Part shown: in pieces, positions 1-64,000 of the stretch | Layout of the letters: every line of letters starts with the position of its first letter | How positions within the stretch are numbered: position 1 is the stretch's first letter | Virus record (IMG/VR): IMGVR_UViG_3300027798_006580 | Source: a virus | Strand: one strand, 5' to 3' | Length of the DNA: 64,000 nt | The notes under the pieces: generated by a model | Told to the model about the DNA's origin: nothing | The model's input: only the letters and a program-made list of their open reading frames with translations | The model's database searches: none | Made by a program: the position numbers and the translations under genes

Positions 1-579
1 TCTCTCAGCAACTTGGCCACAACTGGCGGCACAGGCACCGGATTAACTGTGACAGTGACTCAGGTTGCTGGTGTTGCCACTGCCATTGCTATTGTATCGG
101 GTCTAATGGAAGGATACACTGCCAACGACACTATAACAGTGACCAGTGGCGGCGGCACTGCCACATTTACCATCAGTGTCCTAGCACCACAGTGGGTCTT
201 TGCCCCAGACGGTGATCTCTACATTCCGACAGGCAAGACCATCCGTGATACAGGCAACGGCAATGATCTTTTAGCAGGTGCAGGCTCCTTGGGTATTAAT
301 CAAAGTTGGCAAGATATGACAAGTTCTAGGGCGTTTGACACTGAGTACACTAATAGTACTAGCCTTCCTATTATGATTTCAGCTGGATGCGGTGGTGGAA
401 GCATGGGACTACTACGAGTTTTAGTTGGTGTTAGTTCTGCAGACGTACTATTATCATTAGGCTCTCCCAATGCAGGTTACACAATGTTTTCATTTGTTGT
501 TCCACCAGGGCACAAATACAAGATAACCACAGACAACGGCTATAACGGCGGTCTTGTCAATTGGGCAGAACTTCGATAA
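1..579 (+). CDS. Tail fibre protein, C-terminal part (gene starts before the window)
   Basis: Open frame from the window edge; Gly/Thr-rich; ends in a fibre-tip-like domain (GINQSWQDMTSSRAFDTEYTNSTSLPIMIS...WAELR). Confidence 0.7.
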   Translation, partial: SLSNLATTGGTGTGLTVTVTQVAGVATAIAIVSGLMEGYTANDTITVTSGGGTATFTISVLAPQWVFAPDGDLYIPTGKTIRDTGNGNDLLAGAGSLGINQSWQDMTSSRAFDTEYTNSTSLPIMISAGCGGGSMGLLRVLVGVSSADVLLSLGSPNAGYTMFSFVVPPGHKYKITTDNGYNGGLVNWAELR

Positions 580-746
580 ATTTGGGAAATTATAATGTAA
601 TTGCTAATCCTAATTCAGGTATAGGTGGTTTCTACTTAATTTTAAAAAACACACATTTTGACTTCAAAAATTCGAGGTATATTTAAACCGAATATTCGCT
701 TTCAGGTAAATACATATAGATTAATCAAACCCTTAAGGAATAATCG

Positions 747-3700
747 ATGGCACTAACAAAAATCAAGAATATCTCGATAGATCCGGATTTCAGAATAACT
801 GGAACGGAAATCGCAGATGTATTCACGTTAACAAGTAGAACTGTTACCGTTACAACCCCTACCGCGAATACAGAAGCGGCAAATAAAGCATATGTCGACA
901 ATTCGATTGCCGCTTTAAGAAATTTTAAAACTATTGCGGTCACTGGACAAACCAATGTAGTAGCAGACACAGCAGAAGCAACATTAACTTTTGTTAATGG
1001 TACTGGTATAACAGTTACCACTGATGCTGCCACTGATGCAATTACGTTTACAGCAGATGCAACCAGTAATAGTGTAGCAAATAAATTGGTTATCAGAGAC
1101 GGTTCTGGTAACTTCAGCGCAGGTGTAATTACAGCAACTTCGTTGACTGGTAGATTTACCACTGCACGTGACATTCAACTAACTGGTGATGTTACAGGTA
1201 CAATTGGTTTCGATGGTAGTGCAAACGTACAACTTTCAACAACCCTTGCCAACAGTGGTGTGGCAGCACAAACATACGGCAGCACAACACAAGTTGGACA
1301 GTTTGTAGTTAGTGCAAAAGGTATTATTACCAGCGCGAGTAACGTTGGTATTGCAATTCCAAGCACAGCAGTTACAGATTTCCAAGAAGCAGTTGAAGAC
1401 ACATTTTCTGCTAGTATTTTAGCTGGTACACACAGCGGCATTACATTTACATATAATGACACAACAGGTGCTTTAAGCTCTAGTTTAGATAGTGCTAACA
1501 AGTTCCAAACTATTGCAGTCAGTGGACAAGATAATGTTGAAGCAGATACAGCAACAGATACATTGACATTTGCTGGTAGCACAGGTTTAACAATTACTAC
1601 AACTGCTGGCACAGACACAGTTACATTTACTAACAGCGGTGTAACAAGTGCTGCCGTATCAGGTACTGGTTTAACTATCAATGCCGCAACTGGTGCAGTA
1701 ACTGTTACCAGTGATGCAACAGCATTGAATACATTTGGTACAATAGTTGCTCGTGATGCCAGCGGCAATTTTGCAGCCACAGTTATCACATCTGACTTAA
1801 CAGGTAACGTTCAAGGTAACGTAACAGGTAATATAACAAGCGCAGGTTCAAGCTCTTTTGCTAACATTGACGTAAATGGCGGAGCTATTGACAGCGCAAT
1901 CATTGGCGGTACAGCACCGGCAGCGATTACTGGTACAGTAATTACTGCTGATACTAACTTTGTTGGTGCCCTAACAGGTAACGTAACAGGTGATATAACT
2001 AGTACTGGTACAAGTTCATTTACTGGAATCGATGTTAATGGCGGTACAATAGACGGAACAGCAATTGGTAATTCAACACCAAGTACTGGTGACTTTACAG
2101 CAGTTACAACAACAGGTGATTTAGATGTTGCCAGTGGTGTATTGTTTGTCAACACAACAACAGACAGAGTTGGTGTTAATAATCCTACACCAGCAGAAGC
2201 ACTAGATGTTGTTGGTAACAGTATTATCAGTGGTGACTTATCAGTTGGACAAGACGTAACAATTACTGGTACACTAACAGTTTTAGGTGGAACAACAACT
2301 GTAGAATCTACAGTAACAACTGTCGTTGATCCAGTGTTTACAATTGGTCAAGGTACTTACGTAAGCAACGACGGCAAAGCACGTGGTATTGAATTCAAAT
2401 ACTACAGTGGTCAACAAAGAACTGGTTTCTTTGGTTATGACACAACAGACGGTGTTTACAAATTATTAACAGCGGCTTCTAATAACAGTGAAGTATTCAC
2501 TGGTACTAAAGCTACATTGTCAGCAAATCTTGATGGTTCCTTGGGAACTGCTCGTAAGATTGAATTGACCAGTGATGTCACTGGTGAAGTAATGTTTGAC
2601 GGTAGCGCAAACGTACAAATTGCATCTACATTAGCAAACACAGCAGTAACAGCCGGTGTTTATGGTGCCGCAGATAAAGTTGCTGTATTTACAGTTGACA
2701 CCAAAGGCCGTTTAACAGCAGCCAACGAAAGTCAAATTAGTATACTCAGTAGCCAAGTTACAGACTTCAATGAAGCCGCAATGGATGCCGCTTCCTCTAT
2801 GATTGTTAATGGTACACACACCAACGTTACAGTAACATATAATGATGCTGGCAATGTTTTAAACTTCAGTGTTCCAGGTGCTCAATCATTCTCAAATGTT
2901 GCAGTTTCTGGACAGTCTACTGTAGCTGCCGACCAAGCAAGCGACACAGTTACTTTTGCTGGTAGCACTGGTTTAACAATTACTACTAACGATGCTACCG
3001 ACACAGTTACATTTACCAACAGTGGTGTAACAAGTGCCGCAGTCAGCGGTACTGGTTTAACTATCAGTGGTGCAACTGGCGCAGTAACTGTTACTAGTAA
3101 TGCCACTGATGCAAATACAGCAAGTACAGTAGTTGCTCGTGATGCCAGCGGTAACTTTACTGCTGGTACAATCACAGCCGCATTAACAGGTAATGCTAGT
3201 ACAGCAACTGCATGGGCCACTGGTAGAACAATTACTTTAACAGGTGATGTTACTGGCGTGTCAGGCACGTTTGATGGTAGTGGCAATCTTAGTTTTGCTA
3301 CAACTATTGCTGCCGACAGCGTGGCATTAGGTACAGATACAACTGGTAATTATGTTGCTTCGATCTCAGATGGATCTGGTATTAGCATAACAAATGGCTC
3401 AGGTGAAGGAGCAACTCCGGTTGTTAGTAACAGTGACAAAGGTAGTGATCAATTTATATTCAAGAGTATTATTGTTGCAGGCGAAACAACAGTTGCAGCC
3501 GCTAGCAACACTGAAGCATTGACATTGGTTGCCGGCACTGGTGTTACTATTGACACAGACAATACAACTAAAACAATTACTTTTGCTAACAGCGGTTTAC
3601 CAACATTCAAACATGTTGCAATCAGCGGACAAACAACAGTTACAGCAGATCAAAGTGATGACACATTAACATTGGTTGGTGGTACAGCAATTAGTATTAC

Positions 3701-6638
3701 TGCTGATGCTATAACAGATGCGATTACATTCAACAACGATGGTGTAACAAGTTTTGGTGTTGTAGCTGCCGGTGGTTTAAGTGTAAATGCTGCCACAGGT
3801 GTTGTTACATTAACAAGCAATGCTACTCCGAATAACACGGTTAGCACTATTGTTATGCGTGATGCCAACGGTGCATTTAACGCAGGCGATATTGGTGTAC
3901 AAGATATCAGTGCTGATACATTAACTACTACAGCTGGTGTAACAGTAGGAACCTTAACAGCAACTCGTGTTACATTTGCGGGCACAGCTGGATTATTAAG
4001 TGATAGTGCTGGTTTAACATTCAACTCCGGCACAAGCACATTAACAGCAACAAACGTTAGTGCAACAGCAGTTACTTCTACCAGCGTAACAGACAGTGGC
4101 TTAACAGCAACTCGCGTTACATTTGCTGGCGTAGGTGGCTTACTAAGCGATGCTAGTACATTGACATTCAACACTGGAACAAACACATTGTCAACAACGA
4201 CAGTTAGTGCTACAACAGTTGAAGGTGCAACACTAAAATCCAGTGGTTTAACATCGGGTCGTGTTGCTATTATTGGCGCAAGCGGTGCTATTGCTGATGA
4301 TAATTCTTTGACATACGATGCAACAACAAACGTTTTAACAGCAAGTGGATTGTCTGTAAGCACCGTAACAGGTCTAAGCTCTATTACTGCTAGTACAACT
4401 TTAGGTATTAATGCCACTGGTAATATTACATTGGATCCAGGTGCTGGACACTTTATTGATGCTTCAACTCACAAGATTATCAACGTAGTAGATCCAACAG
4501 CAGACCAACACGCTGCCACTAAGAAATATGTTGATGATGCAGTTAGTGCTGCCATTATCTTAACAGTTGATGGTGACACAGGTTCTACAGCAGTTGACCT
4601 TGTAGCAGACACATTTACTATTGCTGGTACAGCAAATCAAATTACAACCGCTGTTACTGCCGATACGGCAACATTATCATTGCCAAGCGCATTAATTGCC
4701 CCAGGTAGTGTAAGTGTTACAACAACATTGGGTGTAACTGGTGCTACAACATTGGCAGGAGTATCAGCAACAACTGTTAATGCAACAGGCGCAGTTACTC
4801 TAGGTACAACATTAGGTGTAACAGGTGCTACAACATTAACAACATTAACAACAAGTGGCAATGTAATAGTTGGTGGTAACTTAACAGTTAACGGTACAAC
4901 TACAAGCGTAAATTCAACTACAGTTGACGTTGCTGACTTGAACTTGACATTGGCCAAAGGCTCTGCTACATCGGCAGCTGCCAACGGTGCTGGTATTACT
5001 ATTGATGGTGCTAATGCTACAATTTCGTATGCTCACGCAACAACAAGTTTTGATATCAACAAACCAGTTATTGTAACAGGTGACGTGACTGCTACAACAT
5101 TCAAAGGCGCAGTTGATGCGACTACTGTAACAGCAAGTTCATTGACAGCAACTCGTGTTACATTTGCTGGCACAGCTGGCTTATTAAGTGATGCTAGTAC
5201 ATTGACATTTACCACAGGTACAAATACATTAGCAACAACTAATGTTACTGCTGATGATATGGTAACTGGTGGAATTACAGTTGGCGATTTAACAAGCGGA
5301 CGTATTCCAGTAGCAGGCGCAGGCGGATTGTTAGCTGATACAAGTACGTTAACATTTAACACTGGCACAAATACGTTAGCAACAACTAATGTTAGTGCAA
5401 CAGCAGTTACTTCAACAAGTATCACAAACAGTGGCTTAACAAGTGGCCGTGTTACATTTTCAGGCGTTGGCGGCTTACAATCTGACAGCACTGACTTAAC
5501 TTACAATACAGCTACACAAACTTTAAGTGTTCCAAAACTTAGCGTAACAAACTTTGAATTAGGTAACTTAACAAGCGGTCGCGTTACATTTGCCGGCGCA
5601 AATGGAGCTTTAGTAGACGATGCTGATATGACATTTAACACAACAACTAACACATTAAGTGTAGTTGGTGTAGCATCTACTAACTTAACAGCAAGTTCAT
5701 TAACAGCAACTCGTGTTACATTTGCTGGAACAGCTGGCTTATTAAGCGATAGTGCTGGTTTAACATTTGCTGGAGGTGTATTAACTTCTACTACTGGATT
5801 TGCTGGTCCTTTAACTGGAGCAGTAACTGGCAATGTAACAGGTAACCTAACTGGAGCAGTAACTGGTAATGTAACAGGTAACCTAACTGGTAATGTTACA
5901 GGTAATGTTGCAGGTAATGTAACAGGTAATGTAACTGGTAACCTAACAGGTAACGTAACTGGTCAAGTCAGCGATTTAAGTAATCGTAGTATTGGCGACT
6001 TGAGCGATGTAGACTTGGCCGGAGTAATAGACCAAGATACACTACGTTGGAATGCCACAGCAGGTGCTTTCGAACCAAGCTCTATGAGCGGATTCCAAAT
6101 GCGTAGAGGACGTTTTACAGCCAATGGTTCAAGCGCAAGTTTTACATTGGCCAATGCTCCTGAAGGACGTGACTTCTTAATCGTTACTGTTTCTGGTGTT
6201 CCACAAGCTGGTGATACATTCAGCGTAGCTGGAACAACATTAACACTTGGCGGTACTCCACAAGCTGGTGAAATTGTTGAAGTTATTGACTTCTCAACTG
6301 GTGTATTCAGTCCAGCACCTAACAGCTCAGACGATGTTGCAGAAGGTAGTTCAAACTTCTACTATACTGACACTCGTGTTAAAACATTGATGGGTAACGG
6401 TACTTTCAACAGTAACATTATTCCAGCAACTACTAACACTTATGACTTGGGTAGTGCTGCCAAAGCGTTTAGTAATGTTTATGTATCTGGTTCAGGTAAA
6501 ATGACATTTGGTAGCATATACATTAAAAACAATTCTGGAACTTTACAGTTCTTGAATGTTGCTGATGATAGCTATGCTTTAGTAGACTTAGGTATAACAT
6601 TGGATACCGACGTCAGTATTGATGGTGGTTCTTACTAA
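747..6638 (+). CDS. Very long repetitive tail fibre/adhesin protein (1963 aa)
   Basis: Thr/Ser/Gly/Ala-rich; repeated FKTIAVxGQ..V.AD..DTLTF, VARDASGNF, LTATRVTFAG..GLLSD and GN(V/L)T modules; GGTAAATA late promoter and AAGGA RBS upstream; ends DGGSY. Confidence 0.8.
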   Translation: MALTKIKNISIDPDFRITGTEIADVFTLTSRTVTVTTPTANTEAANKAYVDNSIAALRNFKTIAVTGQTNVVADTAEATLTFVNGTGITVTTDAATDAITFTADATSNSVANKLVIRDGSGNFSAGVITATSLTGRFTTARDIQLTGDVTGTIGFDGSANVQLSTTLANSGVAAQTYGSTTQVGQFVVSAKGIITSASNVGIAIPSTAVTDFQEAVEDTFSASILAGTHSGITFTYNDTTGALSSSLDSANKFQTIAVSGQDNVEADTATDTLTFAGSTGLTITTTAGTDTVTFTNSGVTSAAVSGTGLTINAATGAVTVTSDATALNTFGTIVARDASGNFAATVITSDLTGNVQGNVTGNITSAGSSSFANIDVNGGAIDSAIIGGTAPAAITGTVITADTNFVGALTGNVTGDITSTGTSSFTGIDVNGGTIDGTAIGNSTPSTGDFTAVTTTGDLDVASGVLFVNTTTDRVGVNNPTPAEALDVVGNSIISGDLSVGQDVTITGTLTVLGGTTTVESTVTTVVDPVFTIGQGTYVSNDGKARGIEFKYYSGQQRTGFFGYDTTDGVYKLLTAASNNSEVFTGTKATLSANLDGSLGTARKIELTSDVTGEVMFDGSANVQIASTLANTAVTAGVYGAADKVAVFTVDTKGRLTAANESQISILSSQVTDFNEAAMDAASSMIVNGTHTNVTVTYNDAGNVLNFSVPGAQSFSNVAVSGQSTVAADQASDTVTFAGSTGLTITTNDATDTVTFTNSGVTSAAVSGTGLTISGATGAVTVTSNATDANTASTVVARDASGNFTAGTITAALTGNASTATAWATGRTITLTGDVTGVSGTFDGSGNLSFATTIAADSVALGTDTTGNYVASISDGSGISITNGSGEGATPVVSNSDKGSDQFIFKSIIVAGETTVAAASNTEALTLVAGTGVTIDTDNTTKTITFANSGLPTFKHVAISGQTTVTADQSDDTLTLVGGTAISITADAITDAITFNNDGVTSFGVVAAGGLSVNAATGVVTLTSNATPNNTVSTIVMRDANGAFNAGDIGVQDISADTLTTTAGVTVGTLTATRVTFAGTAGLLSDSAGLTFNSGTSTLTATNVSATAVTSTSVTDSGLTATRVTFAGVGGLLSDASTLTFNTGTNTLSTTTVSATTVEGATLKSSGLTSGRVAIIGASGAIADDNSLTYDATTNVLTASGLSVSTVTGLSSITASTTLGINATGNITLDPGAGHFIDASTHKIINVVDPTADQHAATKKYVDDAVSAAIILTVDGDTGSTAVDLVADTFTIAGTANQITTAVTADTATLSLPSALIAPGSVSVTTTLGVTGATTLAGVSATTVNATGAVTLGTTLGVTGATTLTTLTTSGNVIVGGNLTVNGTTTSVNSTTVDVADLNLTLAKGSATSAAANGAGITIDGANATISYAHATTSFDINKPVIVTGDVTATTFKGAVDATTVTASSLTATRVTFAGTAGLLSDASTLTFTTGTNTLATTNVTADDMVTGGITVGDLTSGRIPVAGAGGLLADTSTLTFNTGTNTLATTNVSATAVTSTSITNSGLTSGRVTFSGVGGLQSDSTDLTYNTATQTLSVPKLSVTNFELGNLTSGRVTFAGANGALVDDADMTFNTTTNTLSVVGVASTNLTASSLTATRVTFAGTAGLLSDSAGLTFAGGVLTSTTGFAGPLTGAVTGNVTGNLTGAVTGNVTGNLTGNVTGNVAGNVTGNVTGNLTGNVTGQVSDLSNRSIGDLSDVDLAGVIDQDTLRWNATAGAFEPSSMSGFQMRRGRFTANGSSASFTLANAPEGRDFLIVTVSGVPQAGDTFSVAGTTLTLGGTPQAGEIVEVIDFSTGVFSPAPNSSDDVAEGSSNFYYTDTRVKTLMGNGTFNSNIIPATTNTYDLGSAAKAFSNVYVSGSGKMTFGSIYIKNNSGTLQFLNVADDSYALVDLGITLDTDVSIDGGSY
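5808..5963 (+). repeat. Coding 12-bp tandem repeat (G-N/A-V/L-T tetrapeptide, about 12 copies)
   Basis: actggtaatgta/acaggtaaccta-like units encoding GAVTGNVTGNLT..., typical of fibre shafts. Confidence 0.85.
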
Positions 6639-6745
6639 GAGCGAATGGGGAAGAAATTCCCCATTCTTGACTCGCTGGGCGTTAACTGAGTTAACTTGAC
6701 CCACAGGGCGACCCAAGGTGGTCCTGACCCATAAAAAGGAAATTT
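6639..6745 (+). promoter_or_regulatory. Structured GC-rich intergenic leader between two fibre genes
   Basis: Perfect 10-bp stem GAATGGGGAA-gaaa-TTCCCCATTC (6643-6666), two further hairpins and three GACCCA copies before the AAGGA RBS. Confidence 0.55.
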
Positions 6746-6749
6746 AAAA

Positions 6750-8705
6750 ATGGCAAATACAATTTTACACAAGCGTAGTAGTACAGCAAGTTCTACGCCA
6801 GCCGCTAATCAACTTAGCGCAGGTGAATTAGCTTTAAACACAGCAGACAGTAAAGTGTTTATGAAAAACAGCGCAGGCACAGTAGTTGAAGTCAGCTACC
6901 GTGATGCTCGCGTTGACAGTAGAATGTCAACAGTATTGGCAGCAGTCACTTACAGTATTCTTCCTGCCACTGATGTTACATATGACTTGGGTAGTCCAAG
7001 TAAACAATGGCGAGATATCTATGTAGGTCCAGGTTCTTTATATGTTAACGGACAGAAAGTTTTAGAAGAAGATGGCGGCGACATTGTTGTTAGTTGCGAT
7101 ATTAATCAAAACTTAGTGTTAAGCACAAGCGGTACAGGTGATATTGAATTATTACCAGCCGGTTCAGGAGTTGTTCGTGTTAAAGGCCCAATGCAAATTA
7201 CTGCTGGTAAAAATATTTCAAGTAGTGATGGCAATGCTATTTCTTTCTCAAATTCAATTGCTGTTGATAGTTTATCAAGCAAGACTGCAAACACAGATTT
7301 AACATTAACTGGCGCAGGCACAGGAAAAGTTTATATTAATGATAATTTAGAAACTTCTGGAAATGTAGTAGTTGGCGGCAACTTAACAGTCAGCGGAACA
7401 ACAACTACGGTTAACAGTGAAACAATTAGTTTAGCAGATAACCTTATTGACTTAAACAGTAACTTTACAACTGGTACACCAACAGAAGACGCAGGTATTC
7501 GTGTAATGCGCGGTGATTCCGCCGCAGTTCAAATTCGTTGGTATGAAGCCAGTGACGTCTGGCAATTTACAAACGATGGCTCAGCCTATCTAACTTTTGC
7601 AAGTTTGACTGGCACTGAGACTTTAACAAACAAAACTATTGCCGCAGGTAGCAATACAATTAGTGGTTTAACTAACAGTAACCTAACCGGAACTGCCGCA
7701 ATTAGCAATGCTAATTTGGCTAACTCTAGCGTTACAGTTGGTAGCACAGCGATTGCATTAGGTGCAAGTGCAACAACTATTGCTGGTTTAACTAGTGTTA
7801 CATCAACGACATTTGTTGGTGCTTTAACTGGTAATGCTACAACATCTAGTTCAACAACTGGTAATGCAGCCTCAGTGACCAACGGTGTTTACACTACAGA
7901 TACTAGCACAGTTACTAACACAATGTTAGCTGGTAGTATTGCTGATACAAAATTATCAACAATCGCTACAGCTGGTAAAGTAAGTAATTCAGCTACAACA
8001 GCTACAAATGCTAACACAGCAAGTGCTATTGTTGCACGTGATGCAAGTGGTAACTTTACAGCTGGTACAATCACAGCCGCATTAACTGGTAACGCAAGTA
8101 CAGCTACTACATTACAAACTGCACGTAATATTAACGGTGTAAGTTTTAACGGTAGTGCTGATATTACTGTAACAGCAGCCGCTGGTACATTAAGTGGTGC
8201 GACATTAGCAAGTGGCGTAACAGCTTCTAGTTTAACTAGCGTTGGTACACTAACAGCCTTAACAAGCTCTGGTGCAGTAACCATTACAAACACAACAGCT
8301 TCTTCAAGCAAAACAACTGGTGCTTTGATAGTTTATGGTGGCATTGGTACAAGTGGCGCATTGTTTGTTGGTGGTGAGATCACAGCGTATGCTTCTGATG
8401 CAGCCTTAAAGACCAACGTCGAAGTTATCGAAAACGCACTAGAAAAAGTCGAAGCAATTCGTGGTGTATCATATGACTGGAACGAAGACGGTCTTGCTTT
8501 AGGCCTAACTGATACTAAGCAAGTCGGTGTTATTGCTCAAGAAGTTGAAGCAGTTATTCCAGAGTTGGTATGTGATAGTGCCCATGCAGGCTACAAAACA
8601 GTTAAGTATGACAAGCTAACAGCATTGTTAATCGAAGCTGTAAAAGAGCTAAGTGCCAAAGTTCGTGTTCTAGAAGCACAATTAGGCGGTAAGCCAGGAC
8701 TATAA
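6750..8705 (+). CDS. Tail fibre with C-terminal intramolecular chaperone (peptidase S74)
   Basis: N-terminal KRS...GELALNTAD..F adaptor motif; C-terminal SDAALK...GVIAQEVE..PELV...V.Y..L.ALLIEAVKEL S74 signature. Confidence 0.85.
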   Translation: MANTILHKRSSTASSTPAANQLSAGELALNTADSKVFMKNSAGTVVEVSYRDARVDSRMSTVLAAVTYSILPATDVTYDLGSPSKQWRDIYVGPGSLYVNGQKVLEEDGGDIVVSCDINQNLVLSTSGTGDIELLPAGSGVVRVKGPMQITAGKNISSSDGNAISFSNSIAVDSLSSKTANTDLTLTGAGTGKVYINDNLETSGNVVVGGNLTVSGTTTTVNSETISLADNLIDLNSNFTTGTPTEDAGIRVMRGDSAAVQIRWYEASDVWQFTNDGSAYLTFASLTGTETLTNKTIAAGSNTISGLTNSNLTGTAAISNANLANSSVTVGSTAIALGASATTIAGLTSVTSTTFVGALTGNATTSSSTTGNAASVTNGVYTTDTSTVTNTMLAGSIADTKLSTIATAGKVSNSATTATNANTASAIVARDASGNFTAGTITAALTGNASTATTLQTARNINGVSFNGSADITVTAAAGTLSGATLASGVTASSLTSVGTLTALTSSGAVTITNTTASSSKTTGALIVYGGIGTSGALFVGGEITAYASDAALKTNVEVIENALEKVEAIRGVSYDWNEDGLALGLTDTKQVGVIAQEVEAVIPELVCDSAHAGYKTVKYDKLTALLIEAVKELSAKVRVLEAQLGGKPGL

Positions 8706-8723
8706 TTTTATTATAGCACTCAC

Positions 8724-8753
8724 AGAAAGGATCTTTAGGGATCCTTTCTTTTT
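8724..8753 (+). terminator. Rho-independent terminator
   Basis: AGAAAGGATC...GATCCTTTCT stem followed by a T-run. Confidence 0.75.
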
Positions 8754-8798
8754 GGATAAATAATTGTAACAATAATTGTAACAATTGGATAATACTAG

Positions 8799-9425
8799 AT
8801 GGCCCTAACTCGGATTAGTTCTTACACATTAGCAACAAATGCGGTCGGTGACTCAGCTCTGAGTGCCACCACTGTTTCCGCTGGAACATACGGCAACGGT
8901 ACAAACATACCTACGTTTACAGTAGACGATGATGGTAGATTAACCGCCGCTAGTAACACTAGCATAGCAGATTTAAGCATCACTTCATTAACAACCAGCG
9001 GAAATGCCACAATCGGCGGCAATTTAACTGTAAATGGTACAGTTACTACAATTTCCACCGAAGCAATCAATTTAGCAGATAATATTGTTATTCTTAATAG
9101 CAATGCCACAGGTGCTGCCAGCGAAAACGCAGGCTTTGAAATTGAACGAGGTGACGATGCTAATGTAGTATTACGTTGGAATGAAACCAGTGACAATTGG
9201 GAATTAACAACCAATGGAACTAACTACTATGGAATTTTAACTACTAATAGTAATATAACTAGTGGACAATTGCCAACCATTACAAGTTTAGGCACAGTTA
9301 CTTCTGGAACATGGACTGCTACAAATATTGGTATAGCATATGGCGGAACTGGTGCAAGTACTGCGCCAGCGGCTAGAACTAATCTAGGAATTGACGATAT
9401 GACCGTGGATGGCGGCTCATATTAA
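8799..9425 (+). CDS. Short tail-fibre-related protein
   Basis: Shares AGTYG..TVD..GRLTAA and GGNLTVNGT..ADN modules with neighbours; starts MALTRI, ends DGGSY. Confidence 0.7.
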   Translation: MALTRISSYTLATNAVGDSALSATTVSAGTYGNGTNIPTFTVDDDGRLTAASNTSIADLSITSLTTSGNATIGGNLTVNGTVTTISTEAINLADNIVILNSNATGAASENAGFEIERGDDANVVLRWNETSDNWELTTNGTNYYGILTTNSNITSGQLPTITSLGTVTSGTWTATNIGIAYGGTGASTAPAARTNLGIDDMTVDGGSY

Positions 9426-9461
9426 ATGAAATAGATAAATAAAATACACAGGAGATTTCAC

Positions 9462-9656
9462 ATGGCGTTATTACCAGCAACAGGAACAGAGATTGTAATG
9501 GGTCGAGTTAAACAGGCTTACACGAACGTGGCAGCAGGTGCCGGCCAAAACATTTCATTAAGCGGAACTTTAGGCGGCTTTGTCGGCCAAGCGGCATCAA
9601 CTCAAATTACATTAAGTTCGCGATTTGGTGGACAGACTACACCTTACGCTTATTAA
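9462..9656 (+). CDS. Small putative virion protein
   Basis: GATAAATA late promoter, AGGAG RBS, 64 aa. Confidence 0.6.
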   Translation: MALLPATGTEIVMGRVKQAYTNVAAGAGQNISLSGTLGGFVGQAASTQITLSSRFGGQTTPYAY

Positions 9657-9706
9657 ACTAAGAATAGCATATATAAATACCTTGAACAACATTCGAGGTA
9701 TTTTTT

Positions 9707-10291
9707 ATGGCCACAAAAAAAACAAGCGCAAAAAGCACAGATAAGTTTGAAGAATTATTTGAATCATGTCCTTATCATGTATTAAGTGAATTTGAAACAG
9801 AAAATTTTAATTCTCAACTAGGATCTGCATATGCTAGATTTATTATTGACACAATTAATAGAGTTAGAAAAATTGACAGCGATTTAGAAACTGAAACTAG
9901 AACATTTGAAAAGAAATGTCTAGATGAAGAAAAATTAAAATTGCTACAAATTTTAGATCAACAAGATACTACTAAATTAACTAATGCAGTCACTGATTGG
10001 CAATCCACAGAACAAGACTATTGGGTTAACTTTTTAGGCAAACAAGCCGCAATTGAATTATTAACATTTGGCAGACCTACTGTGGAAACTATGAGTAAGA
10101 TGGTCAAGCTACCCGAAGACTTATACATTAAGTCCACACAAATTTGTGTTAAATTAGCAAATGCAATTAAAGTTGCCACAGTCAACGCTGAATTGGAAAT
10201 TGGAATTTCGGCTCCAGAGCCAACTCAAACTGAATCTAACTCTAAAGAACAAGCCCCATCTAAGAAATTATTATTAAAGAAAATTAAATGA
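9707..10291 (+). CDS. Hypothetical protein
   Basis: 194-aa ORF, TATAAATA promoter and GAGGT RBS; ATGA-coupled to next gene. Confidence 0.7.
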   Translation: MATKKTSAKSTDKFEELFESCPYHVLSEFETENFNSQLGSAYARFIIDTINRVRKIDSDLETETRTFEKKCLDEEKLKLLQILDQQDTTKLTNAVTDWQSTEQDYWVNFLGKQAAIELLTFGRPTVETMSKMVKLPEDLYIKSTQICVKLANAIKVATVNAELEIGISAPEPTQTESNSKEQAPSKKLLLKKIK

Positions 10292-10926
10292 CAAACAAAT
10301 ATTCTGAAATAAAGTTGGCAATATGTATACCAGCCAGGGACCAGATGCACACTGCGACTAGCTTTTGCTTGTACAATCTTGCTAGTATATTAGCTGAATT
10401 AGAAATTGATAATAAACTTTTTATAAGTCCAGGAACTTTAATTGTAAATCAGCGTTACGAGTTAGTTAAGTCAGCACAAGAATGGGAAGCAACTCATGTT
10501 ATGTTTATTGACAGTGACATGGAATTTGAACCATATCATGTAATTAATTTATTAGATTTTGATGAGGACATTGTGGGTGCCGCTTATAGCAAACGTGTCG
10601 CTCCGTTTATCACAACAGCATGGACAGAAATCGACGCTTGGGATACGCATATACGATGCGATGAACAAACAGACAGTCACATCAAAGTGGCAGCAATGGG
10701 CCTAGGTTTTTGTTTAATCAAAACTCCAGTGTTTAAGAAAATTAAACAACCTTGGTTTGAAATAGGCTACTATGACGGTCACTACACAGGTGAAGACATT
10801 GAGTTTTTTAGAAAATGTATCAGCACGGATATTTGGCTTGATGTACAAACAACCTGCGAGTTAGGCCATCTTGGTACTAAGAGTTATAAAGTCGACGACG
10901 GTATTGAAGTAGACCTTGAAACTTGA
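10288..10926 (+). CDS. GT-A fold (GT2-like) glycosyltransferase
   Basis: AICIPAR start, THVMFIDSD DxD motif, GLGFCLI, GEDIEFF, LGH. Confidence 0.75.
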   Translation: MTNKYSEIKLAICIPARDQMHTATSFCLYNLASILAELEIDNKLFISPGTLIVNQRYELVKSAQEWEATHVMFIDSDMEFEPYHVINLLDFDEDIVGAAYSKRVAPFITTAWTEIDAWDTHIRCDEQTDSHIKVAAMGLGFCLIKTPVFKKIKQPWFEIGYYDGHYTGEDIEFFRKCISTDIWLDVQTTCELGHLGTKSYKVDDGIEVDLET

Positions 10927-11263
10927 CCAGCCACTTGTTAAGTCTAATCAGATTATAATCTGCGGCCACAGTAACATCATCTTCCACAGATTTCTGAATT
11001 TCTAAATCTTTCTTAATAAGATCGATTAGAGAGTACAAAGTATTATCTGCCATTAAAGTTATTATTAGCGGGTGCTCGACTAATTCCATGTTAAGAAGAT
11101 GCACAGTCTGCAAGTACCAACGTTCTGCGTAACTGACTTCCTGTTTGAACAAACTGTTCAACAAAGGATTGTCTAATCGACGATCCCAACAATGATATAA
11201 ATCAACGCTTTTAAATCGTTGTAGTTTTATCTTTTTCGGGAATGGAATTATCTCTGCTGACAT
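10877..11263 (-). CDS. Hypothetical protein
   Basis: ORF with likely ATG at 11263 (MSAEIIPFPK), last gene of the minus-strand operon. Confidence 0.6.
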   Translation of the reverse strand: MSAEIIPFPKKIKLQRFKSVDLYHCWDRRLDNPLLNSLFKQEVSYAERWYLQTVHLLNMELVEHPLIITLMADNTLYSLIDLIKKDLEIQKSVEDDVTVAADYNLIRLNKWLVKFQGLLQYRRRLYNS

Positions 11264-11711
11264 TCTTCTTATCAATCCAACTATAGAAGTTTTTAAATTT
11301 TTTAATTAGTCTGCTAGAACTAATCATTTGTCTTGCTTTTGGATGCAACGGGCTGGGTAAACTGTCTATGCTAGTCCATGCATAACCAGCATTCTCCCAA
11401 TTAAGCTCGGGTATAAATTCTTTGTTAACTAACACTACAAAGGTATCATAGACAAAATCTTTACTTCGACTTTGATATCTGTGCAAAGGTATTATTTTTT
11501 TTATTTTAGTTAGATGAAGTTCTTCTTGTAACTCTCTGCGTAGTCCGTTGATTTCTGATTCCTCGGCTTCAACTTTACCGCCGGCAAACGTCCACGTGTT
11601 AGGATAGCTTTCTTGGGGACTGCGTAACACTGTCATAACTCTGCCTGAGTCTTCGCTGACTATAATAGCCCCAACACCTCTAAACTGTTTCAAAGATAAA
11701 TTCTCCACCAT
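11211..11711 (-). CDS. Nudix hydrolase
   Basis: Nudix box GGKVEAEESEINGLRRELQEEL. Confidence 0.85.
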   Translation of the reverse strand: MVENLSLKQFRGVGAIIVSEDSGRVMTVLRSPQESYPNTWTFAGGKVEAEESEINGLRRELQEELHLTKIKKIIPLHRYQSRSKDFVYDTFVVLVNKEFIPELNWENAGYAWTSIDSLPSPLHPKARQMISSSRLIKKFKNFYSWIDKKNVSRDNSIPEKDKTTTI

Positions 11712-13045
11712 CCGTTTTGATATGTGCCTTCGAACACACTAATCCACTGACCTGATCGCCACTCGTACAATATTCCAGTAGTTGTATTTAATACAATGGC
11801 ACCAGTATTAGCAGATGAATTAAAACTTACAATCCAGTTACTGCCGTTGTATTGTATAATGTCATTGGCCTTGGCATCTGTTACACCCCAGAAATTATTA
11901 TTAGGCACATCTTCTAATACTAGATAACGTTGCCCGGTTGCTGCCGCAGGCAAATTTCTTCCAGGAGCAACACGACTAGGATTAATGATTGCATTGATAG
12001 CCGCTAAACTAGCACTGGGCAAACTATCTTGATCAACATCTATCACAGCGACATTGGGATTATCTGCGTCTATTTCTGCCACAGTGGCAACAATGTCGTT
12101 GTTGGGGTCACTGGGATCACTGCCTCGTCGTAGACGCAGATTACTAATACCTAATCTTAAATCACCAAAAGGTGTTAATAACGTTTCCCATGCTAGTAAG
12201 TTACCGTCCTCGTCAGTGAGACCACCTGCTTTGTTTAACAGCGTAGCACGATCGCCTTCTATTCTGACCTGCAATTTTAAATTTTCAAATGTAACCACTA
12301 CCCATTGTTTGTTTGGTATAGGATCATCTTCAATCCAATCCAATGGATCTTCTTCTTTTAATTTTTTAATTTCGTTTAATATTGTATGAATAAGAGTTTG
12401 ACGTTTAACTTTAGCAGGAGGATTAATTAATATAGGAATGTTAAAATTTAATGCCGCAACATCGATGATGTCATCTGTGCCCTGAGGAACTTGACGCACA
12501 CTCCATATAACGTTTACTAATTCAGTGTAGGTTAAGTTACTCCAGTCAAAAGGATTGCTGTTGGATTTTAGGTTAATACTGGGATTGAATAATACCAGTA
12601 ATTGTTCTATTAATTGTAGCTTTTGATCTGTGTTACTAGTCCATATATCTACTTGTACTGTTAAGTCGTAGGGCACGGGCATATAGCGTTCTACTGTATA
12701 CGTATTGCCCACTTCGCCTTCGATGTAATCTCCAGTTGTGGGATCAACTTTCTTTTCATAGACCTGCACTTTACTAACGTGTGTGGGATTACTTCTACGT
12801 TCTGCGCTGATTTGTAGATCAGTGACATAACAACTGATAAACGGTACTGTGTTAATCATGTTCTCACTTTGATTTTTTAAAACGTGAGCAGCCATACGAT
12901 TGATGTCGCCGTAGCGCACAGGCACTTGAATATAACTTTCGTTGCCGTTTCTGTCCTTGCCAGTTTTAACTGAAAATCCTCCTAGTATACGCATAAACTG
13001 CGTTAGGTATTTTCTAATTTGTTCATCATAAAAATATTGTTGCAT
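11690..13045 (-). CDS. Tail terminator/sheath stabiliser (T4 gp15-like) with C-terminal extension
   Basis: YFYDEQIRKY, VPVRYG, PVPYDL.....IW.....KLQLIEQ....FNPS motifs; next to neck genes. Confidence 0.7.
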   Translation of the reverse strand: MQQYFYDEQIRKYLTQFMRILGGFSVKTGKDRNGNESYIQVPVRYGDINRMAAHVLKNQSENMINTVPFISCYVTDLQISAERRSNPTHVSKVQVYEKKVDPTTGDYIEGEVGNTYTVERYMPVPYDLTVQVDIWTSNTDQKLQLIEQLLVLFNPSINLKSNSNPFDWSNLTYTELVNVIWSVRQVPQGTDDIIDVAALNFNIPILINPPAKVKRQTLIHTILNEIKKLKEEDPLDWIEDDPIPNKQWVVVTFENLKLQVRIEGDRATLLNKAGGLTDEDGNLLAWETLLTPFGDLRLGISNLRLRRGSDPSDPNNDIVATVAEIDADNPNVAVIDVDQDSLPSASLAAINAIINPSRVAPGRNLPAAATGQRYLVLEDVPNNNFWGVTDAKANDIIQYNGSNWIVSFNSSANTGAIVLNTTTGILYEWRSGQWISVFEGTYQNGWWRIYL

Positions 13046-13047
13046 AA

Positions 13048-14094
13048 TTAAAAATCTGATTTAGGTAATACTACTTGACTCAATGCTTGACGTTCTGGGA
13101 ATTCTTGATTACCAACAACCGTGGTAGCAGTATTATTGATAAAGCCAGCGGCATTAAGAACTTTGTCTCTTAGGTCAACTGGTCCATTGTCAGTTTGCAT
13201 ACGTTGCCAACGTGTTCCACGATAAGCAAACAATGCCGCGGGCCTGTAGTCTGTGCGTAAAAAGAAATCTCCCTGCTTTGGAGTTAAAGGGAAACTTAGA
13301 CCCGAGTCCAATGCTTCTCCGTGATTGTAAGTTGGATCAGCATCTGCTTGATAAGGCTTGGTTGTGTTTTGTAATATATTACTGCCATCATCTAAGATAG
13401 TGGGCGCAAGCTGTTCACCCCGAGCAATAATAGCTTTGGATATTTCCAGTTCTTTTTGATACGTGCTCAATGCATCTTTTAATGTGTCGACTCCATTGTC
13501 GGCAGGCTGTGATAAAATATCTTTGTATTCTTGAGCATCAGTCATAGGACTGGCCTTGATACGCCAAATGTGAGGATACCAAGTCTGACTAAAACCTTCT
13601 GCGGCACGACTAGCATCTTGAATAACGTAAAACTTATTGATAGCAGGTCTAGTTTCATCCAATAACAAATCATCGCGAATATGCGGTAGTTCTAGTACGT
13701 CTCCTGCCATGAGTTTGCGGCCCATACGGTCGATCATGTCATTGGTATGAAAGGTAATATAGATAGTATCAGCACTTAGGAACAATCCAAATTGTGTTAA
13801 GTCAAAGTCTTGATCACCTACGTTATAAACTCCACGAAGTTCGTAGATATCAGGATCATAAATTCTATCACGAGTTTCTAAAAACAACAAGTCTTGTATC
13901 TTAGTTTCGTTTAATATATCATCAGCTCTATAGTTAGGCTTGGTTGGATCATTGCTGGCACCCTGATCAGCTGGTTGTAAATATTTGTGGATCAACACGC
14001 CAGTACCGCCTACCAAAAATTGTTCTCGGATAAGTCTATCCATGAAATGGTAGTCGTTAGTTTTCTCAGGTTTCCACAGGCTTAGTCTTGGCAT
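13048..14094 (-). CDS. Head closure/neck protein (T4 gp14-like)
   Basis: LTQFGLFL.ADTIYITFH...GDVLELPH pattern; TAAATA late promoter; synteny. Confidence 0.55.
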   Translation of the reverse strand: MPRLSLWKPEKTNDYHFMDRLIREQFLVGGTGVLIHKYLQPADQGASNDPTKPNYRADDILNETKIQDLLFLETRDRIYDPDIYELRGVYNVGDQDFDLTQFGLFLSADTIYITFHTNDMIDRMGRKLMAGDVLELPHIRDDLLLDETRPAINKFYVIQDASRAAEGFSQTWYPHIWRIKASPMTDAQEYKDILSQPADNGVDTLKDALSTYQKELEISKAIIARGEQLAPTILDDGSNILQNTTKPYQADADPTYNHGEALDSGLSFPLTPKQGDFFLRTDYRPAALFAYRGTRWQRMQTDNGPVDLRDKVLNAAGFINNTATTVVGNQEFPERQALSQVVLPKSDF

Positions 14095-14149
14095 AGTAAT
14101 ACTATTTACCTATAACTTTTAATTGGCTATACGGAGAAAATTCTGGTTT

Positions 14150-14180
14150 AATTGACACAAATTGAAGTCTATAGTATAAT
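14150..14180 (+). promoter_or_regulatory. Early sigma70-type promoter
   Basis: TTGACA 14152-57, 17 bp, TATAAT 14175-80; AATTGACACAAATTG context. Confidence 0.8.
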
Positions 14181-14201
14181 ACACTATACACACAAATTGG
14201 A

Positions 14202-14642
14202 GTGGTTATGATGGAATATGATGTGGACGCCGACAGTCCAAAAATTAAAAAGTTTTTGGATACGTTGATGCCGTCATTTATTAAACAGCTGGGACTGGTT
14301 AACAGCAAACGAGCGGTTCTAGTAAAAGTCACCAAAGACTTGGAAGATGATTTTCAAGGTGCTACAATGAACATAGAAATAGCAGACTGCATGATGATCC
14401 TGCTTAAACCACCAAAACGTCTTACTCCATTTACAATGATGGAAATGGCCAGTACTTTAGCACACGAAATGGTGCATGTTAAACAGTTGGCCAAAGGACA
14501 AATGAGATTCCTCCCAAATGAAGCTAGAATTTGGAAAGGTAAACGCTACAGCAAAAAAACAAAGTATTTGGACATGCCTTGGGAAATTGACGCTTTCTCA
14601 AAACAGGAACTTCTGTTACGTAGGGCAATTGACACAAAATAG
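14202..14642 (+). CDS. HExxH zinc metalloprotease-like protein
   Basis: LAHEMVHVKQ...PWEIDA motif; start possibly ATG 14208. Confidence 0.65.
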   Translation: MVMMEYDVDADSPKIKKFLDTLMPSFIKQLGLVNSKRAVLVKVTKDLEDDFQGATMNIEIADCMMILLKPPKRLTPFTMMEMASTLAHEMVHVKQLAKGQMRFLPNEARIWKGKRYSKKTKYLDMPWEIDAFSKQELLLRRAIDTK

Positions 14643-14657
14643 AAGTTAGTGTATAAT
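14627..14657 (+). promoter_or_regulatory. Early sigma70-type promoter
   Basis: TTGACA 14629-34, 17 bp, TATAAT 14652-57. Confidence 0.8.
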
Positions 14658-14679
14658 TACATTTTTACTAGGAGCAAGT

Positions 14680-15876
14680 ATGGCCACCAAAAAAGCAGTT
14701 AAACAAACAAGCACAGATAAATTGGCATGGCGCTTTGAGCCTCCAGCCAAAACAATCGTTTACCGAGAAGTAGATGTCAAGTATGTTGGCGAGGAGCCCA
14801 CTTACCCCAGCATAGAAGAACAACAAGACTGGACCGATAGTGAGTACAAGACACAGGTCATGCGTACACTTAATTGGTATGCCCACACACAAGACAAAAA
14901 GAAAAGTGCAGAATGGCTAAGCCTATTCCTTGCACGAAATCCACGTCGCCAAAAAGTAGCAGACGCAGTTAAACGCGGCGACATTTGGCCCGGTACCACA
15001 GTTGGCTTTGCGCTAAGAGCAGGTCGTGTTGGATTAGCACTACGATTTGGCACACTACGCACATTGGTCAAACAACTTAAACAAGCAGACAAAGGAGTTG
15101 ATACTTCTTCCCAAGTTGCAGAAGTTGCAGTAGATGACAAGCCAAAGTTTAACATACAAGAACGCATGGCAGAAAAGACGTCAGAGTTCTTGGGAGAACT
15201 AGAAGGTCGCTTTGATGACTTTATTGCAGAGTTCAAAGGCGAACCCAAACTAGTGGAGTTGATGACACAAATGAATGTGCCAGCAGTACAGGTTAAAACT
15301 GTAACAGAGTTTATCAGCAAAAAGATCTCAGAATTTGAAGAAGTTAACAACAGCAAAGATGCACAAGTATTAGAAGCATACAAGCATTTGGGCAAGCGCC
15401 AGATTACTTCCATGGTTAAATGGTGGGCACAGGCATTGTCAGATGCCAACAGTTACAATGTAGTTAAGAAAGCCAGCAAAGCTCCACGTAAAAAGAAAGC
15501 AGTACTGCCGGAAAAGGTAGTGGCTAAATTGAAATACGCAAAAGAATTTAAAGAACTGGCTCTTAAAAGTGCGGACCCAACTACAATTCTTACAGCACAG
15601 GAACTTTGGGTGTACAATACTAAGACACGCAAGTTGGGCATCTACATTGTAGACCAATATGCAGGTGCATTAACAGTTAAGAACAGTTCTATCCTAGGCT
15701 TTGATGCTACAGCAAGTGTGCAGAAAACTCTGCGTAAGCCAAAAGAACAACTTAAAGAGTTTGGTGCCAATGGTAAGCCTGCCGCTAAGAAATGGTTTAA
15801 AGGAATTAAGAGCACAGAGATCAAACTTAACGGACGAATAAGCACAGATGTAATCTTGTTAAAAGTTTATAAATGA
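14680..15876 (+). CDS. Hypothetical protein (398 aa, basic C-terminus)
   Basis: Long ORF, AGGAG RBS, own promoter. Confidence 0.75.
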   Translation: MATKKAVKQTSTDKLAWRFEPPAKTIVYREVDVKYVGEEPTYPSIEEQQDWTDSEYKTQVMRTLNWYAHTQDKKKSAEWLSLFLARNPRRQKVADAVKRGDIWPGTTVGFALRAGRVGLALRFGTLRTLVKQLKQADKGVDTSSQVAEVAVDDKPKFNIQERMAEKTSEFLGELEGRFDDFIAEFKGEPKLVELMTQMNVPAVQVKTVTEFISKKISEFEEVNNSKDAQVLEAYKHLGKRQITSMVKWWAQALSDANSYNVVKKASKAPRKKKAVLPEKVVAKLKYAKEFKELALKSADPTTILTAQELWVYNTKTRKLGIYIVDQYAGALTVKNSSILGFDATASVQKTLRKPKEQLKEFGANGKPAAKKWFKGIKSTEIKLNGRISTDVILLKVYK

Positions 15877-16049
15877 AATATTTAATTTTAATTTTAACAC
15901 TGGCATTAACTGCCTGCGGTGGCGGAGGAAGTGTGGCAACTCAGGCAAATCCTTTTCAGGAAGCACTGGGGAAGTCATTGCCTACTCAACCAGCAACACC
16001 TGCACCAACTGATCCCTTTGCACCTCTACTAAAAAAGAACGGCGGTTAA
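15873..16049 (+). CDS. Small lipoprotein (58 aa, not in ORF track)
   Basis: MKYLILILTLALTA-CGGGG lipobox; ATGA overlap with the upstream stop. Confidence 0.7.
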   Translation: MKYLILILTLALTACGGGGSVATQANPFQEALGKSLPTQPATPAPTDPFAPLLKKNGG

Positions 16050-16050
16050 T

Positions 16051-17439
16051 ATGAAATATATTAATGAATTATTTTTATCGTTGCTGGCATTTTTCTCTCC
16101 TATAGTTTATGCCACAGACACATATAATCATGTAAACAATCAACTAACTATTCCAGCGGTGTTGGTGGGAGAAATAATTTACCGTGATGTTGTTATCACA
16201 GTTGGTCCTATCTTAACTGTAGGCGGCTCTAATTTAGATTCTAAGTATCCTGCAAAACCTGGCAATACAATGGATTCTTATGACCCGTATAAAAATCAAC
16301 TTACGATTCCCAATGTAAGTGCTTATGGGTTTGTTTATTATGATGTTGTAATTAATGTCGGAACTGTACTATCAGTTAAATCCAGCGAACCTAAAAATAA
16401 AGATATTGCTTGTACAGAGCAGTCTTCACTTAATTCTTTAAATGCTGAACCGGTATATAATTTCTCAGGCTTGACAAGCAACTGGTACAACTCTAAAAGT
16501 GTGTTCGGTGCAGACTCTAGTCAAAATTTTGTAATTGCATTTTCCAATTTTTCGTCAGTTGCAAAAGAAAAAAATGATGCGGCTTTAAAATCGACGCTGG
16601 TGTCAAATCTTCATCGCTGGGCGGCAGCAGATGCATTTAAAGGCAGTAAACTATGTTGGAATCCTAGGACAGGGTGGGATTCCACATGCACTCAATGGAT
16701 AGACCCGCAGGGTAATGATTTAAGCGCCATTCAAGATAATAACTTTATAATGGAGATGGTGGAATCTATTAGGCCTTCATATAGCCTTATATCAGATTGG
16801 GCTAAAAAAAATGAGCCAACTAAACATTCCAAAATTATGAGTTGGTTGGATTTTTGGGACGTAAACACACCAGACCCGGACGATGTATTTTTTGGTCTGG
16901 GTATGGGAAGATACCATTGGGAAATAAGGCGTATTACTGACAAATCAGGCGTTGCCGCAACTACACTTCTGGTTCGTAAATTAATGCAAGGTATTTTGCC
17001 GCTGGTCAATGAGGACGGTTCTATCAAAGATAGAACAACTCGTGGAAATAGGGCTATGTGGTATCATTTTACTTCCCTCAATGAAATCATGACATCTATG
17101 TATTTGGCTAAATTGGCGGGCGTTGCAATAGATCCAGTACTGGAAAATAGATTACATAAAGCAGTAGAGATTTTTATTAATACGTTAGACGACCCATCAC
17201 ATATTGTTAAATGGGCAAAAGTTGGACACAATAACGGCGGCGACGGCACTGCACAAAACTTTAATTTTACAAACTGGTATGATGGTGCTTATGCCGGATC
17301 GTGGATCTATTTGTATGTAAATTGGTATCCTTCTAACAATAATACAGCAAGATTGTCGCAAAAGGTTCCGTTGAACTCTGCAAAATCAGCAAGTCAAGAT
17401 AGACAATTTGGTATACCTTTGGGTTGTTTACTTTTTTAA
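16051..17439 (+). CDS. Secreted polysaccharide lyase-like protein (alginate lyase family)
   Basis: Signal peptide (..VYA); duplicated N-terminal NQLTIP..V..Y.DVVI.VG module; DGS...RGNRAMWYHFTSL motif typical of PL5/PL17-type toroid lyases. Confidence 0.6.
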   Translation: MKYINELFLSLLAFFSPIVYATDTYNHVNNQLTIPAVLVGEIIYRDVVITVGPILTVGGSNLDSKYPAKPGNTMDSYDPYKNQLTIPNVSAYGFVYYDVVINVGTVLSVKSSEPKNKDIACTEQSSLNSLNAEPVYNFSGLTSNWYNSKSVFGADSSQNFVIAFSNFSSVAKEKNDAALKSTLVSNLHRWAAADAFKGSKLCWNPRTGWDSTCTQWIDPQGNDLSAIQDNNFIMEMVESIRPSYSLISDWAKKNEPTKHSKIMSWLDFWDVNTPDPDDVFFGLGMGRYHWEIRRITDKSGVAATTLLVRKLMQGILPLVNEDGSIKDRTTRGNRAMWYHFTSLNEIMTSMYLAKLAGVAIDPVLENRLHKAVEIFINTLDDPSHIVKWAKVGHNNGGDGTAQNFNFTNWYDGAYAGSWIYLYVNWYPSNNNTARLSQKVPLNSAKSASQDRQFGIPLGCLLF

Positions 17440-17450
17440 ATAATAAAACC

Positions 17451-17486
17451 AAAATCTCCCGCTAAATATACATAACGGGAGATTTT
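17451..17486 (+). promoter_or_regulatory. Late promoter inside an RBS-occluding hairpin
   Basis: 11-bp perfect stem AAAATCTCCCG/CGGGAGATTTT with CTAAATA in the loop and the GGGAG RBS in the 3' arm. Confidence 0.7.
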
Positions 17487-17489
17487 CTT

Positions 17490-18236
17490 ATGAGCGTCAA
17501 AGACGAATTAATTAAAGAGATAGAATTACGCCTAGGTGGCGGCATGGTGGACGTAGAATTGGATTCTGCTCACTACGACTTGGCTATCTCAAAAGCACTA
17601 CGCAAATATCGTCAACGCGGTAGTAGAGCGGTTATCGAGAAGTTCCTTAAATTAAACATTATAAAAGAACAGCAAGAATATCAACTGCCGCAACAAGTAG
17701 TCAATGTTCGTGATGTATTTTTGCGAAACACAGGCTCCATGGGCATCAGTAGTACTGGTGTTGACTTTGAGCCATTCAACACAATGTATTTGAGTAACAT
17801 GTTATTGCAGAGTAACACTAACTTCTCGGGTGTATTAAACTACGAACTATATGCGGATCGAAGGGAACTTTTAGCACGTATGTTCGGAGCATACTGTACC
17901 TTTACATTTAATCCTGGAGATCGCATATTATCCATACATCGTAAGTTTAGAGCAGACGACGAAGTGTATCTTTGGACGTTTGTTGAAAAAGCTGATGACG
18001 AGTTATTAAATGACGTATATTGTGGTCCTTGGATCAAAGACTATGCCATGGCACAGGCCAAGTTTATACTAGGTGAAGCACGTAGTAAGTTTAGTACTAT
18101 TGCAGGCCCACAAGGCGGCACGAGTTTAAATGGCGATAACTTAAAATCAGAAGCAGCCACTGACATGGAAAAGTTAGAAGAAGACTTGAAACTATATGCA
18201 GACGGTAGCGACCCATTGGGATTTATAATTGGATAA
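17490..18236 (+). CDS. Neck protein (T4 gp13-like)
   Basis: LRLGGGMVDVEL start; WIKDYAMA..K..LG....KF....GP.GG.SLNG; ends PLGFIIG. Confidence 0.8.
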   Translation: MSVKDELIKEIELRLGGGMVDVELDSAHYDLAISKALRKYRQRGSRAVIEKFLKLNIIKEQQEYQLPQQVVNVRDVFLRNTGSMGISSTGVDFEPFNTMYLSNMLLQSNTNFSGVLNYELYADRRELLARMFGAYCTFTFNPGDRILSIHRKFRADDEVYLWTFVEKADDELLNDVYCGPWIKDYAMAQAKFILGEARSKFSTIAGPQGGTSLNGDNLKSEAATDMEKLEEDLKLYADGSDPLGFIIG

Positions 18237-18247
18237 GGAATAAAATT

Positions 18248-18694
18248 ATGAGAGTAGATGAAATTTTAACGGAAGAACAATTAAACGAACTTAATTGGCG
18301 TAAGGGTTTGGCCACAGCCGCATTAGGTGCTGCCGCCCTTGGTAGTATGGGCAATGCCAGTGCTAGAGTCATGCCCGGAGATGATCCAAGCATTAATAGA
18401 TTAACTGGCAAACCAAACACAGAACTATCTGTACAATCTGATCGTCCTTCACAGCCCGGCGCAGAAATGCCAAATCAAAATCTTCAAGCAGTCGATCAAG
18501 TTGATCGAACAGATGCTGGTATTACAATTACTCAAGGTGGAAAGACCTATGAAGTTAAAGTAATGTCAAAAGGTGGTCCAACACCACGTGGCGGAAAAAT
18601 GATGAAAGTACATCAAGCGCAAGTGGGAGAACGCGGTATAGGAAATTATGTTGTATATTTAATGCCCAATGGTGCGGCATATCTTTACAAATGA
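18248..18694 (+). CDS. Cassette A: putative virion-packaged protein with internal Sec signal
   Basis: MRVDEILTEEQLNE leader followed by WRKGLATAALGAAALGSMGNASA. Confidence 0.65.
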   Translation: MRVDEILTEEQLNELNWRKGLATAALGAAALGSMGNASARVMPGDDPSINRLTGKPNTELSVQSDRPSQPGAEMPNQNLQAVDQVDRTDAGITITQGGKTYEVKVMSKGGPTPRGGKMMKVHQAQVGERGIGNYVVYLMPNGAAYLYK

Positions 18695-18752
18695 ACGAAG
18701 TAGATAAACTACGTAAACTTGCAGTCGTTGACCCACATTTATAATTGGATAA
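18691..18752 (+). repeat. Chimeric junction 1 (5' end of 21590 gene + 3' end of neck gene)
   Basis: ATGAACGAAGTAGATAAACTACGTAAACTTGC matches 21590-21621; GACCCA and ATTTATAATTGGATAA match the neck gene end (last 16 nt identical to 18221-18236). Confidence 0.85.
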
Positions 18753-18770
18753 AAAAATAATAAATTAAAT

Positions 18771-19688
18771 ATGACACAGCCTTTGCAACTAAATTTAATT
18801 GGGTTAACTTTAGCTCCTGCACAATGTGTATATGATATCGTATTAGAAACTACAGTAAACAATATAGTTTTAAAAGTTATAAATGAAAAATTATTAAATT
18901 CAGATACATTGATATCTGATTATATCACTGCATATCGGCAATGGATAACTAATAGCAGTATTAATAAAATAAATGGACTTGAAAAATTTACTACAGCGGC
19001 ATATTCTAACGGAACATCTGAAGCATTTGACAAGTTTTATTTAAAGCATAGTACGAGAAAATTTCGATGTTTTAGAGGAGAATATCTATATCATAGATTA
19101 TCATGGGAAACAAGATTTGAATGGTCATACTTAGACGCCGCCGAGTTATCTAGTAACGATGCAGTAGTAGTAAGTTTACCTTTTGCAGACACTGGCAATC
19201 AACATCATTTATATAACAGGGAATTTTTAGACAAATGTTATTCTTTAAATATACCAGTTCTGCTTGATTGTGCTTTTTTTGGTATATGCGGTAATTATGA
19301 TTTTGATTTTACTCATCCAGCAATTACTGACATTTGTTTTAGTCTCAGTAAGAGTTTTCCAGTTAACAACTTTAGAATAGGCATTAGATTCACTAAAGTG
19401 AATGATGGTGATAGTTTATTAGTATATCATAATGCAGGATATATCAATAAATTAAGTGCGGCTATTGGATTAGAATTATTAAAAATACAAAATGCAGATT
19501 ATGTGTTTAATAGATACAGAAATCAACAATTAGAATGGTGTAAACAATACGACTTAGAAGCAAGCTCTACAGTTATTTTCGGACTAGATAAAAAAGAATT
19601 ATACAGTAAATATAATAGAGGAATGAAAGGTAATAATAGAATTTGTTTTGCTAAACATTTTAATAATAAACCATTACCTAAGATATGA
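18771..19688 (+). CDS. Cassette B: PLP-dependent fold-type I enzyme
   Basis: NGTSEAF, GEYLYH, VVSLPF, LLDCAF (PLP Asp), FSLSKSF (Schiff-base Lys), RIG. Confidence 0.7.
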   Translation: MTQPLQLNLIGLTLAPAQCVYDIVLETTVNNIVLKVINEKLLNSDTLISDYITAYRQWITNSSINKINGLEKFTTAAYSNGTSEAFDKFYLKHSTRKFRCFRGEYLYHRLSWETRFEWSYLDAAELSSNDAVVVSLPFADTGNQHHLYNREFLDKCYSLNIPVLLDCAFFGICGNYDFDFTHPAITDICFSLSKSFPVNNFRIGIRFTKVNDGDSLLVYHNAGYINKLSAAIGLELLKIQNADYVFNRYRNQQLEWCKQYDLEASSTVIFGLDKKELYSKYNRGMKGNNRICFAKHFNNKPLPKI

Positions 19689-20596
19689 CAAGCATTTATA
19701 AAAATAAAGAAATATATGACAATAAAGGCAATCATATTTATTGGGCAGTCAATGGCTATAAATTTGGAATTTTTGATTATAAACTAGCGTCGTCACAGAA
19801 TTTTATATTTGATTATATGATTCCATTGGACTTGACTTTTTCAGATTATCGAACTGAAGTTAGAAATGCATTAATTAAAATCTATCAAAAATATAAAAAA
19901 ACGTTGGCTATATGTGTTTCGGGCCGTGACAGCGAGATTATTTTAAGAGAAGCAGTCTTCTTAGGTATACCATGTAAGATATATTTTTTAGACTTTTGGG
20001 GAATAAATCGATGGATGAGAGAAGTAGTTGAAGATATATCTAAAGAATTATCAGTGGAATTAATAGTTGTTTCTTTGACAGAACAGCAGTGTATGGAAGA
20101 AGTAATATTTGAATCATATAAAATAATGTCAATTCTTAAACCCACATATCTTTGTATTCCTTATCTCTTTAAACATATTCCTGCAGAAGAATTTATTATT
20201 GCAGGCGAAGGGGATTTAGCAAAAGACAATCCCGTGTATAATAAGTTTATGTCCTCACATATAACAAATGGCATACCAATATTAAGCAGTGAGATAGTTT
20301 ATAGAATATGGGCCCAGGAAAATAAACGATATGGGGAATTTTATTTCCACAGCTCTACTCCTGAACTAATACTAAGTGCATATAATCATCCGTTGGTATA
20401 TAGAAATCCTCCGATGATTTATACCGATAAAATGTACGATCAATATTGGCCTAAATTGAAATTCAAACAAAAAACTGCTAATTTTGAAAATAGTGCAAGT
20501 ACAATAACTTTAATTAAAAAAATTCTATTGAATTTAAAAGTGCAACAAGAAAAAACGGTGGGAACATTTGTTGCACATATAAGCGTGTCTAGATAA
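19685..20596 (+). CDS. Cassette B: PP-loop ATP pyrophosphatase, asparagine-synthetase-like
   Basis: ICVSGRDSE (SGGxDS variant) and IIAGEGD; ATGA-coupled to the PLP enzyme. Confidence 0.55.
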   Translation: MTSIYKNKEIYDNKGNHIYWAVNGYKFGIFDYKLASSQNFIFDYMIPLDLTFSDYRTEVRNALIKIYQKYKKTLAICVSGRDSEIILREAVFLGIPCKIYFLDFWGINRWMREVVEDISKELSVELIVVSLTEQQCMEEVIFESYKIMSILKPTYLCIPYLFKHIPAEEFIIAGEGDLAKDNPVYNKFMSSHITNGIPILSSEIVYRIWAQENKRYGEFYFHSSTPELILSAYNHPLVYRNPPMIYTDKMYDQYWPKLKFKQKTANFENSASTITLIKKILLNLKVQQEKTVGTFVAHISVSR

Positions 20597-20607
20597 GTAC
20601 TTTAATA

Positions 20608-20673
20608 ATGAACGAAGCAGACTTGAAACTATATGCAGACGGCAGTGACCCATTGGGATTTATTATAGGATAA
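20608..20673 (+). repeat. Chimeric junction 2, an in-frame 21-aa mini-ORF MNEADLKLYADGSDPLGFIIG
   Basis: ATGAACGAAGCAGA identical to 21590-21603; 20619-20673 matches 18182-18236 at 51/55 nt. Confidence 0.9.
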
Positions 20674-20677
20674 TATT

Positions 20678-21589
20678 ATGAAAATTAATGAAATTATAGA
20701 AACACAAATAGACGAAATAGATCGTCGAGGTTTTTTACGTGGAATGGGTGCCGCTGGCGCAGCCGCCGCAGTTCCAGGTCTAGCAAAAGCGCAGAGCCAA
20801 ACATCATCACCTGCATACAAGAACGCAATAACAGATATTAAATATTATCTAAAGCCCAAGTTTGATAAATTGCCCAATCCTATGATTCAATATAAAGAAG
20901 GTATCATTATTGTTAAAATGAACGATACTAAAATAACTAGGGTAGAGATGAAAGAGTCTACAGGACTGATAGCACTAGATAATTTAATTATTCGGGTGAT
21001 TACTGCGGAGAGGACATTGCCACAAGTTCAGACATTGGAACGTACCGGTGATCATATAATGGAATTTTCTACAGATAATTTATTACCTGCGCCAGGAGAA
21101 ACACATACACAAACTTCTCAGCCACAGCAAACTTCACAGCCACAGCAAACTTCACAGCCACAGCAAACTTCACAGCCTCAACCACAGCAAGCCCAACAAC
21201 CTACACAACAGTCCCGTGGTTTTACTAGAGTAGGAAACTTTGGAGTGATATCTGGTTATAAATTGGATAATATTAAAGATAAAATTATAGAAAAACTTTT
21301 AATAAAAAATCCAGACGCCGAAGTAGATGATAATGGTCGCACATTGACTGTTAAAATACATAATCCACAAAGTAAGAATTTTGGAATGGCGTTGTATAAA
21401 GGATTATTGGGTCCTAGAGGTAGTACGATGATGGTTGTTATAAAATTTACTTTTAGTGAACGAGATAATCAAATTAGAGTATTACCGCAGTCAAACATAA
21501 TAATAACTAATGCCTTCGGCGGTGTCGATACTCAACCATTTGGTAGTTCATCTGAAATATTAGATGGATTGGAAAAGATATTCAGTTAA
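20678..21589 (+). CDS. Cassette C: putative virion-packaged protein with internal Tat signal, TonB/TolA-C-like domain and Q/P linker
   Basis: MKINEIIETQIDE then IDRRGFLRGMGAAGAAAAVPGLAKA; ITRVEMKESTGLIALDNLIIRVI..E..LP. Confidence 0.6.
   Translation: MKINEIIETQIDEIDRRGFLRGMGAAGAAAAVPGLAKAQSQTSSPAYKNAITDIKYYLKPKFDKLPNPMIQYKEGIIIVKMNDTKITRVEMKESTGLIALDNLIIRVITAERTLPQVQTLERTGDHIMEFSTDNLLPAPGETHTQTSQPQQTSQPQQTSQPQQTSQPQPQQAQQPTQQSRGFTRVGNFGVISGYKLDNIKDKIIEKLLIKNPDAEVDDNGRTLTVKIHNPQSKNFGMALYKGLLGPRGSTMMVVIKFTFSERDNQIRVLPQSNIIITNAFGGVDTQPFGSSSEILDGLEKIFS
21110..21181 (+). repeat. Coding 18-bp tandem repeat (QTSQPQ x4)
   Basis: CAAACTTCACAGCCACAG unit, four copies with minor variation. Confidence 0.9.
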
Positions 21590-21784
21590 ATGAACGAAGC
21601 AGATAAACTCAGAAAACTTGCCGGCATTGATAAAAATGCCCCTAGTCCTATTACCGGAGAGATTGGCACAGACAAAGGCGAGTACATGCGAAAGAATAAC
21701 ATTCGTCCGGGCACAGACGAATGGTTTAAGTTATGGTTTGCCAGACCAAAATTAACTGGCGAAAATCCCACTCCTAAAAAGTAA
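21590..21784 (+). CDS. Small hypothetical protein (right anchor of the cassette slot)
   Basis: 64 aa, MNEADKLRKLAGI...IRPGTDEWFKLWF. Confidence 0.7.
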   Translation: MNEADKLRKLAGIDKNAPSPITGEIGTDKGEYMRKNNIRPGTDEWFKLWFARPKLTGENPTPKK

Positions 21785-21826
21785 AATACCGTTGACAAGT
21801 AGATTTGTTTGCTATATAATATTAGT

Positions 21827-22312
21827 ATGAACATATATTTAGACATGGATGATGTAGTAGCAGACTGGATGAAGACTGCTAGAGAAATGGTCAAGCGTGA
21901 CTGGAATTATGGCGAACGTATTCCCGACAGTGACTGGCAAAAACTTCAAACACGACAACGATTCTATCGCGACCTTCCTAAAAAGACAGGTGCTGATGAA
22001 CTCGTTCAATGGTGCAGAGATTACAGAGACCGTACAGGTTGTGGATTATTCTTTTTAACAGCACTACCCCATGACTATACGATGCCCTATGCTGCCAATG
22101 ATAAAGTATGGTGGGCACACGAACACTATCCTGATATTACTGTGTTCTTTGGACCATTCAGCTACGACAAATGGCGTCACTGTAAACCTGGCGATGTTTT
22201 AATAGATGACAGAACAAGTAACTGCGACGAATGGTATCGTGCAGGCGGCCTTGCACATATATACAGACAATGGCCTGAATGTAAAATCTGGTTAGAGGAG
22301 ACATTAAAATGA
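21827..22312 (+). CDS. 5'(3')-deoxyribonucleotidase (HAD family)
   Basis: IYLDMDDVVAD and VLIDDR motifs; likely leaderless ATG 21827 after TTGACA-17-TATAAT (21792-21820). Confidence 0.8.
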   Translation: MNIYLDMDDVVADWMKTAREMVKRDWNYGERIPDSDWQKLQTRQRFYRDLPKKTGADELVQWCRDYRDRTGCGLFFLTALPHDYTMPYAANDKVWWAHEHYPDITVFFGPFSYDKWRHCKPGDVLIDDRTSNCDEWYRAGGLAHIYRQWPECKIWLEETLK

Positions 22313-22941
22313 TTATCGGCGTATGTGGTTTTATTGGCAGCGGCAAAGACACTGTTGCAGATTATCTAGTAAATGTACACGGCTTTCGTCGTGAAAGTTT
22401 TGCTAATACATTAAAAGATGCTGTATCCGCAGTGTTTGGCTGGGATAGAGTTATGCTGGAAGGTCGTACCAAAGAAGCACGTGAATGGAGAGAGCAAGTT
22501 GATCCATGGTGGAGTGAACGTTTAAACATGCCCAATTTAACTCCACGTTGGGTTTTACAGTATTGGGGCACAGAAGTGTGCAGACGAGGCTTTCATGATG
22601 ACATTTGGATTGCCAGTGTAGAAAACAAATTACGCAGAAGTAAAGATAACATTGTAATTAGCGATTGTAGATTTCCCAACGAGATTAAAAGTATCAAATC
22701 CGCAGGCGGCAAAATTGTTTGTGTTGAACGGGGAGAATTGCCTAGTTGGTATATTATGGCCTCCAAAGCAAATGAAGGTGACGCACTTGCTGCCGCAAAG
22801 CTCAAAGCACTGGGCGTTCATGCCAGCGAAACAGCGTGGGTGGGTACAGAGTTTGATTATGTGTTAGACAATAACTCTACATTAGATTCTTTGTTTAATC
22901 GAGTAGAAACAGTGGTGCAACCAGAATCTATAAAAATGTAG
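22309..22941 (+). CDS. Deoxynucleoside monophosphate kinase (T4 gp1-like)
   Basis: GFIGSGKDT P-loop, SFANTLKD, PRWVLQYWGTE, ISDCRFPNE, HASE. Confidence 0.9.
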   Translation: MIIGVCGFIGSGKDTVADYLVNVHGFRRESFANTLKDAVSAVFGWDRVMLEGRTKEAREWREQVDPWWSERLNMPNLTPRWVLQYWGTEVCRRGFHDDIWIASVENKLRRSKDNIVISDCRFPNEIKSIKSAGGKIVCVERGELPSWYIMASKANEGDALAAAKLKALGVHASETAWVGTEFDYVLDNNSTLDSLFNRVETVVQPESIKM

Positions 22942-23009
22942 TTTTCGCTAAATAGCCTGGTTTCTCCGAAATAGTATAAATATGTATAACCTATAGAGGA
23001 GAAAAACAA

Positions 23010-25439
23010 ATGGCACTAACATCACCAGGCGTAGAGATTTCGATTATTGACCAAAGTCAATTCGGATCTGCTGGCCAAGGAACAGTTCCTTTAATCATTT
23101 TAGCCACACAGTCTAACAAAGACAATGTAAGTGGCACAGGCTATGCAACAGGAACAATTCCTGCAAATGCCAACAAGCCTTATTTGCTAACAAGTCAACG
23201 TGAACTTATTGAGCAATTTGGTCAACCAAAATTTAAAACAGTAAACGGTACAGCAGTACATGGTTCAGAAGTTAATGAGTACGGATTAATGGCAGCTTAC
23301 AGCTACTTGGGTCTTGCTAATCGTGCGTATGTACTACGTGCAGACATTGATTTGTTACAATTAGAGCCCAGCGACATTGAACCAGCAAGTGCTCCTGCTA
23401 ATGGTACATACTGGTTAGACTTAGCTAATACAAGCTGGGGTATTTTTGAAGCATCAGCAACTGGAACAGATAGCTGGGTCGCAAAAACTCCTTTACTTGT
23501 CACTGATCTAACTGATACTGTCAGTTCTGCAGGTGTAGTTCCTGTTACTTCAATTGGCGTCAACGGTGACTATGCAGTTGTAGCAACTTCTGCAGTTTCT
23601 AGTTATCAAGTATATAAAAAGATTTCCGGCGCATGGGAAATCTGTACAACAGCAAACTCTGCAATTCCCACAGTTTTTGTTGCCGCTCACTATAATATTC
23701 CCACAGCAACGTCTATTGGTGATGTATGGTTAAAGTCCACAAGTCCAAACAATGGTTTAAGTTTAGCAGTTAAAAAATATGTAAGTGCCAATGTTCCAGA
23801 CAGTAGTCCTTGGGTAGTTGTTGCGTCTCCAGTTTATGCTAATGATTCAGCAGCCACCGCAGGTTTTGCAAGTGCATTATCTGCAGGTAAAATATATGCT
23901 AAAGCAGAAGGCGGTAGCGCCAACGTACAATTACGCTACTATGATGGCAGCAACTGGAGTGCATTAGATGAACAAGCTAGTGTTAGTGCTCCTGTGGGCG
24001 CAACAGTAGACGGTACATTGTGGTACAATACTAGTTTAGCAGTTGACTTATATGTAAAAGCAAATAGTCAATGGGAACCAATAGGCAGCAATGTTTCTAT
24101 CGATTCAAATGCTCCTGGTAGTCCGGCCAGCGGCGACTATTGGATTGATAGTAGTGATGTAGAAAATTATCCAGCAATTTATGAATTTGATGGCAGTGAT
24201 TGGGTTTCTCGCAATATCACAGATCAAACAACTCCTAATGGTGTTGTATTTGCTGACTTAACATATACACCAAGTGACACTTCAAATGGCACAGGCGGCG
24301 CAACCGCAATAGATGAAAATGCTCCAGATCCGTTATTATATCCAAATGGTATTTTATTATGGAACGGTATCGTTTCAACGGGTAACGTTAAACAATACAG
24401 TGATGTACTAGATGCCAACGGTGTTGCTACAGGCGACAAAGCATGGTTTACATTTAGCGGTAACAAAGAAGATGGTAGTCCATATATGTTGCGTAAAGCG
24501 CAACGCCGCGCAGTAGTTAAATCATTGCAAAGCGCAGTGGCCAGCAATGAAACAATTCGTGAAGAAATGACCTTCTTCACATTAATTGCGGCACCAGGCT
24601 ACGCAGAACTAATTGATGAGATGTTATCATTGAATACAGATCGTAAAGAAACAGCATTTGTTATTGTAGATACTCCATTACGTTTAGCACCACAAGGTCA
24701 AACATTGATCGATTGGATGAGTGGTAATAATGCAAGCAGTACCGGCGAAGATGGTTTAATTGTCAGCGGCGGCAGTGCTTATCAAGCAGCCTGTTACTAC
24801 CCAAGCGGTTTAGCAACAGATTTAAACGGCAACGATGTTGTTGTTCCAGCAAGTCACATCGTTCTAAGAACTTATGCATACAACGACCAGGTTGCTTATC
24901 CTTGGTTCGCACCAGCTGGTTTAACACGCGGTGTTGTAACTAATGCAAGTAATGTAGGTTATATCAACGGCGAAGGCGAATTTATTGCAGTAGCATTGAC
25001 AACAGGTCAGCGTGATACATTATATGGCGATGGTAGCAGAGTTGGTTTGAATCCTATTGCACGTTTCCCAGGCCAAGGTGTTTATGTTTTCGGCCAGAAG
25101 ACGTTACAAACTGGTTCAAGTTCTTTAGATAGAGTTAACGTTGCTCGTTTATTGGCTTACTTACGTGAGCGTTTTGATCCGCTGGCCCGTCCGTTTATCT
25201 TCGAACCCAACGACAAGATCACTCGTGCTAATGTAAAACAAGTTTTCGATAGTTTCTTAGGCGAATTGCTTGCTAAACGTGCTATCTATGACTTCATTGT
25301 TGTCTGTGATGAAACAAACAACACACCTGCCAGAATTGACAGAAATGAATTATATGTTGATGTTGCCATTGAGCCAGTTAAGGCCGCTGAGTTCATTTAC
25401 ATTCCAGTTCGTGTTGTCAACACAGGCGAGTTATCATAA
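23010..25439 (+). CDS. Tail sheath protein (T4 gp18-like)
   Basis: LTSPGVEI start, PWFAPAGLTRG, GQKTL....LDRVNVARL, FEPND...R, CDETNNTP..ID. Confidence 0.95.
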   Translation: MALTSPGVEISIIDQSQFGSAGQGTVPLIILATQSNKDNVSGTGYATGTIPANANKPYLLTSQRELIEQFGQPKFKTVNGTAVHGSEVNEYGLMAAYSYLGLANRAYVLRADIDLLQLEPSDIEPASAPANGTYWLDLANTSWGIFEASATGTDSWVAKTPLLVTDLTDTVSSAGVVPVTSIGVNGDYAVVATSAVSSYQVYKKISGAWEICTTANSAIPTVFVAAHYNIPTATSIGDVWLKSTSPNNGLSLAVKKYVSANVPDSSPWVVVASPVYANDSAATAGFASALSAGKIYAKAEGGSANVQLRYYDGSNWSALDEQASVSAPVGATVDGTLWYNTSLAVDLYVKANSQWEPIGSNVSIDSNAPGSPASGDYWIDSSDVENYPAIYEFDGSDWVSRNITDQTTPNGVVFADLTYTPSDTSNGTGGATAIDENAPDPLLYPNGILLWNGIVSTGNVKQYSDVLDANGVATGDKAWFTFSGNKEDGSPYMLRKAQRRAVVKSLQSAVASNETIREEMTFFTLIAAPGYAELIDEMLSLNTDRKETAFVIVDTPLRLAPQGQTLIDWMSGNNASSTGEDGLIVSGGSAYQAACYYPSGLATDLNGNDVVVPASHIVLRTYAYNDQVAYPWFAPAGLTRGVVTNASNVGYINGEGEFIAVALTTGQRDTLYGDGSRVGLNPIARFPGQGVYVFGQKTLQTGSSSLDRVNVARLLAYLRERFDPLARPFIFEPNDKITRANVKQVFDSFLGELLAKRAIYDFIVVCDETNNTPARIDRNELYVDVAIEPVKAAEFIYIPVRVVNTGELS

Positions 25440-25470
25440 TGATAAATAACATAGCCGAAGGAGAAACAAC

Positions 25471-26082
25471 ATGGCAGATTTAACACAATTTGGAGTTCCA
25501 ACAACAGGCACTAATGCAATGGTGATGCCTAAACTCCAATATCGATTCAGAGTTAACTTATATGACTTTGGTAGAAACAACGGTAGTACTGTTGAGATGA
25601 CACAAAACGTAGTCAGCGTAAATAGACCTAGTCTAACACACGATGAAATTACTTTGGATGCGTACAACAGTCGTGCTTACCTTGCTGGCAAGCACAGTTG
25701 GGAACCAATTACTTTAACTTTACGTGACGACATCAACGGTACAGTTACCAAGCATGTGGCAAGTCAATTACAAAAACAATTAAACCAAGGTTTACAAAGT
25801 GCTCCAACAGCAGGACGTGACTATAAGTTTGGTATGGTAATTGAACAGCTAGATGGCAGTCAACCAGGGCTAGTCATTGAAAGCTGGAGTTTAAATGGAT
25901 GTTTCATCCAAAACGTAAACTACGGTGAAAATAACTATGCAACCAGTGACGTAATGCAAATCACTTTACAAATACGCTACGACGCCGCTGACATCCACGG
26001 TGATGCAGTTAGTGCAGCCACTACACAGGGCGCATTAACTAGTGGCGTATTACCAATTGGCGCAGGTAACTCTGCAACATAA
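25471..26082 (+). CDS. Tail tube protein (T4 gp19-like)
   Basis: PKLQYRFRV, AGKHSWEPITLTLRDD, W.L.GCF, LQIRYD; follows the sheath gene. Confidence 0.85.
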   Translation: MADLTQFGVPTTGTNAMVMPKLQYRFRVNLYDFGRNNGSTVEMTQNVVSVNRPSLTHDEITLDAYNSRAYLAGKHSWEPITLTLRDDINGTVTKHVASQLQKQLNQGLQSAPTAGRDYKFGMVIEQLDGSQPGLVIESWSLNGCFIQNVNYGENNYATSDVMQITLQIRYDAADIHGDAVSAATTQGALTSGVLPIGAGNSAT

Positions 26083-26091
26083 GGATAATAC

Positions 26092-26976
26092 ATGGCGGCA
26101 TTAACTGACGCTATGAAATGGTATAACTTAGGTGGGCTTAAAGCGGCCCGCCTAAAGTTCCATTTTAAAGTAGAAATCTTTAGCTCACAGTATATAGGAC
26201 AACTTCAAACACCAGCTAGGCTGATATTTGATGCTGTCCGCACGATTGAACTTCCCAAATATAGTATAGAAACAGAAGTAGCAAACGCATGGAACGTGCG
26301 ACAACCTATTCCCACTAAAATTAACTTTGAACCAATTAGTATTTCATTTACTGATACATTGGATAACAGGTTTCAAATTTTTATTAAAAACTATATGAAC
26401 ATTGTCAGTGGTAACTTTGCACCACAGACAAAGTCCATGCGTAAAGGATTTGACGACTTTGGTATCAGAATGTTAGAAACTGGTAAAGATTGTCCTATAG
26501 ATAAAATTGTCATTACTAGATTTTACGGCGCAGATGCAGATAGAGAAAATCTACAAACACCTAGTATAGTAACATTATGGCGTCCAAAAATAGTAGACGT
26601 TCAGCATGACACATTAGATTATGCCGTCAGCGAAGCAATCACATGGCAAGTAAGTCTACGATATGAAAGTGTTACTTATTCAAATATTACTTCATCTACG
26701 GCCGTTAGTCAGCAAGCAACAGCAAGTAGTCCGCAGGCAACGTCTGCTGATCGAGACAACCCTTATGCTAAACAAGTAGAAGAGCAAATTAAATTAAATA
26801 ACACTATTCCTCCCAAAGATTTAAATGCAGAAAGTGTAAAACAATCTCAAACGGCAGCGATGTCGCCTACTAGATCAATCGATCAAGCAGTTAATAGATT
26901 AGGAGATCCAAATGCGGCTCCTTATACAGGCGATGACCCTATAATCAAGGCGAGACTCGCCAGCGGCCGAGGTTAA
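26092..26976 (+). CDS. Tube-fold baseplate/tube initiator protein (gp48/gp54-like)
   Basis: IELPKYSIETE, FEPISISFTD, HDTLDY, LRYE tube-like motifs. Confidence 0.6.
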   Translation: MAALTDAMKWYNLGGLKAARLKFHFKVEIFSSQYIGQLQTPARLIFDAVRTIELPKYSIETEVANAWNVRQPIPTKINFEPISISFTDTLDNRFQIFIKNYMNIVSGNFAPQTKSMRKGFDDFGIRMLETGKDCPIDKIVITRFYGADADRENLQTPSIVTLWRPKIVDVQHDTLDYAVSEAITWQVSLRYESVTYSNITSSTAVSQQATASSPQATSADRDNPYAKQVEEQIKLNNTIPPKDLNAESVKQSQTAAMSPTRSIDQAVNRLGDPNAAPYTGDDPIIKARLASGRG

Positions 26977-26978
26977 CT

Positions 26979-27257
26979 ATGGCATTAGAAGCATCTAAAT
27001 ATGACGTACTTTACGGCAAACTATTAAAATTAGGTATTGCTGTTGATCAAGCCAAGGCATTATCAAAAGTGTTATATGATATCAGTATAGAACAAGGTGT
27101 GTCCACAGACGATTTACTAAAGTATGTTAATTCAAACGGACTTCGATTCGACAATGAAGTGTATGCATTATTAAATAAAGCAAGAACAAACAGCAGTCAA
27201 ATTGGTTATATAGATCAAAACAACATACCTTTTGTTATTGTCAAACAGGCAGTGTAA
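26979..27257 (+). CDS. Hypothetical protein
   Basis: 92-aa ORF in late operon with GAGG RBS. Confidence 0.6.
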   Translation: MALEASKYDVLYGKLLKLGIAVDQAKALSKVLYDISIEQGVSTDDLLKYVNSNGLRFDNEVYALLNKARTNSSQIGYIDQNNIPFVIVKQAV

Positions 27258-27722
27258 ATGGCTTATAATTTTACACAGGGATTCTTTACTCCTGCTAACC
27301 CAAGTAAGTATATAGGCAGTAACAGCCCCAAGTATCGTAGCAGTTGGGAACTAACAGTGATGCGATTCTGTGATAATCATCCTGCGGTCATAGGATGGGC
27401 GAGTGAAAGTCTACGCATACCATATCGCAATCCGTTTACAGGTAAAGATACAACATATTATCCAGATTTCTTAATTACGTATCAAGACAAGGCCGGTAAT
27501 AAGATCAGCGAAATTATAGAAGTTAAGCCACGCAAGCAAGCAAGATTAGATGAAGCAAACACACAGCAGGAAAAAGCCGCCGTAGTGTTAAATATGGCCA
27601 AGTGGGAAGCATGTAGGCTTTGGTGCCAAAGACATGGTATGAAGTTTAGAATACTCACTGAAGAAGATATATATAATAACTGGCAACCAAGAACCGCTGC
27701 TAAGAGAACGAAAAAACGATGA
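27258..27722 (+). CDS. Head completion nuclease (T4 gp4-like, TnsA-type)
   Basis: NPSKYIG, YRSSWE, WASE...IPY, YYPDF, IEVKP, N.AKWEA, FRILTE. Confidence 0.9.
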   Translation: MAYNFTQGFFTPANPSKYIGSNSPKYRSSWELTVMRFCDNHPAVIGWASESLRIPYRNPFTGKDTTYYPDFLITYQDKAGNKISEIIEVKPRKQARLDEANTQQEKAAVVLNMAKWEACRLWCQRHGMKFRILTEEDIYNNWQPRTAAKRTKKR

Positions 27723-28225
27723 CTAAAAAACTTGAAGACTTTTTTAATGTAGACAATACAGAATCGGATGCAGAGGACCAACTGTCCCTGATCGCCGAAA
27801 AGCTAGTGCCAATGGAAACTACCTTGTCATTAGTTCACGAACAATTAACCATAGCAGATAGAATTGATCAAGCACTGCCCACAGTTAAAGGTTTGGATGT
27901 AGAAGATCGAGACTTGGATGATTATGCTGCCAGAGCTATGGACAGCTTTGAAAGACTAATGGATCTTGGCTACAACATGGATGATAGAAATGCCGGTAAA
28001 GTGTTCGAAGTAGCAAGTACTATGATGAATAATGCCATTACTGCTAAAACAGCCAAGCTGGACAAGAAGCTAAAGATGATTGATCTACAATTAAAGGCAG
28101 CTAAACTGGCACAAACGGCTAAAACTGAAGATGATAATGGCCCACAAGGCCTGGGTGATTTGACCACAGATCGCAATGCTATATTGAATCTAATCAGCCA
28201 GAACCTTAAAAACAAAGATAAATAA
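27719..28225 (+). CDS. Hypothetical helical protein (possible terminase small subunit)
   Basis: Helical/coiled-coil, FEVAS motif, ends DRNAIL; near terminase. The function is a guess. Confidence 0.4.
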   Translation: MTKKLEDFFNVDNTESDAEDQLSLIAEKLVPMETTLSLVHEQLTIADRIDQALPTVKGLDVEDRDLDDYAARAMDSFERLMDLGYNMDDRNAGKVFEVASTMMNNAITAKTAKLDKKLKMIDLQLKAAKLAQTAKTEDDNGPQGLGDLTTDRNAILNLISQNLKNKDK

Positions 28226-28242
28226 AGTATCGGAGAAACGAA

Positions 28243-28872
28243 ATGCCTACTCTATTTGAATACATTGAACAACTAAAAGAAAAACACGAAGTGCGTGTTA
28301 AATTCGCCTGCGAAGTAACAGACGAAATGATGGATAAGATCGAGCGTCACTTGCAAAAGTATGATGCCGAAAAAGTCTCAAGTCCAAGCAAAACAATTTT
28401 ACAAGCTCGTCCATTAGACTTTCCTAATTTGGACATGGGCGAGATTTACATCATTGACTTCACTGCGTGTTTGCCAGTAAGCAATGAAATGCTTAAACAA
28501 GAACTAGCAAGATTATTATGTGTCAGCGAAGGACTAGTTGTTGTTCGTGGCGTAAATGAGGATCGTGAGATAGAACAAGAAGAAGAAAAGTTTCAAGATA
28601 AAAAAGAAGAATACAAAGTCAAACTAGGCGCAGACTATGACAAAAGCGAAGGCAGCGATGTCAAAGCCAGCGAAGTATTTGGCGACAAGTTTAACGGAAG
28701 TTTATTAAAAGAACTTAAAAAGATCAGTGACAGCAAAAAGAAGGAAGTTAAAACTCCTAAGATTGCCAAAGACCCAGACGTTCCTGTAAGCACACCAGAG
28801 ATAGGTGATAGCAAAGAAACTAACAAAAAAAGTCCAGTGGCTAATCGCGGTCCAGTGATTGCTAAGAAATAA
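28243..28872 (+). CDS. Hypothetical late protein
   Basis: GATAAATA promoter, GGAG RBS; starts MPTLFEYIEQLKE. Confidence 0.65.
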   Translation: MPTLFEYIEQLKEKHEVRVKFACEVTDEMMDKIERHLQKYDAEKVSSPSKTILQARPLDFPNLDMGEIYIIDFTACLPVSNEMLKQELARLLCVSEGLVVVRGVNEDREIEQEEEKFQDKKEEYKVKLGADYDKSEGSDVKASEVFGDKFNGSLLKELKKISDSKKKEVKTPKIAKDPDVPVSTPEIGDSKETNKKSPVANRGPVIAKK

Positions 28873-28883
28873 GGAAAAATATT

Positions 28884-30122
28884 ATGAACAGTTTACAAGA
28901 TTTAATGAAACGATTAAGCAGTATTGGCCAAGTCACTGAAGCAGAAGAAAAATGCTCCGAATGTGGTTGTACTCCGTGTGAGTGTGATGACAAAGACAAA
29001 GTCGACGAAGCCAAAAAGCCAGACGCTGACAAAGATGGTATTCCTGATTGGGCTGACAAAGATGAAGAAAAAGTCGACGAAGGCGCATTAGATACATTAA
29101 AGAAATTCGGCAAAAAAGCATTAGACACATTAGGACATCCTGACGACGAAGAAATGATCAAAGATTTACAAAGAAAAGTCGGCGTGCCACAGACGGGTAA
29201 AAAACCTGGCGAAGAAGAAAAATCGATGAAGGAAAGTGCTTTAAATTTATTACGTAGATATGCTGGCATTGCAGAAAACAACAACGAAGCAACAGTCGAT
29301 GAAGCACTTAACACTAGCAAGTTAGCAGACACTATGGGTGTAGATGTACAGCAGTTACGCATGGCTGTTAGTCGCGCCAGTACTGGCAAACAAACACGCA
29401 GTGATATAATGTTGTTATCAGATACTTTTGTCAAACTATTAAACAATCCAGATGACACAGTTATTCAAACTGTTGCCAACTTAATTAAGTCTGGTAATAC
29501 TGCACCAGCCCCAGAAGCTAATATGAAACAAGAAGGCAATGAATTCAGCGGCGCATTAAAAGCAGCCAAAGATGCCGGCGAAGAAGAATTTGAAGTTGGT
29601 GGCAAAAAATATAAAGTAAACGAATGTAATGACATGAGTCCACTGACATCAGTACCCAACGGTGAATCACACATGGGTATTCCAGCTGAAATAATGGCAC
29701 GTATGTCTAGTCCAGAAATGACAGAACCAAAAGGTCCGCACATGGAAGTTCCTATGGCAGCAGAAGAACCAAACGCAACCTATACATTAAGTATTCAAAA
29801 TGGTGAAAACAATTTAAGTATGACAACTGACATGCCTGATGAAATTATTCACATCATGAAGTTAGCGGGTGTTAACAAGGGCGCCGAAGTAACCAAGACA
29901 GCGGCAGCAGGCGAACAAGAAGTAGAAGAATCAGGTTATGAAAATACTCCTGACAATACGCGAGCACGTGATCCGCAGGCACATGGTGACATTCGCGACT
30001 GGGGACAAAAAGGCACAGGCGCAGGCAAACCAAACTATCCTGGTACAGGCGCCAGCGGTGATAACCCAATGAACGAACAACGTATGTTCCAGGACTACAA
30101 AAACTTTAAAGCAGGCAAATGA
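28884..30122 (+). CDS. Putative head/inner-core protein
   Basis: Acidic, low complexity, many (V/I/M)xE sites; CSECGCTPCEC and DADKDG motifs. Confidence 0.5.
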   Translation: MNSLQDLMKRLSSIGQVTEAEEKCSECGCTPCECDDKDKVDEAKKPDADKDGIPDWADKDEEKVDEGALDTLKKFGKKALDTLGHPDDEEMIKDLQRKVGVPQTGKKPGEEEKSMKESALNLLRRYAGIAENNNEATVDEALNTSKLADTMGVDVQQLRMAVSRASTGKQTRSDIMLLSDTFVKLLNNPDDTVIQTVANLIKSGNTAPAPEANMKQEGNEFSGALKAAKDAGEEEFEVGGKKYKVNECNDMSPLTSVPNGESHMGIPAEIMARMSSPEMTEPKGPHMEVPMAAEEPNATYTLSIQNGENNLSMTTDMPDEIIHIMKLAGVNKGAEVTKTAAAGEQEVEESGYENTPDNTRARDPQAHGDIRDWGQKGTGAGKPNYPGTGASGDNPMNEQRMFQDYKNFKAGK

Positions 30123-31654
30123 GCGGTCAAGCGGTTTTAGTTAAACAGCCCTACAAAAAAGAAAATTATACAGAGAATCAGATAGCGGAGATTGTAAAAT
30201 CCGCTACTGATCCTATATACTTTATCAGCGAGTATATGTGGATACAGCATCCCACAAAAGGTCGTATCAAGTTTGAACTCTACGACTATCAAATAGAATT
30301 AATCAACGCTTATCAAAATCACAAGTATAGCATCAATATGCTTGGCCGCCAAATGGGTAAGTCAACTTGTGCCGCAGGGTATTTGTTATGGTTCGCTATG
30401 TTTGTTCCAGATTCGACAATTCTTATAGCCGCACACAAATACACAGGCAGTCAGGAGATCATGCAACGTGTACGTTTTATGTATGAAAGTTTACCTGAAT
30501 GGATCAAAGCTGGTGCAGTAAGTTATAACAAGGGTAGTATCGACTTTGACAACGGCAGTCGTATTGTCAGTGCCACAACAACAGAAAATACTGGTCGTGG
30601 TATGTCCATCACATTAGTATACTTAGATGAGTTTGCCTTCGTTCCGCCACGTATTGCCAAAGAGTTCTGGACATCACTGAGCCCAACGCTGTCAACAGGC
30701 GGTAAGTGTATTATTACAAGTACACCTAATCAAGACAATGATCAGTTTGCACAAATTTGGAATGATGCCATTAAAAAGTTTGACGAGTTTGGCAATGAAC
30801 GTGAAGTCGGCAAAAACGGATTTAAAAGTATTAAGTACATTTGGAGCGACCATCCAGACAGAGATGAAGCTTGGGCAGATCATGAACGCAGTAAAATTGG
30901 CAGCGAACGTTTCATGCGTGAACATGAATGTTTGTTCATCACAGCAGATGAAACATTGATCAGTGGTCTAGTATTAACAAACTTGCAAGGAGAAGATCCC
31001 TATGAACGAGTGGGACAACTACGAGTATATACTCCTATAGACAAAGATAAAATATATGTGGCTGCATGGGATCCTAGTTTAGGCACGGGCGGCGATGCCG
31101 CGGCCATCGAGATTTTCAGCTTGCCTGATCTGGTTCAAGTAGCAGAATGGCAACATAACAAAACAGACATCCGCGGCCAGCTTAGAAATTTTGTTACTAT
31201 ATTGGATTGGTTACGTGAAAAAGGCGCGAGCAATGATAATATCTACTGGAGTGTTGAAAACAATACACTGGGCGAAGCCGCACTGGTTGCTATTCAAGAA
31301 TATGGCGAAGAACGTATTGCTGGACATTTTATCAGCGAAACTGGCGCTAAACGTCGTGGCTTTAACACAACAAATAAAAGTAAAATAGCCGCTTGTACCA
31401 AATTAAAATACTATATCGAAAGCAGTAAAATGCATCCAAAAAGTAAGAGTCTTGTGCAAGAACTAAAAACCTTTGTGGCCAAAGGAACTGGCTTTGCAGC
31501 CAAAGAAGGCGAAACAGATGATTTGGTCATGGGTACTATACTAGCAGTTAGATTAATTGAGTATGTCATGAAGTATGATGAAGCAACATATAACACATTA
31601 GTCGAACGAAACAGCGGCGATTATTTACAGCCCATGCCAATTGGAATAATTTAA
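30119..31654 (+). CDS. terL: Terminase large subunit (T4 gp17-like)
   Basis: LYDYQ, RQMGKST Walker A, YLDEFAF Walker B, ITSTPN, WDPS.G.GGD, ENN, DDLVM nuclease motif. Confidence 0.95.
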   Translation: MSGQAVLVKQPYKKENYTENQIAEIVKSATDPIYFISEYMWIQHPTKGRIKFELYDYQIELINAYQNHKYSINMLGRQMGKSTCAAGYLLWFAMFVPDSTILIAAHKYTGSQEIMQRVRFMYESLPEWIKAGAVSYNKGSIDFDNGSRIVSATTTENTGRGMSITLVYLDEFAFVPPRIAKEFWTSLSPTLSTGGKCIITSTPNQDNDQFAQIWNDAIKKFDEFGNEREVGKNGFKSIKYIWSDHPDRDEAWADHERSKIGSERFMREHECLFITADETLISGLVLTNLQGEDPYERVGQLRVYTPIDKDKIYVAAWDPSLGTGGDAAAIEIFSLPDLVQVAEWQHNKTDIRGQLRNFVTILDWLREKGASNDNIYWSVENNTLGEAALVAIQEYGEERIAGHFISETGAKRRGFNTTNKSKIAACTKLKYYIESSKMHPKSKSLVQELKTFVAKGTGFAAKEGETDDLVMGTILAVRLIEYVMKYDEATYNTLVERNSGDYLQPMPIGII

Positions 31655-31675
31655 TTAAAATAGGTAAATAAGTGT

Positions 31676-32944
31676 ATGGCTATAGATTATAACTCAGTTT
31701 CAGACAGAATATTTGACCAACTTAAAGGCTTTGGTCACGACATTATTATCTTTGATGATAAAGGTCGACAAACCGCCAATGCTACTCAAGGCCGTAGTTT
31801 TTACAGTAAAGATCAAAAGTTTACAGTAGAATTAGATCAAGATGACAATGTTATCAAATTTAAATACGGCACAAGTACAGATATGCCCAAGGTCAAAAAG
31901 TTAATAGATACAATTGGTGCTATAGCAAAGAAATACCCCCCATTGGGATTAGATAGATTGCCGTACACCGGCAAAGAAATAGAATTAAAGGATGTAGAAA
32001 ACATGGCAAAAGTCCAAGAGAGTTTAAGCCCGACAATGGGTTCAACTAAAACCAGTTACCAACAAACTGAAGGTGCTAAACTAATCATTAGACATAACAC
32101 TGCTGTCAACGAAGAAGTTCGTGGCAGTCGTAGTCGCAACATCAGCGCATTGTTTATTGAAAACGCACAAGGTGAACGATTCAAATATCCGCACAACCAT
32201 TTAACTGGCGCACGTATTATGACTCAACACGTTGCTGAAGGCGGCACGCCCTACGATGAAGTTGGACAAAAAATCATTGGACTAAGTGAAGAACGCAATC
32301 AACTTTCACAGGTATCTAAGTACATTAGAAGCCAAGGCCTACAAGAACAAGCCGGTGATGTACAATTTGCAGTTACTCAACGTCTCAGCGAAATTAAAGG
32401 CCTATTGGGAAGATATAATCCAACAAGATTTATGGAAGATAAATCGCAGGCCGACGAAACAAATCTGGAAGCACTACAAGAAAAACTAACCAAAAACGTA
32501 TTTGACGAAAGCATTGGCTCACTATTACCAAAACTAAATGGCTATGTAAAACAATATCAACAACAAATGGAAGCTCGACAAGAACTCGAAACCCTAAAAC
32601 AACAAGTAGAAGAATCAACATCAATCCAAGTTAGTGCTATTCCAGATTTAGAAATGATGAGCATGATGGTCTACGAAAGTCCAACTGTCAATACTACTCA
32701 ATTAATCAATACAATTTTACCAGTATTAGAAGACGACGCAGTCAAAACAAGTTTAACTAAGATAGCCGAATATGTCCAAGAAGGCAAATTGGATGCTATG
32801 GAAGTTGAAAACTTAACTCGTAGCATTATTGGTAAGAGCGCAGTTAAAGAATCCAATTACAAAATTGTACATCAATTGAATACAGTGGATCAAGTATTTG
32901 AATCGGTTATGGCCAGGTTCGAACTAAAAGAAATACTGAAATAA
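31676..32944 (+). CDS. Hypothetical late (putative head) protein
   Basis: 422 aa; TAAATA 5 nt before ATG; many hydrophobic-x-E sites. Confidence 0.65.
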   Translation: MAIDYNSVSDRIFDQLKGFGHDIIIFDDKGRQTANATQGRSFYSKDQKFTVELDQDDNVIKFKYGTSTDMPKVKKLIDTIGAIAKKYPPLGLDRLPYTGKEIELKDVENMAKVQESLSPTMGSTKTSYQQTEGAKLIIRHNTAVNEEVRGSRSRNISALFIENAQGERFKYPHNHLTGARIMTQHVAEGGTPYDEVGQKIIGLSEERNQLSQVSKYIRSQGLQEQAGDVQFAVTQRLSEIKGLLGRYNPTRFMEDKSQADETNLEALQEKLTKNVFDESIGSLLPKLNGYVKQYQQQMEARQELETLKQQVEESTSIQVSAIPDLEMMSMMVYESPTVNTTQLINTILPVLEDDAVKTSLTKIAEYVQEGKLDAMEVENLTRSIIGKSAVKESNYKIVHQLNTVDQVFESVMARFELKEILK

Positions 32945-32992
32945 GAATATAAATATTTTCAACAGCAATTCATCCAAAAGGAAAAATTGCTG

Positions 32993-33022
32993 TTGACATA
33001 GCACTTAATAGAGTGTTATAAT
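32993..33022 (+). promoter_or_regulatory. sigma70-type promoter of the SSB gene
   Basis: TTGACA 32993-98, TATAAT 33017-22; overlaps inverted repeat CAACAGCAATT/AATTGCTGTTG. Confidence 0.7.
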
Positions 33023-33098
33023 TGTTCACAAGATGAGAGTATCTTGTGTTCCAGGCAACAAACTTTTTTAACCCTGGCATTTTTAAAGGAAAAACATT

Positions 33099-34115
33099 AT
33101 GGCAACATCACTAGCAGAAATCCGCGCTCGCTTACTTGAGCAAGACACACGTCAAAGCGGCACAAACAATCGCTCACAGGGCGACAATGGAATCTTTCCG
33201 TTCTGGAATATTCCCGAAAACTCAACTACAGTATTACGTTTCCTCCCAGACGGAGATGACACTAACACTTTCCCGTGGAGAGAGCGTCAAATGATCCGAC
33301 TAGAGTTCGCAGGAGTTCTGGGTGGAGACGAAAGTAAGAAAGTAACTGTAACAGTTCCTTGCATGGAAATGTGGAAAGAGACTTGTCCGATTCACGCAGA
33401 GATCCGTCCTTGGTTCAAAGATAAATCTTTGGAAGACTTAGGTCGTAAGTACTGGAAGAAAAAATCTTATGTCTTTCAAGGCTTTGTTGTAGACACAAAG
33501 CTACAAGAAGATGTACAACCGGAAAATCCAATCCGTCGTTTGATTATCAACCCAAGTATCTTTAACATTGTTAAAGGTGCGTTGATGGATCCAGAAATGG
33601 ATAATCTGTTTACAGACTATGAGAATGGCACAGACTTCCGACTAACAAAAACTACAAAAGGTCAATACGCAGACTACAGCACAAGTAGCTTTGCCCGTAA
33701 AGAACGTGGTTTGAACGAAGTAGAACTGCAAGCTATTGCAGATCACAACTTGTTTACTTTGAATGACTTTATGCCTAAAAAGCCTAGTAAAGAAGAAGTT
33801 GACATCATTTATGACATGTTCAAAGCCAGCGTTGATGGCGAGCTGTATGATCCCAAACGTTGGGGTCAGCATTTTAAACCAGCAGGTGTAAACCTTGGTA
33901 ACTTGGTGGCAGCATCAGATGTTGAAGCCGCAGAAGCAAGTTTCAAAGCACCTGCTCCGGCAGCTCGTCCTGCTCCTGTTGTGGCAGCAAAGCCAGCAAT
34001 CGTCAATGACGAAGATGACGCACCTTTTGAAACAGCTGATACAACAGCCGCTCCAGAAGGCAAAAAGAATGTCAATGATATTCTTGCAATGATTCGTAAT
34101 CGTCAGCAAAAGTAA
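33099..34115 (+). CDS. Single-stranded DNA-binding protein (T4 gp32-like)
   Basis: LRFLP, C......CPI, YWKK, G.DFRL.K......ADYS.S.F, acidic linker and tail; upstream of UvsX. Confidence 0.85.
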   Translation: MATSLAEIRARLLEQDTRQSGTNNRSQGDNGIFPFWNIPENSTTVLRFLPDGDDTNTFPWRERQMIRLEFAGVLGGDESKKVTVTVPCMEMWKETCPIHAEIRPWFKDKSLEDLGRKYWKKKSYVFQGFVVDTKLQEDVQPENPIRRLIINPSIFNIVKGALMDPEMDNLFTDYENGTDFRLTKTTKGQYADYSTSSFARKERGLNEVELQAIADHNLFTLNDFMPKKPSKEEVDIIYDMFKASVDGELYDPKRWGQHFKPAGVNLGNLVAASDVEAAEASFKAPAPAARPAPVVAAKPAIVNDEDDAPFETADTTAAPEGKKNVNDILAMIRNRQQK

Positions 34116-34220
34116 ATACGGCCCGGGCCTCTGCGATAACTAACCGGTAAATGGTTATTGTATCGCCCGGGTTCTTCTATGCAGAAGAAACGTTTACTAT
34201 CACAAAGTAGAGAGTATCAA

Positions 34221-35003
34221 ATGACACTACCAGACGAAAGATATCGTGCTGTATTATGGGCAAGTAGATTCTTGGGTGAAGTTGCTCATGATAAGAAAAA
34301 GTATCCTAGAATTTCCAAAGAAGTTAGACGTGAGGCTTATAGCATACTGCGTCATTATCCCAGTGACTGGGATATGAAACGCATATCGGTTAAGGTACCC
34401 GAAGTCTTCCAAGAAAAAATGGAACCATTAACAAAAATGATTATGACTTATAATCAAGAACAAAAGGAAAATGAAATGAAAAATATACCGAATGTAACTT
34501 TTGCCTTTAGACAAGGCGATGAAGAACCTGAACAAGGTGGCTGTCCAATCGGCGGCGAGTTTGTTTTTAAAACAAGCAATGATTTGTTTGCCAACAAGCG
34601 AGTAATAGTGTTTAGCTTGCCCGGAGCATTTACACCAACGTGCAGTACATATCAATTGCCGGGCTTTGAAGGTCAATTTAATGATTTCAAAGCACAGGGC
34701 ATTGATGATATTTATTGCGTTAGCGTCAATGATGCGTTTGTTATGAACGAATGGAGTCGTGCTCTTAAAATTAAAAACGTTAAAGTTATTCCAGACGGTG
34801 CTGGCACGTTCACAGAAGGCATGGGCATGACAGTTGACATGAGTGCTATTGGATTTGGCAAGCGCAGTCGTCGTTATGCCGCAATCATTGACAACGGCAA
34901 CGTGGAACAAATGTTTGTGGAACCAGAATCAAGTGCTGCCGATCCTGATCCATATAGCGTTTCAAGTCCAGAGAATGTTATGAAACACTTGCAAGGAGAA
35001 TAA
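34221..35003 (+). CDS. Peroxiredoxin (Prx5/AHP1-like; internal start 34476) fused in frame to a small upstream protein
   Basis: FSLPGAFTPTCS, SVNDAFVM..W, PDG...FT, GFGKRSRRYA; AAGGA RBS before ATG 34476. Confidence 0.85.
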   Translation: MTLPDERYRAVLWASRFLGEVAHDKKKYPRISKEVRREAYSILRHYPSDWDMKRISVKVPEVFQEKMEPLTKMIMTYNQEQKENEMKNIPNVTFAFRQGDEEPEQGGCPIGGEFVFKTSNDLFANKRVIVFSLPGAFTPTCSTYQLPGFEGQFNDFKAQGIDDIYCVSVNDAFVMNEWSRALKIKNVKVIPDGAGTFTEGMGMTVDMSAIGFGKRSRRYAAIIDNGNVEQMFVEPESSAADPDPYSVSSPENVMKHLQGE

Positions 35004-35004
35004 T

Positions 35005-36078
35005 ATGACTAAACCATTTGACGTAAGTAAATTTAGAAAAGAAATTACCAAGAGCATTGAAGGCCTTAGCATTGGTTTTAATGATCCTACAGATTGGATC
35101 AGTACAGGTAATTATACCTTAAACTATTTGATTAGTGGCGACTTTTTTAAAGGCGTGCCCATGGGCAAGGTCACTGTGTTTGCCGGCGAGTCGGGCGCAG
35201 GCAAAAGTTATATCTGTTCTGGCAATCTAGTTCGTCACGCACAAGAGCAGGGCATTTATGTTGTGCTCATCGACACAGAAAACGCACTAGACGAAGCATG
35301 GCTACATGCACTTGGCGTAGATACAAGCGAACAAAAATTGTTAAAACTTAACATGGCCATGATTGATGACGTGGCCATGACTATTACCAAATTTGTCGCA
35401 GATTACAAAGCCATGGCAGAAGATGCTAGACCCAAGGTATTGTTTGTCATTGACAGTTTAGGCATGTTGCTAACACCCACAGACGTTAATCAGTTCCAAG
35501 CAGGTGATATGAAAGGTGACATGGGTCGTAAGCCCAAAGCACTGACATCGCTGGTTCGTAACACAGTTAATATGTTTGGTAATCTAAACATTGGTATGGT
35601 ATGTACCAACCACACATACGCAAGTCAGGACATGTTTGATCCGGACGATAAGATCTCTGGCGGCCAAGGCTTTATCTATGCCAGCAGTATTGTAGTTGCC
35701 ATGCGTAAATTGAAATTGAAACTGGATGAAGATGGCAATAAGACCACAACAGTCAATGGTATTCGCGCCAGTTGTAAGATCATGAAAACTCGTTATGCTA
35801 AACCATTTGAAAGTGTGCATGTGCAGATTCCTTATGCAACAGGTATGAGTCCTTACAGCGGATTATTTGACTTGCTGGAAGAACGTGGCAGTTTGAAGCG
35901 TGAAGGCAACAGTTATCTTTATACAACTAAAGAAGGCGAAGTCTTTAAAGCAATGCGTAAAGCATGGACCAATGAGCTTTTGGACAAAGTAATGGCAGAT
36001 ATTATGCTTAGAGATCTGACAGCAGATGTAAATATAGCAGATATAACACCTTTGGAGGAGATTGAAGATGCTTCATGA
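35005..36078 (+). CDS. uvsX: RecA-family recombinase UvsX
   Basis: ISTG..LN..ISG, GESGAGKS, DTENA, VIDSLG, NHTY, SGG.G..YASS. Confidence 0.9.
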   Translation: MTKPFDVSKFRKEITKSIEGLSIGFNDPTDWISTGNYTLNYLISGDFFKGVPMGKVTVFAGESGAGKSYICSGNLVRHAQEQGIYVVLIDTENALDEAWLHALGVDTSEQKLLKLNMAMIDDVAMTITKFVADYKAMAEDARPKVLFVIDSLGMLLTPTDVNQFQAGDMKGDMGRKPKALTSLVRNTVNMFGNLNIGMVCTNHTYASQDMFDPDDKISGGQGFIYASSIVVAMRKLKLKLDEDGNKTTTVNGIRASCKIMKTRYAKPFESVHVQIPYATGMSPYSGLFDLLEERGSLKREGNSYLYTTKEGEVFKAMRKAWTNELLDKVMADIMLRDLTADVNIADITPLEEIEDAS

Positions 36079-36337
36079 TGAACAAGTTAATTTGATTGTA
36101 GACGTATGGGCCACTGTTAAGACTTACATTGATAAGAAAGAACGCTATGATGCTGCCTGTGCATTACTGCGTAGTTTGGAGAATCACTATGAAATGGATA
36201 GTGTTGCAGAAGAACTTCTCGGCAATGACAGTACATTAGATGCTGTAATTAAAGACTTATACACTGCCAACGACATTGTCGATGATGATGATGACTACGA
36301 AGAAGATAATTACGATTCCGACGCCGACGAAGAATGA
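36068..36337 (+). CDS. Small acidic hypothetical protein
   Basis: GGAGG RBS; Asp/Glu-rich tail. Confidence 0.65.
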   Translation: MLHDEQVNLIVDVWATVKTYIDKKERYDAACALLRSLENHYEMDSVAEELLGNDSTLDAVIKDLYTANDIVDDDDDYEEDNYDSDADEE

Positions 36338-36795
36338 GTAATTGGTATAGACGTGTTACTGGCAACTTAGATGAGTTGCCAGGCTCAATAGCCTACTATG
36401 AATCTGAATTACAAGATGCTAGAATAGAAACTAGTATCAAAGGTAACTTGGAAACAAACTCTAGACTTATGCCTGGAATAGTGGAACACAGATTTAACCA
36501 ATTGCAAGAAGTTGAAGCTATACTTGAATTCCTAAACATCCAACTAAGAAAAAAACGAAGTGAGATGTTTAGGAAGTATACCGAAAATTATAATAGAACA
36601 CTCAGTGACCGTAGTGCTGACAAATATGTAGATGGAGACGACGAAGTAATTGAATGGCAAATTCTCGTAAATGAGTTTGCCATGATCCGTAACAAGTACC
36701 TCGGCATTATGAAAGCCATTGACACCAAGCAATGGCAGATTACTAACATTGTCAAACTCCGTGTAGCGGGCATGGATGACACTACTTTGGGTTAA
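36334..36795 (+). CDS. uvsY: Recombination mediator UvsY
   Basis: Helical, KYVDGD and K.WQITNIVKLRVAG motifs; follows uvsX. Confidence 0.75.
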   Translation: MSNWYRRVTGNLDELPGSIAYYESELQDARIETSIKGNLETNSRLMPGIVEHRFNQLQEVEAILEFLNIQLRKKRSEMFRKYTENYNRTLSDRSADKYVDGDDEVIEWQILVNEFAMIRNKYLGIMKAIDTKQWQITNIVKLRVAGMDDTTLG

Positions 36796-36852
36796 TTGAC
36801 ACAAATTGGATCCTTTGCTATAATACATACATAGCGAAACAAAAAGGAGTCC
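36792..36852 (+). promoter_or_regulatory. Early promoter + RBS module, copy 1
   Basis: TTAATTGACACAAATTGG...TGCTATAATACATACATAG...AACAAAA.GGAGT. Confidence 0.8.
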
Positions 36853-36855
36853 AAA

Positions 36856-37080
36856 ATGGAACTAGCAATCGGAACTAAAATTGTGTATACAAGTGCCGCA
36901 GGTACTCGCAATGCAGAAGTAGTTGGTATCAAAATTACCCCTACAGCAAAGCCTGGATTTCTTAATACTTTTGTTACACTTTTAATACCCGTACAAACAG
37001 GTGTTAAATTTGAGAATAAAATTCAAATCTGTGCTGACAATGCCAGCTTAAAAATGTTCAAAGTAGCAGTCATTAATTGA
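36856..37080 (+). CDS. Small early hypothetical protein
   Basis: 74 aa between two near-identical promoter modules. Confidence 0.7.
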   Translation: MELAIGTKIVYTSAAGTRNAEVVGIKITPTAKPGFLNTFVTLLIPVQTGVKFENKIQICADNASLKMFKVAVIN

Positions 37081-37133
37081 CACAAATTGGTTTCAGTGCT
37101 ATAATACATACATAGATTAACAAAACAGGAGTT
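37073..37133 (+). promoter_or_regulatory. Early promoter + RBS module, copy 2
   Basis: TTGACA 37077-82, TATAAT 37100-05; near-copy of the 36792 module. Confidence 0.8.
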
Positions 37134-37138
37134 TATAA

Positions 37139-38215
37139 ATGGCTAATGTAACTATTTTTGCAGGCGAGTATCGCGGCGTTAAAGTTCGTAACCAAACATT
37201 CCAATTGGTGTCAGACGTTAAGTCTGGTAGCAAAGGTATGTATGTAACAGTTCAAGATGACGGCACCCTAGGTTATCCAGGTAAAGCTATTCGTGTTAAA
37301 GTTAAAACAATGGAGGATATTACAGTGAGTGGTCAAACTATTGCTGACATGACAGATAGTCAGCGCAACAAAGCAAATAAAGACGACAATGTCTTTTCTT
37401 TAGTAACTACTAAAGAGCCAGAAGTGTACACAGAAACAGATGAGCAAGCTATTGAGCGCATCCGTGAACGCTTTGACATCCTAGACCAAATGGCAGAAGG
37501 CACCACAACAGGTGCAGTTCGTGCTATGATTGTCAGCGGCCCTCCAGGCGTAGGTAAGAGCTACGGCGTTGAGAAGGTACTTGAGCAAGCCAGTTTATTT
37601 GACAAAATGGCTAATCGTAAAAACAGATTTGAAGTTGTCAAAGGTGCAATGTCAGCATTGGGTTTGTATGCCAAACTTTACAAGTTCTCCGATGAAGGCA
37701 ACGTGTTAGTGTTTGATGACTGTGACAGCATCTTGCTTGACGACTTGTCGTTGAACATTTTGAAAGCCGCATTAGACAGTTCTAAGAAACGTTATATTTC
37801 TTGGAACACTGATAGTAATATGTTGGGTCGTGAAGGCATTCCGGATCGTTTTGAATTTAAAGGTAGTGTGATTTTTATTACTAACATTAAGTTTGAGCAC
37901 GTTCGCAGTAAGAAATTAAAAGACCATTTGGACGCATTGGAAAGCCGTTGCCACTATTTGGACTTGACAATGGACACCCAACGTGACAAGTTTCTGCGTA
38001 TTAAACAAATTGTGCGTGACGGTATGTTGGACAGTTATGATTTTGAAGAGCATGCCGCACAAGAAATTGTGGACTACATGTGGGAAATGAAAGCTCGTTT
38101 GCGTGAACTGAGTTTGCGTACAGTTTTGAAGATTGCAGACCTGCGTAAGATGAGTGAGCACAATTGGCGTCGTCTTGCAGAGACAACAATTTTGAAACGT
38201 GCAGAAGTGTGCTAA
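37139..38215 (+). CDS. AAA+/P-loop ATPase
   Basis: GPPGVGKS Walker A, LVFDDCD Walker B, IFITN sensor, ALESR arginine finger. Confidence 0.85.
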   Translation: MANVTIFAGEYRGVKVRNQTFQLVSDVKSGSKGMYVTVQDDGTLGYPGKAIRVKVKTMEDITVSGQTIADMTDSQRNKANKDDNVFSLVTTKEPEVYTETDEQAIERIRERFDILDQMAEGTTTGAVRAMIVSGPPGVGKSYGVEKVLEQASLFDKMANRKNRFEVVKGAMSALGLYAKLYKFSDEGNVLVFDDCDSILLDDLSLNILKAALDSSKKRYISWNTDSNMLGREGIPDRFEFKGSVIFITNIKFEHVRSKKLKDHLDALESRCHYLDLTMDTQRDKFLRIKQIVRDGMLDSYDFEEHAAQEIVDYMWEMKARLRELSLRTVLKIADLRKMSEHNWRRLAETTILKRAEVC

Positions 38216-38221
38216 ACTAAA

Positions 38222-47481: not shown

Positions 47482-48297
47482 ATGAGCGATACATTCACAT
47501 TACTAGATTATCCGCAACGAAGCGTATTAATATACTCTGATGGATACAGCAGGACAAAAAACATGCCATTTAGCACAACACGAAAAACGGTCTACAAGGG
47601 AGTAGACACCAAGCTGGGTTTTGATATAAAAAATCAAGATCGCAAACCTGTTAACTTACTGGGTAAAACTATCATGGTTAATGTTATGCAGGTTAGACGA
47701 GGCGAGTTAGTATTACAGCGCCGAGCACAGATCAAAGAACCTCAAAATGGTTATTGCGAGTTTAGTATATTTGGTTACGATCTAACCGATCTCGAACCCG
47801 GCATATATCAACTCAGTGCCCAACTATACGAAGATGATGGCATGGCTCGAAGTTTGTATTCTGATTTAAATAGGGCGGCCACCATGGAAATTGAATTAGT
47901 CGATGGCGCATATCCTAAATTCTTTAATAGTACATTGTTGCAATTTACACAAGACGGTAGTTCGTTTGTAAGTCAGCCTGTGGCAAGTAACTTACAGAAA
48001 AATGACAGCAGTACATTACATACTCTTCAAATCGAAACAACTAATTTTAAAGGCAGATTAACTGCTTTTGGTAGTTTAGAATACGGTAGTATGGGCAATT
48101 ACAGTCCTATTAGATTTATCGATGGACAATATTGGCTACCTCTTGATTCATCACCAACCAGCCCAACAATTGGAATAACAGGTACACATCAAACTCAGGG
48201 TTGGAACTGGCGCGGTAGTTTCCGTTGGATAAAAGTGGTATATACACCCGACACTGATAATACCGGAACAGTTGACAAAATACTTTACAGAAGTTAA
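47482..48297 (+). CDS. Putative virion structural protein (Ig-like N-terminal domain)
   Basis: Late promoter; beta-rich KNQDRKPVNL...DLEPGIYQL pattern. Confidence 0.5.
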   Translation: MSDTFTLLDYPQRSVLIYSDGYSRTKNMPFSTTRKTVYKGVDTKLGFDIKNQDRKPVNLLGKTIMVNVMQVRRGELVLQRRAQIKEPQNGYCEFSIFGYDLTDLEPGIYQLSAQLYEDDGMARSLYSDLNRAATMEIELVDGAYPKFFNSTLLQFTQDGSSFVSQPVASNLQKNDSSTLHTLQIETTNFKGRLTAFGSLEYGSMGNYSPIRFIDGQYWLPLDSSPTSPTIGITGTHQTQGWNWRGSFRWIKVVYTPDTDNTGTVDKILYRS

Positions 48298-48308
48298 AAT
48301 AGTAAGGC

Positions 48309-49280
48309 ATGTCAGCCTTACAAACATTATTACAATCACGCATACACGGAAGACCCAGTCCCAAAGGCTGGATTAGCTTTAACTGTCCAATGTGCGTAGT
48401 AAATGGACAGAGTCGTCCAGACACAAAACATCGTGGTGGTATGATGTTTAATCCAGACGGAGCAGTGAGCTATCATTGCTTTAACTGTAATTTTAAAACA
48501 AGTTGGACCACTGGCAGAACACTGAGCTTTAAGATGCGTAAATTTATGCGTCAACTAGGCTTTGATGAAGCAGAAGTACAGCGACTTAACTTAGAACTAT
48601 TAAGCCAAGCAGATGTAGAAATATTAGTACAACGTGAACCAGAGCCAACCTGGACTCCTAATTGGCCCGACTACGAGCTAGGATTTGAAGTAAGACCTTT
48701 AGATACTCCTGAGAAGATAGAATATTTAAAACACAGACAAGTATATGACTTGGCGATATGGTTGGAGACAGACACAGAATATGCTGGCTTAAACAAACGA
48801 GCTATACTACCGCTGACTTATGAAAATAGAATAGTTGGCTTTCAAAGTAGATACGTTGGAGAAATACCAGAGAAGTTTTCTAAGTATTATAAAAAAGCAC
48901 CAGCAGACTATGTGTTTGGTTTAGACAACCAACGAGATAACAGACAGTTTGTTATCGTCACAGAAGGCGAAATGGATGCGCTACTAACTAGTGGATTAAG
49001 TATTGGCAGTAATAATTTAAGTGACCATCAAGCACAACTGATTGAAGACTTAAATATAGAACCTATCGTGATTCCAGACGCAGATAAAGCAGGCAGAGAC
49101 CTAGTAGAACGTGCCGCAGATTACGGCTGGAGTGTGAGTTTTCCTGAATGGGAGAACTGTAAAGATGTCAGCGACGCAGTAATGAAATATGGACGCTTGT
49201 TTGCTATTCACAGCATACTAGAGGCCGCAGAGCACAGTCCAACAAAAATTAGATTAATGGGAAAGAGATATTGTCAATGA
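48309..49280 (+). CDS. DNA primase (gp61-like)
   Basis: CPMC...HCFNC zinc ribbon; TOPRIM EGEMDA and PDADKAG; next to the helicase. Confidence 0.85.
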   Translation: MSALQTLLQSRIHGRPSPKGWISFNCPMCVVNGQSRPDTKHRGGMMFNPDGAVSYHCFNCNFKTSWTTGRTLSFKMRKFMRQLGFDEAEVQRLNLELLSQADVEILVQREPEPTWTPNWPDYELGFEVRPLDTPEKIEYLKHRQVYDLAIWLETDTEYAGLNKRAILPLTYENRIVGFQSRYVGEIPEKFSKYYKKAPADYVFGLDNQRDNRQFVIVTEGEMDALLTSGLSIGSNNLSDHQAQLIEDLNIEPIVIPDADKAGRDLVERAADYGWSVSFPEWENCKDVSDAVMKYGRLFAIHSILEAAEHSPTKIRLMGKRYCQ

Positions 49281-50767
49281 GTAATGAAGTAAAAGAATAT
49301 AGTACGGACTTGCAAAAGTTATTTTTAGAATTTCTGGTAAGTGACAAGGAGTTGCTGAGTCGTTGCCAAAACGTTTTAGAAGGTAGTTACTTTTCTAGAA
49401 GTTTGCAGACAACAGCAGAGTTCATTAAAGAATATGCGGGCAAGTACAGTGACTGCCCTACAATAGAACAGATCAAAGCAGTAACAGACACAGATCTTAG
49501 AATTATTCCTGGAGAAGCAGCCAGCCATAAGGAATGGTTCTTAACAGAGTTCGAACAGTTTGCCCGCCATAAAGCATTAGAGAAAGCAATTCTAGCCAGT
49601 GCAGATTTGTTGGACAAGCAACGCTACGGGGAAGTAGAAAAGTTAATCAAAGACGCCAGTAGTATAGGTTTGCCAAAGAGTTTTGGCACAGACTACTTTG
49701 CTGATCCTAAAGGTCGACTAGAAGCATTGAGAAGAAACAACGGTCAAATTAGCACAGGCTGGAAAACCATTGATTATAAATTATTTGGCGGATTTAATAG
49801 AGGTGAACTTAATATTTTTGCAGGTGGTTCTGGCGCAGGTAAGAGTTTATTCTTACAGAATCTAGCATTGAATTGGAGTTTACAAGGACTCAACGGTGTT
49901 TACTTTAGTCTAGAACTAAGTGAGGGATTAAGCAGTCAGCGTATGGATGCCATGCTTATGGGCATAGGTACTGCTGATATTTTTAAAGACTTGGATAACG
50001 TTGACTTGAAAATTAGGACGATGGGTAAGAAAGCAGGTAAGTTGCAAATGGTACAACTCACTGCGGGCGTTACAGTAAATGATTTAAAATCATGGTTGAA
50101 AGAATTTCAGATTCAACTTAATAAAAAAGTTGATTATGTTATTGTTGATTATTTAGATTTGATGTCTCCTGTGTCTGTAAAGATATCAGCAGAGAACACG
50201 TTTATTAAAGACAAATACGTTTCGGAAGAACTTAGAGCAATGGCAGTACAAGACAAATACTTGTTCTGTACAGCAAGTCAATTGAATCGTGGAGCTGTGG
50301 AAAGTGTTGAATTTGACCACAGTCATATCAGCGGTGGATTGAGTAAGATTCAAACAGCAGACAATGTGATTGGTATCTTTAACAGTATTACCATGCGTGA
50401 GCGTGGCAGGGTGCAGTTACAGTTTATGAAGACACGTAGTAGTAGTGCAGTAGGCAGTAAGATCGAATTAGAATTTAATACAACTAGTTTACGTATCACT
50501 GACTTAGATGAAGACAGTCCAGAAGCACCCACTACAGCAGATGTGTTACATGATAAACTTCGTCGACAGGCCCGGACAACAGAATCTACTAGTACTTCCG
50601 CAGGATCGACTAAATGGGAAAAGCCAACTGGAACTCATGCATGGGATTATCAAGCCGGCGGAAAAGAATTAAAACCAGGAATTGAACCTACAAATTCAGA
50701 GCCATCTATTTCTATGAGAACAATGGACAGTAACAACAGACTTAATAATCTTCTAAAGAAGAGTTGA
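49271..50767 (+). CDS. Replicative DnaB-like helicase (gp41-like)
   Basis: STGW, GGSGAGKS, SLELSE, IVDYLDLM, TASQLNR, MKTR. Confidence 0.92.
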   Translation: MSMSNEVKEYSTDLQKLFLEFLVSDKELLSRCQNVLEGSYFSRSLQTTAEFIKEYAGKYSDCPTIEQIKAVTDTDLRIIPGEAASHKEWFLTEFEQFARHKALEKAILASADLLDKQRYGEVEKLIKDASSIGLPKSFGTDYFADPKGRLEALRRNNGQISTGWKTIDYKLFGGFNRGELNIFAGGSGAGKSLFLQNLALNWSLQGLNGVYFSLELSEGLSSQRMDAMLMGIGTADIFKDLDNVDLKIRTMGKKAGKLQMVQLTAGVTVNDLKSWLKEFQIQLNKKVDYVIVDYLDLMSPVSVKISAENTFIKDKYVSEELRAMAVQDKYLFCTASQLNRGAVESVEFDHSHISGGLSKIQTADNVIGIFNSITMRERGRVQLQFMKTRSSSAVGSKIELEFNTTSLRITDLDEDSPEAPTTADVLHDKLRRQARTTESTSTSAGSTKWEKPTGTHAWDYQAGGKELKPGIEPTNSEPSISMRTMDSNNRLNNLLKKS

Positions 50768-51229
50768 TTACTTTAAATCACGAAGAGGTTCTGGTGGCTG
50801 TGTCGGCTCAGCAGTTGTAGGTGCACCGACTTCTGCGTCCGGTTCGCTAGCGGGTTGTTCTTGAGCAGCAGACTCAGAGTCCTTATTCAAGTCCGTTTTC
50901 AGTCTTTGGAATAAGCTGTTATCTTCTGCAACATATGCCAGCACAGTTTCTAATAAATCCATGAGAGCAGTCATTTGATTTAGACTTGGTCTACGATTCA
51001 TGTACATTGAACGGACGCCAGCTTTTAGATCGTTGTAGTGATCTTCGCTTACTGCATCTTTGATAGATGCCAAACGACTCATTGTGCGTGTAAAAGAACT
51101 GCTGTCGATTTCTTTTCCGCTGTGTTCCATGCCTGGATCTATTTCGTTTAACTCTGCTTGTTCTTCGATGGCTCGTAGTTTATTTAGAACTGTGCCCATA
51201 TTAAAATTTGTACTCGACATCATAGTCAT
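50768..51229 (-). CDS. Hypothetical late protein
   Basis: GATAAATA on the minus strand and GGAG RBS; IEE/LNE sites near the N-terminus. Confidence 0.65.
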   Translation of the reverse strand: MTMMSSTNFNMGTVLNKLRAIEEQAELNEIDPGMEHSGKEIDSSSFTRTMSRLASIKDAVSEDHYNDLKAGVRSMYMNRRPSLNQMTALMDLLETVLAYVAEDNSLFQRLKTDLNKDSESAAQEQPASEPDAEVGAPTTAEPTQPPEPLRDLK

Positions 51230-51298
51230 AATAGTGCTCCACTGTTAAAGTTATTTATCAGTTTGTTGGATAAATACTTTCAAGGATGGACTATAATA

Positions 51299-51559
51299 GT
51301 GCGTAAACATACACGATCTTTACTTGAAGAAATTACAAATATTGTACCGCAAAGAGACAGAGAAAGTTTTGTGGAAAACAAGGCCGTAAATGTCATCGCG
51401 AGTACTCGGTATCTTGTTGAATATATACAAGAAAACTTTAACCAAGAGCAAAGTGAAGATTTATTAAAACGTTTATTCAACAGCTTAAAAACTGGCGATG
51501 AAATGAAATTTCGCAGAGGAATTAAACAAATTAAAGAAGCAAATAATGGAAGAATTTGA
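51299..51559 (+). CDS. Hypothetical protein
   Basis: Likely GTG start 51299 after a GGATAAATA promoter. Confidence 0.6.
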   Translation: MRKHTRSLLEEITNIVPQRDRESFVENKAVNVIASTRYLVEYIQENFNQEQSEDLLKRLFNSLKTGDEMKFRRGIKQIKEANNGRI

Positions 51560-52316
51560 ACATTTATCGGGCTGGGATCTACTAGTGGAAAGTAGACAGT
51601 ATCGCTCAAACACAACAGGTCTTAATTTAAGAAATGTCAGCGATTTTGCTTTTTTAGATTTAATTTCATTATTCATACTTCAAAATGAATACGAAACTGC
51701 ACCAGTATCAAAGAACTATGCAGATAAAACCATAGGATATAGAAACTTTTTACGTCCCAGACTCGCTGGAACAGACTTATATACCAGTTTGAATATACTG
51801 TCGAATCCGGACAGTGTTTTCAGCAAAAAGATACGTCAAAATCCAGAAGCTGATGCTTTGCTTAGGTCAAAGCTAAAGGTACATACTCCCACTGTGAAAC
51901 GTTATTTAGATTTATTAGCAGATGGAAATTTAAGAAAAGAAGATGCCGCAGTGCTACTATTGCGTTTAGAAAAACAATTAAACATAACAGATAGTAAATT
52001 AAAAAGTATTCGTAGATTGGCACAGGACTGGCCAGCCATCAATGACATGCAACGAGAATTAGTAGTTACACGTATGCTACAATATTATCGTAAGTTTGCG
52101 AAACGCAGTGAAATGGCAGTGTTCCTAGAAGACTTGGGTAAAACCAAAGGCTACAAGTTAAATGCTCCAGTAGATGCAGAACTTGCCAATCTGGGCTATG
52201 GACAAAAACCGGAGCCTGGTAAAAAAGGATGGCTGGCAACCCTGGCCCCAGCGGCTGGTTTAATAGCAGGATACAAGTTAGGCTATGCACTAACTGGCCC
52301 AAAAAACAAACAGTAG
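51546..52316 (+). CDS. Hypothetical protein with C-terminal hydrophobic helix
   Basis: 256 aa; ends APAAGLIAGYKLGYALT. Confidence 0.65.
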   Translation: MEEFEHLSGWDLLVESRQYRSNTTGLNLRNVSDFAFLDLISLFILQNEYETAPVSKNYADKTIGYRNFLRPRLAGTDLYTSLNILSNPDSVFSKKIRQNPEADALLRSKLKVHTPTVKRYLDLLADGNLRKEDAAVLLLRLEKQLNITDSKLKSIRRLAQDWPAINDMQRELVVTRMLQYYRKFAKRSEMAVFLEDLGKTKGYKLNAPVDAELANLGYGQKPEPGKKGWLATLAPAAGLIAGYKLGYALTGPKNKQ

Positions 52317-52396
52317 ATAGTATAATATCTTAAAAAGAAGATAAATAAACTTAAGAAAACAAAGTTTTCGAAGAAACAAATTAGGAGAATTTTATT

Positions 52397-52633
52397 ATGG
52401 CAAATGCAGCCCCATTTACAGCGATCGGTCGCGACGTATTCATCAAGTCTTTTGCTAAGACAAACATTACACAATCAGAGTTAGATGCTTTGGTACAGAC
52501 AGTTCAGTTGACAAGTACAATCACAGCTATCGGTGCTTTCACAGCCGGTACAAGTGATGTTGTTAACATGATCATCGAAGGTGCAGACGTTTCAGCGGCT
52601 ACTGGTTACACAGTCGCTAACGTAGCATTCTAA
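52397..52633 (+). CDS. Small putative virion protein (decoration-like)
   Basis: Own late promoter, AGGAG RBS and terminator; Ala/Thr/Val-rich. Confidence 0.55.
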   Translation: MANAAPFTAIGRDVFIKSFAKTNITQSELDALVQTVQLTSTITAIGAFTAGTSDVVNMIIEGADVSAATGYTVANVAF

Positions 52634-52663
52634 ATCTTAATAATTAACTTTATTCGGGATGGG

Positions 52664-52692
52664 AAGCCGCAGTTTACTGCGGTTTTCTTTTG
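52664..52692 (+). terminator. Rho-independent terminator
   Basis: AAGCCGCAG-ttta-CTGCGGTTT followed by TCTTTT. Confidence 0.8.
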
Positions 52693-52732
52693 ACTGAAAT
52701 AAAAGGTTAAATACGTTAACAGGAGAATTAAC

Positions 52733-53179
52733 ATGGCACAGAGCACAAACAGAACAGGCGAAGTTGTTGGTGGCAACATTGAATTTTTTAGTTGCTACAC
52801 ATTGGTAGATATTACAGATACAGGGGTATATGATCCTAATGCTGGCAACTCATATGAACAAGCACAGAATTTAAATTCTTTACTACAAGCAATCAGTTTA
52901 GGTAGTCAACCTATATTATCCAGCGTGGAAAAAATTACAGCGGCAGATGTCACTGACTATGATTTTGGCACAGATTTTACAGGCAATCACAATATGTGGG
53001 TATTACGATTCGCCAGTGAACGAATCGGAGCCATATCAGTGTCATCTTTAGTTAGAGATATTGATGGCTTACCAGTATACGATGACTTAGATGAAACAGC
53101 TACGTTTGATAATAATGTATTTGAAACCGGCGCCGCCGATCAACTTAATATATACTTTATCCGTAACGATAACTTATAA
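52733..53179 (+). CDS. Hypothetical late protein
   Basis: TTAAATA promoter, AGGAG RBS; YTLVDIT.TG motif. Confidence 0.65.
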   Translation: MAQSTNRTGEVVGGNIEFFSCYTLVDITDTGVYDPNAGNSYEQAQNLNSLLQAISLGSQPILSSVEKITAADVTDYDFGTDFTGNHNMWVLRFASERIGAISVSSLVRDIDGLPVYDDLDETATFDNNVFETGAADQLNIYFIRNDNL

Positions 53180-53275
53180 TTTAGATAAATACATTACATA
53201 ATTAGGCACCAGTCCATTGGCACAAACTTAGGCATTTGAGATAAGAAGAACACATTTTATAAGGAGTTCGTGTTA

Positions 53276-53581
53276 ATGGCAACCACAATAGAGAGACTAG
53301 GAATAGTCGAAACTAAGGTCGAGAATCTCAATGAGAAACTTGACGAGTTAAAAGTAGACGTAAAAGACCTGCACAATTGTCTAGATAAAACTAGAGATAC
53401 CATCGAAGAAAAATTAGAAGAGATGTATCAATCTAGTTGTGCCCAACATGCCGAAATGTCTAAAAAGATTTCTGCCATGGAACGGTTCAAAGACAAATGG
53501 ATGTATACATTTGGTGGCGGCATGATAGTGGTAAGTTGGGCCAGCGCACATGCAGATAGTATTATATCAATATTAAAATGA
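53276..53581 (+). CDS. Coiled-coil protein with C-terminal hydrophobic segment (possibly holin/XhlA-like)
   Basis: Heptad pattern then KWMYTFGGGMIVVSWA; AAGGAG RBS. Confidence 0.45.
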   Translation: MATTIERLGIVETKVENLNEKLDELKVDVKDLHNCLDKTRDTIEEKLEEMYQSSCAQHAEMSKKISAMERFKDKWMYTFGGGMIVVSWASAHADSIISILK

Positions 53582-53883
53582 TGGAATTTGAAGTCATAGT
53601 CGAAGACACAGAAGAGACTTTAACAGAGGCTAAACGTGTTTGGGCCAAGCGTGGTAAGAAATTAAAACGTATGATTCGTTGCACCAGCGGCAAGAAAAAA
53701 GGCAGAACAGTTGCCAACGTCAGTGCTTGTAGTAAAGCGATAAATATGAAGAAGAGATTTATGATGAGGCGAATTAGAAAACGCTTCAATGCTAAAATCG
53801 TTAGAAAATCAAAGAGAACAAAAGCATTTAATCCTTTGAGTAAACGATTGAAGACAATGAATAAATCAACAAACGCAAGGTAA
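53578..53883 (+). CDS. Highly basic prohead-core-like protein
   Basis: Acidic leader ending LTE followed by a Lys/Arg-rich body, as in T4-type core proteins. Confidence 0.5.
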   Translation: MMEFEVIVEDTEETLTEAKRVWAKRGKKLKRMIRCTSGKKKGRTVANVSACSKAINMKKRFMMRRIRKRFNAKIVRKSKRTKAFNPLSKRLKTMNKSTNAR

Positions 53884-53890
53884 CAAATAT

Positions 53891-54316
53891 ATGGCAGATG
53901 ATCGAAGTTTAACAGATATAATAAGATTCACAGATCCCAGCGGGGAAATCAGTGATTCTGAAATTGCCGGAATTTCTAATTCACTTAAATTTTCAGAAGT
54001 ATTGGATTTAATATCATCTGTGAGTAAAGATAACATGGATTCTGCTAGAAACATTTTAAGTAAGCACGATCCTCGATTCAGTGTTGCCACAGAATATGCT
54101 GGCGCACAAGGTGCCCAGACCAGCGGATTTAAACCAATCAAGCCTCAGGGCACAGTAGGTGCATTACCTGGCACAGCAAATAAACCAGTCAATCCCAACG
54201 GACCACAAGACAGCGACCAAGGTGATTTAGAAGCCATGGTCACAGACCCAATGAACAAGAATAAACCAGAAGTAAAACAGATTCAAAGTTTACTTCAAAG
54301 GCTACAGAACAGATGA
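53891..54316 (+). CDS. Hypothetical protein
   Basis: 141-aa ORF in late cluster. Confidence 0.6.
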   Translation: MADDRSLTDIIRFTDPSGEISDSEIAGISNSLKFSEVLDLISSVSKDNMDSARNILSKHDPRFSVATEYAGAQGAQTSGFKPIKPQGTVGALPGTANKPVNPNGPQDSDQGDLEAMVTDPMNKNKPEVKQIQSLLQRLQNR

Positions 54317-54705
54317 GAATAAAAGATATTGTTTCCGAATCATATAAAGGATATGGTGGCGGCCATATGAAAGATTTTGGTACAGTAAAACGTGGTATAG
54401 ATCAATCTATACCCAATGCTAGAATTGAACCAGAAGTTCGGAATACAGATACGTACATGCAACTGCGCTATGGTATTGCATTGGCCGCGGCCGCTTCCCA
54501 CAGTGCTGACGACTTTGAACAAGAAAGCGCCTGGGCAGAAAACTTGGGTATGGTCGGTTACAGTGATGCTGATGTAGAAATAATGGATGCCGCCGATAAG
54601 CTAATGGGTGTCAAAAGTATTAAGTTAAGTGGAAAAAGTAAAGAACGCGATGACACTGGAACTACAAGTGCTGTAGCCAGTGGATGGAAGAAGTTTGCAA
54701 AATGA
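54313..54705 (+). CDS. Hypothetical putative head protein
   Basis: Starts MRIKDIVSE. Confidence 0.6.
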   Translation: MRIKDIVSESYKGYGGGHMKDFGTVKRGIDQSIPNARIEPEVRNTDTYMQLRYGIALAAAASHSADDFEQESAWAENLGMVGYSDADVEIMDAADKLMGVKSIKLSGKSKERDDTGTTSAVASGWKKFAK

Positions 54706-54917
54706 AAATAGTTGAACTAGCATCCGGCATCAAAACAATGATTACCAACGAGCAACAAGAACTCGTTAAAGAAATTAAGGAATCTACTCAAATTTCAAGA
54801 GAAGATTTAGATGAACGAAAGCAAAAACTAGCAGAACAAATGACTAGTCTTGGATTATTAGATAGAATATACGATGAAGAAAAACAAGCAATTATCTACA
54901 AACTATTCAGTAGATAA
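54702..54917 (+). CDS. Small hypothetical protein
   Basis: ATGA-coupled start, MKIVEL. Confidence 0.6.
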   Translation: MKIVELASGIKTMITNEQQELVKEIKESTQISREDLDERKQKLAEQMTSLGLLDRIYDEEKQAIIYKLFSR

Positions 54918-55365
54918 AAAAGGCGCAGATAGACTATCGTCTAAAGTGGCAGCAATGCTGGATGATGCTATACCTAAAAATATATTAGGTATGATGGTCA
55001 CTATGAAAGAACAGGAACGCAGTCTAGTGTTCTATGACAGATTCAGTTTGAATGTACATAAAAAGAACGACTATTCTATCATTGACTTATATACCAAAGA
55101 AGCAGTCTACGACAATATTGCGCTGTTTTCCAGTGCATTGCATATCATATTTTTCTTACACAAAGGGGTACATAGATCTGCCCCACAAGAAGATGTCATA
55201 TACGAACTAGATCAAGAATACTTTCGATGTTTAGAAAACATCAAATTTTACAGACATAAGATGAACTCGGTTAACTCTGAATTAATCCCACTTTTTGCAG
55301 ACAGATTAACTGATGCCAAGGTGAGATTAGAAGAAACAAAAACCAAATTATCTAAAACATATTGA
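54874..55365 (+). CDS. Hypothetical protein
   Basis: 163-aa ORF. Confidence 0.6.
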   Translation: MKKNKQLSTNYSVDKKGADRLSSKVAAMLDDAIPKNILGMMVTMKEQERSLVFYDRFSLNVHKKNDYSIIDLYTKEAVYDNIALFSSALHIIFFLHKGVHRSAPQEDVIYELDQEYFRCLENIKFYRHKMNSVNSELIPLFADRLTDAKVRLEETKTKLSKTY

Positions 55366-55389
55366 TAAATAATCTAAAGGATACCTATT

Positions 55390-56070
55390 ATGAATACCTC
55401 TGAAATTTTTAACCCTACACAACGCAAACAGCGTGTGGTAGAAAACTTCTTGAATAGCCACTATGGCTTGAAATTGGCTGCTCACGGCGATTCAGTCAAA
55501 GTACAGTCACTGATCAGTAAATTGGTTCAGGAAAATCACCAATTTGCCAGTGCAAAAGTTGGCTTTCAAAACGATGCTACTTATGTTAAGAACACTATGA
55601 TCATCGAAGCATTACGTCACATTCTTAAAGAGATTGGTCCAATGCGCTCTACTCGTAGAATGAACGAACAAAGCGGTGAAGATTTAGCTCAAGCTGAATT
55701 GATCCTTGTTGCTCAGAACATGGTCGATGATCTGCAAAAGATGGCAGAAGATGTTGCTCAAATGCAAACAGACGAACTAATGCCATTAGAAGAAAAAATG
55801 AAAACAACATTTGGTCAAGAGCAAGGTACTGCGTTTGGCCAAGCCGCTGATCAATCATTCGGCACATTGTTGGATGCAGTCAAGGCTGCTAAAGACGCTT
55901 TAAGTAATGCAGTTGCAGTTCTTAAAGGTGAAAGCCCAATGGGCGGCATGGGCAATGACCTAAGCGCAGGCATGCCAGCTCCTGCATTGGAACCAACAGG
56001 CGATGAGTTTGGTATGGCCGATGCGGCAAGCGGTGAAGAAGAATTGCCAACTGGGCGCGAGTTGAAGTAA
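55390..56070 (+). CDS. Putative scaffold/core-like helical protein
   Basis: GATAAATA promoter; acidic coiled-coil; LKE/MNE sites. Confidence 0.5.
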   Translation: MNTSEIFNPTQRKQRVVENFLNSHYGLKLAAHGDSVKVQSLISKLVQENHQFASAKVGFQNDATYVKNTMIIEALRHILKEIGPMRSTRRMNEQSGEDLAQAELILVAQNMVDDLQKMAEDVAQMQTDELMPLEEKMKTTFGQEQGTAFGQAADQSFGTLLDAVKAAKDALSNAVAVLKGESPMGGMGNDLSAGMPAPALEPTGDEFGMADAASGEEELPTGRELK

Positions 56071-56396
56071 TGCGCTTATACGAATTTGTCGACAGCGACG
56101 AACAAGTTTTAGGAATTATCAAGCCTTTGCTGTTACGAGCAAAGGCCGAAGGTGCGGCTGCTATTCCTACTAATCAATTAATTAATGATTTAAATGATTC
56201 CAGCATAACACCTGAACTATTAGTTCACATTCTTAACAAGCATAGAAAAGATTTAAACGATATTATTACAACAGCTACATATGATTCGATTGTGTTAAAC
56301 AACAATGAAATTAAATCGATGACCAGCAATTATGATAAAGATGTTAATAAGATGAAAAGCACGGCACTGAAACAAGCAATGGATAAATTAAAATGA
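56070..56396 (+). CDS. Hypothetical protein
   Basis: Starts MRLYEF; coupled. Confidence 0.6.
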   Translation: MRLYEFVDSDEQVLGIIKPLLLRAKAEGAAAIPTNQLINDLNDSSITPELLVHILNKHRKDLNDIITTATYDSIVLNNNEIKSMTSNYDKDVNKMKSTALKQAMDKLK

Positions 56397-56713
56397 TAGC
56401 ATCTATTATGTTAACTGCCACCCAAGCTAGAAGTAAAGCTCAAAATGATTTGGTTATTTTCAATGAAGTCAGAGCCATTGAATTAGCCATTTTAACTGCC
56501 AGTGCCGCTGGCAGCTATGATATAACATTAAGTACTACCACTATGTCAACTAGTGTAATATACGCAAATGTCTGGAAGGGTGTAATATCCGACAGAGCAA
56601 AAGAAATCCAAATGTCGAGTATAATTAAGTATTTTACTGATTTGGGTTATAATGTTGAACGCAGATCTAATACAGTTACTGGCACAACATTCGATTGGCA
56701 AATTTACTGGTAA
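56393..56713 (+). CDS. Hypothetical protein
   Basis: LTATQARSKA...LGY...WQIYW. Confidence 0.6.
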   Translation: MIASIMLTATQARSKAQNDLVIFNEVRAIELAILTASAAGSYDITLSTTTMSTSVIYANVWKGVISDRAKEIQMSSIIKYFTDLGYNVERRSNTVTGTTFDWQIYW

Positions 56714-56751
56714 TATATAACTAGACTATACACTGGAATCAGTGTATAATA

Positions 56752-57423
56752 GTGTATATGCTATTAAATCCAATCTACGAATACAAAAAACTCTCCCGTG
56801 ACGAATCCACAGGCAAGCGACTTTATGCTTGCCCTGATGGAACAAAAGTTCCCAGCGTCACAACAGTACTAGACTCGACTAAAGATAAAACATTCTTACT
56901 TGAATGGAGAAAACGTGTTGGTGATGCCGAAGCTACTCGTATCAGTACAGAGTCTGCAGGTCTGGGCACACTGATGCATACTCATTTAGAATATTATGTA
57001 TTAGGCAAAGAACGTCCACAGGGCAACAATCAAGTTCAGATACTGGCTCGTGACATGGCTGATACTATGATTAATCAAGCGTTCTGTGACATCGATGAAG
57101 TATGGGGCATTGAAGCCGCATTATACTATCCAGGCCTATATGCAGGCACTAGTGATATGATTGGAGTACACAAAGGTACACCTGCGATCATCGATCATAA
57201 AACAACTAAGAAGACTAAGAAGAAAGAATGGATTGAAGATTACTTTTTACAATGCTGTGCCTACGCACTGGCCCATAATGAAGTACATGGTACTGATATT
57301 AAAAAATGTGTGATTAATATCATTGACCGAGATGCTAAACTACAACCCTTTATTATAGAAGGCAATGAGTTTGATCATTACAGTGATCTCTGGGCACAGC
57401 GTCTTGATCAATATTATAAATAA
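56752..57423 (+). CDS. PD-(D/E)xK exonuclease (Cas4/RecB-like)
   Basis: PSVTTVL, GTLMH..LE, E..L....YAGTSD, IIDHKT, YFLQ..AYA; likely ATG 56758. Confidence 0.85.
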   Translation: MYMLLNPIYEYKKLSRDESTGKRLYACPDGTKVPSVTTVLDSTKDKTFLLEWRKRVGDAEATRISTESAGLGTLMHTHLEYYVLGKERPQGNNQVQILARDMADTMINQAFCDIDEVWGIEAALYYPGLYAGTSDMIGVHKGTPAIIDHKTTKKTKKKEWIEDYFLQCCAYALAHNEVHGTDIKKCVINIIDRDAKLQPFIIEGNEFDHYSDLWAQRLDQYYK

Positions 57424-57430
57424 GCATCTA

Positions 57431-57883
57431 GTGGAAAACAATTTAAGCATTTGGTATAAGACTACTACAGAAAAAATCCTAGCTTGGAGAGAGTTAAGAC
57501 AAAATGCAATGGGCATGACTGTCGACGACCTAGTCCAAGCAGTTAACACATGGTGGACATTCTCACCATGGGTACGTAAAACAATAGACCCTTACAAGCC
57601 AGAAACATGGCCCAACCCATGGGATATGATCAATCGTGGTGAATTTTGTCGCAGTGCTATTGCATTGGGACAAGCATATACACTTTGGATAACTGCACCC
57701 AATAGCAATGTAGAACTATGGTTAGTGAATAATTTCAGCGAAAAAGATGTACATCTAGTAGCAGTTATTGATGAGAAGACTGTGCTAAATTACACTCTGG
57801 GTCATGTATTACCCATTGAGCAATGTGACTTTGAGACTTTAAACAAGATCGTCAAAAGCGACTTACCACACATTAAAATATAA
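57431..57883 (+). CDS. Hypothetical protein (possible transglutaminase-like Cys-His-Asn fold)
   Basis: GTG after TATAAATA; WP.PWD...FC...A...YTL...HLV......VLNY. Confidence 0.45.
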   Translation: MENNLSIWYKTTTEKILAWRELRQNAMGMTVDDLVQAVNTWWTFSPWVRKTIDPYKPETWPNPWDMINRGEFCRSAIALGQAYTLWITAPNSNVELWLVNNFSEKDVHLVAVIDEKTVLNYTLGHVLPIEQCDFETLNKIVKSDLPHIKI

Positions 57884-57951
57884 CAGAATTATTACAGTAC
57901 AGAGTTAAATAAAATATTAAAATTAAAATAGCAGATAAGGAAAAGAATAAA

Positions 57952-60285
57952 ATGACAACATCGGCGTGGGCCATCACTGTTATCAAGCGCAGTGGAGAAA
58001 AAGAAGAATTGATGATTGAAAAATGGCAGGCACAGATTACTAAAATATGTTCTGGAATTGCTGACGTCAGTCAAAGTATGGTTGAAATCAAAGCTCAACC
58101 ACAGTTTTATGATGGTATTACTACACAAGAAATTGATGAGATTACACTTCGTGCTATTGTTAACCTAATCGATGTAGAAGCTAATCCAGATGTAGGACAC
58201 ACTAATTATCAATATGTAGCAGGCAAGCAACGTTTATCAATGTTGCGAAAAGACGTATATGGTAGCTATACTGTACCTCCGCTGTACGAAATTATCAAAC
58301 GTAATGTAGCAACTGGTCTTTATACAAGTGAACTTCTTGAATGGTATAGTGAAGATGATTGGAACAAGATGAATGACATGCTTGACCATGACAAGGACGA
58401 ACAATACAGTTATGCTGCCATCGAACAACTAATTGAAAAATATTTAGTAAAGAACCGTAGCACTAAAGAAACATACGAAACTCCTCAGATTAGATATATG
58501 GTGGCCGCCGCAACTGTGTTCCATAGTGAAGAACCTAACTCGGCTCGTATGCGTTATATTAAGGAATACTACAATGCGGCATCAGATGGATTATTTACTT
58601 TGGCTACGCCGGTGCTTGCTGGTCTTGGCACTCCTACTAAGCAGTTTAGTAGCTGTGTGCTTATCCGTAGCGATGATGATTTGGATAGTATTTTTGCCAG
58701 TGGGGAAATGATGGCAAAGTATGCCAGCAAACGTGCTGGCATTGGTTTAGAAATTGGGCGACTACGTCCTTTAGGAAGTCCTATTAGGGGCGGCGAAATC
58801 ATGCACACAGGTATGATTCCATTTTTAAAGAAATGGTTTGGTGACCTGCGTTCATGTTCACAGGGAGGAATTCGCAATGCAAGTGCTACTATCTTTTATC
58901 CAATCTGGCATCACCAGTTTGACGACCTTATTGTACTCAAGAACAATCAAGGAACAGAGGAAACCCGAGTCCGTCATATGGATTATGGGGTTGTGCTTTC
59001 CGCTCTATTCTGGAGACGATTCAAAAACAAAGAACAAATAACGTTCTTTGATCCTAACGAAGTACCTGATTTATATCAAGCCTTTTATTCTAACACACAA
59101 CTATTTGAAGAGCTGTATGTCAAGTATGAAAACACCGCAGGGCTTCGTACAAAAACAATGTCGGCCGAAGAAGTATTCAAGGGCGGCATTTTAAAAGAAC
59201 GCACAGATACAGGACGTATCTATCTAGTGTTCATCGACAACGTGATGAATCAAGGACCATTTGATCCTGAGTATCACACCATTTACCAGAGTAACTTATG
59301 CTGTGAAATTCTTTTACCTACTAAATCCTTTAAACGTCTGGATGACAGCGATGGTCGTATCGCACTTTGCACTTTGGGCTCAATCAATTGGGGTGCGTTC
59401 CGTAACCCAGAAGACATGCGCCGTGCTTGCCGCATACTGCATCGTAGCCTCAATAACATTCTTGACTATCAAGACTTTCTTTCCATACAGTCTAAACTAT
59501 CCAACGACGAAATTAGACCACTGGGAATCGGTATCACCAACCTTGCCTACTGGCACGCCAAGCGAAGCCTCAAGTACGGAGAGCGAGACAGCCTGGCTGA
59601 AGTCAAGACGTGGATGGAACATCAAGCCTACTACTTAACTGAAGCCAGCGTCGAGTTAGCTAAAGAACGTGGCCGTTGCGAAGGCAGTGATCGTACACGC
59701 TATGGACAAGGCACATTCCCGTGGGAACTACGTGCCAATGGTGTCAACGAATTGACAAATTTTACTCCCGAATTAGATTGGGAAACTCTACGTTCCAATA
59801 TGAAAGAACACGGAGTTCGCAATGCCACACAAATGGCAGTTGCACCAGTTGAATCTAGTTCAGTTGTTATTAATTCAACAAATGGCATTGAAATGCCCAT
59901 GTCGTTAATTAGTACTAAAGAATCAAAAGCAGGATCCTTCACGCAAGTAGTACCTGAGTATCATAAACTTAAAAACAAATATCAATTAATGTGGGAACAA
60001 AAAGACTGCGATGGCTATTTAAAAACAGCCGCAGTTATTGCTGCCTATGTTGACCAAAGTATCAGTACTAATACGTTTTATAACCCTGCTCATTTTGCAG
60101 ATAGAAAAGTTCCAACAACGTTGATTGCCAAGAACTTGATGCAAAGTCACTACTGGGGATTGAAGACATTCTATTATAGCTTGATCAATAAAGCAGGCAG
60201 TAAAGCAGTTGCAGAAGATGCACCCACTATGTTGGAACCAATTAACTTTGATGACGAAGAAGACTGTGAAAGCTGTAAACTATAA
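57952..60285 (+). CDS. nrdA: Ribonucleotide reductase class Ia alpha subunit
   Basis: ATP cone (VIKRSG), LATP, QFSSCV, SNLCCEI, CTLG, APVESSS, KTFYY, C-terminal CESC. Confidence 0.97.
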   Translation: MTTSAWAITVIKRSGEKEELMIEKWQAQITKICSGIADVSQSMVEIKAQPQFYDGITTQEIDEITLRAIVNLIDVEANPDVGHTNYQYVAGKQRLSMLRKDVYGSYTVPPLYEIIKRNVATGLYTSELLEWYSEDDWNKMNDMLDHDKDEQYSYAAIEQLIEKYLVKNRSTKETYETPQIRYMVAAATVFHSEEPNSARMRYIKEYYNAASDGLFTLATPVLAGLGTPTKQFSSCVLIRSDDDLDSIFASGEMMAKYASKRAGIGLEIGRLRPLGSPIRGGEIMHTGMIPFLKKWFGDLRSCSQGGIRNASATIFYPIWHHQFDDLIVLKNNQGTEETRVRHMDYGVVLSALFWRRFKNKEQITFFDPNEVPDLYQAFYSNTQLFEELYVKYENTAGLRTKTMSAEEVFKGGILKERTDTGRIYLVFIDNVMNQGPFDPEYHTIYQSNLCCEILLPTKSFKRLDDSDGRIALCTLGSINWGAFRNPEDMRRACRILHRSLNNILDYQDFLSIQSKLSNDEIRPLGIGITNLAYWHAKRSLKYGERDSLAEVKTWMEHQAYYLTEASVELAKERGRCEGSDRTRYGQGTFPWELRANGVNELTNFTPELDWETLRSNMKEHGVRNATQMAVAPVESSSVVINSTNGIEMPMSLISTKESKAGSFTQVVPEYHKLKNKYQLMWEQKDCDGYLKTAAVIAAYVDQSISTNTFYNPAHFADRKVPTTLIAKNLMQSHYWGLKTFYYSLINKAGSKAVAEDAPTMLEPINFDDEEDCESCKL

Positions 60286-60935
60286 TGTTGGAAACAATTT
60301 GTGAAGTATTAGAAGACGCTTATAAACGTAATTGGATTACCAGCCGTGATGGTAATGTAAGTATTCGTCATCATGACCGTGACCATTTCTATATCACACC
60401 CAGTGGTGTGCGTAAACAAACACTACAGCCTGATCAGTTTAAAAAGATTGGCATTGAGAAAGGTTACTGGAATCAACCTCCTCGAATTTACTATGCAAGC
60501 AAGGAATTAGAGTACACTGATATTAGTGAAAAGTTAAAACCCAGTGGAGAACTTCCTTTGCACTTTGGCCTACAACGAGAAATGGGTCAACACAGCAACG
60601 ATGTGCGAGTAGTAGTACATGTTCATCCCACTTACTGTATTGCGGCCATGCATGCCGGCATAGATCTTAGTACTATCAGCGATGCGTTCCCAGAACTAAA
60701 TAGATATACCAGAGTAGCACCTAATGTAGGCGATGTACCTCCTATCAGTCAAGAGCTTGCGGATCAATGCCACAAGCAATTACAATTAGACGACAAGGGA
60801 AATATTGCCTACGACATTGTAGGTATTAAAGGGCACGGGGTAGTTGCTATTGATACCAGCCCATGGCGTGCCTACGAACATATAGAACGATTAGAACACA
60901 TTTGCAAGATAGTACTTGCATCAGGAAAATATTAG
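60285..60935 (+). CDS. Class II aldolase/adducin family protein
   Basis: DGNVSIR, ITPSG, KPSGELPLH, VVHVHP, GHGV. Confidence 0.85.
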   Translation: MLETICEVLEDAYKRNWITSRDGNVSIRHHDRDHFYITPSGVRKQTLQPDQFKKIGIEKGYWNQPPRIYYASKELEYTDISEKLKPSGELPLHFGLQREMGQHSNDVRVVVHVHPTYCIAAMHAGIDLSTISDAFPELNRYTRVAPNVGDVPPISQELADQCHKQLQLDDKGNIAYDIVGIKGHGVVAIDTSPWRAYEHIERLEHICKIVLASGKY

Positions 60936-60943
60936 GAGATAAC

Positions 60944-61789
60944 ATGAAAAAATTAATTACAATTTTATTAGTAAGCGTCTTGGCTTTTGCCAGTATGAGT
61001 GCGGAAGCCAAACGCATGGGCGGTGGAAAAAGTGTAGGACAACAAAGTTCCAACGTGAGCAAAAAACAAGCCGCGCCGCCAGCACAGTCAACACCGCCAA
61101 TGGCAGCACCTGCACCAAGAGCGCCATGGGGTGCTATGTTGGGGGGCTTGGCAGCAGGTCTTGGACTAGCATGGCTGGCCAGCAGTTTGGGCATGGGAGA
61201 GGCATTTGGTAATATCATGATGGCCTTGTTGATTGGTGCTGTGATATTGGCAGTAATAGGTTGGTTCATGCGTAAGCGTATGAACACAAGCAATGAAAAT
61301 AATCTTGCTTACCAAGGCAACAATGCTCCATCCTCAAATATGTTTAATCCTTACAACCAACCCACACGATTCTCTAGTGGTAGCATGATTGGATCAACAC
61401 TGGCTACAACCACATGGACAATTCCTGCAGGGTTCGATATAGTAGGATTTGAGTCAGCGGCCAAACAAAACTTTGTGCTGTTGCAAGGTGCCTGGGACCG
61501 TGCAGATGTTGCTACTCTTGGTGGTATGATGACAGACGATATGTTGACAGAAATACAACAACAATTAGCTTCACGTGAAGTTGGCCCACATAGAACAGCA
61601 GTTATATCATTGGAAGCAAGACTATTAGGCATAGAAGAAACTGATGTCAATTACATAGCCAGTGTGGAATTTACCGGCACAATACAAGACACTGTGGGAG
61701 CAGAAGCTGAAGCATTTGAAGAAGTATGGAATATGACCAAATCAAAATCTTCTGGCGGCTGGTTATTGGCTGGAATACAAACAAACTAA
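60944..61789 (+). CDS. Tim44-like domain membrane protein
   Basis: Signal peptide, AEAKRMGGGKS.G, GGLAAGLGLA, F..LQ.AWD, FEEVWN, WLLAGIQ; AGGAG RBS before ATG 60944. Confidence 0.85.
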   Translation: MKKLITILLVSVLAFASMSAEAKRMGGGKSVGQQSSNVSKKQAAPPAQSTPPMAAPAPRAPWGAMLGGLAAGLGLAWLASSLGMGEAFGNIMMALLIGAVILAVIGWFMRKRMNTSNENNLAYQGNNAPSSNMFNPYNQPTRFSSGSMIGSTLATTTWTIPAGFDIVGFESAAKQNFVLLQGAWDRADVATLGGMMTDDMLTEIQQQLASREVGPHRTAVISLEARLLGIEETDVNYIASVEFTGTIQDTVGAEAEAFEEVWNMTKSKSSGGWLLAGIQTN

Positions 61790-61802
61790 AATTATATAAT
61801 AA

Positions 61803-62399
61803 ATGACAGTAATGCCTCAACTTGGTGATGTAGACGTCTTTGATAGTATAGATTTAGATGATCTTTGGTGTGTGGACAAATTAATCTTATCAAAAAAATT
61901 AGGTTATACATGCGGCCTTGCAGGGATACCGCCAACAACTCCCGGTGAGTACATAGTGCGTCCCATTATAAATCTAAAATCCATGAGTGCTGGCGCTTCA
62001 ATACAGTATCTGGACTCTGATACTATTCCAAATGGTTATTTCTGGTGCGAGATATTTACTGGACGTCATTTAAGTTTTGATTACCACTGGGGCAAACAGA
62101 CATTAGCAGTGGAGGGATTTAGAGATGATCCTTCACGTTTAGATAGGTTTAGTCACTGGACGAAAATTGACGATATATTTATATTGCCTGAGATACTGCA
62201 AACTGTTGCGGATAGATACGAATGGTTTAATGTAGAAGTGATAGGCCATCGAGTTATTGAAGTACATTTTAGATACAATGATGACTTTTCCAATCACAAT
62301 GCCAATACTATTATACCGGTTTGGCGTGACGAATTTTACTCTAGTCCAGACGGAGATAGACTAGGATTTGTATTAAAAACAGTTGACACTAATGTTTAA
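61803..62399 (+). CDS. Hypothetical protein (possibly degenerate ATP-grasp)
   Basis: DKL, IVRP, WCEIFTG, NVE.IG...IEVHFR pattern. Confidence 0.4.
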   Translation: MTVMPQLGDVDVFDSIDLDDLWCVDKLILSKKLGYTCGLAGIPPTTPGEYIVRPIINLKSMSAGASIQYLDSDTIPNGYFWCEIFTGRHLSFDYHWGKQTLAVEGFRDDPSRLDRFSHWTKIDDIFILPEILQTVADRYEWFNVEVIGHRVIEVHFRYNDDFSNHNANTIIPVWRDEFYSSPDGDRLGFVLKTVDTNV

Positions 62400-62411
62400 A
62401 GACAGTATAAT
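62383..62411 (+). promoter_or_regulatory. sigma70-type promoter
   Basis: TTGACA-17-TATAAT. Confidence 0.75.
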
Positions 62412-62438
62412 TAATACTTTTAACATTTAAGGACTGTT

Positions 62439-62867
62439 ATGTTTAGTGTACTCAAATTCTTTTGGTTGGTGTCCCGCTCGTCTTGGAACATCATGAATCC
62501 CAATCTAAATCCTCTGCGCCATGCGCCTGTATATATCAAATACTTTCTCAGCATCTTGCTGGGATGTTTCTGGAGTCTGGCATTTGGCCTGTACATTGGT
62601 GAACTGCTGACAATTGGCTACAACATGATTGGACACATTGCCATCATCAGCATGGTGTTTGCTACCGCGGCTGTGTTTCGTTCAGTGGAAAACACCTACA
62701 AGCCACGCACAGGCGTCAACTGGTTGCGAGCCCCAGACTATAGTAGTCGTTGTGACGAATTGACTGAACAAGAACGTCTTGCTAAAGTACAAGAATGGAA
62801 TCGTCGCAATGTGTGGAATGATCCTAAACTGTCTGAAAAAGATAAAGACATCTATTACGGAGCATAA
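62439..62867 (+). CDS. Membrane protein (2 TM)
   Basis: IMNP..NPLRH.P then two hydrophobic helices; AAGGA RBS. Confidence 0.65.
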   Translation: MFSVLKFFWLVSRSSWNIMNPNLNPLRHAPVYIKYFLSILLGCFWSLAFGLYIGELLTIGYNMIGHIAIISMVFATAAVFRSVENTYKPRTGVNWLRAPDYSSRCDELTEQERLAKVQEWNRRNVWNDPKLSEKDKDIYYGA

Positions 62868-62869
62868 AT

Positions 62870-62980
62870 ATGACTATTAATGATATAATTGCCATAGTAT
62901 TAATGATAGCCGTAGTAGGAATAGTACTATGGGATATGCACAAGAATAGAGTAAGTAAAGAAGATGAACCAAGAGAATAA
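62870..62980 (+). CDS. Small single-TM protein (36 aa, not in track)
   Basis: MTINDIIAIVLMIAVVGIVLWDMHK...; GGAG RBS. Confidence 0.5.
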   Translation: MTINDIIAIVLMIAVVGIVLWDMHKNRVSKEDEPRE

Positions 62981-63095
62981 AGAACCGGAAATAGATCCTG
63001 TAGAAGATGTAGTCAAACACGCACCCGTTGTAATTCCCATCGTAGGAGCAGTATTAAGTTTCATGCTGGCATTTATTGCCATCACTATGACTTGA
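62964..63095 (+). CDS. Small single-TM protein (43 aa, not in track)
   Basis: MNQENKEPEIDPVEDVVKHAPVVIPIVGAVLSFMLAFIAITMT. Confidence 0.55.
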   Translation: MNQENKEPEIDPVEDVVKHAPVVIPIVGAVLSFMLAFIAITMT

Positions 63096-63096
63096 T

Positions 63097-63315
63097 ATGG
63101 CATTAATTAAATGGATTTGTTTTAGCATCATGTTCGCAGGTGCTATAGTGGTTAGTTTCAATCTGGATCCTATCCTAGGCATCGAATTATTGTTTGTAGG
63201 TAATGCCGCTTGGTTGGTCACTGCTGTACGCAGTAGGGACTGGCCCAGTGCCGCGAACTTTGCCATGCTGGCATCAGTATGGTTTCTGGGTATATTACAA
63301 TATTATAAAGGATAA
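63097..63315 (+). CDS. Small multi-TM protein
   Basis: 72 aa, three hydrophobic segments. Confidence 0.6.
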   Translation: MALIKWICFSIMFAGAIVVSFNLDPILGIELLFVGNAAWLVTAVRSRDWPSAANFAMLASVWFLGILQYYKG

Positions 63316-63318
63316 CAA

Positions 63319-64000
63319 ATGAGTAAAGAACAATATAACTTAACAACAAAAACAGACTACCTAAGTCGCAAGATGTTTCTAGACCCAGCAGGTCCGGTTA
63401 CTATTCAACGATTTGAAGAAGTTAAATATAAAAAGATTGCAGACTATGATGCAACTGCTCGTGGCTTTTTTTGGCAACCAGAAGAAGTAAGTCTTACAAA
63501 AGACAGCAACGATTTTAAAGAAGCTAGTGATGCTGTTAAACATATCTTTACCAGTAACTTGCTACGTCAAACAGCATTGGATAGCTTACAAGGACGCGGT
63601 CCAACACAGGTGTTCACTCCCGTTTGCAGTCTCCCTGAAGTTGAAGCACTGATGTACAACTGGGGATTCTTTGAAACTAACATTCACAGCAAGAGCTACA
63701 GCCATATCATTCGCAATATTTACAATGTGCCCAAAGATGTATTCAACACTATTCACGACACTAAAGAAATTGTTGATATGGCATCAAGTGTAGGCAAGTA
63801 TTATGACGAGTTGCACAGAATTAACTGCATGAAAGAAATAGACGGATCAGTTAATGAAGAAGCGCATATTAGAGCAATTTGGATGGCACTGAATGCCAGC
63901 TATGCACTAGAAGCATTTCGCTTCATGGTATCATTTGCTACAAGTTTGGCTATGGTAGAGAACAAGATCTTTATTGGCAACGGCAACATTATTAGTTTGA
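63319..64000 (+). CDS. nrdB: Ribonucleotide reductase class Ia beta subunit (runs off window)
   Basis: MFLD, IQRFEEVKY, FFWQPEEVSL.KD, QTALDSLQGR, ETNIHSKSY, LEAFRF..SFA. Confidence 0.95.
   Translation, partial: MSKEQYNLTTKTDYLSRKMFLDPAGPVTIQRFEEVKYKKIADYDATARGFFWQPEEVSLTKDSNDFKEASDAVKHIFTSNLLRQTALDSLQGRGPTQVFTPVCSLPEVEALMYNWGFFETNIHSKSYSHIIRNIYNVPKDVFNTIHDTKEIVDMASSVGKYYDELHRINCMKEIDGSVNEEAHIRAIWMALNASYALEAFRFMVSFATSLAMVENKIFIGNGNIISL

Follow-up and report, generated by a model that had tools for sequence, protein, structure and literature searches.

An integrase-free cassette array, probably assembled by recombination between relatives, next to the neck gene of a T4-like phage

In the viral record IMGVR_UViG_3300027798_006580, of which the 64,000-nucleotide stretch analyzed here is called the window, three cargoes (A, B, and C) stand in tandem between two core genes, and each boundary between cargoes consists of the start of the downstream core gene fused to the end of the upstream one. 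We consider it probable, with some doubt remaining, that the locus is a natural cassette array which ordinary recombination between relatives has built and resized without an integrase, since the scars between the cargoes are core-gene ends and since relatives display empty, single, double, and triple states of the same slot.

The slot lies inside the late structural operon (coordinates of core genes, cargoes, and junctions refer to the plus strand). Its upstream core gene (17490..18236) encodes a neck or head-tail adaptor protein (Ad2, T4 gp13-like; phrog_211, E 6e-32; PF26809, Phage_T4_gp13, on an identical product), the last codons of which form the ribosome-binding region for any gene that comes next in the slot. 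The repeated neck end has its resident copy in the last 55 to 60 nt of this gene (18177-18236, with the 55-nt part at 18182-18236). The downstream core gene (21590..21784), found in nearly all relatives, encodes a 64-aa protein of no known family and carries the resident copy of the repeated 5' start. A perfect sigma-70-type promoter located 3' of this small gene (21792..21820, plus strand; the sole 12/12 consensus match) precedes the nucleotidase and dNMP kinase genes and marks the right-hand limit of the co-transcribed slot. A gp13-like neck protein, contractile sheath, UvsX, gp32-like single-strand DNA-binding protein, large terminase, and dNMP kinase occur together, as expected of a T4-like (Straboviridae-type) or related large myovirus. 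The closest named phages are PA5oct-like Pseudomonas jumbo phages, with ~70% nucleotide identity over only ~190 nt of the neck gene. The UvsX-like recombinase (35005..36078, plus strand; phrog_97, E 3e-67) and the gp32-like protein (33099-34115; phrog_1192, E 1e-60) are the phage's own homologous recombination machinery.

Pfam, PHROGs, promoter, fold, and motif searches revealed no integrase, homing endonuclease, promoter, or hairpin within the slot, and a motif search revealed no T4 late promoter there. Recombinase families were found neither on slot or flanking proteins (Pfam, PHROGs) nor within 5 kb in the gene lists of all haplotype contigs. Cassette insertion by a dedicated enzyme (an integrase, homing endonuclease, or transposase) that recognizes a site within the junction would fit the way insertions recur at a few particular bases where the neck and small genes overlap, as well as the short direct repeats that flank single cassettes. 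However, no such gene is present in or beside the slot in any haplotype, the junction lacks an inverted repeat or stable fold, and three different A|B fusion points are known among the haplotypes; we find this explanation hardly credible. Two other variable slots of the relatives, which lie on either side of the nucleotidase gene (toward the small gene and toward the kinase), lack the junction repeats, and the chimeric repeat is confined to the neck/small-gene slot.

The 148-aa product of cassette A (18248..18694) has a leader and a signal peptide at its N terminus, and cassette C (20678..21589) encodes a 303-aa protein with an A-type leader and a TAT-type signal (PF10518, TAT_signal). The preliminary description took the three cargoes to be unrelated, which does not hold for A and C, because their first ~40 residues, comprising the leader and the signal or TAT-type peptide, are common to both. 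Proteins 80 to 84% identical to A are the sole cargo in two relatives (L005 and L007), and a 33%-identical allele is the sole cargo in seven loci. The stop codon of A overlaps the ATG of the small-gene copy that follows it, exactly as in the A-only relatives. Within C, an 18-nt tandem repeat (21110-21198) differs in copy number between samples; variants include a 297-aa form and an 18-nt deletion in another run. Sequence searches against Pfam, PHROGs, and PDB returned no match for A, for either B protein, or for the small gene.

Cassette B (18740..20609) is delimited by its homology to a contig of an unrelated phage (L064), with 90% nucleotide identity over exactly this span. Its GC content is 29.5%, compared with 39.5% for the window, and the homologous contig has 32% GC and different neighbors. 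The closest source of B is thus an unrelated low-GC phage, which corrects the earlier inference that all slot contents came from relatives. B probably entered the lineage via short homeologous patches at both edges of the homology: at the left edge an 11/13 patch similar to the neck end, and at the right edge a 9/11 patch similar to the end of A. The earlier view of B as a pair of enzymes is plausible: an Atlas model gives B1 (18771-19688) a PLP aminotransferase fold (TM 0.94), and B2 (19685-20596) resembles PP-loop or QueC-like viral proteins in the Atlas, the latter as a lead only. No relative of B2 was found in IMG/VR, and B1 relatives there (36 to 54%) occur in other contexts, without the neck gene, the small gene, or B2.

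Both internal boundaries, at 18691-18752 (J1) and 20608-20673 (J2), indeed consist of a small-gene start fused to a neck-gene end, although in J1 the neck-derived part is only a short, decayed remnant. In J2, also referred to as the J unit, 14 nt from the beginning of the small gene run in frame into the final 55 nt of a neck allele, giving a mini-ORF of 21 codons with the ribosome-binding region for C at its end. The fusion falls in a 7/8 patch with the crossover within a 3-nt AGA, bearing out the proposed microhomology. Compared with the resident neck end (18182-18236), the J2 copy shows 92% identity over 60 nt, and the four differences noted previously (18206, 18209, 18227, and 18230) are all synonymous and at third-codon positions, whereas only ~22% of random single changes there would be expected to be synonymous (4/4, p ~0.002). 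This neck end and the 4-nt spacer before C are letter-identical to those of the C-only relative L013, they precede C in five of five C-bearing haplotypes (the C-only relative included), and L007 and L035 have the J2 allele combination in their resident neck genes. From these comparisons, the neck-end copy before C is a natural allele linked to C.

J1 combines a small-gene-start copy of about 33 to 42 nt (42 to 43 nt at 84% identity to the resident) with a decayed neck-end remnant of 16 exactly matching nucleotides and a further 6-nt match upstream, with indels; together they form a mini-ORF of 17 codons. The preliminary description regarded the small-gene copy as diverging largely by synonymous changes; three changes are synonymous, but three others are not (A to V, G to V, and I to V). 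Its Leu-Arg codon pair is that of L005, an A-only relative. Here the exact breakpoint is ambiguous because the text beyond residue 11 of the copy fits the decayed neck end about as well as the small gene. Since the neck part is short and decayed, its origin is less certain than that of J2. J1 is identical in eight independent contigs, and A-B relatives carry a ~50-nt deletion derivative of it. The neck-end copies, which lie ahead of both B and C, stop at their own stop codon, 4 to 18 nt ahead of a separate cargo start. In pattern searches of the 64 kb with up to 3 mismatches only the small-gene and neck-end copies described here matched, against chance expectations of 0.01 and 0.00. J1 and J2 fold no better than shuffled sequences (z of +1.5 and 0.0), no terminator-like site was found in either, and no sigma-70-type promoter overlaps J1, with the best overlap at J2 reaching only a 9/12 match.

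Given the metagenomic source and the co-occurrence in samples of strains with different slot contents, an assembler might have stitched such strains together. However, the fusion points share just 3 to 8 nt, far below any k-mer size, and three pipelines (JGI, ENA-MEGAHIT, and Logan) applied to independent samples yielded window-type arrays with identical junctions in at least 20 contigs, MEGAHIT k141 contigs of 33 to 68 kb among them. Contigs from four further lake or freshwater runs also bridge J1 and J2. An assembly chimera, which would have overturned the original proposal, is therefore effectively refuted. The arrays were recovered only through exact-protein look-ups: IMG/VR scans with both junctions and a relaxed J pattern gave no match, and of the five matches of a metagenome pattern scan, only one was related (L076). 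Samples taken between 2017 and 2025 share an identical window-type array, and contigs of the four runs show no collapse at the repeats, although contigs cannot reveal rare variants; turnover may thus be rare. Three joints in these contigs (~18100 to ~22310), with sides of 27 to 37 nt, 85% likeness, and positions outside the repeats, were treated as deriving from other organisms.

Comparison across relatives reveals an empty slot between the same two core genes in ~14 loci, A alone (L005 and L007, with the divergent A allele in the seven loci mentioned above), C alone (L013), A-B in at least five samples, A-C in one contig (L076), and A-B-C with two different A|B junctions. The single-cassette relatives anticipated in the preliminary description thus exist for A and C, but none was found for B: a B-only slot turned up neither in 36 neck-gene loci nor in any member of the B2 90% cluster on contigs >2 kb, and a bracketed B intermediate is therefore inferred. 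The prediction that junction copies would match alleles of such relatives is met by the L005 codon pair in J1 and the L013 neck end and spacer in J2. Slot states and junction alleles together support tandem accumulation of alternative contents from relatives, and the finding of empty, A, C, A-B, and A-C states removes the objection that the three cassettes might always travel together.

The proposed expansion and collapse through the repeats is seen as natural polymorphism. The window differs from A-B relatives (L063/L067) by exactly the J2+C unit, which in the window has a 15-nt direct repeat at its boundaries. The J fusion point recurs at A|B and B|C in L069-L071 and at A|C in L076, serving three cassette pairs, and the A-J-B-J-C arrangement of L069 differs from the A-J-C arrangement of L076 by one 1846-nt B+J unit bounded by J, the two matching at 99.3% over 817 nt on the C side and at 96% on the A side. 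The A-C state rests on a 3.2-kb SPAdes contig built from short reads, in an assembly where the B-bearing form is present too, and because the two J copies are identical over 57 nt, a repeat-collapse artifact is not fully excluded; haplotype-specific SNPs in the end of A and in J argue against it.

We propose that the neck/small-gene boundary is a variable slot in a freshwater T4-like phage lineage. In the empty slot the two core genes overlap, and a cargo would borrow its ribosome-binding region from the last neck codons, so that it would be expressible only when flanked by the neck end to the left and by the start of the small gene to the right. Co-infection by relatives with different cargoes may have led to unequal crossover at a microhomology of a few bases (both are inferred, neither having been observed), which would join the small-gene start of one genome to the neck end of the other and leave tandem cargoes with a chimeric junction between them. 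The ~70-nt junction and the flanking core-gene copies would then be direct repeats and a substrate for UvsX-type homologous recombination, a role of UvsX that has not been observed, and recombination at these repeats could add or delete a repeat-bracketed cargo, as inferred from the haplotypes. For the A-B-C order of the window, at least two steps would be needed: the A|B junction is common to A-B relatives, and C may then have been added with its own neck-end allele, or lost in the A-B relatives. In the general model for tailed phages, mosaic joints arise by illegitimate recombination at microhomology, with module replacement as the usual outcome. The first joint here is of this kind, lying in a 3-nt identity inside a 7/8 patch between unrelated sequences, but both alternatives are retained in tandem and the scar becomes a reusable repeat.

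The duplication might instead have arisen within one genome, by replicative template switching or tandem duplication of the slot and its flanks, after which homologous recombination in the flanks exchanged one copy for a relative's cargo. Recombination-dependent replication in T4-type phages favors template switching, and the two J copies of L069-L071 bear the same private SNPs, consistent with intragenomic duplication or gene conversion. However, the J2 neck end and spacer of the window match the C-linked allele of other genomes rather than the resident copy, and an extra step is needed before the same final recombination between relatives; we consider this origin improbable.

A less easily dismissed possibility, though still not the one we favor, is that cargoes travel in the form of small circles and not through unequal crossover of whole genomes, recombination between junction repeats excising a circle of cargo plus J that enters another genome through homologous recombination at J or at core-gene ends. 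The A-J-B-J-C and A-J-C arrangements are exactly the two products expected when a B+J circle integrates or is excised. Among known systems, the promoter-early stem-loop (PeSL) cassettes of T4-type phages come closest (Arbiol et al. 2010, PMC2839356; Comeau et al. 2014, PMC4122927); their authors already made the integron analogy and showed mini-circles, detected by inverse PCR for PeSL-flanked ORFs of RB49 and phi1 (PMC2839356). However, circles and unequal crossing-over have the same end products, so that sequence alone cannot separate them, and the first joint would still require an illegitimate event. As in the PeSL systems, the slot is integrase-free, with short direct repeats around non-core ORFs of a T4-like genome and with insertions, deletions, or replacements between close relatives bounded by repeats (here the B+J and J2+C units). 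Unlike the PeSL, a regulatory unit with a strong sigma-70 promoter and a terminator hairpin that is scattered over early hyperplastic regions, the repeat described here has neither promoter nor hairpin, combines the ends of two coding genes, is limited to one slot within a late structural operon, and preserves the illegitimate joint from which it arose. Beyond the PeSLs, we found no direct precedent in the literature for phage cassette stacking by unequal crossover.

The slot can also be compared with other arrays. Integron arrays likewise hold promoterless cargoes in one orientation at a fixed site, bracketed by repeats, with units gained and lost. In contrast to integrons, IntI, attI, and folded attC are missing here (no IntI gene is adjacent and the junctions have no attC-like hairpins), and the repeated elements are ~70 nt of core-gene sequence that would serve general homologous recombination. 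In orphan cdiA-CT/cdiI and rhs-CT/rhsI arrays (PMC4927057), displaced alternative modules likewise stand in tandem downstream of a conserved gene, each keeping a fragment homologous to the upstream gene, and these retained fragments let homologous recombination redeploy or delete modules (PMC4927057). There the fragment is fused to the reading frame of the cargo, the toxin tip, and integrase or transposase genes often accompany the arrays (PMC4927057), whereas here the fragments are separate mini-ORFs derived from two different flanking genes in a lytic-type phage.

We also entertain, as an unlikely speculation, that the ~70-nt chimera is more than a scar, namely, a self-propagating linker that turns the single-cargo slot into an open-ended array, with J-bounded cargoes circulating among co-infecting lake phages, possibly as circles, through UvsX-type recombination only. 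If true, a late structural operon would harbor a natural integron-like system that needs no integrase, the stacked cargoes would serve as an arsenal of leader-tagged, exported or ejected proteins for host takeover or exclusion, and the in-frame mini-ORF would keep each cargo translationally coupled.

How lytic phages gain, retain, and swap accessory genes without mobile-element enzymes has so far mostly been inferred from pairwise comparisons, whereas a single locus here displays almost the full series, with empty slots and slots of one, two, and three cargoes. Because the junctions preserve crossover points and donor alleles, each step of stacking or loss can be read and tested in natural populations, and the design could be copied for expandable cargo sites in engineered T4-like phages. 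The locus also suggests a rule: where a slot lies between overlapping core genes and depends on them for its translation signals, selection would keep only recombinants with both core-gene ends, and the repeats for further recombination would therefore arise automatically.

In the large T4-like myovirus of lake and freshwater metagenomes from which the window derives, the interval (slot) between a neck gene encoding an Ad2/T4 gp13-like head-tail adaptor (17490-18236) and a small gene of 64 codons (21590-21784) is a site of cassette stacking in which the repeats are scars, chimeric between the two flanking core genes. Three cargoes are present, A (18248-18694), B (genes B1, 18771-19688, and B2, 19685-20596) and C (20678-21589), separated by the junctions J1 (A to B, 18691-18752) and J2 (B to C, 20608-20673). 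The small gene is followed on its 3' side by a perfect sigma-70 promoter and then by deoxyribonucleotidase, dNMP kinase, and tail sheath genes. Named phages are only remote kin (PA5oct-like, ~70% over ~190 nt). A 462-aa gene 5' of the neck gene (16051-17439) gives a weak alginate-lyase-like match; in many relatives conservation is limited to its first 114 to 131 residues (homologues in L003-L007, L010, L011, L017, and L022). The C-terminal part is therefore exchanged among relatives, which fits a depolymerase or fibre-type module.

In J2, the opening 14 nt of the small gene run into a copy, 55 nt long, of the end of the neck gene; in J1, a 42-nt copy of the small-gene start is joined to a short remnant of the neck end, with 16 nt exact, 6 nt more upstream, and indels. 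Neither motif recurs within the 64 kb at up to 3 mismatches (expected by chance, 0.01 and 0.00), confirming the chimeric boundaries reported in the preliminary description. Its claim that the J2 neck end departs from the resident copy at four positions, all synonymous, also holds, all four being third positions (P ~0.002), but half of the differences in the J1 small-gene copy, described as largely synonymous, are nonsynonymous. In-frame mini-ORFs span 21 codons in J2 and 17 codons in J1; neither junction contains a promoter or a terminator or folds better than shuffled sequences. The proposed microhomologies are present in that the fusion points share 3 to 8 nt, but the J1 breakpoint is ambiguous. 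So short an overlap could not be joined by an assembler, and a chimeric assembly of co-occurring strains, which would have refuted the array, is ruled out by independent contigs. The exact B2 protein occurs on at least 20 contigs, and the ten inspected, from JGI, ENA (MEGAHIT k141), and Logan assemblies of different samples, have the window's gene order and identical J1 and J2 wherever they cover the region. Four further runs, from different studies, yielded contigs that span J1 (e.g., 18197-19400) and J2 (20238-20821).

Single and empty slot states were sought in 36 IMG/VR loci with the neck gene, while multicargo states came from exact-protein look-ups and one pattern scan. In about 14 loci the slot is empty and the small gene begins at a TTG within the last neck codons, so that the core genes overlap. 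We observe A alone in two loci (L005 and L007), a divergent A allele alone in seven, and C alone in one (L013). At least five samples contain A-B without C (L063, L067, L068, L078, and L079), one of the contigs being 172 kb long. A-B-C occurs as the window type and as a type with the J2 design and one fusion point at both junctions (L069-L071), and one contig (L076) carries A and C joined by a J2-type unit (J), without B. The three cargoes are thus not always found together; constant co-occurrence, without single-cassette versions, would have counted against stacking. Of the predicted single-cassette relatives, A-only and C-only exist, but B as sole cargo was not found in any genome by these searches.

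Two different 5' starts of the small gene occur. The first, a TTG or ATG with Asp-Lys-Asp after it, lies within or is copied from the neck gene end (L001-L004, L006, L008-L012, and others) and is the start used where the slot is empty and, in L013 (near 1936) and L076 (near 1090, minus strand), after C; the other, ATG followed by Asn-Glu-Ala, comes with A-type cargoes. Direct repeats of 5 to 6 nt of the overlap site flank single cassettes. Further variable slots lie on both sides of the nucleotidase gene, toward the small gene on one and toward the kinase gene on the other, and in some relatives contain inserts of 0.3 to 1.5 kb (L005:5340-5620, L005:6120-7640, L008:6080-6640, L012:8920-9490, and L024:1115-1680); chimeric junction repeats are absent from these slots.

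The cargoes were initially considered unrelated, but A, of which other genomes carry a 33%-identical allele, and C have their first ~40 residues in common (18248-18370 and 20678-20800), a leader followed by a signal or TAT-type peptide. In all A, divergent-A, and C-type slot proteins (including those of L005, L007, L013, L016-L023, and L035) this shared acidic leader is ~15 residues long and ends in Leu/Ile-x-Glu. An 18-nt tandem repeat within C (21110-21198) encodes a Gln/Thr/Ser/Pro linker of sample-dependent copy number, with products of 297 and 303 aa and an 18-nt deletion at 21119 in another run. B is compositionally foreign (29.5% versus 39.5% GC), and 18740-20609 is 90% nucleotide-identical to a 35-kb phage contig (L064) of 32% GC with different neighbours (a SAM-methyltransferase-like gene and radical SAM). 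This homology begins in a 13-nt patch matching the neck end at 11/13 positions and stops in an 11-nt patch matching the end of A at 9/11, from which we infer, on sequence alone, that such a low-GC donor was probably the source from which B reached an A-type slot, through homeologous patches. On that contig (L064:1-10921) this closest foreign B copy follows the SAM-methyltransferase-like gene and lies near the radical SAM/B12-binding gene, neighbours which suggest that B is part of a nucleotide- or DNA-modification gene set in the donor. The description of B as two enzymes rests on leads only, a predicted PLP aminotransferase fold for B1 (Atlas model, TM 0.94) and a resemblance of B2 to PP-loop/QueC-like viral proteins.

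Junction alleles match those of single-cargo relatives, indicating that each cargo retains the flanks of its solo-slot state, as had been proposed. The Leu-Arg codon pair in the J1 small-gene copy is that of the A-only L005, not the resident one, and the end of the J2 neck copy, together with the 4-nt spacer that separates it from C, is identical to that of the C-only L013; this neck end and spacer precede C in 5/5 C-bearing haplotypes, and L007 and L035 carry the J2 allele combination in their resident neck genes. Together with the series of states, this linkage supports the interpretation that alternative slot contents of relatives were stacked in tandem.

The suggested expansion and collapse through repeats is likewise supported. 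L069 (A-J-B-J-C) and L076 (A-J-C) differ by one J-bounded unit of 1846 nt (B and one J), with a C side 99.3% identical over 817 nt and an A side 96% identical. L076, a short SPAdes contig, stems from the assembly that also yielded L070, and 57 nt are identical between the two J copies; SNPs specific to each haplotype, in the end of A and in J, argue for a separate haplotype, on the evidence of a short-read contig only. What sets the window apart from the A-B type is a J2-plus-C unit, delimited by a 15-nt direct repeat made of the small-gene start. Since the A-B type's junction corresponds to the window's J1 with ~50 nt lost by deletion between two 4-nt repeats, the window's A-to-B joint predates the split of the A-B and A-B-C lineages. 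In L079, the start codon in this junction has decayed, and L069-L071 hold a second, independent A-to-B joint.

The repeats, the state series, the allele linkage, and the repeat-bounded differences are established; the locus has no dedicated enzyme or structured site, and the phage encodes a UvsX-like recombinase and a gp32-like SSB. We infer that first joints would arise from unequal, microhomology-mediated crossovers between co-infecting relatives, and that the ~70-nt junction and core-gene copies would then be substrates for homologous gain and loss. Only recombinants keeping both the neck end, from which the next gene would take its ribosome-binding region, and the small-gene start, which would overlap the preceding stop, may survive, which could account for the constant junction design. 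Movement of cassettes through circular intermediates remains open, as circles would yield the same products as these crossovers and homologous exchanges.

The nearest precedent is the shuffling of promoter-early stem-loop (PeSL) cassettes in T4-type phages, which is integrase-free, uses direct repeats, forms mini-circles, and was already likened to integrons by its authors (PMC2839356, PMC4122927). Here too an integrase is absent and differences between relatives are bounded by direct repeats, but the junctions have neither the promoter nor the stem-loop of PeSL repeats, and of the integron features tested, integrase and attC fold, neither is met. Elsewhere in the window, a sigma-70-type promoter occurs in five conserved copies with extended identical flanks of 31 to 53 nt (14150-14180, 14627-14657, 36792-36844, 37073-37125, and 40434-40486), two of them 281 nt apart with a small ORF between; they resemble the promoter portion of PeSL cassettes and may indicate early hyperplastic regions of this phage. 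In CDI/Rhs orphan arrays (PMC4927057), displaced modules also each keep a piece of a conserved upstream gene, whereas here the retained pieces are separate from the cargo. The underlying processes, illegitimate and homologous recombination, are already known; with its clear natural series, the locus opens the accumulation of cassettes without an integrase in lytic phages to direct testing.

Follow-up and report, generated by a model that had tools for sequence, protein, structure and literature searches.

The internal proteins of phage T4 (IPI, IPII and IPIII) and Alt carry a capsid-targeting sequence that is taken off by the gp21 prohead protease. Injected phage proteins are known to act in the cytoplasm or form a conduit for DNA. 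The Tat pathway takes folded substrates, and an n-region of 15 or more residues is compatible with a natural Tat signal. Some phage proteins use the host TolA or TonB systems; for example, the filamentous-phage protein g3p binds TolA domain III. The T4 capsid-targeting sequence is MKTYQEFIAE (PMC8442874), with residues 4 and 7 serving targeting and residues 8 and 10 serving processing (PMC9026906). A gp21-related protease cuts the ejection proteins of phiKZ and SPN3US after Glu, in many cases at more than one redundant site (PMC5694885), and polyvalent proteins are described from phages and conjugative elements (Iyer et al. 2017, as cited in PMC7824862).

The locus described here appears to add a new arrangement, in which a putative T4-like capsid tag ending in a cut site is followed by an export signal; our literature search found no paper in which a natural signal peptide is combined with a capsid tag. 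The window is the whole 64,000-nt stretch analysed, from IMG/VR virus record IMGVR_UViG_3300027798_006580. Its predicted source is an uncultured PA5oct-related jumbo myophage, in which the genes for proteins A and C are alternative cargo genes of one slot. The features of the locus are as follows.

17490..18236, + strand: neck / head-tail adaptor (Ad2) gene (phrog_211, E 6e-32)
18248..18694, + strand: protein A gene, 148 aa (ORF)
18248..18289, + strand: protein A leader, residues 1-14, acidic, with L-T-E (E9) and L-N-E (E14) (ORF, alignment)
18290..18364, + strand: protein A signal-like segment, residues 15-39 (hydrophobic segment, orthologs, internal copies elsewhere)
18365..18694, + strand: protein A mature part (alignment, AF2)
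18689..18752, + strand: junction scar, with a truncated gene D start (18689-18731) and then a 16-nt neck-end copy (18737-18752) (repeat families D3 and D4)
18771..20596, + strand: AT-rich inserted cassette of two genes, B1 and B2 (GC 0.33)
20614..20673, + strand: repeat of the neck gene 3' end that flanks cassette C on the left (92% identity to 18177-18236)
20678..21589, + strand: protein C gene, 303 aa (ORF)
20678..20716, + strand: protein C leader, residues 1-13, with I-I-E (E8) and I-D-E (E13) (ORF, alignment)
20717..20791, + strand: protein C twin-arginine signal, residues 14-38 (Pfam PF10518)
20792..21589, + strand: protein C mature part (AF2, structure comparison)
21590..21784, + strand: gene D, small and conserved, right flank of the slot (synteny)
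21792..21820, + strand: perfect sigma-70-type promoter before the NT5C and dNMP kinase genes (12/12 consensus matches)

Proteins A and C begin with similar acidic leaders that lead directly into a signal, an observation of the initial annotation that both ORFs and their layout confirm. The leader is MRVDEILTEEQLNE in A (residues 1-14) and MKINEIIETQIDE in C (residues 1-13); each contains two hydrophobic-x-Glu sites, and both follow the pattern M-[RK]-x-[DN]-E-I-[LI]-x-E. Neither gene contains a further in-frame start codon (ATG, GTG or TTG) ahead of its signal, so alternative initiation cannot bypass the leader, and that possibility was rejected. A survey of homologs for this two-part N-terminus, suggested at the outset, found the leader conserved among metagenomic homologs, 80 of A type and 10 of C type, the C leader being kept in P0001-P0007 and P0011. 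An alignment of 20 diverse members of the A family shows no variation at M1, E5, E9, L12 and E14, in contrast to a variable cargo. A hydrophobic-x-Glu precedes the signal in all 99 short-leader homologs, and [LVIM]-x-Glu precedes it in 126/126 module copies, regardless of the sequence upstream. At the level of sequence, the leader-signal pattern of A and C is beyond chance. Within the window, the DNA of the two leaders is 79% alike over 29 nt; part of this likeness adjoins the last 60 nt of the neck gene, which are duplicated, and here it also reflects shared cassette flanks.

How closely does the leader match the T4 tag? The A and C leaders resemble the T4 capsid-targeting sequence, a likeness judged by eye and by pattern rather than with a scored profile. 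The leaders of relatives read MRAYEFLKEE (orthologs) and MRAQEFIKE (in G001), and this comparison supports the earlier proposal that the leader is T4-like and ends in a T4-type hydrophobic-x-Glu cut motif. G001 is a complete syntenic relative of 346,856 bp with 40-55% protein identity over 229-300 kb. Six unrelated ORFs in it, all on the coding strand, begin M-R-x-x-E-F-[LIV]-x-E, with none in reverse or control scans and ~0.005 expected. G001 also encodes a Peptidase_S77 prohead protease (87 bits) adjoining the portal, scaffold and major capsid protein genes, and an S77 enzyme of this kind is the presumed cutter of the A and C leaders; the head module is absent from the window. In PA5oct, a head maturation protease is annotated, and a genome scan found no strict leader motif. 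Any other cytoplasmic Glu-specific protease would unmask the signals equally well. [quoted passage not shown] There are also differences. T4 cargo is soluble, basic and cytoplasmic, whereas here the putative tag is followed by an export signal, Tat or Sec, and by cargo directed at the envelope; the leader here has two tandem predicted cut sites, and relatives chain many modules into polyproteins; and, unlike the T4 system, this one is a prediction from sequence.

Judged by profile match and sequence features, the two signals are real. In C, D-R-R-G-F-L-R is followed by an Ala-rich core and A-K-A before Q39. The Pfam family PF10518 (TAT_signal) matches residues 13-33 at 26 bits, above the curated cut-off of 22.7, and together with A-K-A this bears out the twin-arginine signal that had been claimed for C. 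The Tat signal is kept in C-type homologs (n = 10), with D15 through L20 and G22 nearly invariant. The resemblance to PF10518 signals covers R-R-x-F-L, a weakly hydrophobic Ala-rich core and the A-x-A region; in contrast to those signals, a conserved acidic leader with protease-type sites comes first here, and copies in relatives lie hundreds of residues into the chain, with two copies in some proteins. The segment in A has a positive W-R-K, a 16-residue Ala/Gly-rich core (residues 20-35, mean Kyte-Doolittle 1.43) and A-S-A (37-39) before R40, and was judged by these features. Its n-region has a net charge of −1 with the leader intact and reaches +3 only after a cut at E14, meaning that the core and A-x-A of a Sec-type signal are present whereas the positive n-region is lacking while the leader is in place. 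The Sec label first given to A proved too simple: the features are Sec-like, but A-type orthologs replace N-W-R-K-G-L-A-T with D-R-R-G-F-L-R-G, the twin-arginine version occurring in six, and the signal of A is best described as Sec-like or decayed-Tat. The predicted cut would make the n-region more positive in 99/99 proteins, shifting its mean charge from −0.39 to +2.96.

Signals of this type are often buried in relatives. The protein A signal module is found internally in larger proteins, and most of 73 representative matches place it inside proteins of 200-1648 aa, where internal Sec-like or Tat signals sit behind Gly-Val-Ala-Glu joints. Across 32,106 residues of module-bearing proteins there are 58 copies of G-V-A-E and none of the reversed motif. 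Scanning IMG/VR for E-I-D-R-R-G-F-L-x-G returned 33 loci; ~24 are internal, mostly directly after G-V-A-E-G-S-L-E, and one ORF has two Tat signals; an IMG/VR profile scan with the 40-residue N-terminus gave known loci only. Most polyproteins begin with a leader of the A/C type, and in eight large module-bearing proteins nothing besides the signals matched Pfam. P0099 carries two signals, one Tat-like (residue 78) and one Sec-like (residue 465), and no hydrophobic stretch lies between them; two inside-to-outside segments would be topologically impossible without a cut in the chain. A plain bitopic membrane anchor was rejected for proteins with two same-orientation signals; for single-module relatives, a plain membrane anchor is possible. 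Cleavage between leader or joint and signal, as predicted from these layouts, is well supported by sequence comparison. The G-V-A-E joint failed as a direct link to the prohead protease, being absent from the capsid/head genes of G001. The polyproteins recall polyvalent proteins and the phiKZ and SPN3US ejection proteins in their large multi-module build, their presumed delivery with DNA and their putative Glu cuts by a gp21-related protease. Unlike these, A and C are single-cargo proteins and the modules are small, with a fixed linker of the G-V-A-E type; PMC7824862 and PMC5694885 do not describe export signals inside such proteins.

What would the signals export? In the mature part of A, a conserved proline-rich segment, R-V-x-P-G-D-D-P-x-I-N-R-L-T-G-K-P, is joined by a linker to a small beta domain at residues 80-148 (AF2 pLDDT 82-89). 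The search for structural relatives of this cargo domain gave no match (best only Z 3.5), and PHROGs and Pfam gave no family for A. The mature part of C is modelled by AF2 (domain pLDDT 72-90) as a TolA/TonB C-terminal-like domain (~41-141), a Q/T/S/P repeat linker and a helix-grip-like domain (178-303). Residues 35-142 of the C model align with TolA domain III 4g7x_B over 91 residues at a middling Z of 8.0, and the same predicted model matches 6s3w (Z 7.8), the TonB C-terminal domain 5lw8 (Z 7.5) and 1s62 (Z 6.8); several TolA/TonB family members therefore match across the full first domain, with Z scores that are middling. The top Foldseek match to C was TolA III 1lr0 (E 2.7e-3). Residues 185-303 match KA1 and BamC folds (Z 8.2-8.7). 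Pfam gave no match for the TolA/TonB-like domain. In relatives, a LysM and SLT enzyme lies behind M-K-I-T-E (a leader of 5 residues) plus a Tat signal, P0161 carries a lipobox variant of the signal, and a final word-based protein search added three further cargo types. Judging by the predicted TolA/TonB-like domain of C, the LysM-SLT enzyme and the lipoprotein, the cargo is envelope-directed. Like the phage proteins that use TolA or TonB, such as g3p, C would bring a TolA/TonB C-terminal fold, in its first cargo domain, to this system. Unlike g3p, C would mimic the host domain rather than bind it in the known manner, and no relation in sequence was found. The modelled fold suggests interference with, or mimicry of, the periplasmic TolA/TonB hub.

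These elements would fit into one route, close to the package-inject-export scheme proposed in the initial annotation. The leader would carry A and C into the prohead core, where a T4-type (S77) prohead protease would cut after E14 in A and E13 in C. The cut would strip the acidic leader and leave an ordinary positively charged signal peptide as the new N-terminus. The trimmed proteins would be ejected with the DNA into the cytoplasm of the next host, whose Tat or Sec system would export them, with signal peptidase cutting after A-x-A. The cargo would then act in the periplasm ahead of any phage gene expression, the likely target of the C cargo being the Tol or TonB system. The layout, the T4-like tag, the S77 protease of a relative and the buried signals speak for this scheme; packaging, ejection with the DNA and re-export we infer, and give somewhat less than an even chance. 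The full combination of capsid-targeting propeptide, export signal and envelope-directed cargo is likewise a tentative reading, which may well be right without being favoured outright. A broader idea, which we rate slightly lower, is that jumbo phages of a whole freshwater and marine clade stock their capsids in advance with effectors aimed at the envelope, whose signals are gated by the prohead protease and which the new host would export within seconds of infection. Under this pre-loading idea the effectors would include a TolA/TonB mimic, peptidoglycan enzymes and lipoproteins, with signals silent in the producing cell. The producing cell might be able to export C with its leader intact, given the long n-regions of natural Tat signals.

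What would such a route mean? First, it would be a new way to deliver virion proteins to the periplasm. Second, if the infected cell's Tat or Sec machinery re-exported injected proteins, the earliest phase of infection would extend to a new compartment. Third, it would provide a natural example of a protease-gated export signal. Fourth, the phage could use it for immediate superinfection exclusion, a block of Tol- or TonB-dependent uptake, or local remodelling of the cell wall. The tag-plus-signal module may also be a possible tool for phage-borne delivery of proteins to the periplasm.

The main alternative, which we rate as unlikely without dismissing it, is that A and C are ordinary late proteins, which the producing cell exports and in which they then have their effect; they might exclude superinfecting phages, control lysis or remodel the envelope. 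Their acidic leader would then be no more than a long n-region or a feature of translation or regulation, and the polyproteins would be opened by a cytoplasmic protease that frees signal-bearing pieces for export by the same cell. The twin arginines of C lie at residues 16-17, presumably within the natural Tat range (signals of the TorA and HyaA type); the cargo is envelope-directed; and the Tat-bearing LysM-SLT enzyme with its 5-residue leader could be a secreted lysis enzyme. A tblastn search with A and C gave no match in 50,697 GenBank phage records. This alternative gives no reason, however, for the same leader to stand on at least six signal-less proteins, some of them very basic: none of the six leader-bearing ORFs of G001 has a signal, so the role of the leader is separate from export. 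It also leaves unaccounted for the invariance of E5, E9, L12 and E14, the [LVIM]-x-E ahead of every signal copy and the T4-like tags at the starts of polyproteins, and a net negative n-region is unfavourable for a Sec signal such as that of A.

A second alternative, which seems to us improbable, accepts packaging and cutting as in the package-inject-export scheme but holds that Sec and Tat do not use the hydrophobic segment. Instead, it would anchor core proteins to a membrane-bound prohead initiation complex, or insert itself into the inner membrane upon ejection and there help DNA to enter, either as a channel or as an anchor, in the manner of T7 or P22 ejection proteins. The Ala/Gly-rich core has a glycine-zipper-like spacing and modest hydrophobicity, and the stretch past A-x-A is more conserved than a signal cleavage region requires, both as this alternative would have it. 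A mere anchor does not explain a twin-arginine consensus above the Pfam cut-off in C and many relatives, a lipobox variant, or enzymes that act in the periplasm behind the signal; and across the IMG/VR loci the h- and c-regions vary freely while signal-peptide features are kept.

Both genes lie in a slot behind the neck gene, of which A and C are alternative alleles; the slot is hyperplastic, and the window carries both alleles stacked. The left flank is the last 60 nt of the neck gene (18177-18236), which recurs at 20614-20673 (92%) and partly at 18737-18752. Gene D, for which PHROGs and Pfam gave no family, comes after A in L001 and L002 and after a C-type gene in L036 and L037. The third alternative, that the leader likeness is a functionless by-product of recombination in which the neck end and the first cassette codons serve as a homology arm, draws on the joint duplication of the 60-nt neck end with the first 21 nt of A and C, on their being alleles of one slot and on twin-arginine / W-R-K mosaics in the A family, but it is very improbable: leader protein sequences vary with the pattern retained, similar leaders are also present at many further genomic positions and on distant contigs without the neck flank, and the alignments show the opposite of silent-site conservation limited to the flank with an unconstrained protein sequence.

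A Shine-Dalgarno-like AGGA lies 8-12 nt 5' of both the A and C starts. A promoter scan found none belonging to the A and C genes, placed between neck and sheath, and they are probably transcribed together with the late structural genes. The promoter at 21792..21820 is the boundary where the neck-to-D late unit ends; the NT5C and kinase genes beyond it were assigned by Pfam and PHROG searches, and in PA5oct the neck gene stands directly before the kinase and sheath genes. B1 and B2 have neither leader nor signal, and no match in Pfam or PHROG, and their cassette is outside the leader-signal system. An identical protein A is also encoded on a 271-kb contig.

The initial annotation read an acidic leader followed at once by a signal peptide at the N-termini of A (18248-18694) and C (20678-21589), and both N-termini are present as it described. 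Each gene has a ribosome-binding site ahead of it, and in neither does a second in-frame start codon allow initiation past the leader. Residues 13-33 of C match the Pfam TAT_signal profile at 26 bits (cut-off 22.7), while A has a 16-residue Ala/Gly-rich core flanked by W-R-K and A-S-A. The two-part N-terminus, for which a survey of homologs had been suggested, recurs widely. There are 80 metagenomic homologs of A and 10 of C; the A family has invariant M1, E5, E9, L12 and E14 with cargo identity down to 37-50%, and the C family retains leader and signal and exchanges its cargo domains. Six A-type orthologs have D-R-R-G-F-L-R-G in place of N-W-R-K-G-L-A-T; hence, the Sec-like and Tat forms interconvert. 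Other cargo types follow the same N-terminus in metagenomic proteins P0085, P0094, P0108, P0118, P0126, P0160, P0161 (which has a lipobox cysteine) and P0162. Cutting at the last hydrophobic-x-Glu would shift the mean net charge of the n-region from -0.39, with the leader intact, to +2.96 (99/99 proteins). This shift fits masking of a Sec-type signal; the argument is less compelling for Tat signals, since long n-regions are found in nature.

What is the evidence that the leader would be removed? Of the proposed steps, putative cleavage between leader and signal has the best support, and relatives with buried signals are informative here. Queried with residues 1-58 of A, a full HMMER search gave 73 representative proteins, most of which have the module (a signal-like segment preceded by hydrophobic-x-Glu) internally, in chains of 200-1648 residues. 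All 126 copies have [LVIM]-x-E directly ahead of W-[KR] (L 95, V 15, I 10, M 6), and the sequence farther upstream is unrelated among them. One such protein, P0099 (719 aa), has two signals, one Tat-like (residue 78, 21.4 bits) and one Sec-like (residue 465), along with six G-V-A-E joints and no further hydrophobic stretch; two inside-to-outside segments cannot both operate within one uncut chain. Across the 32,106 residues of module-bearing proteins, G-V-A-E occurs 58 times and the reversed motif never. When IMG/VR was scanned at the DNA level for the pattern E-I-D-R-R-G-F-L-x-G, 33 loci emerged; in ~24 of them the pattern is internal, the ORFs being as long as 1104 aa. The internal copies mostly lie immediately behind G-V-A-E-G-S-L-E, and their h- and c-regions are variable but still signal-like. 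Most of these polyproteins start with a T4-like leader. Several loci exceed the Pfam cut-off for Tat, and in one case a single ORF has two signals of this kind:

L053 10700-13099, minus strand: ORF of ~1100 aa with two Tat-type signals ~680 residues apart and G-V-A-E joints between them

The buried signals would therefore need endoproteolysis after Glu to function. A and C represent this design at its smallest, with one cargo each.

That the cutter would be the prohead protease, and hence that the proteins would be packaged, rests on motif likeness, T4-like tags and the protease gene of a relative. The 64-kb window belongs to an uncultured jumbo myophage and has genes for neck adaptor, tail sheath, tail tube, head-closure protein, large terminase, UvsX, UvsY and helicase; among cultured phages, Pseudomonas phage PA5oct is the nearest (large terminase identity 52.5%). 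A complete IMG/VR genome with terminal repeats, G001 (346,856 bp), is syntenic with the window across 229-300 kb at 40-55% protein identity, and served as a stand-in. It encodes a Peptidase_S77 prohead protease inside a T4-like gene block (portal, two small core-like genes, protease, scaffold, major capsid protein); the small ORF behind the portal gene has the leader-like start M-I-L-N-E-L-Y. The T4 capsid-targeting tag is MKTYQEFIAE (PMC8442874), of which residues 4 and 7 function in targeting and 8 and 10 in processing (PMC9026906); A orthologs begin comparably, with MRAYEFLKEE. In G001, M-R-x-x-E-F-[LIV]-x-E opens six unrelated ORFs, 6/6 on the coding strand, against ~0.005 expected and zero in reverse and control scans. 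All six lack a signal, and some of them resemble T4 internal proteins in being small and very basic. Small leader proteins have, right behind the leader, a copy of a stretch of the major capsid protein:

L026 6174-7367: G001 major capsid protein, shared stretch behind L-K-E42
L006 6382-6582: small leader protein, shared stretch behind the leader

For T4 gp23, the N-terminus of the mature protein maps ~8 residues upstream of the L-K-E42 point. The case that the A and C leaders would act as capsid-targeting tags is circumstantial but consistent. The copied stretch is the N-arm region, aligning with residues 9-27 of mature gp23. A Dps/ferritin-like gene (L006 6572-7012; G001 62220-62660) lies within the leader-bearing gene cluster, likewise in L010.

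If the cut were confined to proheads, the signal would meet a translocon only after ejection, and re-export would follow. The full route of packaging, cut, ejection and re-export is a tentative reading. In the literature searched, no paper joins a capsid-targeting sequence to a signal peptide of natural origin and none couples ejection proteins with Tat; the tag-plus-signal layout is absent from the account in a jumbo-phage survey (PMC7824862). Export in the producing cell is somewhat less likely than the full route.

The cargo bears on whether the signals are real. The model of C has a mean pLDDT of 68, with domain blocks mostly at 72-90. Its predicted first domain has a middling structural likeness, along the entire domain, to TolA domain III and TonB C-terminal domains (Z 6.4-8.0; best Foldseek match 1lr0), and its second has a predicted helix-grip fold, BamC- or KA1-like (Z 8.2-8.7). 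The beta domain of A gave no structural match. A further cargo is enzymatic in type:

L041 5439-6335: LysM + SLT lytic transglycosylase protein of 299 aa, with an M-K-I-T-E leader and a Tat signal (29.6 bits)

Since these predicted activities are periplasmic, the cargo argues for genuine signals. A membrane role without a translocon is unlikely. The LysM-SLT protein is unchanged across four IMG/VR contigs.

The final 60 nt of the neck gene are repeated immediately ahead of C (92% identity), 16 nt of its end are repeated ahead of B1, and a truncated repeat of the D gene start lies directly behind A. In related contigs, the neck-D slot is occupied by an A-type gene (L001, L002) or by one of C type (L036, L037); thus, A and C are alleles of one hyperplastic slot, stacked in the window with the B1/B2 insert between them. 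In PA5oct, the slot behind the neck gene is empty. That the leader likeness is purely a by-product of recombination is improbable. The next unit, with NT5C and dNMP kinase, starts with a perfect sigma-70 type promoter (21792-21820, TTGACA-17-TATAAT), and TATAAATA lies ahead of the sheath gene at 22975, so A to D are most likely transcribed as part of the late neck transcript.

The NT5C/dNMP kinase unit is early-type, wedged amid late structural genes. B1 and B2 (18771-20596) form an AT-rich two-gene insert (GC 0.33) between slot junction scars; neither has a Pfam or PHROG match, and B2 has an S-G-R-D-S stretch reminiscent of PP-loop ATP pyrophosphatases. Gene D (21590-21784) is invariably behind the slot, and may encode a partner of signal-bearing cargo. 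A distant contig has a D-like gene (L013 10531-10749) behind a gene that bears the module, and the N-terminal K-L-A-G motif of D also occurs at polyprotein C-ends (P0086-P0088, P0099) and within window ORF 28884-30122. Amid virion genes at 15873-17439, the window encodes two proteins that are conserved in L001, L002 and L037: a lipoprotein of 58 aa (lipobox L-T-A-C) and a signal-bearing protein of 462 aa with a weak alginate-lyase match (E 4e-4).
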